Shown piece by piece: positions 1 through 5,962 of a DNA stretch of 5,962 nucleotides. The notes below the pieces were generated by a model. That model did not search any database, had not been told where the DNA came from, and saw only the letters and a list, made by a program, of their open reading frames with translations. Made by a program: the position numbers and the translations under genes. The number at the start of each line of letters is the position of its first letter. Positions within the stretch are counted from its first letter, which is position 1. Source of the stretch: a virus (lineage: Duplodnaviria > Heunggongvirae > Uroviricota > Caudoviricetes); IMG/VR virus record IMGVR_UViG_2579778952_000007, positions 1 through 5,962 of that record; one strand, 5' to 3'.

Positions 1-74
1 AAATAAAATTTAATCCTTAACCGGAGGGATTTCTGCACCCTCAGAACATCAGGAGGCCGCCTGAAAGGGCGGTA

Positions 75-497
75 ATGAAAATGACTGAATTAACAAAAGA
101 ACAATTAATCGAAGAAGCCAAATTAAAAATAGCGATTACGAAATGCCACCCCAATTCAGGGATGGCGCGAGTAGAGGGCGAGTTATTCAAAATTGCACTG
201 GCATCGCTGGAAGCAGAGCCGATAGCGTGGCGATATCGCTACGTGAAAAAAGGTGTTATGGACTCTCAGGGGGAGTTGTGGGTTGGTGACTGGAAATATG
301 TACCGAAAAAAGAGGATTGTAACGACAGGCCGAACTATGAAATTCAGGCCTTATTCACTGCCCCACCAGTCCCTGTTACATCAGAAGAACTGGTTAAAGC
401 TGTGCACTTTTATGAACAACTAAAACGCGAAAATCCACCAGTATCCGGCAACCAGATTAATGGGTTAACTATGCCGGTTAAACGACCAGCCGACTGA
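75..497 (+). CDS. Hypothetical phage protein, 140 aa; function not recognised
   Basis: Uninterrupted ORF with ATG at 75 and a second in-frame ATG at 81. AGGAGG at 51-56 lies upstream, and a 5-bp hairpin (57-61 / 68-72) sits between it and the start. Charged, non-hydrophobic protein with composition like the neighbouring phage genes. No family recognised by eye. Confidence 0.55.
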   Translation: MKMTELTKEQLIEEAKLKIAITKCHPNSGMARVEGELFKIALASLEAEPIAWRYRYVKKGVMDSQGELWVGDWKYVPKKEDCNDRPNYEIQALFTAPPVPVTSEELVKAVHFYEQLKRENPPVSGNQINGLTMPVKRPAD

Positions 498-708
498 AAA
501 ACGGAAACCTGATTACAGATTCCCAGATAAGGCAATGAGCTACCTGGCGTAGAGTGGGCTGATAAGTATGGGGAATGTTTTACGATGAATATTTAGACTA
601 AAGAGTTTGTAACGCTATGTAAGTGATTTTTTCTGGTTTAGATATTTGTATGTCCGGCCAAATTGAGGTGTGTTTAAATGTAATTGCACATTGATTGTAG
701 GGGGAATA

Positions 709-888
709 ATGAAAAACGCATTGCAGTTTTTGTTTGTTGCGTTCTGGTTGTTCGCATCATGTATGCCCATCATCTTCACAGCAAGGTATATGGAAAAAAT
801 TGATGTTTTGATATTAATGTTTGGACATATAAATGCCCTTTTTTTAGGGGTGTTCATGGCGGTCACGTGCATTGAATACTGGCGGTAA
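709..888 (+). CDS. Small hydrophobic membrane protein, 59 aa (the ORF-track frame extends to 670)
   Basis: AGGGGG at 699-704 sits 4 nt upstream of ATG 709. The product MKNALQFLFVAFWLFASCMPIIF... has two predicted transmembrane stretches. The locus is visibly AT-rich relative to its flanks. An antisense ORF (615..872) covers the same DNA, so strand choice is not certain. Confidence 0.4.
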   Translation: MKNALQFLFVAFWLFASCMPIIFTARYMEKIDVLILMFGHINALFLGVFMAVTCIEYWR

Positions 889-943
889 ATACAGCGAACG
901 CTATTGGTTTAGTTGGATATTTACTGTGCCGGACAAAAACGGT

Positions 944-971
944 TTGCAGGGAAATCTTAGTTAAGTAGAAT
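944..971 (+). promoter_or_regulatory. Candidate sigma70 promoter of the hok transcript: TTGCAG, 16-bp spacer, TAGAAT
   Basis: -35 TTGCAG at 944-949 and -10 TAGAAT at 966-971. The predicted start near 975-980 coincides with the 5' arm of the long-range pairing with the mRNA 3' end, and gives the roughly 170-nt leader typical of hok-family mRNAs. Confidence 0.4.
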
Positions 972-1147
972 GACTGTGGGTGCTTGAGACTATCTGTCTC
1001 AGGCATGAACACCAAAAGGCAGATAGAGAAAAGCCCCAGTTAACATTACGCGTCCGGCAAGACGCTTAACATTAATCTGAGGCCATATCTATGCTCTACA
1101 CACGTAGGTTAGCCTCTTACGTGCCGAAAGGCAAGGAGAAGCAGGCT

Positions 1148-1303
1148 ATGAAGCAGCAAAAGGCGATGCTAATCGCCCTGATCGTCATCTGTTTAACCGT
1201 CATAGTGACGGCACTGGTAACGAGGAAAGACCTCTGCGAGGTACGAATCCGAACCGGCCAGACGGAGGTCGCTGTCTTCACAGCTTACGAACCTGAGGAG
1301 TAA
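1148..1303 (+). CDS. hokD: Hok/Gef family type I toxin, 51 aa, HokD(RelF)-like
   Basis: Translation MKQQKAMLIALIVICLTVIVTALVTRKDLCEVRIRTGQTEVAVFTAYEPEE has the Hok/Gef architecture: single N-terminal transmembrane helix, conserved LCE motif and periplasmic tail. It matches my recollection of E. coli HokD. AAGGAG at 1133-1138 lies 9 nt upstream of ATG 1148. The ORF track extends the frame to an in-frame ATG at 1091 (70 aa), which has its own GAGG. Confidence 0.88.
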   Translation: MKQQKAMLIALIVICLTVIVTALVTRKDLCEVRIRTGQTEVAVFTAYEPEE

Positions 1304-1373
1304 GAGACCGGGCGGGGGAGAAATCCCTCGCCGCCTCTGATGTGTCAGGCATCCTCAACGCACCCGCACTTAA

Positions 1374-1403
1374 CCCGCTTCGGCGGGTTTTTGTTTTTAT
1401 TTT
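1374..1403 (+). terminator. Rho-independent terminator of the hok transcript
   Basis: GC stem CCCGC (1374-1378) / GCGGG (1383-1387) with TTCG loop, followed by the T-run TTTTTGTTTTTATTTT (1388-1403). Confidence 0.7.
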
Positions 1404-1522
1404 CAACGCGTTTGAAGTTTTAGATGGTGCCGGAATAGAATCAAAAATACTTAAGTAGCGCGCAGGGAGAAGAGGGATGGACCCCGAAGGGGAAGAGCTA
1501 TTTATCCGGAAGGATTCTGAAG

Positions 1523-1696
1523 ATGAAAATCGAAGAATTACGTGAAATTTTTAGTGAAGATGGCCTCTATGCTGTGCGCGTTGAGAATGGGGGTATTACC
1601 TACACAGCGTTAATTCCTGATGATCATGTAGTGTTATCTGTTGAGGCATTCATTGAATACTTGGAAAGACTCGGTTTCAAGGTAGTTCGGGAATAA
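1523..1696 (+). CDS. Small hypothetical protein, 57 aa (below the ORF-track length cutoff)
   Basis: ATG 1523 with AAGGA at 1509-1513 about 9 nt upstream; uninterrupted frame to TAA 1694-1696. Translation MKIEELREIFSEDGLYAVRVENGGITYTALIPDDHVVLSVEAFIEYLERLGFKVVRE is acidic and soluble. A candidate promoter TTGAAG (1412-1417), 18-bp spacer, TAGAAT (1436-1441) sits just after the hok terminator. Confidence 0.45.
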   Translation: MKIEELREIFSEDGLYAVRVENGGITYTALIPDDHVVLSVEAFIEYLERLGFKVVRE

Positions 1697-1755
1697 GTTA
1701 TAATACGTGAGCCAGCCTGAACAACTGGCAACCTGCAGCGCCATTGGAGATGACA

Positions 1756-2028
1756 ATGGCGCATAATTTCAAATTTCGCAATTCTGATTCTGCCTTTGCC
1801 AGCAGGCACGGGTGGCGTTCTCACGCATTCAAATATGACTGGTATCAGCACGATCCCTGTACTGAAGAACAGGCCGAATGGCTGATTCATAACTACCGCA
1901 GACGTGGATATGAGTTTAGGAAAGCCCTCACCCTCGATTATCGTCACTGGATAATCTACGTCAGACTCCCTTATTCCGAACGCCCACCGCGTCCGTCCCG
2001 CACATTCCAGCAACGCATCTGGAGGTAA
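1756..2028 (+). CDS. Hypothetical phage protein, about 90 aa
   Basis: The ORF-track frame opens with TTG at 1744; in-frame ATGs follow at 1750 and 1756. GGAG at 1746-1749 is 6 nt upstream of ATG 1756, the preferred start. The stop TAA 2026-2028 lies 1 nt before the next gene's start, suggesting an operon. Basic, Trp/Tyr/His-rich product; family not recognised. Confidence 0.55.
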   Translation: MAHNFKFRNSDSAFASRHGWRSHAFKYDWYQHDPCTEEQAEWLIHNYRRRGYEFRKALTLDYRHWIIYVRLPYSERPPRPSRTFQQRIWR

Positions 2029-2029
2029 C

Positions 2030-3076
2030 GTGCGGGTATTACTTCGACCTGTTCTGGTACCGGAACTCGGGCTGGTGATCGTTAAGCCGGGCCGTGAATC
2101 CATGCCGGTATTCCACAATACCCGGGTACTGGTGGAGCCGGAACCGAAAAGCATGCGTAATCTGCCGTCCGGGGTCGTTCCTGCCGTTCGCCAGCCGCTG
2201 GCGGAGGATAAATCATTACTGCCATTTTTCAGCGACGAACGAGTGATTCGTGCTGCTGGTGGCGCTGGCGCATTGTCTGACTGGTTACTGCGCCATGTTA
2301 AATCCTGCCAGTGGCCACACGGCGATTATCACCACAGTGAAACCGTCATTCACCGTTATGGTACCGGCGCAATGGTGTTGTGCTGGCACTGCGACAACCA
2401 GCTGCGCGACCAGACCTCCGAATCACTCGGGCAACTTGCTCACCAAAACCTGTCTGCATGGATGATTGACGTCATACGCCATGCAATGAATGGCTCGCAG
2501 GAACGGGAATTATCGCTGGCTGAATTATCCTGGTGGGCGGTCCGCAATCAGGTGGCGGACGCGCTACCGGAAGCGGTATTACGTCGTTCGCTGGGGTTGC
2601 GTGCGGAAAAAATCCGCTCAATGTACCGTGAAAGCGACATCGTACCGGGAGAGCAGACCGCCACCAGCATACTGAAGCAGCGCACAAAAAATCTTGCGCC
2701 GCTGCCTCCCCCCCACCAGCAAACCCCGCCACAGGAAGAGACGGTGGTCAGCATTGCCGTTGATCCTGAGTCTCCGGAATCTTTCATGAAACGACCTAAA
2801 CGTCGCCGCTGGGTTAACGAGAAATACACACGCTGGGTGAAGACACAGCCGTGTGCGTGTTGTGGTAAGCCAGCCGACGATCCCCATCACCTGATTGGTC
2901 ATGGTCAGGGCGGAATGGGGACAAAATCTCACGATATTTTCACGCTACCGCTGTGTCGGGAGCATCACAACGAGCTTCATGCGGATCCTCTGGCGTTCGA
3001 AGAAAAGCATGGTTCTCAGGTTGATTTAATTTTTCGTTTTCTTGATCACGCCTTTGCAACTGGCGTGCTTGGGTAA
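2030..3076 (+). CDS. ydfU: DUF968 / YdfU-like prophage protein, 348 aa, with a C-terminal HNH-like Cys/His motif
   Basis: GTG start at 2030 with GGAGG at 2021-2025. Long uninterrupted frame. The C-terminus CACCGKPADDPHHLIGHGQ...LCREHHNELHADP has a CxxC...HH...CxxHH arrangement typical of HNH/zinc-ribbon nucleases. A second Cys/His cluster (CQWPHGDYHH...CWHCDN) lies in the N-terminal third. Size and gene neighbourhood (hok upstream, Q-family antiterminator downstream) resemble the ydfU position in the E. coli Qin prophage as I recall it. Confidence 0.8.
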   Translation: MRVLLRPVLVPELGLVIVKPGRESMPVFHNTRVLVEPEPKSMRNLPSGVVPAVRQPLAEDKSLLPFFSDERVIRAAGGAGALSDWLLRHVKSCQWPHGDYHHSETVIHRYGTGAMVLCWHCDNQLRDQTSESLGQLAHQNLSAWMIDVIRHAMNGSQERELSLAELSWWAVRNQVADALPEAVLRRSLGLRAEKIRSMYRESDIVPGEQTATSILKQRTKNLAPLPPPHQQTPPQEETVVSIAVDPESPESFMKRPKRRRWVNEKYTRWVKTQPCACCGKPADDPHHLIGHGQGGMGTKSHDIFTLPLCREHHNELHADPLAFEEKHGSQVDLIFRFLDHAFATGVLG

Positions 3077-3088
3077 AAGAGGTGACTG

Positions 3089-3463
3089 ATGCTCATAGAT
3101 TTGGTTTTACCTTACCCGCCGACGGTGAACACTTACTGGCGACGCCGTGGCAGCACATATTTTATCTCGGAGGAGGGAAAGCGTTATCGCCGGGCTGTGG
3201 CGCTTATTGTTCGCCAGCAGCGGCTGAAATTAAGCCTGTCCGGAAGGCTGGCGATAAAGGTGATTGCAGAGCCACCGGATAAGCGTCGTCGCGACCTGGA
3301 CAATATCCTGAAAGCACCGCTGGATGCGCTGACGCATGCGGGAGTGTTAATGGACGATGAGCAGTTTGATGAAATCAATATCGTTCGTGGTCAGCCAGTA
3401 TCTGGTGGACGTATGGGGGTGAAGATTTACCCCATAATGCATGAAGAGCAGGTCAAAAAATGA
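3089..3463 (+). CDS. rusA: RusA-family crossover junction endodeoxyribonuclease (Holliday junction resolvase), 124 aa
   Basis: AGAGG at 3078-3082 is 6 nt before ATG 3089. The product carries the RusA signature: N-terminal LPYPPTVNTYWRRRG and the catalytic-region block KRRRDLDNILKAPLDALTHAGVLMDDEQ, comparable to [22 protein letters not shown] in E. coli RusA. The stop TGA 3461-3463 overlaps the next ATG (ATGA). Confidence 0.85.
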   Translation: MLIDLVLPYPPTVNTYWRRRGSTYFISEEGKRYRRAVALIVRQQRLKLSLSGRLAIKVIAEPPDKRRRDLDNILKAPLDALTHAGVLMDDEQFDEINIVRGQPVSGGRMGVKIYPIMHEEQVKK

Positions 3464-4281
3464 AACTGGAAGATTTACCGAAATACTACTCCCCAAAATC
3501 CCCTGGCCTGACCGATGCATCGGCCTCAACGTCAAAAGATGCGCTGAGTATCACTGATGTGATGGCCGCGCAGGGCATGACACAGAATCGGGCTGAGATG
3601 GGGTTTTCTGCGTTCCTGGGGAAAATGGGCATCAGTATGAATGACAGGGCGCGGGCAACAGAATTACTGGCAGATTATGCACTCAGTCGGTGCGATCGTG
3701 TGGCGGCGTTGAGAAAACTTCCGGCAGAAATAAAACCGGTAGTGATGCGCATTATGGCTTCGTATGCGTTTGAAGATTATGCCCGTAGCGCGGCGAGCAA
3801 AAAACAGTGCCCCTGCTGTCACGGAAAAAAATTTATTGAAAGCGAGGTTTTTACAAACAAGATCCAGTATCCGGATGGTAAGCCACCAGTGTGGGCAAAG
3901 TGCACAAAAGGCGTGTACCCGTCTTACTGGGAAGAATGGAAAAAAGTCAGGGAGGTGGTAAAAGTTGCCTGTCCGGAGTGTGGCGGAAAGGGTGAGGTTT
4001 CCACCGCCTGTAAGGATTGCCGTGGGCGTGGTGTCGCCATTCATCGTGAAGAGTCGGTAAAACGTGGTATGCCTGTTATCAGAGATTGCCAGCGTTGTGG
4101 TGGTCGTGGCTATGAAAGACTACCATCAACGGAGGCATTTAATGCCATACGCAAAGTGACGAGTGCTATCACGCTTGATACGTGGAAAAAATCAGTGAAA
4201 CGCTTTTACGATACGTTGGTGGTTCGGTTTGACATTGAAGAGGCATGGGCGGAGCGGCAGTTAAAGAGGGTAACGCGATAG
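3460..4281 (+). CDS. Late-gene antitermination protein Q family (long 82/Qin-type), 273 aa, with four CxxCxGxG zinc-finger repeats
   Basis: Positioned immediately after rusA and before a promoter-terminator pair, as Q is in lambdoid phages. The product contains CPCCHGKKF, CPECGGKGEV, CKDCRGRGV and CQRCGGRGY. Family assignment rests on synteny and recollection of long Q proteins, not on an alignment. Confidence 0.65.
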   Translation: MKLEDLPKYYSPKSPGLTDASASTSKDALSITDVMAAQGMTQNRAEMGFSAFLGKMGISMNDRARATELLADYALSRCDRVAALRKLPAEIKPVVMRIMASYAFEDYARSAASKKQCPCCHGKKFIESEVFTNKIQYPDGKPPVWAKCTKGVYPSYWEEWKKVREVVKVACPECGGKGEVSTACKDCRGRGVAIHREESVKRGMPVIRDCQRCGGRGYERLPSTEAFNAIRKVTSAITLDTWKKSVKRFYDTLVVRFDIEEAWAERQLKRVTR

Positions 4282-4286
4282 TGTTG

Positions 4287-4315
4287 TTGATTTTTCCCGA
4301 ATCTGTGGTAAATTT
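4287..4315 (+). promoter_or_regulatory. Candidate PR'-like late promoter: TTGATT, 16-bp spacer, TGgTAAATT
   Basis: -35 TTGATT at 4287-4292 and an extended -10, TG at 4306-4307 plus TAAATT at 4309-4314, immediately downstream of the Q stop. The terminator about 65 nt further on would give a short 6S-like leader RNA. Position-based inference only. Confidence 0.3.
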
Positions 4316-4361
4316 GCTCTAACGATGGGCGTTTTATGCCTGACGTTAGAAGGATTTTTAC

Positions 4362-4386
4362 AGCCCGCCATCGAGCGGGTTTTTTA
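4362..4386 (+). terminator. Rho-independent terminator (tR'-like) downstream of Q
   Basis: Stem CCCGC (4364-4368) / GCGGG (4375-4379) with a 6-nt loop, then T-run 4380-4385 (TTTTTT). Confidence 0.65.
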
Positions 4387-4520
4387 TATCTGGAAAGCGG
4401 TGCATAACGTTAAACGTGATGGCGATTGCGCAATGAGTTTCTCCTTCTCTGAAGTCTCTTGACTGCATGGAATCTCCTTTGTTATGTAAGGTGAGTTGAT
4501 GTTTTAAAATTGTTAGAGAG

Positions 4521-5240
4521 ATGGGTATGGATGACAGCACTCTGCTGAGGAACTCTTCACTTTTTATTGCTTATATGGGCTGTCTTGGATGGGGAAGCGC
4601 TTATTTCTATGGATGGGGGACTTCCTTTTATTATGGCTTTCCATGGTGGATCGTCGGGGCTGGCGTTGATGATGTGGCCCGAAGTTTGTTTTATGCTGTG
4701 AGCGTTATCGTTATATTCCTTACTGGATGGGGAGTAGGTATTGTTTTCTTTTTAGGCATAAAACAAAAAAACAATATACAGAATTTGAGTTTTATCAGAC
4801 TTTTTCTGGCAATATTGCTGCTTTTTATTCCGCCTGTTCTGGAGTTTTCGGTAATTCATCAGCACGTTGAGCCAGATGTGCTGTTTTTTTGTGTTATTGC
4901 TGCCTTTACAATTACGCTTTTTGTCAGGTCAGGAAGAAGACTTATTTCAGTAAAATGTTTTTCGGAAGTGTCTTTTATTCGCCATCACCGAATTGAGTTT
5001 ATTATGGCTGGATTCATGATTTATTTCTGGACATTCTCTCTTATTGCCGGTTGGTATAAACCTCAGTTTAAGAGGGAATATCAGATGATCCACTATGAGA
5101 ATACTTGGTATTACGTTCTTGCACGCTATGATGATCGTCTGGTTTTATCGAAATCGTACAGTAATGGGAGTTCTGCATTCGTTATACTTAATAGCGGGCA
5201 GATTGATGACTTTGAAATTAATGTAGTCAGAGTTCGTTAA
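4521..5240 (+). CDS. AT-rich multi-pass integral membrane protein of unknown function, 239 aa (moron-like cargo; alternative start 4527)
   Basis: Uninterrupted frame ATG 4521 to TAA 5238-5240, with a second in-frame ATG at 4527 lying 6 nt after GAGAG (4516-4520). About five hydrophobic helices (for example SLFYAVSVIVIFLTGWGVGIVFFLGI and FIRLFLAILLLFIPPVLEFSVI) plus a roughly 55-aa hydrophilic C-terminal tail. Composition is markedly more AT-rich than the flanking Q and tRNA genes. Candidate own promoter: TTGACT at 4459-4464 with a weak -10 near 4483-4488. Confidence 0.7.
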   Translation: MGMDDSTLLRNSSLFIAYMGCLGWGSAYFYGWGTSFYYGFPWWIVGAGVDDVARSLFYAVSVIVIFLTGWGVGIVFFLGIKQKNNIQNLSFIRLFLAILLLFIPPVLEFSVIHQHVEPDVLFFCVIAAFTITLFVRSGRRLISVKCFSEVSFIRHHRIEFIMAGFMIYFWTFSLIAGWYKPQFKREYQMIHYENTWYYVLARYDDRLVLSKSYSNGSSAFVILNSGQIDDFEINVVRVR

Positions 5241-5324
5241 TATTGCCTGAGTAACTTTCTGTTGACCGCTCAGATTCTTTTATCATGTGTAGGCCAATAT
5301 GCAGGATTTAATCAGGGTAGGGTA

Positions 5325-5353
5325 TTGCAGAGCTAAACTGGCATAAGTATTAT
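5325..5353 (+). promoter_or_regulatory. Candidate sigma70 promoter for the tRNA cluster: TTGCAG, 17-bp spacer, TATTAT
   Basis: -35 TTGCAG at 5325-5330 and -10 TATTAT at 5348-5353. The predicted start falls about 7 nt before the first tRNA at 5363. Confidence 0.45.
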
Positions 5354-5362
5354 TCCGCATAT

Positions 5363-5438
5363 GGCCCTTTAGCTCAGTGGTGAGAGCGAGCGACTCATAA
5401 TCGCCAGGTCGCTGGTTCAAATCCAGCAAGGGCCACCA
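5363..5438 (+). tRNA. ileZ: tRNA-Ile2 (anticodon CAT, ileX/ileZ-like lysidine tRNA); tRNA-Met not excluded
   Basis: 76 nt with full cloverleaf: acceptor GGCCCTT / AAGGGCC, D-arm TAGCTCAGTGGTGAGAGC, anticodon loop CTCATAA (CAT at 5396-5398), T-arm GGTTCAAATCC, discriminator A and encoded CCA. Closely resembles E. coli ileX as I recall it. Confidence 0.85.
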
Positions 5439-5445
5439 TCACATA

Positions 5446-5522
5446 CCGCCATTAGCTCATCGGCAGAGAGCGCCTGCTTTCGAAACTGGCTGTGTGAGGC
5501 TCGGGTCCCCGATGGCAATCCA
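5446..5522 (+). tRNA. Degenerate tRNA-like element, possibly a tRNA-Arg(TCG)-like pseudogene
   Basis: 77 nt foldable as a cloverleaf: intact D-arm GCTC / GAGC with 9-nt loop, anticodon loop TTTCGAA (TCG at 5480-5482), and a 3' end reading disc-T plus CCA (5519-5522). But acceptor pairs 1-72 and 2-71 are mismatched, the anticodon stem has 2 mismatches, the T-stem has 1, and the T-loop CTCGGGT departs from TTCRANT. Confidence 0.35.
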
Positions 5523-5535
5523 TTATCTGCATTAT

Positions 5536-5612
5536 GCGTTGTTAGCTCAGCCGGACAGAGCAATTGCCTTCTAAGCAATCGGTCACTGGTTCGAATCCAG
5601 TACAACGCGCCA
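5536..5612 (+). tRNA. argN: tRNA-Arg (anticodon TCT, argU/argN-like; reads AGA/AGG)
   Basis: 77 nt: acceptor GCGTTGT / ACAACGC, D-arm TAGCTCAGCCGGACAGAGC, anticodon stem ATTGC / GCAAT with loop CTTCTAA (TCT), T-arm GGTTCGAATCC, discriminator G and encoded CCA (5610-5612). Confidence 0.85.
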
Positions 5613-5624
5613 CGCTTATTTTTC

Positions 5625-5649
5625 CAGGCTCGCTTCGGCGGGCCTTTTT
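5625..5649 (+). terminator. Rho-independent terminator after the tRNA cluster
   Basis: Stem GGCTCGC (5627-5633) / GCGGGCC (5638-5644) with one G-U pair and a TTCG loop, followed by TTTTT (5645-5649). Confidence 0.6.
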
Positions 5650-5787
5650 CATATCCGCGCCACGCCCGGCGCACATCAAAAAACCACAGAGCCTTTCAGG
5701 GATGAGCTTACGGGATGGTCAGTGTGACTTTCTCTGTGGGCTGGTCAGCCCCGGGCGCAGGCTCACCCACTAAAAGGAAAAGTCACG

Positions 5788-5962
5788 ATGTTTGGTATTT
5801 TCAAAAAGAAAACCCGCAAGGCCATTACCGAAGTGAAGAAGATGGAGAACCGTGACGCAGTGGAGGCGACCGTCTGGGGCGCGTACTCCATTGCATACGC
5901 TGACGGCACCTGTGACGCGAAAGAAATCGCGGTACTGGAAAAAACCATTGCAGCACTTCCTG
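5788..5962 (+). CDS. 5' end of a cargo gene of unknown function, partial (runs off the window)
   Basis: ATG 5788 preceded by AAGGA (5774-5778) at 9-nt spacing; the frame stays open to the window end (58 codons). Translation begins MFGIFKKKTRKAITEVKKMENRDAVEATVWGAYSIAYADGTCDAKEIAVLEKTIAAL. It occupies the position directly after the tRNAs that stx genes occupy in Stx phages, but it is not a Shiga-toxin A subunit (no signal peptide, different sequence). Confidence 0.55.
   Translation, partial: MFGIFKKKTRKAITEVKKMENRDAVEATVWGAYSIAYADGTCDAKEIAVLEKTIAALP

Follow-up and report, generated by a model that had tools for sequence, protein, structure and literature searches.

The window analysed here (the whole stretch of viral DNA under study, 5,962 nucleotides in length) contains at positions 943-1397 what can be taken, with a probability of roughly 0.9, to be a complete and autonomous type I hok/sok toxin-antitoxin cassette of the hokD/hokW-sokW lineage; its carrier is a Qin-like lambdoid prophage of E. 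coli, in whose nin/Q region it is located. The RNA pairings at the locus are real, yet what they amount to is the textbook regulatory fold of the hok/sok family, and the finding is in that sense an ordinary one: neither the locus nor its toxin, antisense RNA or refolding mRNA is new, all of them having been annotated and studied experimentally in near-identical copies. As a discovery, textbook material of this kind carries little weight. What the locus does provide is a clean positive control, in that the tac/fbi fold-back, the metastable hairpin and mok were all picked out correctly from the raw sequence by a first-pass annotation made without tools, while the present analysis yields a co-ordinate-resolved map of all the regulatory elements of an intact hokD-type locus, of which K-12 retains the 3' half only.

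Setting of the locus

RefSeq annotates this exact sequence as hokD, and similar DNA was found by megablast in 4722 of 5426 complete E. coli genomes. The hok gene shares its strand with every early-right and late gene of the prophage and has its place between the replication genes and Q, and the cassette as such occurs in many contexts, IncY plasmid-prophages included. There is no relBE within the window, as had been remarked at the first pass; this absence is not odd, because the relBE-hokD arrangement of K-12 is itself a derived, leader-less form. It may be mentioned in passing that RefSeq marks only the hok CDS here, with mok, Sok and the RNA elements left unannotated.

The toxin gene and the mok frame

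The hok toxin gene occupies positions 1148-1303 of the plus strand and encodes a protein of 51 amino acids with one transmembrane stretch and two conserved cysteines, Cys15 and Cys30, both of which are invariant in the Hok alignment. The protein matches Pfam family PF01848 (HOK_GEF) with E = 1.2e-23 over profile positions 1-42 of 42, as well as PHROG 251, “MokW-like host killing”, at 2.8e-33, and it is identical to HokD of E. coli K-12 (RefSeq hokD, WP_000813254.1). Overexpression of RelF/HokD with this same sequence is toxic. Together with the Rfam score of the leader (116 bits, see below), the Pfam match bears out the first-pass view that the locus is an intact one of the hok type. The Shine-Dalgarno sequence of hok, GGAG at 1135-1138 (plus strand), stands 9 nt ahead of the ATG and is invariant in the alignments; it also marks the point at which the homology with K-12 hokD starts.

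An upstream ATG at 1091, in frame with hok and with a GAGG of its own, had been proposed as a mok-like start, and this proposal has held up well. The GAGG (1079-1082, plus strand) lies 8 nt upstream of the ATG (1091-1093), both align with the annotated mokW of phage 933W, and Shine-Dalgarno and start codon alike are kept in 55 of 55 relatives, so that ATG 1091 is, judged on sequence, the mok start. The mok reading frame in the ORF list (1091-1303, plus strand) is 70 codons long, shares the frame of the hok ATG (1148) and specifies an N-terminally extended Hok; coupling of its translation to that of hok is predicted. The idea that an in-frame mok might be unusual had to be rejected, as this is the commonest state among the 55 loci, seen in 34 of them, against 16 in which mok is in the +1 frame and five with a stop just past the hok AUG.

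Promoter, transcript ends and terminator

A consensus scan places a putative hok promoter at 943-971 of the plus strand, made up of a -35 element TTTGCA (943-948), a 17-nt spacer and a -10 element TAGAAT (966-971), the last of these being spaced identically from the conserved GGG at the 5' end throughout the aligned relatives. Transcription most likely starts at G978, because this residue follows the -10 element after 6 nt, with the same spacing in all relatives, and because the Rfam match begins there. The probable 5' end of the mRNA so placed by homology, GGGUGCUUGAG (978-988, plus strand), carries the tac element. Comparison with the Rfam hok and Sok models, one of the checks proposed at the first pass, gives a clear match: the leader (978-1153, plus strand) fits the sok/hok-leader model RF01794, which begins at this same point, over its full length (model positions 1-157) with 116 bits against a gathering score of 59, while nhmmer gave 1.7e-56 for the leader profile.

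At the other end of the transcription unit, a terminator scan shows an intrinsic terminator at 1372-1397 (plus strand), in which a stem (1372-1378/1383-1389) is followed by a T run, with a probability of 0.95-0.98. A likeness to isrK (RF01394) over positions 1312-1393 was considered and rejected, its score being 25.3 bits against a gathering score of 50 and the resemblance extending to hairpin and terminator only; in the literature, IsrK is given a different origin (PMC8825220).

The tac/fbi fold-back

In the DNA, positions 975-988 (TGTGGGTGCTTGAG) are complementary to 1354-1368 (CTCAACGCACCCGCA) over 14 positions, with C1359 bulged and a G-U pair at T977:G1366. The first-pass annotation had described this as a 14-bp pairing between the 5' and 3' parts of the mRNA, and here the complementarity, the bulged C and the fold-back itself have proved real; it is the length that needs correction. 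Only 11 of the 14 pairs are to be expected in the RNA, because the transcript most likely starts at G978: positions 975-977 lie upstream of this homology-based start, and the extension pairs 975-977/1366-1368 show no conservation outside the hokD/hokW clade. The helix that is left joins 978-988 to 1354-1365 by 11 bp around the bulged C1359, with a probability of about 1.0, and its 3' partner is the fbi element CUCAA-C-GCACCC (1354-1365, plus strand), which is complementary to tac and is assigned from fold probability and comparative data together.

Thermodynamic folding, another of the checks proposed, yields a stable pairing of the two ends: the minimum free energy (MFE) fold of 975-1393 includes the tac/fbi helix (z = -7.4 relative to shuffles), with mean base-pair probabilities of 0.96-1.00 in the full-length fold. 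The first 12 nt of the transcript pair with the 170 nt past the stop codon at -19.2 kcal/mol, compared with -12.2 +/- 1.9 kcal/mol for dinucleotide shuffles, three of 2000 of which reach the observed value. Further evidence comes from the relatives. Given 55 related loci, RNAalifold predicts the helix de novo, U-A and C-G pairs covarying in it, and the pair U981:A1362 appears across them as UA 30 times, CG 21 times and UG three times, with a single break; the pairing is kept at 89.5%, whereas in control alignments with the partner slid by 1-3 columns it falls to 43-54%. In 57 of 63 distinct loci the best tac-complementary site falls 40-70 nt past the stop codon, and in one lineage (L060) tac, fbi and ucb have all changed together. 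Comparison of duplex energies as a test of covariation was uninformative, as cognate and non-cognate tac/fbi duplexes barely differ (-19.8 vs -17.1 kcal/mol) because tac is nearly invariant and G-U pairing tolerates the U/C change; column-wise counts of pairs were therefore used instead.

The notion that the complementarity is a chance match, or a GC-rich by-product of proximity to the terminator with no regulatory meaning, could appeal to the mere 11 bp within the likely transcript, to the three shuffled 3' regions that equal the duplex energy and to the unconserved extension, but it is refuted by these comparative data, namely the constant place of the best site, the unprompted recovery of the helix, the exchanges at U981:A1362 and the halving of pairing on sliding the columns, and it can be given practically no credence.

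Alternative pairings of the leader and the 3' hairpin

Besides its pairing with fbi, tac can take part in two further pairings, and the three are mutually exclusive. The first of these is the 5' metastable hairpin at 983-1003 (plus strand), formed by 983-990 and 996-1003 and predicted to sequester tac in the nascent transcript. Folding of 978-1003 gives -10.5 kcal/mol with 91% of the ensemble in this hairpin; among the relatives 94.1% of cells are paired and 5 of 8 pairs show compensatory changes, a result reached by none of 500 shuffles. A hairpin had been noticed here at the first pass, at 985-1000; its arms, TGAGAC (985-990) and GTCTCA, are real enough, though the second arm runs from 996 to 1001, so that the span as originally given was one base short. 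Mutually exclusive with the metastable hairpin is a stable leader stem of the full-length mRNA, 990-1026 (plus strand), in which 990-999 pair with 1017-1026 with a probability of 0.98. It too emerges de novo from RNAalifold, one of its pairs occurring as AU 30, UA 16, GU 6 and GC 2. This stem contains the competing complementarity CTATCTG/CAGATAG of the first pass, which is real and does covary; CTATCTG, which pairs with 1020-1026, is located at 990-996 rather than at 989-995.

The remaining partner of tac is the ucb or anti-Shine-Dalgarno box, AAGCCCCAG (1031-1039, plus strand), which is predicted to pair with the mok Shine-Dalgarno in the full-length mRNA or, once the 3' end has been trimmed, with tac. 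The former arrangement has a probability of 0.99 in the fold of the full-length RNA and consists of GCC 1033-1035 with GGC 1081-1083 and CAG 1037-1039 with CUG 1077-1079. The tac/ucb alternative, with a duplex energy of -10.7 kcal/mol, is kept in 98.5% of cells across the 55 loci. The predicted folds of 3'-truncated RNAs do not contain an “open” form with tac paired to ucb, and forcing it costs 4.8-6.1 kcal/mol over the MFE; in RNAs ending at 1338-1353 the MFE structure has tac either in its local hairpin or in a weak pairing of 979-987 with 1345-1353 (probability 0.22). Thermodynamic prediction of the open conformation was accordingly abandoned, and the case for the activation step is made instead from homology and from conservation of the pairing.

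Further downstream, a hairpin in the 3'UTR (1311-1332, plus strand; 1311-1319/1324-1332) has a probability of 0.98 and shows compensatory changes at 6 of 9 pairs among the 55 loci; by analogy with plasmid R1 (PMC9841398), it is likely to serve as the stem protecting the 3' end of the trimmed mRNA.

The Sok antisense RNA

The first-pass annotation had left the antisense partner of hok unresolved, but a candidate with its own promoter emerges when the minus strand is searched, as had been suggested at that stage. It runs from 1099 to 1029 on the minus strand and would be an RNA of 71 nt, with a 15-nt single-stranded 5' tail, a long stem-loop and the end GGGGCUUUU; the predicted fold (-28.6 kcal/mol, z = -5.4) thus has the canonical tail and stem-loop. 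In the alignment this candidate is the positional homologue of the sokW misc_RNA of AF125520 (933W), to which it corresponds. The placement was made from the 933W annotation, the promoter and the fold; a match to the Rfam “sok” entry is of no use for the purpose, as that model is in the hok-sense orientation.

The putative Sok promoter (1106-1134, minus strand), read directly from the DNA, consists of TTGCCT (-35, 1134-1129), a 17-nt spacer and TAACCT (-10, 1111-1106). It is convergent with the direction of hok and the early genes, scores too low to be picked up by the consensus scan (its -10 element being a weak match to consensus), and is identical in sequence to the 933W copy. In Sp5, sokW RNA has been detected and is antitoxic, and the promoter whose -10 region was mutated there to abolish antitoxin activity (primer YO-421) is identical to the present one (PMC8621323).

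Proposed mechanism

The mechanism proposed for the present locus is drawn by homology with hok/sok of plasmid R1 and hokW-sokW of Sp5. The analysis shows the ORF, each of the sequence elements, the mutually exclusive pairings open to tac with their conservation or covariation, and the homology; from these we infer the transcript ends, the 3' processing, the expression of Sok, and for this particular copy both its toxicity and the part it plays in biology. The constitutive promoter at 943-971 would give rise to a hok mRNA of roughly 420 nt starting at about G978, in which, during synthesis, the 5' tac would be kept in the local hairpin 983-1003. In the finished RNA tac (978-988) would pair with fbi (1354-1365), the leader stem 990-999/1017-1026 would form, and the anti-Shine-Dalgarno box (1033-1039) would mask the mok Shine-Dalgarno (1079-1082), leaving a full-length RNA that should be stable, untranslated and unbound by Sok. 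Slow 3' trimming would then remove terminator and fbi, allowing tac to re-pair with the anti-Shine-Dalgarno box; the mok Shine-Dalgarno would open, and ribosomes initiating at mok (1091) would read into hok (1148). For as long as it is supplied, the unstable 71-nt Sok RNA, which is complementary to the region of the mok start, would pair with that part of the trimmed mRNA and the duplex would be destroyed by RNase III, but once that supply ends, whether by loss or by induction of the prophage, the 51-aa Hok would be made and the inner membrane damaged. For R1 itself, earlier work has shown that exonucleolytic processing from the 3' end leaves a truncated mRNA which can be translated, that RNase III cleaves the duplex of hok and Sok, and that the RNAs differ in stability; the publication that summarises this work also summarises the tac/fbi/ucb/dcb model and re-tests it by mutagenesis (PMC9841398).

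Possible roles of the cassette

If the cassette is functional, its main role in this co-oriented position inside the delayed-early (replication-nin-Q) operon might lie in prophage induction rather than in maintenance, with read-through from the early promoter running into the convergent Sok promoter and lowering Sok, Hok aiding lysis, and the hok terminator doubling as a nin-region terminator upstream of Q. This seems unlikely, although several observations are in keeping with it: hok points the same way as the early-right and late genes, with the replication genes to one side of it and Q to the other, the Sok promoter is convergent with their transcription, and in Sp5, after mitomycin C and in a RecA-dependent manner, sokW RNA vanishes and HokW appears, while phage release falls by half when the locus is deleted (PMC8621323). 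Against this, the argument for the present locus is one of gene order alone, the Sp5/933W locus lies elsewhere and runs opposite to its neighbours, so that read-through is not needed for the effect measured there, and the cassette has its own promoter and terminator and is found in many contexts, including IncY plasmid-prophages. Distinctly doubtful, too, is the specific proposal that read-through at induction silences the convergent Sok promoter, so timing Hok to the lytic cycle, and that the hok terminator gates expression of Q. Were it true, this would be a toxin-antitoxin cassette wired into the transcription programme of the phage, and not solely an autonomous addiction module.

Less likely still is that the locus, though intact in sequence, is a silent or decaying relic with no current function, as are most hok copies of K-12. 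Chromosomal hok loci do decay: K-12 hokD has lost its entire leader, one of the relatives examined here (L006) is frameshifted, and another (L010) has had its 3' end cut off by IS421. At the present locus, however, every element is in place and undisrupted (promoter, tac, hairpins, ucb, mok Shine-Dalgarno and ATG, Sok promoter and body, hok Shine-Dalgarno and ORF, fbi, and terminator), the covariation of paired positions across genera implies that the fold is under selection, the protein has the same sequence as K-12 HokD, and the 92%-identical hokW-sokW is functional (PMC8621323). The reading preferred here is that of a complete, autonomous hok/sok cassette.

Comparison with known systems

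One of the closest known systems is hokW-sokW, with mokW, of the Stx2 phages 933W and Sp5 (AF125520); the 933W/VT2-Sakai copies share 91.6% DNA identity with the present locus. The 5' end, hairpins, ucb, in-frame mok Shine-Dalgarno and ATG, Sok promoter and stem-loop, hok Shine-Dalgarno and fbi are the same in 933W, and in both cases a Hok of 51 amino acids is encoded on a lambdoid prophage. HokW is toxic and membrane-localised, and the antitoxic action of sokW requires both RNase III and Hfq (Takada et al. 2021, PMC8621323). Hok and HokW, 92% identical as proteins, differ at 4 of their last 7 residues, and 6 positions differ within the first 20 nt of Sok (the single-stranded recognition tail) and its matching target, so that cross-recognition between the two systems may be imperfect. 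Beyond fbi the 933W sequence is unrelated and, unlike the present one, has no adjacent hairpin terminator, and the 933W locus is at the far end of the genome rather than in the nin region.

Plasmid R1 hok/sok (parB), the founding member of the family, has the same tac/fbi, metastable hairpin, ucb/anti-Shine-Dalgarno, mok coupling and Sok (PMC9841398), and R1-like loci (L080, L082 and L008) can be aligned with the present one over the whole mRNA. The two Hok proteins, however, are only about 41% identical, tac is GGCGC in R1 but GGGUGC here (with fbi changed to match), the leader loop of R1 is roughly 20 nt longer, and R1-like loci have their mok in the +1 frame, against an in-frame mok here; moreover, the R1 locus is carried by a plasmid and the present one by a prophage. 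With hokC/mokC (gef) and other chromosomal hok loci of Escherichia the DNA identity along the mRNA is about 74%. Loci of this type have the same tac, position of fbi and in-frame mok, but their Sok-encoding stem-loop is shorter and different, and they belong to the core chromosome (next to dnaJ) rather than to a prophage.

Finally, hokD (relF) of the K-12 prophage Qin is nearly identical in DNA from the hok Shine-Dalgarno (about 1134) through fbi and the terminator and beyond, and its neighbourhood is the same, with DUF968/YdfU and a Q-like antiterminator downstream. It was reportedly described by Pedersen and Gerdes in 1999 as truncated by rearrangement. K-12 hokD is without promoter, tac, hairpins, ucb, mok start and Sok, and has relB-relE in their stead, whereas the window holds the complete form.

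Identity and setting of the locus

The 51-aa toxin reading frame hok (1148-1303, plus strand) encodes a protein identical to HokD of E. coli K-12; it matches Pfam HOK_GEF (E = 1.2e-23) and PHROG 251 ('MokW-like host killing'), and RefSeq labels the identical sequence hokD. What the first-pass annotation saw here is confirmed, and its interpretation of the locus as an intact hok-type system is supported. The system is of a canonical kind, previously annotated and experimentally characterised, and is in that sense already known; the copy in phage 933W (AF125520), which is 91.6% identical, has carried annotations for mokW, hokW and the antisense RNA sokW since deposition. Of 5426 complete E. coli genomes, 4722 have similar DNA according to megablast with a 551-nt query, and 2965 of these contain at least 80% of the query; a similar locus occurs in 79 phage records and on IncY plasmid-prophages, and the source genome itself has four hok-like places.

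Comparison with Rfam, suggested at the outset as a check, gave a match of 978-1153 (plus strand) to the whole of model RF01794, at 116 bits against a gathering score of 59. This family is named 'sok antitoxin (CssrC)', yet the match is to the hok-sense strand, and the family consensus starts at the 5' end of hok mRNA and stops at the hok Shine-Dalgarno (SD) sequence and AUG; given this orientation and span, the match indicates where the hok leader is, rather than on which strand Sok lies or how far it extends. There is also a sub-threshold match to isrK (RF01394; 25.3 bits against a gathering score of 50) at 1312-1393 (plus strand), covering the hok 3'UTR hairpin and terminator, but this is probably a generic two-hairpin resemblance, since IsrK derives from an ASH-domain gene (PMC8825220).

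The window is the nin/Q region of an Escherichia coli lambdoid prophage. The chromosomes of strains E400634 and E500002 match positions 900-1450 with 100% identity, and in E400634 the surrounding 24 kb comprise integrase, excisionase, exonuclease, dicB, ydfA-C, repressor-like and replication genes, then the window region, then holin and endolysin, and finally terminase and head genes, a gene order that identifies the prophage as Qin-like. Within the window, a hypothetical gene (75-497) lies upstream of the hok locus, while downstream come small phage ORFs, a DUF968 protein (2030-3076), RusA (3089-3463), a Q-type antiterminator (3460-4281, plus strand; Pfam Antiterm, 2e-50), which also resembles the DnaJ central CXXCXGXG zinc finger at a sub-threshold 30.5 bits (cut-off 32.7), and a membrane protein gene. 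Also on the plus strand and downstream of the Q-like gene are tRNA genes with anticodon CAT (5363-5438; Met according to ARAGORN, Ile according to RefSeq) and Arg-TCT (5536-5612), the same kind of pair as is found upstream of Stx phage toxin genes.

Two small plus-strand ORFs flank the locus. The first, at 709-888 (59 aa from ATG 709, or 72 aa from GTG 670), has two hydrophobic stretches and lies immediately 5' of the hok promoter; Pfam and PHROG searches gave no match, and it carries no annotation in the 100%-identical RefSeq record, but its DNA is present in 1568 of 5426 genomes, and other E. coli genomes list it as a 'hypothetical protein'. The second, of 57 aa (1523-1696; PHROG 340, unknown function), is preceded by a promoter-like TTGAAG-18-TAGAAT at 1412-1441, and the RefSeq annotation, an incomplete pseudogene, covers just its first 75 nt.

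Folding of the mRNA

A 14-bp pairing with one bulged C between 975-988 and 1354-1368 had been proposed, and the complementarity is real: it spans 14 positions, one of them a G-U pair, and leaves C1359 bulged. The minimum free energy fold of 975-1393 (-172.3 kcal/mol; z = -7.4 relative to dinucleotide shuffles) is closed by exactly this helix, and the pairs between tac, the 5' element at 978-988, and fbi, its 3' partner at 1354-1365 before the terminator, have mean partition-function probabilities of 0.96-1.00 whether the RNA starts at 975 or 978. The duplex between the first 12 nt and the 170 nt past the stop codon is worth -19.2 kcal/mol, as compared with -12.2 +/- 1.9 kcal/mol for shuffled 3' regions (observed value reached in 3 of 2000). 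However, probably only 11 of the 14 pairs fall inside the RNA, since the transcript most likely starts at G978, judging from the end (at 971) of a sigma-70-like promoter, TTTGCA-17-TAGAAT, from a GGG conserved 6 nt past the -10 hexamer in every relative, and from the start of the Rfam match at 978. The three extra pairs are conserved in the hokD/hokW clade, but not outside it.

The local hairpin that had been placed at 985-1000 is present, formed by TGAGAC (985-990) with GTCTCA (996-1001) and extendable to 983-990/996-1003; at -10.5 kcal/mol it makes up 91% of the ensemble for the first 26 nt. The complementarity thought to compete with it likewise exists, albeit one base away from its original placing: CTATCTG at 990-996 pairs with CAGATAG at 1020-1026 within a 10-bp leader stem (990-999/1017-1026) of probability 0.98 in the full-length fold. 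In the same fold the anti-SD box (1033-1039) lies on the SD sequence of mok, the overlapping upstream frame, with probability 0.99, alongside partial pairing of the hok SD and start.

The suggestion of a mok-like start at ATG 1091 also holds, in that a GAGG lies 8 nt before this codon, which shares its frame with the hok ATG at 1148, so that translation from 1091 would yield a 70-aa extended Hok. An SD and start reading across the hok start occur in 55/55 related loci; mok is in frame with hok in 34 of these and in the +1 frame in 16 (R1-like loci included), and stops just beyond the hok AUG in five, so an in-frame mok is not unusual.

Comparative evidence

When a Hok alignment was used to scan one genome per species, it yielded 79 loci (Escherichia, Shigella, Kluyvera, Photorhabdus, Pantoea, Sodalis, Buttiauxella, Leclercia and others), and a profile made from the leaders of nine loci detected the complete leader at 84 places. 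In 57 out of 63 distinct loci, the site most complementary to the first 12 nt falls 40-70 nt past the stop codon. Assemblies assigned to Veillonella, Acinetobacter, Xanthomonas, Ferruginibacter, Streptomyces and Oscillibacter also contain near-identical loci of E. coli or R1 type (L020, L030, L037, L080-L082); most of these sit on short contigs, and contamination or mis-binning of enterobacterial or plasmid DNA is the probable cause.

For 55 mRNAs, aligned from the inferred start to just beyond fbi, RNAalifold predicted the tac/fbi helix without any hint, and likewise the leader stem, one position of which appears as A-U, U-A, G-U and G-C. The pair equivalent to U981:A1362 is U-A in 30, C-G in 21, U-G in three and broken in one. 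Pairs were also counted for the structures read from the window. For the full-length set (tac/fbi, leader stem, anti-SD/SD and 3'UTR hairpin) 89.5% of cells are paired and 121 are changed on both sides, as against 43.5 +/- 6.6 in shuffles (reached by 0/500), while sliding the partner leaves 43-54% paired. The metastable hairpin has 94.1% paired, with 5/8 pairs compensatory (0/500 shuffles). The alternative helix of tac with ucb (the box at 1031-1039) has 98.5% paired (slid controls 25-66%) and is near-invariant, with one compensatory change. Position 981, the sole variable position of tac, is the mismatch of tac/ucb, and is therefore free to covary with fbi. In Enterobacillus tribolii (L060:356-714) U has become C at the tac position equivalent to 984, and both alternative partners, fbi (1358) and ucb (1032), have changed from A to G to match, a three-way compensatory change that fits the refolding model. 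These changes are the 'coupled covariations' already published for the hok mRNA family, reproduced here from an alignment that includes the window sequence.

The antisense RNA and the proposed switch

The antisense partner, Sok, which had been left open, can be placed by way of the 933W sokW feature, which maps to 1099 to 1029 on the minus strand. The putative promoter has its -35 (TTGCCT) at 1134-1129 and, after a 17-nt spacer, its -10 (TAACCT) at 1111-1106, 7 nt before G1099; it is identical to that of 933W, the sole nearby difference being at 1103, between -10 and start. A generic promoter scan missed it, the -10 being a weak match to consensus. The predicted fold of the 71-nt RNA (-28.6 kcal/mol; z = -5.4) leaves 15 nt single-stranded at the 5' end, followed by a long imperfect stem-loop and a U-rich 3' end, which is the canonical Sok shape.

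Element by element, the locus fits the hok switch model as summarised in PMC9841398. In the nascent RNA, tac would be trapped in the 5' hairpin; in the finished RNA, tac/fbi would close the molecule and the anti-SD box (1033-1039) would mask the mok SD. Trimming from the 3' end would then remove fbi, allowing tac to pair with ucb and freeing the mok SD. Binding of Sok would lead to destruction of the duplex by RNase III, whereas after Sok decay Mok and Hok would be translated. Energy alone did not reproduce the tac/ucb refolding for RNAs ending at 1338-1353, in which tac stays in the local hairpin and forced tac/ucb costs 4.8-6.1 kcal/mol. The final refolding, transcript ends, processing and toxicity of this particular copy are what we infer.

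Comparison with known loci

As regards K-12 hokD, near-identity of the relE-hokD region with the window runs from the hok SD (~1134) through the ORF, fbi and terminator and beyond, whereas the alignment shows no similarity 5' of ~1134, where K-12 has relB-relE. The two regions are otherwise syntenic, with DUF968/YdfU and the Q-like gene downstream in both. Since similarity ends at the hok SD with relB-relE upstream, K-12 hokD is a leader-less, rearranged form and the window has the complete one, which explains the lack of relBE neighbours remarked on earlier. Decayed copies exist elsewhere: one chromosomal locus (L006:460-626) has a frameshifting duplication inside hok, and one on an IncY plasmid (L010:715-960) has IS421 directly after the 3'UTR hairpin, with fbi and terminator gone.

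Another close relative is hokW-sokW of the Stx phages 933W and Sp5. In Sp5, both RNAs are detectable, HokW causes growth arrest, and sokW from its own promoter blocks this; protection is lost on mutating the sokW -10, is partly regained with sokW in trans, and depends partially on RNase III and Hfq (Takada et al., PMC8621323). After mitomycin C, sokW is lost and HokW is found in the inner membrane, in a RecA-dependent manner, and deletion of the locus halves phage release (PMC8621323). The Sok stem-loop is identical in hokW-sokW and the window, but six positions differ within the first 20 nt of Sok and its target, which may limit cross-neutralisation between co-resident copies. In 933W the sequence past fbi is unrelated and lacks an adjacent terminator hairpin, and the locus is found towards the far end of the phage genome; in the window, by contrast, it is co-directional within the early-right operon, upstream of Q, a position that would allow coupling to induction via read-through against the convergent Sok promoter.

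What the first reader, a model, noticed from the sequence alone, without database searches (positions are those of the whole stretch)
4282..5240. AT-rich 239-aa multi-pass membrane protein inserted between Q and the phage tRNA cluster
The gene at 4521..5240 follows the Q antiterminator and a PR'-like promoter/terminator, so Q-modified polymerase would read through into it as the first late-transcribed gene; it may also have its own TTGACT promoter. It is far more AT-rich than the flanking phage genes and encodes about five transmembrane helices plus a small soluble C-terminal domain, with no motif I recognise. This position in lambdoid phages is a hotspot for lysogenic-conversion and defence cargo. 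A single membrane protein here is a plausible superinfection-exclusion or abortive-infection effector, or another uncharacterised conversion factor.
Basis: partly seen in the sequence, partly recalled or inferred. Interest (0 to 1): 0.78.

Follow-up and report, generated by a model that had tools for sequence, protein, structure and literature searches.

The report
Mobile membrane-protein gene behind phage Q
The gene is real: a self-contained AT-rich cassette inserted just after the late terminator of an E. coli lambda-like prophage, encoding a five-helix inner-membrane protein of a catalogued but uncharacterised family (Pfam TfpB / "STM1630 family"), with no detectable link to any known anti-phage system.

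Summary
An ORF at 4521-5240 (the conserved start is 4527, giving 237 aa) follows Q, a PR'-like promoter and the tR' terminator. It has 39% GC against 50-55% in the flanking genes. It encodes five TM helices and a roughly 55-aa C-terminal beta domain.

The gene is not an orphan. It belongs to Pfam PF27470 "TfpB", which PGAP calls "STM1630 family", and to PHROG 1521 (function unknown).

It is a presence/absence cassette of about 930 bp inserted directly after tR'. The same Q/PR'/tR' runs straight into tRNA-Ile in 1228 complete E. coli genomes and into the cassette in 97. A TTGAC-N18-TGnTATGTA promoter-like element travels with the gene, even onto a plasmid.

Family members sit behind at least four Q alleles of different length. 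These include phage 434 and a Stx2a prophage, where the gene lies between Q and stx2. Members also occur on Shigella pINV, beside eltAB on an ETEC plasmid, beside sseJ in Salmonella, and as single genes in Neisseria and Pasteurellaceae.

dN/dS is 0.11-0.19. PADLOC, PDB and BFVD give no meaningful hit, and there is no relation to P22 SieA. The defence reading is untested and unsupported. The only experimental hints, from Salmonella STM1630, point to a host-associated role. This is an ordinary moron whose product has no known function.

The parts
3460..4281 (+). Q antiterminator gene (273 aa) that precedes the cassette
   Evidence: PF03589 E=2e-50; phrog_127 and phrog_25523 anti-termination protein Q-like; annotated as antitermination protein in NZ_CM128600
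4287..4314 (+). PR'-like late promoter: TTGATT, 16 nt, TGgTAAATT (extended -10)
   Evidence: Read from the sequence. Conserved in L016, which has the same Q type, and about 90% identical in Stx2a phage Stx2_EH1910 and phage Evi. Function is inferred from position and homology.
4362..4387 (+). tR'-like intrinsic terminator (7-bp GC-rich stem, 6-nt loop, T-run)
   Evidence: Terminator scan; conserved with compensating changes in L016, L002 and phage 434
4389..5320 (+). Inserted cassette of about 930 bp (moron); absent from otherwise homologous prophages
   Evidence: In L016 the same Q/PR'/tR' is followed about 30 nt later by tRNA-Ile. Homology breaks right after the T-run and resumes at TATTGC(A/G)GA, about 40 nt before the tRNA. 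Junction counts are 1228 empty and 97 occupied. The ends are accurate to about +/-10 nt.
4459..4488 (+). Cassette's own sigma-70-like promoter: TTGACT (4459-4464), 18 nt, TATGTA (4483-4488), preceded by TG at 4480-4481
   Evidence: Best-conserved upstream block in 9 E. coli/Escherichia copies. On plasmid pUMNK88_Ent similarity starts at about the -35. The Salmonella orthologue has a promoter whose -10 SNPs in ST313 accompany loss of expression. The exact -10 register is uncertain and no TSS is mapped here.
4527..5240 (+).
   Evidence: PF27470 on cluster-mates; phrog_1521 E=1.4e-87; dN/dS 0.11-0.19
4527..4766 (+). Most conserved part (residues 1-80): TM1, the Gly/aromatic belt SAYFYGWG..YYGFPWW, the first periplasmic loop, and TM2 starting with the ARSL motif
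   Evidence: Alignments A1-A3. pN is 0.03-0.13 here against 0.06-0.42 in the middle third for E. coli-clade alleles; the Salmonella copy gives 0.23 against 0.44. pLDDT is 86-90.
5070..5237 (+). C-terminal five-strand beta domain (residues ~182-237), predicted periplasmic
   Evidence: AF2 strands 184-190, 193-201, 204-208, 219-222 and 231-235. The N-in/C-out topology is inferred from the positive-inside rule: loops 79-91 (+3) and 134-157 (+4 net) are cytoplasmic (sequence).
5363..5438 (+). Phage tRNA (anticodon CAT; called Met by ARAGORN, tRNA-Ile by PGAP) immediately downstream of the cassette
5536..5612 (+). Phage tRNA-Arg (TCT)
5626..5655 (+). First clear intrinsic terminator downstream of the cassette (after the tRNAs)
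   Evidence: Terminator scan. No convincing terminator lies between the stop codon and the tRNAs (fold z = -0.3).

Best explanation
What it is (shown). It is a roughly 930-bp AT-rich moron inserted immediately downstream of the tR' terminator of an E. coli lambdoid prophage. It carries a single gene for a 237-aa protein of the TfpB/STM1630 family (Pfam PF27470, PHROG 1521).

How it is expressed (inferred). There are two routes. The first is its own sigma-70-type promoter, which moves with the gene. The cassette is AT-rich, and its Salmonella orthologue is H-NS-bound and switched on in host-like conditions, so this promoter is probably H-NS-silenced and condition-dependent. The second is Q-antiterminated late transcription from PR' after induction. 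No terminator separates the gene from the tRNAs, so cassette transcripts may continue into them.

What the protein does (inferred, low confidence). It is a five-helix inner-membrane protein with its N-terminus inside and its C-terminus outside. Its constrained surface faces the periplasm: the Gly/aromatic belt at the outer end of TM1, the first loop, the ARSL motif and the small C-terminal beta domain. TM3, TM4 and the cytoplasmic loops drift freely. No conserved His, Asp or Glu constellation suggests catalysis. It therefore most likely acts stoichiometrically, binding a conserved envelope component at the outer face of the inner membrane.

I read it as a lysogenic-conversion or accessory fitness factor that changes an envelope property useful in the animal host. 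I do not read it as a member of a recognised anti-phage system.
For: Identity.

Cassette nature: the empty site in L016 with the same Q/PR'/tR'; junction counts of 1228 against 97; GC of 39% against 50-55%.

Own promoter: conservation of TTGAC-N18-TGnTATG, with similarity on pUMNK88_Ent starting at about the -35. Salmonella STM1630 has its own promoter, and two ST313 SNPs in its -10 accompany loss of expression.

The gene is real and constrained: dN/dS is 0.11-0.19, and the first 80 residues are the most constrained.

Architecture.

Non-enzymatic reading: the residues nearly invariant across 34 diverse members are A, Y, W, G, R, S, L, P and F only.

Host-associated role. STM1630 is H-NS-bound. 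It is expressed in SPI-2-inducing medium and in macrophages. STM mutants were reported attenuated in calves and chicks. Deletion in strain 4/74 changed intramacrophage replication. It is co-regulated with the SPI-2 regulon.

Intact copies are kept on Shigella/EIEC pINV: 106 Shigella plasmids match, and 141 of 156 matching plasmids cover at least 80% of the protein. Other copies lie beside eltAB, beside sseJ, and between Q and stx2AB.

Not defence-like.
Against: No direct functional test exists for any E. coli member.

The Salmonella phenotypes are weak or inconsistent. There was no LB growth defect and no effect in D23580. A hypermotility phenotype was not among those verified on re-test.

Association with virulence loci may only reflect that these are all H-NS-silenced, horizontally acquired AT-rich regions in heavily sequenced pathogens.

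In Neisseria and Pasteurellaceae the gene sits alone among housekeeping genes with no conserved neighbour, which gives no functional clue.

The promoter is inferred from consensus and conservation only. Its -10 hexamer is poor (TATGTA or TATGAG).

The topology is predicted, not measured.
Confidence: 0.4

Rival explanations
1. Superinfection exclusion. The prophage-expressed inner-membrane protein blocks DNA entry of incoming phages at the periplasmic face of the inner membrane. It could do so by occupying or altering a conserved host inner-membrane component needed for injection, in the manner of HK97 gp15, DicB or P22 SieA.
For: The format is typical of Sie genes: a small non-enzymatic inner-membrane protein, a moron with its own promoter, AT-rich, and variably present in otherwise identical prophages. 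The conserved surface is periplasmic. Several diverged alleles occur per genome, with a median of 2 places and up to 4. The gene is dispensable for lytic growth, because it lies in the phage 434 region that the record annotates as non-homologous to 434B.
Against: There is no similarity to any PADLOC model beyond a spurious AbiC hit in 2 of 34 members. There is none to P22 SieA (probability 1.6%). PHROG hits are only to families of unknown function. The family is stably kept in non-phage settings: the Salmonella chromosome from arizonae to enterica, pINV, and Neisseria/Pasteurellaceae chromosomes. The periplasmic parts are the most conserved, not diversifying as expected if they tracked phage proteins. 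No experiment exists.
Confidence: 0.2
2. Orphan immunity protein. The membrane protein neutralises a membrane-targeting toxin delivered by competitors, such as a pore-forming bacteriocin or a CDI or T6SS effector. It spreads as a single gene on mobile elements.
For: Polytopic inner-membrane proteins without catalytic motifs are the usual format of immunity proteins to pore formers (established knowledge). The distribution is a single-gene islet in Enterobacterales, Pasteurellaceae and Neisseria. The window's downstream neighbours are a TerB-family protein and a DUF3927 protein, a type labelled TciB in phage 434.
Against: No toxin gene or toxin fragment lies next to any copy inspected. At 237 aa with five TM helices and a beta domain it is larger than classical colicin immunity proteins. 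There is no sequence or fold match.
Confidence: 0.1
3. Type IV pilus accessory protein, as the family name TfpB suggests. It would modulate pilin handling at the inner membrane, like the TfpY/FimB-like pilin accessory proteins.
For: Pfam labels the family TfpB, and one E. coli member was auto-named 'protein tfpB'. From memory, not checked here: tfpB was named as an ORF in the Moraxella bovis pilin inversion region. The size (about 240 aa) and the plan of N-terminal TM helices plus a periplasmic C-terminal beta domain resemble TfpY-like proteins. Distant members are in pilus-bearing Neisseria and Pasteurellaceae.
Against: No pilin or pilus gene lies next to any of the copies examined. TfpY-like proteins have three TM helices and a larger two-sheet periplasmic domain, not five TM helices and about 55 residues. 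An exhaustive profile search found only 66 cluster representatives among 1.84 billion, so the widespread FimB/TfpY family is evidently not within reach.
Confidence: 0.07
4. Abortive-infection or lysis-related membrane effector: a toxic pore, holin, antiholin or lysis-timing factor made from the late transcript.
For: It is the first gene of the Q-dependent late transcript and lies upstream of the lysis cassette. The top, non-significant Foldseek hits are MscS-type channels.
Against: The prophage has its own two holins and an endolysin further downstream, separated from this gene by tRNAs, TerB and DUF3927. The gene is absent from most prophages with the same Q/PR' and from the 434B version of this region. 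It has its own promoter and is expressed in non-phage contexts without reported toxicity, and the Salmonella deletion has no growth effect. At 237 aa with five TM helices it is unlike holins. The AbiC hit is spurious.
Confidence: 0.04

Closest known systems
Pfam PF27470 'TfpB' = PGAP 'STM1630 family protein' = PHROG 1521 (all of unknown function)
   Same: Full-length homology. The exact protein sits in a 90% cluster whose representative carries PF27470. phrog_1521 matches residues 19-239 of the 239-aa ORF at E=1.4e-87. An 89.5%-identical (DNA) E. coli copy is annotated as STM1630 family.
   Different: Nothing structural. The window copy is one allele among many, 45-89% identical to other enterobacterial members. 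The family has no assigned function.
Phage 434 gene CPT_434_68 'putative membrane protein' (OL657226) and the EDL933 prophage homologue WP_001302581
   Same: 58% identical protein. The position is the same: directly after Q, PR' and a terminator, as the first late gene. The same TTGAC...TGTTATG upstream element is present.
   Different: The Q type differs (Q82-like, 207-229 aa) and the downstream neighbours differ (DUF3927/TciB, SASA esterase). The 434 and EDL933 annotations use an upstream start codon, giving 247 aa.
Salmonella Typhimurium STM1630 (SL1344_1560)
   Same: Family member: the arizonae orthologue is 50% identical. It is AT-rich, has its own promoter and lies beside horizontally acquired virulence genes.
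   Different: It is chromosomal and fixed in Salmonella between steB and sseJ, not in a prophage. It is the only member with experimental data: H-NS-bound, induced by SPI-2 conditions and in macrophages, with colonisation phenotypes.
Classical phage morons (for example lambda bor/lom, HK97 gp15, stx in the Q-S interval)
   Same: Extra DNA relative to sibling phages, deviant base composition, its own promoter, and a location in the Q-to-lysis cargo hotspot.
   Different: No cassette-borne terminator was detected in this copy. Another allele, L002, does carry a tR'-like terminator after the gene. The product is unrelated to Bor, Lom or gp15.
P22 SieA superinfection-exclusion protein
   Same: Prophage-expressed polytopic inner-membrane protein without enzymatic motifs.
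   Different: SieA is 162-164 aa with three TM helices and a conserved cytoplasmic FxRYPxEAxxFNK motif. The profile comparison gives probability 1.6%.
TfpY/FimB-like type IV pilin accessory proteins
   Same: About 235-245 aa, N-terminal TM helices and a periplasmic C-terminal beta-containing domain; function poorly defined.
   Different: They have three TM helices and a larger two-sheet domain against five TM helices and a roughly 55-aa domain. They are always linked to pilin genes, which this family is not. Sequence relatedness was not tested.

Membership tests
Pfam PF27470 TfpB / PGAP STM1630 family | Significant match to the family profile over the full length | tested here: met
   All 99 homologues, including 97-98% identical ones, carry precomputed PF27470. 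The exact window protein is a member of the P0003 cluster. The label TfpB appears. The local Pfam copy lacks the model, so the match is indirect, through cluster-mates.
PHROG 1521 | HMM match across the profile | tested here: met
   E=1.4e-87, protein residues 19-239 against profile positions 1-221 of 222
Phage moron | Present in some and absent from other, otherwise homologous, phage genomes at the same site | tested here: met
   L016 has the same Q/PR'/tR' joined to tRNA-Ile; 1228 empty and 97 occupied junctions
Phage moron | Base composition distinct from neighbours | tested here: met
   39.0% GC against 50-55%
Phage moron | Own promoter (independent transcription in the lysogen) | tested here: inconclusive
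   The TTGAC-N18-TGnTATGTA element is conserved with the gene across contexts, and the orthologue has a mapped promoter. No transcript data exist for this locus, and the -10 is weak.
Phage moron | Own terminator | tested here: not met
   No terminator between 5241 and 5362. The first one is at 5626-5645, after the tRNAs. Allele L002 does have one.
Known anti-phage defence systems (PADLOC-DB v2) | Significant match to a defence-protein model | tested here: not met
   Only AbiC at E=0.0038, 14.8 bits, over TM residues 56-114 of the 239-aa ORF; found in 2 of 34 family members
P22 SieA-type superinfection exclusion | Homology to SieA types A-C; three or four TM helices; cytoplasmic FxRYPxEAxxFNK motif | tested here: not met
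   hhalign probability 1.6%; five TM helices and no such motif
Superinfection exclusion (functional class) | Reduces infection by blocking adsorption or DNA entry when expressed from the prophage | not testable with these tools
   Needs plating and DNA-entry assays
Holin / lysis cassette | Small (<~150 aa) protein with 1-4 TM helices, adjacent to the endolysin and required for lysis | tested here: not met
   237 aa with five TM helices. Two holins and an M15 endolysin lie about 1.2 kb further downstream. The gene is absent from most sibling prophages.
TfpY/FimB-like pilin accessory proteins | Three TM helices, a large periplasmic two-sheet domain, and a gene adjacent to the major pilin gene | tested here: not met
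   Five TM helices and a roughly 55-aa domain. No pilin gene next to any copy. The definition is taken from PMC11841053. Direct sequence comparison was not done.

The most novel reading that the evidence does not exclude
The TfpB/STM1630 family would be a previously unrecognised, widely mobile single-gene envelope module. Its conserved periplasm-facing surface would engage a conserved inner-membrane or periplasmic host component and so change what can cross the envelope. That could mean excluding incoming phage DNA or membrane-acting toxins, or altering surface behaviour in the animal host. This would explain why intact copies are kept behind Q in about a fifth of complete E. coli genomes, in phage 434, between Q and stx2 in an Stx2a prophage, on Shigella pINV plasmids and next to sseJ in Salmonella.
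Probability: 0.2. Interest if true: 0.65.

Novelty: new member of a known kind. Interest (0 to 1): 0.35.

Why it matters
The gene itself is an ordinary moron, and its family is already catalogued. Interest lies in how common and well preserved that uncharacterised family is.

- It is detectable by DNA similarity in 1197 of 5426 complete E. coli genomes.
- It is present in the classical phage 434.
- Intact copies are widespread on Shigella/EIEC invasion plasmids.
- It is present across Salmonella.
- It is often the first gene that Q-modified polymerase transcribes.

In at least one Stx2a prophage the cassette, with its own promoter and no terminator, sits between PR'/tR' and the tRNA-stx2AB unit. 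It could therefore influence basal or induced toxin transcription. Assigning a function would annotate thousands of 'hypothetical protein' entries in pathogens. Nothing found here shows that the function is new in kind.

Tried and rejected
- Local Pfam, NCBIfam and PADLOC scans of the protein and of 34 family members gave nothing, or a spurious AbiC hit.
- PDB sequence-profile search: best hit was the MCR-1 TM domain at E=1.
- The first AF2 model, from a shallow alignment, was poor (pLDDT 61.6). The second, with Neisseria and Pasteurellaceae homologues added, was usable (pLDDT 79.9).
- Profile comparison with P22 SieA was negative.
- Gene-neighbourhood analysis in 11 distant contexts found no conserved neighbour. 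A Hin-type invertase lies nearby in Klebsiella and Mangrovibacter copies only.
- Rfam found nothing in 4282-4520.
- No cassette terminator: the fold of 5236-5345 is no better than shuffles.
- The terminator-like hairpin inside the CDS (4860-4883) is allele-specific, so probably chance.
- Literature searches for PF27470, the phage 434/434B genome and tfpB in Moraxella found nothing usable.
- The STM1630 hypermotility phenotype was not among the seven phenotypes verified on re-test.
- The genome-collection scan with the wide alignment failed for lack of a conserved stretch. The narrower one returned only six loci.
Full report
**1. The observation**

The window is the early-right to late junction of an E. 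coli lambdoid prophage. It is 99.9% identical over its full length to a prophage integrated next to rspB in strain E400634.

The gene order is as follows:
- an unannotated region
- the hok/sok module
- a DUF968 gene
- RusA
- a 273-aa Q antiterminator (3460-4281; PF03589, E=2e-50)
- the target ORF
- two tRNAs
- TerB and DUF3927 genes, two holins and an M15 endolysin, all beyond or at the edge of the window

The ORF at 4521-5240 is real. At 39% GC, 239 stop-free codons have a chance probability of about 1e-7. The family alignment makes the Met at 4527 invariant, and PGAP starts the CDS there. The protein is therefore 237 aa.

The GC content is 39.0% for the gene. It is 50.2% for Q, 51.7% for RusA and 55.3% for DUF968.

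Between Q and the ORF there are two elements. One is a PR'-like promoter: TTGATT, 16 nt, TGgTAAATT, at 4287-4314, read. The other is a strong terminator, a hairpin at 4362-4381 plus a T-run. Both are conserved in sibling prophages and in an Stx2a phage.

Hydropathy analysis and an AlphaFold2 model (pLDDT 79.9, pTM 0.70) agree on the architecture. There are five TM helices (4-36, 47-78, 89-111, 116-138, 155-181) and a five-strand C-terminal domain (184-235).

**2. What it is**

The protein is not an orphan.
- It matches PHROG 1521, of unknown function, at E=1.4e-87.
- Every homologue in the 5.8-billion-protein collection carries the precomputed Pfam family PF27470. That family is labelled TfpB.
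- RefSeq names some copies 'STM1630 family protein'.
- The local Pfam and NCBIfam copies lack these models.

The family is small. A profile search of 1.84 billion cluster representatives found 66 hits. Members occur in several groups:
- Enterobacterales: Escherichia, Shigella, Salmonella, Citrobacter, Klebsiella, Enterobacter, Cronobacter, Yersinia and Mangrovibacter
- Neisseria and Pasteurellaceae, at 20-30% identity
- Haemophilus ducreyi

The gene is under purifying selection, with dN/dS of 0.11-0.19.

**3. It is a cassette**

Strain 266917_2 has the same DUF968-RusA-Q block and the same PR'/tR'. There, tRNA-Ile follows about 30 nt after the terminator. Aligning the two defines an insertion from about 4389, immediately after the T-run, to about 5320.

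In 5426 complete E. coli genomes the empty junction is found in 1228 and the occupied junction in 97.

The same gene family sits directly behind at least four Q alleles of different length:
- the 273-aa Q of the window
- a 221-aa Q
- a 207-aa Q in an EDL933 prophage
- the 229-aa Q82-like Q of phage 434

In the 434 record the gene lies inside the stretch annotated as non-homologous to 434B. It is therefore dispensable for phage growth.

In a flour isolate of serotype O8:H28, an allele with dN 0.004 and dS 0.026 relative to the window lies between Q and the tRNA-stx2AB unit of an Stx2a prophage.

By DNA similarity the family is detectable in 1197 of 5426 genomes. Genomes that have it hold a median of two places.

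**4. Its own promoter**

Upstream regions from nine Escherichia copies share little except one block: CTCTTGAC(T/G)...TTTGTTATG. This corresponds to TTGACT at 4459-4464 and TG-n-TATGTA at 4480-4488. On the ETEC plasmid pUMNK88_Ent, similarity to the window starts at about the -35.

The Salmonella orthologue has its own promoter. Two SNPs in its -10 in the ST313 lineage accompany loss of expression.

No terminator follows the gene in this allele. Another allele carries a second tR'-like terminator after the gene.

Two transcription routes therefore look likely:
- from the cassette promoter in the lysogen, possibly running on into the tRNAs
- from PR' with Q after induction

This is inferred. 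No transcript data exist for this locus.

**5. Life outside phages**

| Context | Evidence |
|---|---|
| Divergent from eltAB on a porcine ETEC plasmid | |
| Among IS elements near spa40 on Shigella/EIEC pINV (106 Shigella plasmids match; 141 of 156 matching plasmids cover at least 80% of the protein) | |
| Pseudogene beside a tRNA-Arg near the iro genes in E. coli 536 | |
| Divergent from sseJ in Salmonella arizonae (STM1630 lies between steB and sseJ in Typhimurium) | |
| Near the integrase end of a Klebsiella prophage, and next to a Hin-type invertase in Mangrovibacter | |
| Isolated gene between unrelated housekeeping genes in Neisseria, Avibacterium, Pasteurella, Gallibacterium and H. ducreyi | |

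No neighbour is conserved, so context gives no function.

**6. What the protein may do**

Across 34 diverse members the nearly invariant residues are A15, A25, Y26, Y28, W30, G37, W40, A51-R52-S53-L54, R91, P102, Y166, F167, G175, Y195 and F218. No acidic or histidine constellation suggests catalysis.

By the positive-inside rule, loops 79-91 and 134-157 are cytoplasmic. That puts the N-terminus inside. It puts the first loop, the start of TM2 and the C-terminal domain in the periplasm. This is an inference from the sequence.

The first 80 residues are the most constrained part, with pN of 0.03-0.13 for E. coli-clade alleles. TM3, TM4 and the cytoplasmic loop are the least constrained, with pN up to 0.42. 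This pattern fits a stoichiometric binder of a conserved envelope component. It does not fit a protein that tracks fast-evolving phage parts.

The fold has no analogue in the libraries searched:
- Foldseek against PDB: best E=0.8
- BFVD: best E=0.08
- PDB profile search: best E=1

**7. Defence?**

PADLOC returns only AbiC at E=0.0038 over a TM stretch, and in only 2 of 34 members. P22 SieA is unrelated, with hhalign probability 1.6%. SieA is also built differently, with 162-164 aa and three TM helices.

The superinfection-exclusion idea remains compatible with the format of the gene. It has no positive evidence.

**8. Experimental hints**

All of these come from Salmonella STM1630, about 50% identical to the window protein.
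- It is H-NS-bound and expressed in SPI-2-inducing medium and in macrophages.
- It is silent in ST313, where two SNPs disrupt the promoter -10.
- It is not needed for growth in LB.
- Signature-tagged mutants were reported attenuated in calves and chicks.
- Deletion in strain 4/74 increased intramacrophage replication.
- It clusters with SPI-2-co-regulated genes.
- A hypermotility phenotype was not among those verified on re-test.

These hints lean towards a host-associated accessory role, but they are weak.

**9. The name TfpB**

The name TfpB invites a type IV pilus reading. From memory, unchecked, tfpB was an ORF in the Moraxella bovis pilin inversion region. The characterised pilin accessory proteins (TfpY/FimB-like) have three TM helices, a larger periplasmic domain and obligate linkage to pilin genes. 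None of these holds here.

**10. Verdict**

- The structural and regulatory parts of the interpretation are supported.
- The defence part is unsupported and untested.
- The thing is a typical moron carrying a member of an already catalogued family of unknown function.
- My preferred reading is a lysogenic-conversion envelope factor acting at the periplasmic face of the inner membrane (confidence 0.4).
- Superinfection exclusion is the main rival (0.2).

Noticed in passing
L015 (NZ_CP076704, O8:H28) 4291-7776: An allele nearly identical to the window's (dN 0.004, dS 0.026) lies between Q/PR'/tR' and the tRNA-stx2A-stx2B unit of an Stx2a prophage. A promoter-bearing cassette with no terminator at that spot could affect stx2 transcription.
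   Followed up: partly
window 5446-5517: The 97-nt gap between the two tRNAs holds a tRNA-like sequence (GCCATTAGCTCATCGG...CCCCGATGGCA) that ARAGORN and Rfam do not call. It is probably a decayed third tRNA, since sibling prophages carry Ile-Arg-Arg or Ile-Lys-Thr-Gly arrays.
   Followed up: no
window 5363-5438: ARAGORN calls this tRNA Met (anticodon CAT), but RefSeq annotates it as tRNA-Ile, presumably read as a lysidine-modified tRNA-Ile2.
   Followed up: no
window 978-1303: A complete hok/sok type I toxin-antitoxin module: Rfam sok at E=9.5e-27 (978-1153) and HokD (Hok/gef, E=2.9e-23).
   Followed up: partly
window 1312-1393: A weak Rfam match to the Hfq-binding sRNA isrK (25 bits, gathering score 50, E=0.022) just after hokD. 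It is below threshold.
   Followed up: no
window 600-900 (ORF 670-888, +): A second AT-rich patch (37-39% GC) with a 72-aa hydrophobic ORF, in a stretch (about 498-1147) where RefSeq annotates nothing. No Pfam hit.
   Followed up: no
window 5788-5962 and beyond (L001 17788-18362): Downstream of the tRNAs lie a TerB-family gene and a DUF3927 gene. The DUF3927 type is labelled TciB in the phage 434 record and also follows the family gene in 434 and EDL933. It is another cargo pair in the Q-to-lysis interval.
   Followed up: no
window 4860-4893: A terminator-like hairpin (9 pairs, -12.2 kcal/mol) plus T7 inside the CDS. It is weakened or absent in other alleles, so it is probably chance.
   Followed up: yes
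L002 5735-5770: In another prophage the family gene is followed by a second copy of the tR'-type terminator (CCCGCCATTGAGCGGGTTTTTT). This suggests the cassette moved by recombination between terminator copies.
   Followed up: no
L004 (pUMNK88_Ent) 3982-6709: On a porcine ETEC plasmid the family gene is the divergent neighbour of the heat-labile toxin genes eltAB, about 870 bp away.
   Followed up: no
L022 6001-7348; L018 6001-11107: In Mangrovibacter the most divergent family members sit right beside a Hin-type serine invertase. In a Klebsiella prophage they sit a few genes from one (umuDC and a reverse transcriptase lie between), at the end carrying a tail-fibre-like SASA gene.
   Followed up: no
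window 3460-4281: This Q protein carries a DnaJ-type CXXCXGXG zinc-finger region (PF00684, E=4e-7, below the gathering score) in addition to the Q antiterminator domain.
   Followed up: no

Follow-up and report, generated by a model that had tools for sequence, protein, structure and literature searches.

Stx phages carry a cluster of three tRNA genes, ileZ, argN and argO. In the Stx2 phage 933W the order is Q, pR', the putative tRNA promoter pT, ileZ, argN, argO and then stx2. The middle gene of this phage (AF125520, 21205-21281), which we used as the reference argN, is a tRNA-Arg(UCG); its anticodon loop, CCUUCGAAG, presents the anticodon UCG, which the depositors annotated as reading CGN codons, and it folds as a perfect cloverleaf that scores 54.8 bits against the Rfam tRNA model (RF00005, curated gathering score 29 bits). 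The other described elements to which the present locus can be compared are tRNA pseudogenes, which share with it tRNA ancestry, a sub-threshold score and omission from annotation, as well as uncompensated mismatches, lost conserved bases and ongoing mutation in the population. Searching the literature on ileZ, argN, argO and phage tRNA pseudogenes, we found nothing on a degenerate argN.

The tRNA cluster of the prophage and its middle element

The stretch of DNA analysed here (the window, 5,962 nt) is part of a lambdoid, non-Stx prophage of ETEC-like E. coli and has 4 differences over its full length from the prophage of E. coli E400634. Its genes run from hokD/sok through DUF968, RusA, the Q antiterminator (3460-4281) and a 237-aa hypothetical protein to the tRNA cluster, after which come a TerB-family gene, DUF3927, holins, an endolysin-type peptidase, terminase and portal. 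The tRNA cluster (Table 1) matches the ileZ-argN-argO clusters of Stx phages and occupies the same map place as that of 933W, after Q and ahead of the lysis genes, the difference being that 933W carries stx2 where this prophage has the TerB-family gene.

Table 1. Coordinates of the tRNA genes, spacers and putative transcription signals of the cluster
Feature	Position	Strand	Basis
Putative tRNA-operon promoter (-35 TTGCAG, 17-nt spacer, -10 TATTAT); ends 9 nt upstream of ileZ	5325..5353	+	Read from sequence
ileZ-type tRNA, anticodon CAT, intact (tRNA-Ile in PGAP)	5363..5438	+	ARAGORN; Rfam tRNA 72.5 bits; identical to 933W ileZ
Spacer 1 (TCACATA), 7 nt	5439..5445	+	Invariant in 36/36 lineage members
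Degenerate argN allele, probable tRNA-Arg(UCG) pseudogene, 77 nt	5446..5522	+	Rfam, ARAGORN, 933W alignment
Spacer 2 (TTATCTGCATTAT), 13 nt	5523..5535	+	Lineage-invariant; identical to 933W; varies with the middle-gene allele
argO-type tRNA-Arg, anticodon TCT, intact	5536..5612	+	ARAGORN; Rfam 70.1 bits; invariant in lineage
Intrinsic terminator-like hairpin after argO, 8 pairs (6 G-C), then TTTTT	5626..5653	+	Terminator scan

The putative promoter has the same two hexamers, at the same spacing, as the 933W site annotated 'pT; putative tRNA promoter', with a diverged spacer sequence, and it is probably a pT-like tRNA promoter; a consensus promoter scan did not list it, since its -35 hexamer agrees with the consensus at no more than 3 of 6 positions. 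A terminator is annotated in 933W at the place downstream of argO that corresponds to the hairpin in Table 1. From promoter to terminator, ileZ, the middle element and argO look like one transcription unit, as judged from these signals.

Divergence between the two clusters lies almost entirely in the middle. The ileZ genes show no substitution, the argO genes differ once, at loop position 37 (A in the window, G in 933W), and the only difference between the spacers is one of 2 nt in the length of spacer 1. The middle element shares with 933W argN the slot between ileZ and argO, the 77-nt length and the TCG anticodon, and the two are colinear and identical at 64 of 77 bases with no gaps; the 13 substitutions, 10 of which are transitions, compare with 1 difference in the 153 nt of ileZ and argO (Fisher, 3e-6). 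By position, colinear homology and anticodon alike, the element is the positional orthologue of argN. Since the gapless alignment lies between the same neighbours, and since PGAP annotates a tRNA-Arg at exactly 5446-5522, an intact argN allele, in the near-identical prophage of E500002, the element is argN and not a chance likeness to a tRNA; its end-to-end alignment with the tRNA model (below) points the same way. An earlier interpretation made from the letters of the window (the sequence-only reading) had suggested an alignment with Stx-phage clusters, which gave the colinear match described here. It had also correctly read the anticodon as TCG but considered this unexpected for the argN slot, which is wrong, as 933W argN has TCG too. 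The tRNA of unusual identity that it offered as one explanation finds no support, TCG being the normal argN anticodon.

Written domain by domain, the element is CCGCCAT-TA-GCTC-ATCGGCAGA-GAGC-G-CCTGC-TTTCGAA-ACTGG-CTGTG-TGAGG-CTCGGGT-CCCCG-ATGGCAA-T-CCA; with a single extra D-loop base (20a), tRNA numbering equals the linear position minus 1 beyond position 21. Standard pairs are formed at 16 of the 21 stem positions (7 + 4 + 5 + 5). The D stem is intact, the acceptor stem keeps 5 of 7 pairs (C1.A72 and C2.A71 are unpaired), the anticodon stem 3 of 5 (U29.U41 and C31.A39 are non-standard) and the T stem 4 of 5 (A51.C63 is non-standard), with a U49.G65 wobble in addition. The T-loop is CUCGGGU, compared with a UUCGAAU-like sequence (T54 to C, A58 to G), and the D-loop has C at position 19 instead of the usual G19, so that among the bases of tertiary interactions G18, U55 and C56 are present and G19, T54 and A58 are gone. 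It is the 13 substitutions relative to 933W argN that break the five stem pairs and remove these three bases. The anticodon loop, UUUCGAA, retains seven bases with U33, the anticodon UCG and a purine, A37, and the 3' end is CCA. On all these points the sequence-only reading holds: it had described a degenerate tRNA-like element between two intact tRNAs, with a cloverleaf outline and a 3'-terminal CCA, mismatches in the acceptor, anticodon and T stems and a non-canonical T-loop. The changes remove several determinants of tRNA folding, namely the G19-C56 elbow contact, the T54-A58 pair of the T-loop and five stem pairs. The kept 77-nt length, U33, UCG, A20 and CCA may nonetheless leave weak residual activity.

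A permissive search of 5436-5536 (101 nt) with the Rfam tRNA model gave 18.0 bits (E = 0.1), below the cut-off; the intact ileZ and argO genes score 68-72 bits (72.5 at most). Model positions 1-71 align end to end with 5446-5519, the alignment flags the non-standard pairs, and no Rfam family other than tRNA matched the element. Both ARAGORN at default and Rfam at the gathering score skip it. The check for pseudogenes with ARAGORN that had been proposed gave a call, tRNA-Arg(tcg), under the relaxed -ps setting, the sole setting to do so. There is, then, a cloverleaf-compatible alignment and no high-scoring canonical call. The cloverleaf has a predicted energy of -8.2 kcal/mol, 14.6 kcal/mol above the minimum free energy (MFE) of -22.8 kcal/mol, and is about 20 kcal/mol less stable than that of an intact argN; the MFE fold is not a cloverleaf. 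A stable alternative fold was sought and was absent, the MFE compared with shuffled sequence giving z = +0.63. In the genomes with the degenerate allele that were inspected or listed, PGAP has no feature at this place and annotates tRNA-Ile and one tRNA-Arg. Open reading frames over the element, for example 5417-5674 on the minus strand (85 aa), cross the tRNA genes, and we judge them to be spurious.

Variation and exchange of the middle slot

Scanning IMG/VR for the ileZ 3' end returned 120 loci, in which the region downstream of ileZ is highly polymorphic. A signature 16-mer of the window's variant defined a lineage with 36 true members (viral contigs) in IMG/VR. In these, the 77 nt of the element fall into 8 haplotypes with 9 segregating sites (tRNA positions 18, 25, 27, 29, 43, 51, 52, 55 and 75), the length being 77 nt in 36/36 members, without insertions or deletions. 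Around it, ileZ, argO and the two spacers, 173 nt together, have 0 variable sites in the same 36 contigs (P = 1.8e-5 versus the element, Fisher). Between the element and the spacers alone, the contrast falls short of significance (P = 0.2 and P = 0.06), the spacers being as invariant as the functional tRNAs, and the spacer data are therefore unable to calibrate the neutral rate. Nor do the flanks allow a clean neutral-rate comparison, since they are mosaic and often non-homologous, with the invariant tRNAs and spacers as the only part in common.

The element is under no structural constraint. Compensatory changes were sought over the cloverleaf pairs of the 8 haplotypes and none was found, no pair having changed on both sides; in the cloverleaf register 82.7% of cells are paired, a share that drops to 29-43% when the partners are slid by 1-3 columns. 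Two changes in the lineage produce G.U wobbles, a pair is broken by each of four private mutations (A29U, G43A, G51A and G52A), and further ones fall on G18, on the universally conserved U55 and on the CCA. The five of the 8 haplotypes that were scored with Rfam (Hd 26.4, Hb 23.7, Ha 22.2, Hg 19.8 and the window's 18.0 bits) are all below the 29-bit cut-off, with the window's haplotype lowest; Hd, which is less decayed, is called by default ARAGORN. This pattern suggests that the gene had died by the time of the lineage's ancestor and that its decay continues.

Among 5,426 complete E. coli genomes, 87 carry the lineage, many of them ETEC (e.g. H10407) and some STEC, and no annotated feature lies under the match among the matches listed. 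The cluster itself occurs in 3,062 E. coli genomes. The window's haplotype, with its additional A51, is matched exactly in E400634 only; the next 13 genomes differ by one base over the 97-nt query, which in strain 025542-1 is G51 in place of the window's A51. The lineage was found solely in prophage-derived contigs and bacterial genomes, and a megablast of the element with its spacers against the phage collection gave no match. The 16-mer GGTCCCCGATGGCAAT, searched across 596 Gb of genome contigs, returned chance matches in unrelated organisms only, the pattern being too short.

Comparison with close relatives suggests how the allele reached this prophage. Aligned colinearly with the window, the E500002 prophage is 99.5% identical, with 27 differences in 5,962 positions, of which 19 fall within 5455-5534, 80 nt that span the element and spacer 2 (binomial P = 5e-30). 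The invariant ileZ and argO genes lie on either side of this patch, and the nearest differences outside it are at 5253 and 5702. Spacer 2 variants differ among the allele classes of the middle slot; that of E500002 (TTATCTGTACCCT) has 4 positions changed and, together with the E500002 allele, belongs to another class that is common in the IMG/VR sample. Strain 025542-1, which has the same dead allele as the window, differs from it at 17 positions, 1 of them in the element, with no significant excess (P = 0.2). The simplest reading of these sequences is that alleles have been swapped between prophages by recombination and not mutated in place. Short-patch homologous recombination could use the conserved ileZ and argO genes as homology arms and move the middle gene with its downstream spacer as a cassette, which would explain the occurrence of the same dead allele in unrelated flanks.

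The slot is also often damaged in other lineages. We surveyed 89 ileZ-X-argO clusters from an unbiased IMG/VR sample, in which contigs are counted, many from related isolates, and the counts are not independent events. Slot X was intact or nearly so (0-1 defects) in 39 of the 89, had three or more defects in 18, took an 80/81-nt form with a replaced anticodon arm in 25 and was shortened (66 and 76 nt) in 6; one was not parsed. By comparison, argO was without a non-standard pair in 81 of 88 clusters (Fisher P = 2e-12 versus slot X). The other degenerate alleles (the 80/81-nt form, a 'GGAG...GAAGG' lineage, a 66-nt deletion and argN-argO chimeras) resemble the window's in occupying the same position and in having lost canonical tRNA structure. 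They differ from it in being independent lesions, the window's lineage having decayed by point substitutions only, and the A71/A72 acceptor mismatches are confined to the window's lineage.

Several of these alleles have features of their own. The commonest dead form, of 80/81 nt (CCGCCATTAGCTTATCAGGAAGAGCAGACGACACGATAACAGGGTTGTTGGTGCGGGGGCGGGTCCCCGATGGCGGTCCA; L006, L013, L014, L023 and about 20 other IMG/VR loci), has intact acceptor strands and unrelated sequence in place of the anticodon arm. An apparent argN-argO chimera at three IMG/VR loci (ACCGCCATTAGCTCATCGGGATAGAACGCCAGCCTTCTAAGCAATCGGTCACTGGTTCGAACCCAGTACAACGCACCA) takes its 5' half from argN and its 3' half from argO, carries the anticodon TCT and has the appearance of a deletion in which the two paralogous Arg tRNA genes recombined. 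A second argN lineage with point mutations, at 16 IMG/VR loci (...GCGCGGAGTTCGGGTCCCCGAAGGCGGTCCA), combines the mismatches A52.C62 and A6.A67 with G58. Since it is still called tRNA-Arg(tcg) by ARAGORN at default settings, some 'intact' calls in databases may also be compromised genes. At 12 loci (L007, L044, L045, L046, L061 and others) the same ileZ 3' end precedes a different set of tRNAs, Lys(ttt), Thr(tgt) and Gly(tcc), the first of which has a CCGCCA... 5' end like that of argN.

Variation was also seen in argO and around the cluster. Seven contigs have a compensatory double change in the T stem of argO (CACTGG...CCAGT to CAGTGG...CCACT), and in four contigs argO is truncated right after the anticodon loop and continues into unrelated sequence. 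A related prophage with a different downstream module (L142) has an Rfam STnc100 sRNA match (1-142, minus strand, 94.6 bits, partial at the end of the locus) about 0.7 kb downstream of the tRNA cluster. Upstream there are sub-threshold isrK-like matches, at 5076-5157 of L142 and at 173-246 of L125. Matches to 'Plastid-ycf2' antisense to ileZ were discarded as artefacts of tRNA similarity.

Readings of the degenerate allele

We propose, with a probability of about 85%, that the element is a co-transcribed, non-functional argN pseudogene, a tRNA-Arg(UCG), in the middle slot of the ileZ-argN-argO cluster. The sequence-only reading had left three options, and it is the decaying tRNA that the evidence backs, through the sub-threshold score, the broken pairs and the uncompensated mutations; a spacer or processing element finds no support in it. 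On this proposal, selection for structure would no longer act on the remnant, which would persist because two tRNA genes under strong selection lie close by, at 7 nt and 13 nt. It would be transcribed along with ileZ and argO, from the pT-like promoter to the terminator, and be freed by the RNase P cut at the 5' end of argO and the 3' trimming of ileZ. The resulting misfolded fragment of ~77-97 nt would presumably be degraded and not aminoacylated; in E. coli, quality control of defective tRNA proceeds by polyadenylation and then by 3' exonucleases. Two features set the element apart from typical tRNA pseudogenes. It lies inside a compact, presumably active tRNA operon between intact genes, where it is very probably still transcribed, and it is one circulating allele of a polymorphic slot, beside intact alleles.

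Whether neutral decay is the whole story can be questioned. The slot is damaged in about half of the sampled lambdoid prophages, by at least five independent lesions, with ileZ and argO kept and the dead alleles spread between phages as a cassette. On this basis, one may speculate that the loss of argN is more than neutral decay, or that the remnant is kept as a processing handle for its neighbours, although we regard this as unlikely. If it were true, a tRNA-Arg with the anticodon UCG might at times be harmful, for instance by causing miscoding, or because a host tRNA-directed defence targets it or is triggered by it.

A new role for the element itself, as an exapted tRNA-derived element serving as a processing handle of RNase P/RNase E for ileZ and argO, as a decoy for a tRNA-targeting enzyme or as a regulatory sRNA, is in our view improbable. 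The uniform length in 36/36 lineage members and the invariant spacers would fit such a role, as would the survival of acceptor pairs 3-7 and most of the T stem with the CCA, a remnant that resembles the acceptor/T-stem minihelix with CCA recognized by RNase P; other degenerate slot alleles likewise keep the acceptor and T arms and lose the anticodon arm. However, with ~9 substitution events in the lineage, the absence of indels is expected by chance, and mutations have also struck the T stem (G51A, G52A), U55 and the CCA. There is no covariation and no stable alternative fold, and the only Rfam match is tRNA. Moreover, some clusters have deleted or fused the slot (the 66-nt forms and the argN-argO chimeras), and hence it is not required.

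That the element is a working, non-canonical tRNA-Arg(UCG), charged and reading CGA and CGG despite its mismatches, is very improbable. It does retain the 7-nt anticodon loop with U33, UCG and A37, the CCA, the intact D stem, and also A20 and C35, which are identity elements for ArgRS in E. coli; ARAGORN with -ps calls it tRNA-Arg(tcg), the less decayed haplotype Hd is called at the default settings, and CGA and CGG are fairly frequent in the prophage. Against this stand the five broken stem pairs and the missing elbow-building bases G19, T54 and A58, the score of 18.0 bits versus 29, the cloverleaf 14.6 kcal/mol above the MFE and the continued gain of uncompensated pair-breaking mutations in the lineage. 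PGAP, too, leaves the place blank in the genomes that were inspected or listed, although the intact allele of E500002 does receive an annotation. Least probable is local hypermutation of an otherwise intact gene (e.g. transcription-associated mutagenesis), which could account for 19 of 27 differences from E500002 inside 80 nt and for the 10 transitions among 13 changes against 933W, but which we reject, preferring an allele swap: the 11 changes that define the lineage recur across 36 contigs and 87 genomes whose flanks are unrelated, marking the allele as an old and shared one, the E500002 allele and spacer 2 match a different widespread class, as a swap predicts, and against the closest relative with the same allele the element holds 1 of 17 differences (P = 0.2).

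Returning to the pseudogene reading, the reason why argN can be lost may lie in redundancy. In E. coli, CGA is read by the abundant inosine-containing tRNA-Arg(ICG) and CGG by tRNA-Arg(CCG), and the scarcest tRNAs are the readers of AGA, AGG and AUA. Since CGA and CGG are already covered by host tRNAs, argN would be the most redundant of the three genes. We also considered low codon demand as a reason for a dispensable argN, and it is unsupported: per 1000 codons, the prophage uses CGA 7.7 and CGG 10.0 times, at least as often as AGA (6.9), AGG (5.7) and AUA (6.9).

A dead argN allele explains the unannotated 97-nt gap in the tRNA cluster of this prophage, a result of little import by itself, as the element is a previously unannotated but ordinary tRNA pseudogene, almost certainly dead. 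Annotation pipelines silently omit this element, and phage tRNA counts consequently differ among near-identical prophages; such differences reflect the state of the allele and not gene content. The ileZ and argO pair forms a conserved recombination anchor around a polymorphic and frequently dead slot. ileZ and argO are under selection and argN often is not, and the cluster could be used, as a natural experiment on a small scale, to find out which phage-borne tRNAs are selected in E. coli.

Other features of the prophage

Outside the tRNA cluster, the window contains a complete type I toxin-antitoxin locus of the hok/sok type, formed by the sok RNA at 978-1153 (Rfam 116 bits, gathering score 59) and hokD at 1148-1303, which is annotated by PGAP in matching genomes. 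Four positions (374, 2709, 2711 and 2724) differ in the window from all three closest genomes (E400634, 025542-1 and E500002). Three of these sites lie within 16 nt inside the DUF968 gene; the private sites may represent a small conversion patch or sequencing differences. The 237-aa open reading frame between Q and the tRNA cluster (4527-5240, plus strand) has no Pfam match, is annotated as hypothetical and contains a terminator-like hairpin at 4860-4883. Further terminator-like hairpins on the plus strand, at 4315-4331 and 4362-4381, follow directly on the Q gene, at the place taken in lambdoid phages by tR' (after pR'/qut) and in 933W by annotated terminators.

Follow-up and report, generated by a model that had tools for sequence, protein, structure and literature searches.

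Features of the locus

The stretch of DNA analysed here, which we refer to throughout as the window, comprises 5,962 nt of a tailed-phage record in IMG/VR (IMGVR_UViG_2579778952_000007). It differs from a prophage of E. coli E400634 by four mismatches in 5962 nt, and the 663 nt around the open reading frame (ORF) at its right-hand end (5300-5962) are 100% identical to the E400634 chromosome. The features from the antiterminator gene to the end of the window are collected in Table 1.

Table 1. Positions of the features between the antiterminator gene and the right-hand end of the window
Feature	Position	Strand	Evidence and remarks
Antiterminator Q gene, 273 aa	3460..4281	+	Pfam PF03589 Antiterm, 169 bits; PGAP 'antitermination protein'; late region starts there
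Putative PR' and tR'-like terminator	4287..4387	+	Promoter TTGATT-16 nt-TAAATT, 4287-4314; stem 4362-4381 and T-run
tRNA-Ile2, anticodon CAT (ileZ/ileX type)	5363..5438	+	ARAGORN; Rfam tRNA, 72.5 bits; PGAP tRNA-Ile
Decayed argN-like tRNA-Arg(TCG) pseudogene	~5446..5522	+	Alignment with intact copies; between two intact tRNAs
tRNA-Arg, anticodon TCT (argO type)	5536..5612	+	ARAGORN; Rfam, 70.1 bits
Intrinsic terminator	5626..5650	+	Hairpin 5626-5645 and T-run; left edge of the tciAB cassette, junction with the tRNA block
tciA-specific conserved 5' leader, 138 nt	5651..5787	+	Between terminator and ATG
tciA, 5' part (58 codons of 141)	5788..5962	+	TerB-family protein; stop codon would end at window-equivalent 6213

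A first-pass annotation of this DNA had described a scaffold of Q, terminator, tRNA-Ile (CAT), tRNA-Arg (TCT) and terminator, and by coordinates on the + strand that description is accurate, although it left out two features, a 239-aa ORF and the argN-like pseudogene. The PR' late promoter was read by eye and is likely on its sequence; the promoter scan passed over it because it matches at eight of 12 positions. For the tRNA with anticodon CAT, ARAGORN and PGAP disagree (Met and Ile, respectively), and its homologue in records of Stx phages is named ileZ. The argN-like copy has a broken acceptor stem (GGCGG to GGCAA) and many further substitutions and is called by neither ARAGORN nor Rfam; several related loci also have no callable argN-like copy.

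The 239-aa ORF (4521-5240, +), located after the Q terminator and ahead of the tRNAs, is predicted to encode a membrane protein. Its GC content is 37-40%, versus about 55% for tciA, and it is rich in rare codons (ATA, 5 of 23 Ile codons; AGA/AGG, 7 of 13 Arg codons). The product belongs to PHROG 1521 (unknown function) and has no Pfam match and a weak match to AbiC (E 0.0038). Farther to the left is a hok/sok-type toxin-antitoxin locus at 978-1303 (+), consisting of a match to the Rfam sok family (978-1153, 116 bits) and a HokD-like CDS (1148-1303), and right after hok there is a sub-threshold match to the isrK family of prophage sRNAs (1312-1393, +; 25 bits against a gathering threshold of 50, E 0.022).

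The tciA-tciB pair and the slot it occupies

The ORF that follows the leader begins with an ATG at 5788-5790 and is without a stop codon through the 58 codons and 1 nt that remain of the window. The good ribosome-binding site and the lysine-rich N-terminus ascribed to it earlier are both present: the Shine-Dalgarno sequence AAGGA occupies 5774-5778, separated from the ATG by a spacer of 9 nt, and the N-terminus of the protein, MFGIFKKKTRKAITEVKK, has seven Lys and one Arg in 18 residues. In E. coli E400634 the full ORF has 141 codons and carries the RefSeq label 'tellurite resistance TerB family protein', and its homologues number in the hundreds. Because the frame continues in this way and has so many relatives, we regard it as a real gene rather than a chance frame.

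What does the gene encode? TciA matches Pfam TerB (PF05099) with 32.6 bits, above the cut-off of 24.4, and among the matches listed its homologues have either a PF05099 match or no Pfam match at all. PHROG 632 covers residues 1-141 of TciA end to end (E 2.4e-64), and the TciA of phage P1 is 86% identical to it over the full length. A profile of the TciA family aligns query residues 14-135 with residues 20-144 of the solved TerB chain 2JXU (E 1.9e-6), and the AlphaFold model of a 95%-identical homologue (mean pLDDT 87) has six helices and a disordered basic N-terminus, that is, the all-helical, TerB-like fold as modelled for that homologue. In a set of 39 representatives with 29-67% identity to the query, D39, G40, E46, G117 and E122 are the sole invariant or nearly invariant residues. 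They fall in two acidic DG-x(4-5)-E motifs, D39-G40...E46 and D116-G117...E122, which align with the motifs of 2JXU. Anantharaman and colleagues are said to have proposed, in 2012, that such acidic motifs of TerB proteins bind a cation.

From the Pfam, PHROG 632, P1 TciA, 2JXU, model and motif results taken together it follows that the TerB-like or DjlA-N-like fold guessed at in the first-pass annotation was the right one. The same annotation had spoken of an unknown cargo gene, a description that does not stand: by homology the window ORF is tciA, the lambdoid-prophage copy of P1 tciA, with a predicted single-domain TerB-family product of 141 aa, and tciA is annotated already in RefSeq and in phage records and is very common, which makes it an ordinary find. 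The two outcomes that had been named beforehand as speaking against a cargo gene did not occur: the frame is uninterrupted, and the product is neither a lysis nor a structural protein. Since the locus is a familiar and widely annotated phage gene pair, little changes with its identification. Both TciA and TciB are named from homology alone, and the searchable literature yielded no experiment on either protein, the tellurite resistance of a phage TciA included.

Comparison with better-known TerB-domain proteins shows how far the likeness goes. The TerB of the terZABCDE operon (Klebsiella TerB, 2JXU) has the same Pfam family, the same class of helical fold and the same two DG...E motifs as TciA, and the profile match between them spans almost all of the protein, but the two sequences are distant, with similarity detected by profile only, and the membrane partner of TciA would be the 50-aa TciB rather than TerC. 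In DjlA, a membrane-anchored co-chaperone, a membrane helix and a TerB-like domain at the inner membrane are found in one chain, while here they would be split over TciB and TciA; this likeness is one of analogy, as TciA has no J domain and its match to the NCBIfam DjlA model is insignificant (E 0.098; 12 bits against a cut-off of 162).

The partner gene begins just past the window end, where in the E. coli E400634 locus the GTG start of tciB overlaps the tciA stop by 4 nt. TciB is a 50-aa peptide with two hydrophobic helices that matches Pfam DUF3927 (54 bits) and PHROG 1470 ('TciB-like'); PHROGs files both PHROG 632 and PHROG 1470 under host takeover. We compared 101 tciA loci drawn from IMG/VR and GTDB genomes; in 100 of them the gene directly 3' of tciA encodes a TciB homologue, and the two are also adjacent in SP-076, a virulent N4-like phage of Salmonella, and in Caitlin, a jumbo phage. 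In E. coli E400634 tciB is followed by a pair of terminator-like hairpins and then by two holin genes, an M15 endolysin gene, an HNH endonuclease gene and the terminase genes; the gap between tciB and the first holin gene, which contains the hairpins, measures 88 nt. In most lambdoid loci a same-strand holin gene starts about 240 nt past the end of tciA, at about +660 when counted from the start of tciA. Over the 101 loci, tciAB is found 3' of three unrelated Q families and 5' of varied lysis cassettes, again on the same strand. tciC is absent here, and the only TciC match in the 101 loci is that of a P1-like locus. One contig appears to encode a natural TciA-TciB fusion, composed of P1 TciA and TciB joined through an apparent frameshift near the stop, which we discounted. 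The N4-like Vibrio phage PhiImVa-1 has TerB-TerC-TerB in a row, and thus TerC in place of TciB.

Is this the slot that stxAB occupies in Stx-converting phages? The first-pass annotation had proposed as much, and the comparison bears it out: over the tRNA block (5363-5661) the identity to Stx2 phages in which ileZ-argN-argO are annotated is 92%, and in E. coli FORC_043 the order is Q, methylase, Ile/Arg/Arg tRNAs, TerB, DUF3927, a NanS-like gene and holin. The record of phage JLK-2012 already annotates Q, tRNAs, tciA, tciB, yjhS, S, R and Rz. Thus tciA sits between Q with the ileZ/argN/argO tRNAs (argN being decayed here) and the lysis genes, as does stxAB, and both are expected to need Q antitermination for their expression. 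The proteins themselves are unrelated and TciA is no toxin. None of the 96 phage records that encode a TciA relative is named as Stx-converting. The tRNA block itself recurs in well over 150 Stx-converting records, so it seems that one slot is filled either by tciAB or by stx.

The pair is widespread. We searched 5426 complete E. coli genomes with a 745-nt unit made up of terminator, leader, tciA and tciB. At least 80% of the unit was covered in 165 genomes, and some match to it, for the window allele, was present in 428 (about 8%). On plasmids there were 171 matching places, and the plasmids sampled measure about 77-124 kb, which is in keeping with P1-like phage-plasmids. A second tciA allele, whose protein is 43% identical, was found in 1110 genomes, or about 20% of the complete E. 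coli genomes, O157:H7 strains included, with up to eight matching places per genome. A gene pair that shares the slot of the Shiga toxin genes and is carried by about a fifth of complete E. coli genomes would, therefore, affect many pathogenic strains through any role that it had in induction, lysis or the membrane.

A few occurrences outside E. coli deserve caution. The Actinobacillus phage vB_Apl-pPE4 (PP818812.1) has 96.5% DNA identity over 337 nt that run from the terminator through the leader into the start of tciA. The TciA protein of this phage is 97% identical, and its gene is followed by a tciB-like ORF, two holins and an endolysin, in the order of the E. coli prophage. Actinobacillus pleuropneumoniae as the host of this phage looks doubtful. 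Copies of tciA whose products are 87-94% identical to the E. coli protein also turned up in GTDB assemblies of a Bacillota MAG (L089), Pseudomonas lundensis (L093) and Kocuria sabuli (L109). The contigs of L089 and L109 are only 2.7 kb and 0.7 kb long, respectively, and that of L093 is long but has the match close to its end; all three probably stem from contamination or mis-binning.

The 5' leader of tciA

The sole new lead to come out of this locus is the conserved leader between the terminator and the tciA start, which may mask the ribosome-binding site. In comparisons with loci that carry the divergent tciA allele, identity is 71-82% in the leader but drops to 54-57% in the coding sequence past codon 15. 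Downstream of a 23-nt core motif in the leader TciA starts 80-83 nt later at 72 of the 73 IMG/VR sites with enough downstream sequence, and the two alleles of tciA are about equally represented behind this motif; leader variants and tciA alleles have recombined. The leader of P1 tciA is unrelated to the lambdoid one.

RNAalifold folds the leader into a small hairpin (5657-5661 with 5668-5672) and a long hairpin, in which GGGGUGAGC pairs with GCUCACCC (5699-5707 with 5761-5768). At the base of the long hairpin CCUUU (5692-5696) can pair with AAAGG (5773-5777) of the Shine-Dalgarno region. A competing helix can form between CCACAGAG (5684-5691) and CUCUGUGG (5732-5739), with compensatory changes in two single sequences. 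In the test of this structure 96.5% of cells pair, and most measures were unmatched by any shuffle. Among 76 distinct leaders, two-sided changes affect three pairs in many sequences: A-U to G-C beside the anti-Shine-Dalgarno segment, U-A to A-U and C-G to U-A. Covariation tests of the two leader structures gave high pairing with few compensatory changes and did not tell the nested hairpin from the alternative helix; the variation is low, and the covariation concerns few pairs and probably few evolutionary events. The fold of the single leader sequence is no more stable than those of shuffled controls (z = -0.91). Rfam 15, searched with the entire window and also with just the leader (E up to 10), gave matches only to tRNAs and sok and, far below threshold, partial ones to terminator-like families.

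How might this conservation be explained? One tentative answer, drawn from the folding model, is that the leader is an undescribed cis-regulatory RNA in which the hairpin that pairs with the Shine-Dalgarno sequence and the competing helix gate the translation of tciA in response to temperature, an ion or a trans-acting factor, and that TciAB is, by extension, a regulated, membrane-acting lytic module; we hold this to be possible, with the balance of probability against it. A live alternative is that the leader is conserved as a recombination linker between modules. The leader offers a concrete, testable handle on the control of tciA. Two further candidates were discarded. A leader peptide from the ATG at 5715 was rejected because that start is not conserved, the variants being ATA, ACG, ATT and ATC. 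The Pas sRNAs came into consideration through a 2026 preprint that lists TerB near PasA/PasC, but those sRNAs are located between sialic-acid esterase and holin genes, and they are not relevant here because the esterase-to-holin region is absent from the window.

Proposed role of the pair and its alternatives

What, then, might tciAB do for a phage? Our reading, which we consider probable, is that the pair is a dispensable, late, Q-dependent lytic module at the inner membrane, gated by its leader, and is neither a tellurite-resistance determinant nor a toxin. Q-modified RNA polymerase that reads through the terminators would be the sole source of tciAB transcription, during lytic growth, so that expression would follow induction. 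TciA would be a cytoplasmic helical bundle with two acidic, putatively cation-binding motifs and a basic, flexible N-terminus, and its site of action would be the inner membrane, where TciB would be its partner in much the way that TerC is linked with TerB. Together the two would adjust the membrane or envelope physiology of the infected cell; they might stabilise the membrane until programmed lysis, or guard it against pore-forming colicins or superinfecting phage. Pairing of the leader with the ribosome-binding site would probably limit or gate the translation of tciA.

Phage P1, in which tciA is likewise followed directly by tciB and has tRNA genes nearby, lends itself to comparison. There the genes form tciA-tciB-tciC, located in the C1-controlled ban region downstream of C1-operated ban promoters according to the notes in the P1 GenBank record, whereas in the window tciA belongs to the Q-to-lysis late region of a lambdoid prophage. 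The three P1 genes, whose function is likewise named by homology only, are transcribed in lytic P1vir infection, and CRISPRi showed that tciA, tciB and tciC are all non-essential. The position near the ban promoters, the transcription in P1vir, the occurrence of the pair in virulent phages and the non-essentiality are all consistent with a role in lytic growth. A preprint on defence systems cites evidence for membrane association of TerB; by analogy, this association and the TerB-TerC-TerB arrangement of the Vibrio phage fit a TerB-like cytoplasmic domain that has a membrane partner, which here would be TciB.

Could the pair defend the cell that carries it? In that case TciAB would serve anti-phage defence or superinfection exclusion by monitoring the membrane, like the ter Phi phenotype or the Shango and Bunzi systems. 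In favour of this, both of these systems contain TerB domains and are proposed to survey the membrane, and TciB is a membrane peptide. Prophage accessory loci, moreover, often carry exclusion genes. However, no PADLOC model matches TciA (E up to 1) or TciB (E up to 0.01), and the ATPase and helicase genes that partner Shango and Bunzi are missing from the tciAB locus. The late, Q-dependent expression that we infer would leave the lysogen unprotected, and tciAB is carried by virulent phages as well, although exclusion during lytic growth is possible. We think a defence role unlikely.

We give about the same weight, also a low one, to the idea that TciB and TciA regulate the timing of lysis, as an antiholin or as a modulator of the holins encoded downstream. 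The nearby holin gene on the same strand in most lambdoid loci favours it, as do the size and topology of TciB, which are those of small holin and antiholin proteins, and the host-takeover category that PHROGs assigns to both genes. Yet at least three different cassettes follow the pair (Phage_holin_8 with a 3TM holin and an M15 peptidase; the S/R type; GH108), and in P1, SP-076 and Caitlin the pair is found away from the lysis genes. The two terminator-like hairpins between tciB and the holin gene also argue against such a role.

Lysogenic conversion, in which tciA would be expressed in the lysogen and make its host resistant to tellurite, oxidative stress or colicins, seems to us less likely again. 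It draws on the membership of TciA in the TerB family, on the presence of stx in the same slot in Stx phages and on the ter cluster of plasmid R478, for which tellurite resistance, phage inhibition and colicin resistance have been reported (as cited in PMC7371120). Against it, no TerC, TerD, TerE or TerZ genes are neighbours of tciA, here or in the 101 loci; its neighbours are instead tRNAs, DUF3927, holins and endolysin, and the same pattern recurs across those loci. The authors of the PMBT3 study hold that a lone terB without the other genes that are needed would not confer resistance. Nor did tciA prove to have the promoter of its own that would be expected of a moron: a scan for consensus sites found no sigma-70-like site in 5646-5787 or elsewhere in the cassette, a terminator is directly upstream and terminator-like hairpins flank the cassette. 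Because the scan covers sigma-70 consensus sites only, a weak or non-canonical promoter in the leader may exist. In P1 the pair is 3' of repressor-controlled promoters, and it is present in strictly virulent phages too, a distribution that sits badly with the Stx-like payload of the first-pass annotation, understood as cargo by which the lysogen is altered. We think it unlikely that tciA is a payload for virulence or tellurite resistance. Its 'tellurite resistance' label in the databases probably misleads, as the gene stands alone with a 50-aa membrane peptide in a late operon and also occurs in virulent phages.

That tciA is tied to the adjacent tRNAs as decoders of rare ATA, AGA and AGG codons of its own, for which the enrichment that the first-pass annotation wished to see would have spoken, is scarcely credible, even with tRNA genes upstream of tciA in the window, P1, JLK-2012 and Erwinia phage Caitlin, because tciA has none of these codons (ATA, 0 of 10 Ile; AGA/AGG, 0 of 6 Arg) and neither has tciB. 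The codons that match the adjacent tRNAs belong to the 239-aa ORF, rather than to tciA. In roughly half of the 101 loci tRNA genes are present upstream of tciA, always on the same strand, while the others have none within 5 kb, and the sets differ (CAT/TCG/TCT; Thr/Gly; CAT/Lys/Thr/Gly/Val). Homology to Stx2 phages is limited to 5363-5661, and homology to other tciAB loci starts at the terminator (5626/5627); the terminator is therefore the seam between two separate modules, one of tRNAs and the other of tciAB. tRNA genes nevertheless adjoin tciA-tciB in unrelated phages, a recurrence that codon usage does not account for: Caitlin has Trp and Cys tRNA genes there, and P1 has Asn and Thr upstream and Ile2 downstream of the pair.
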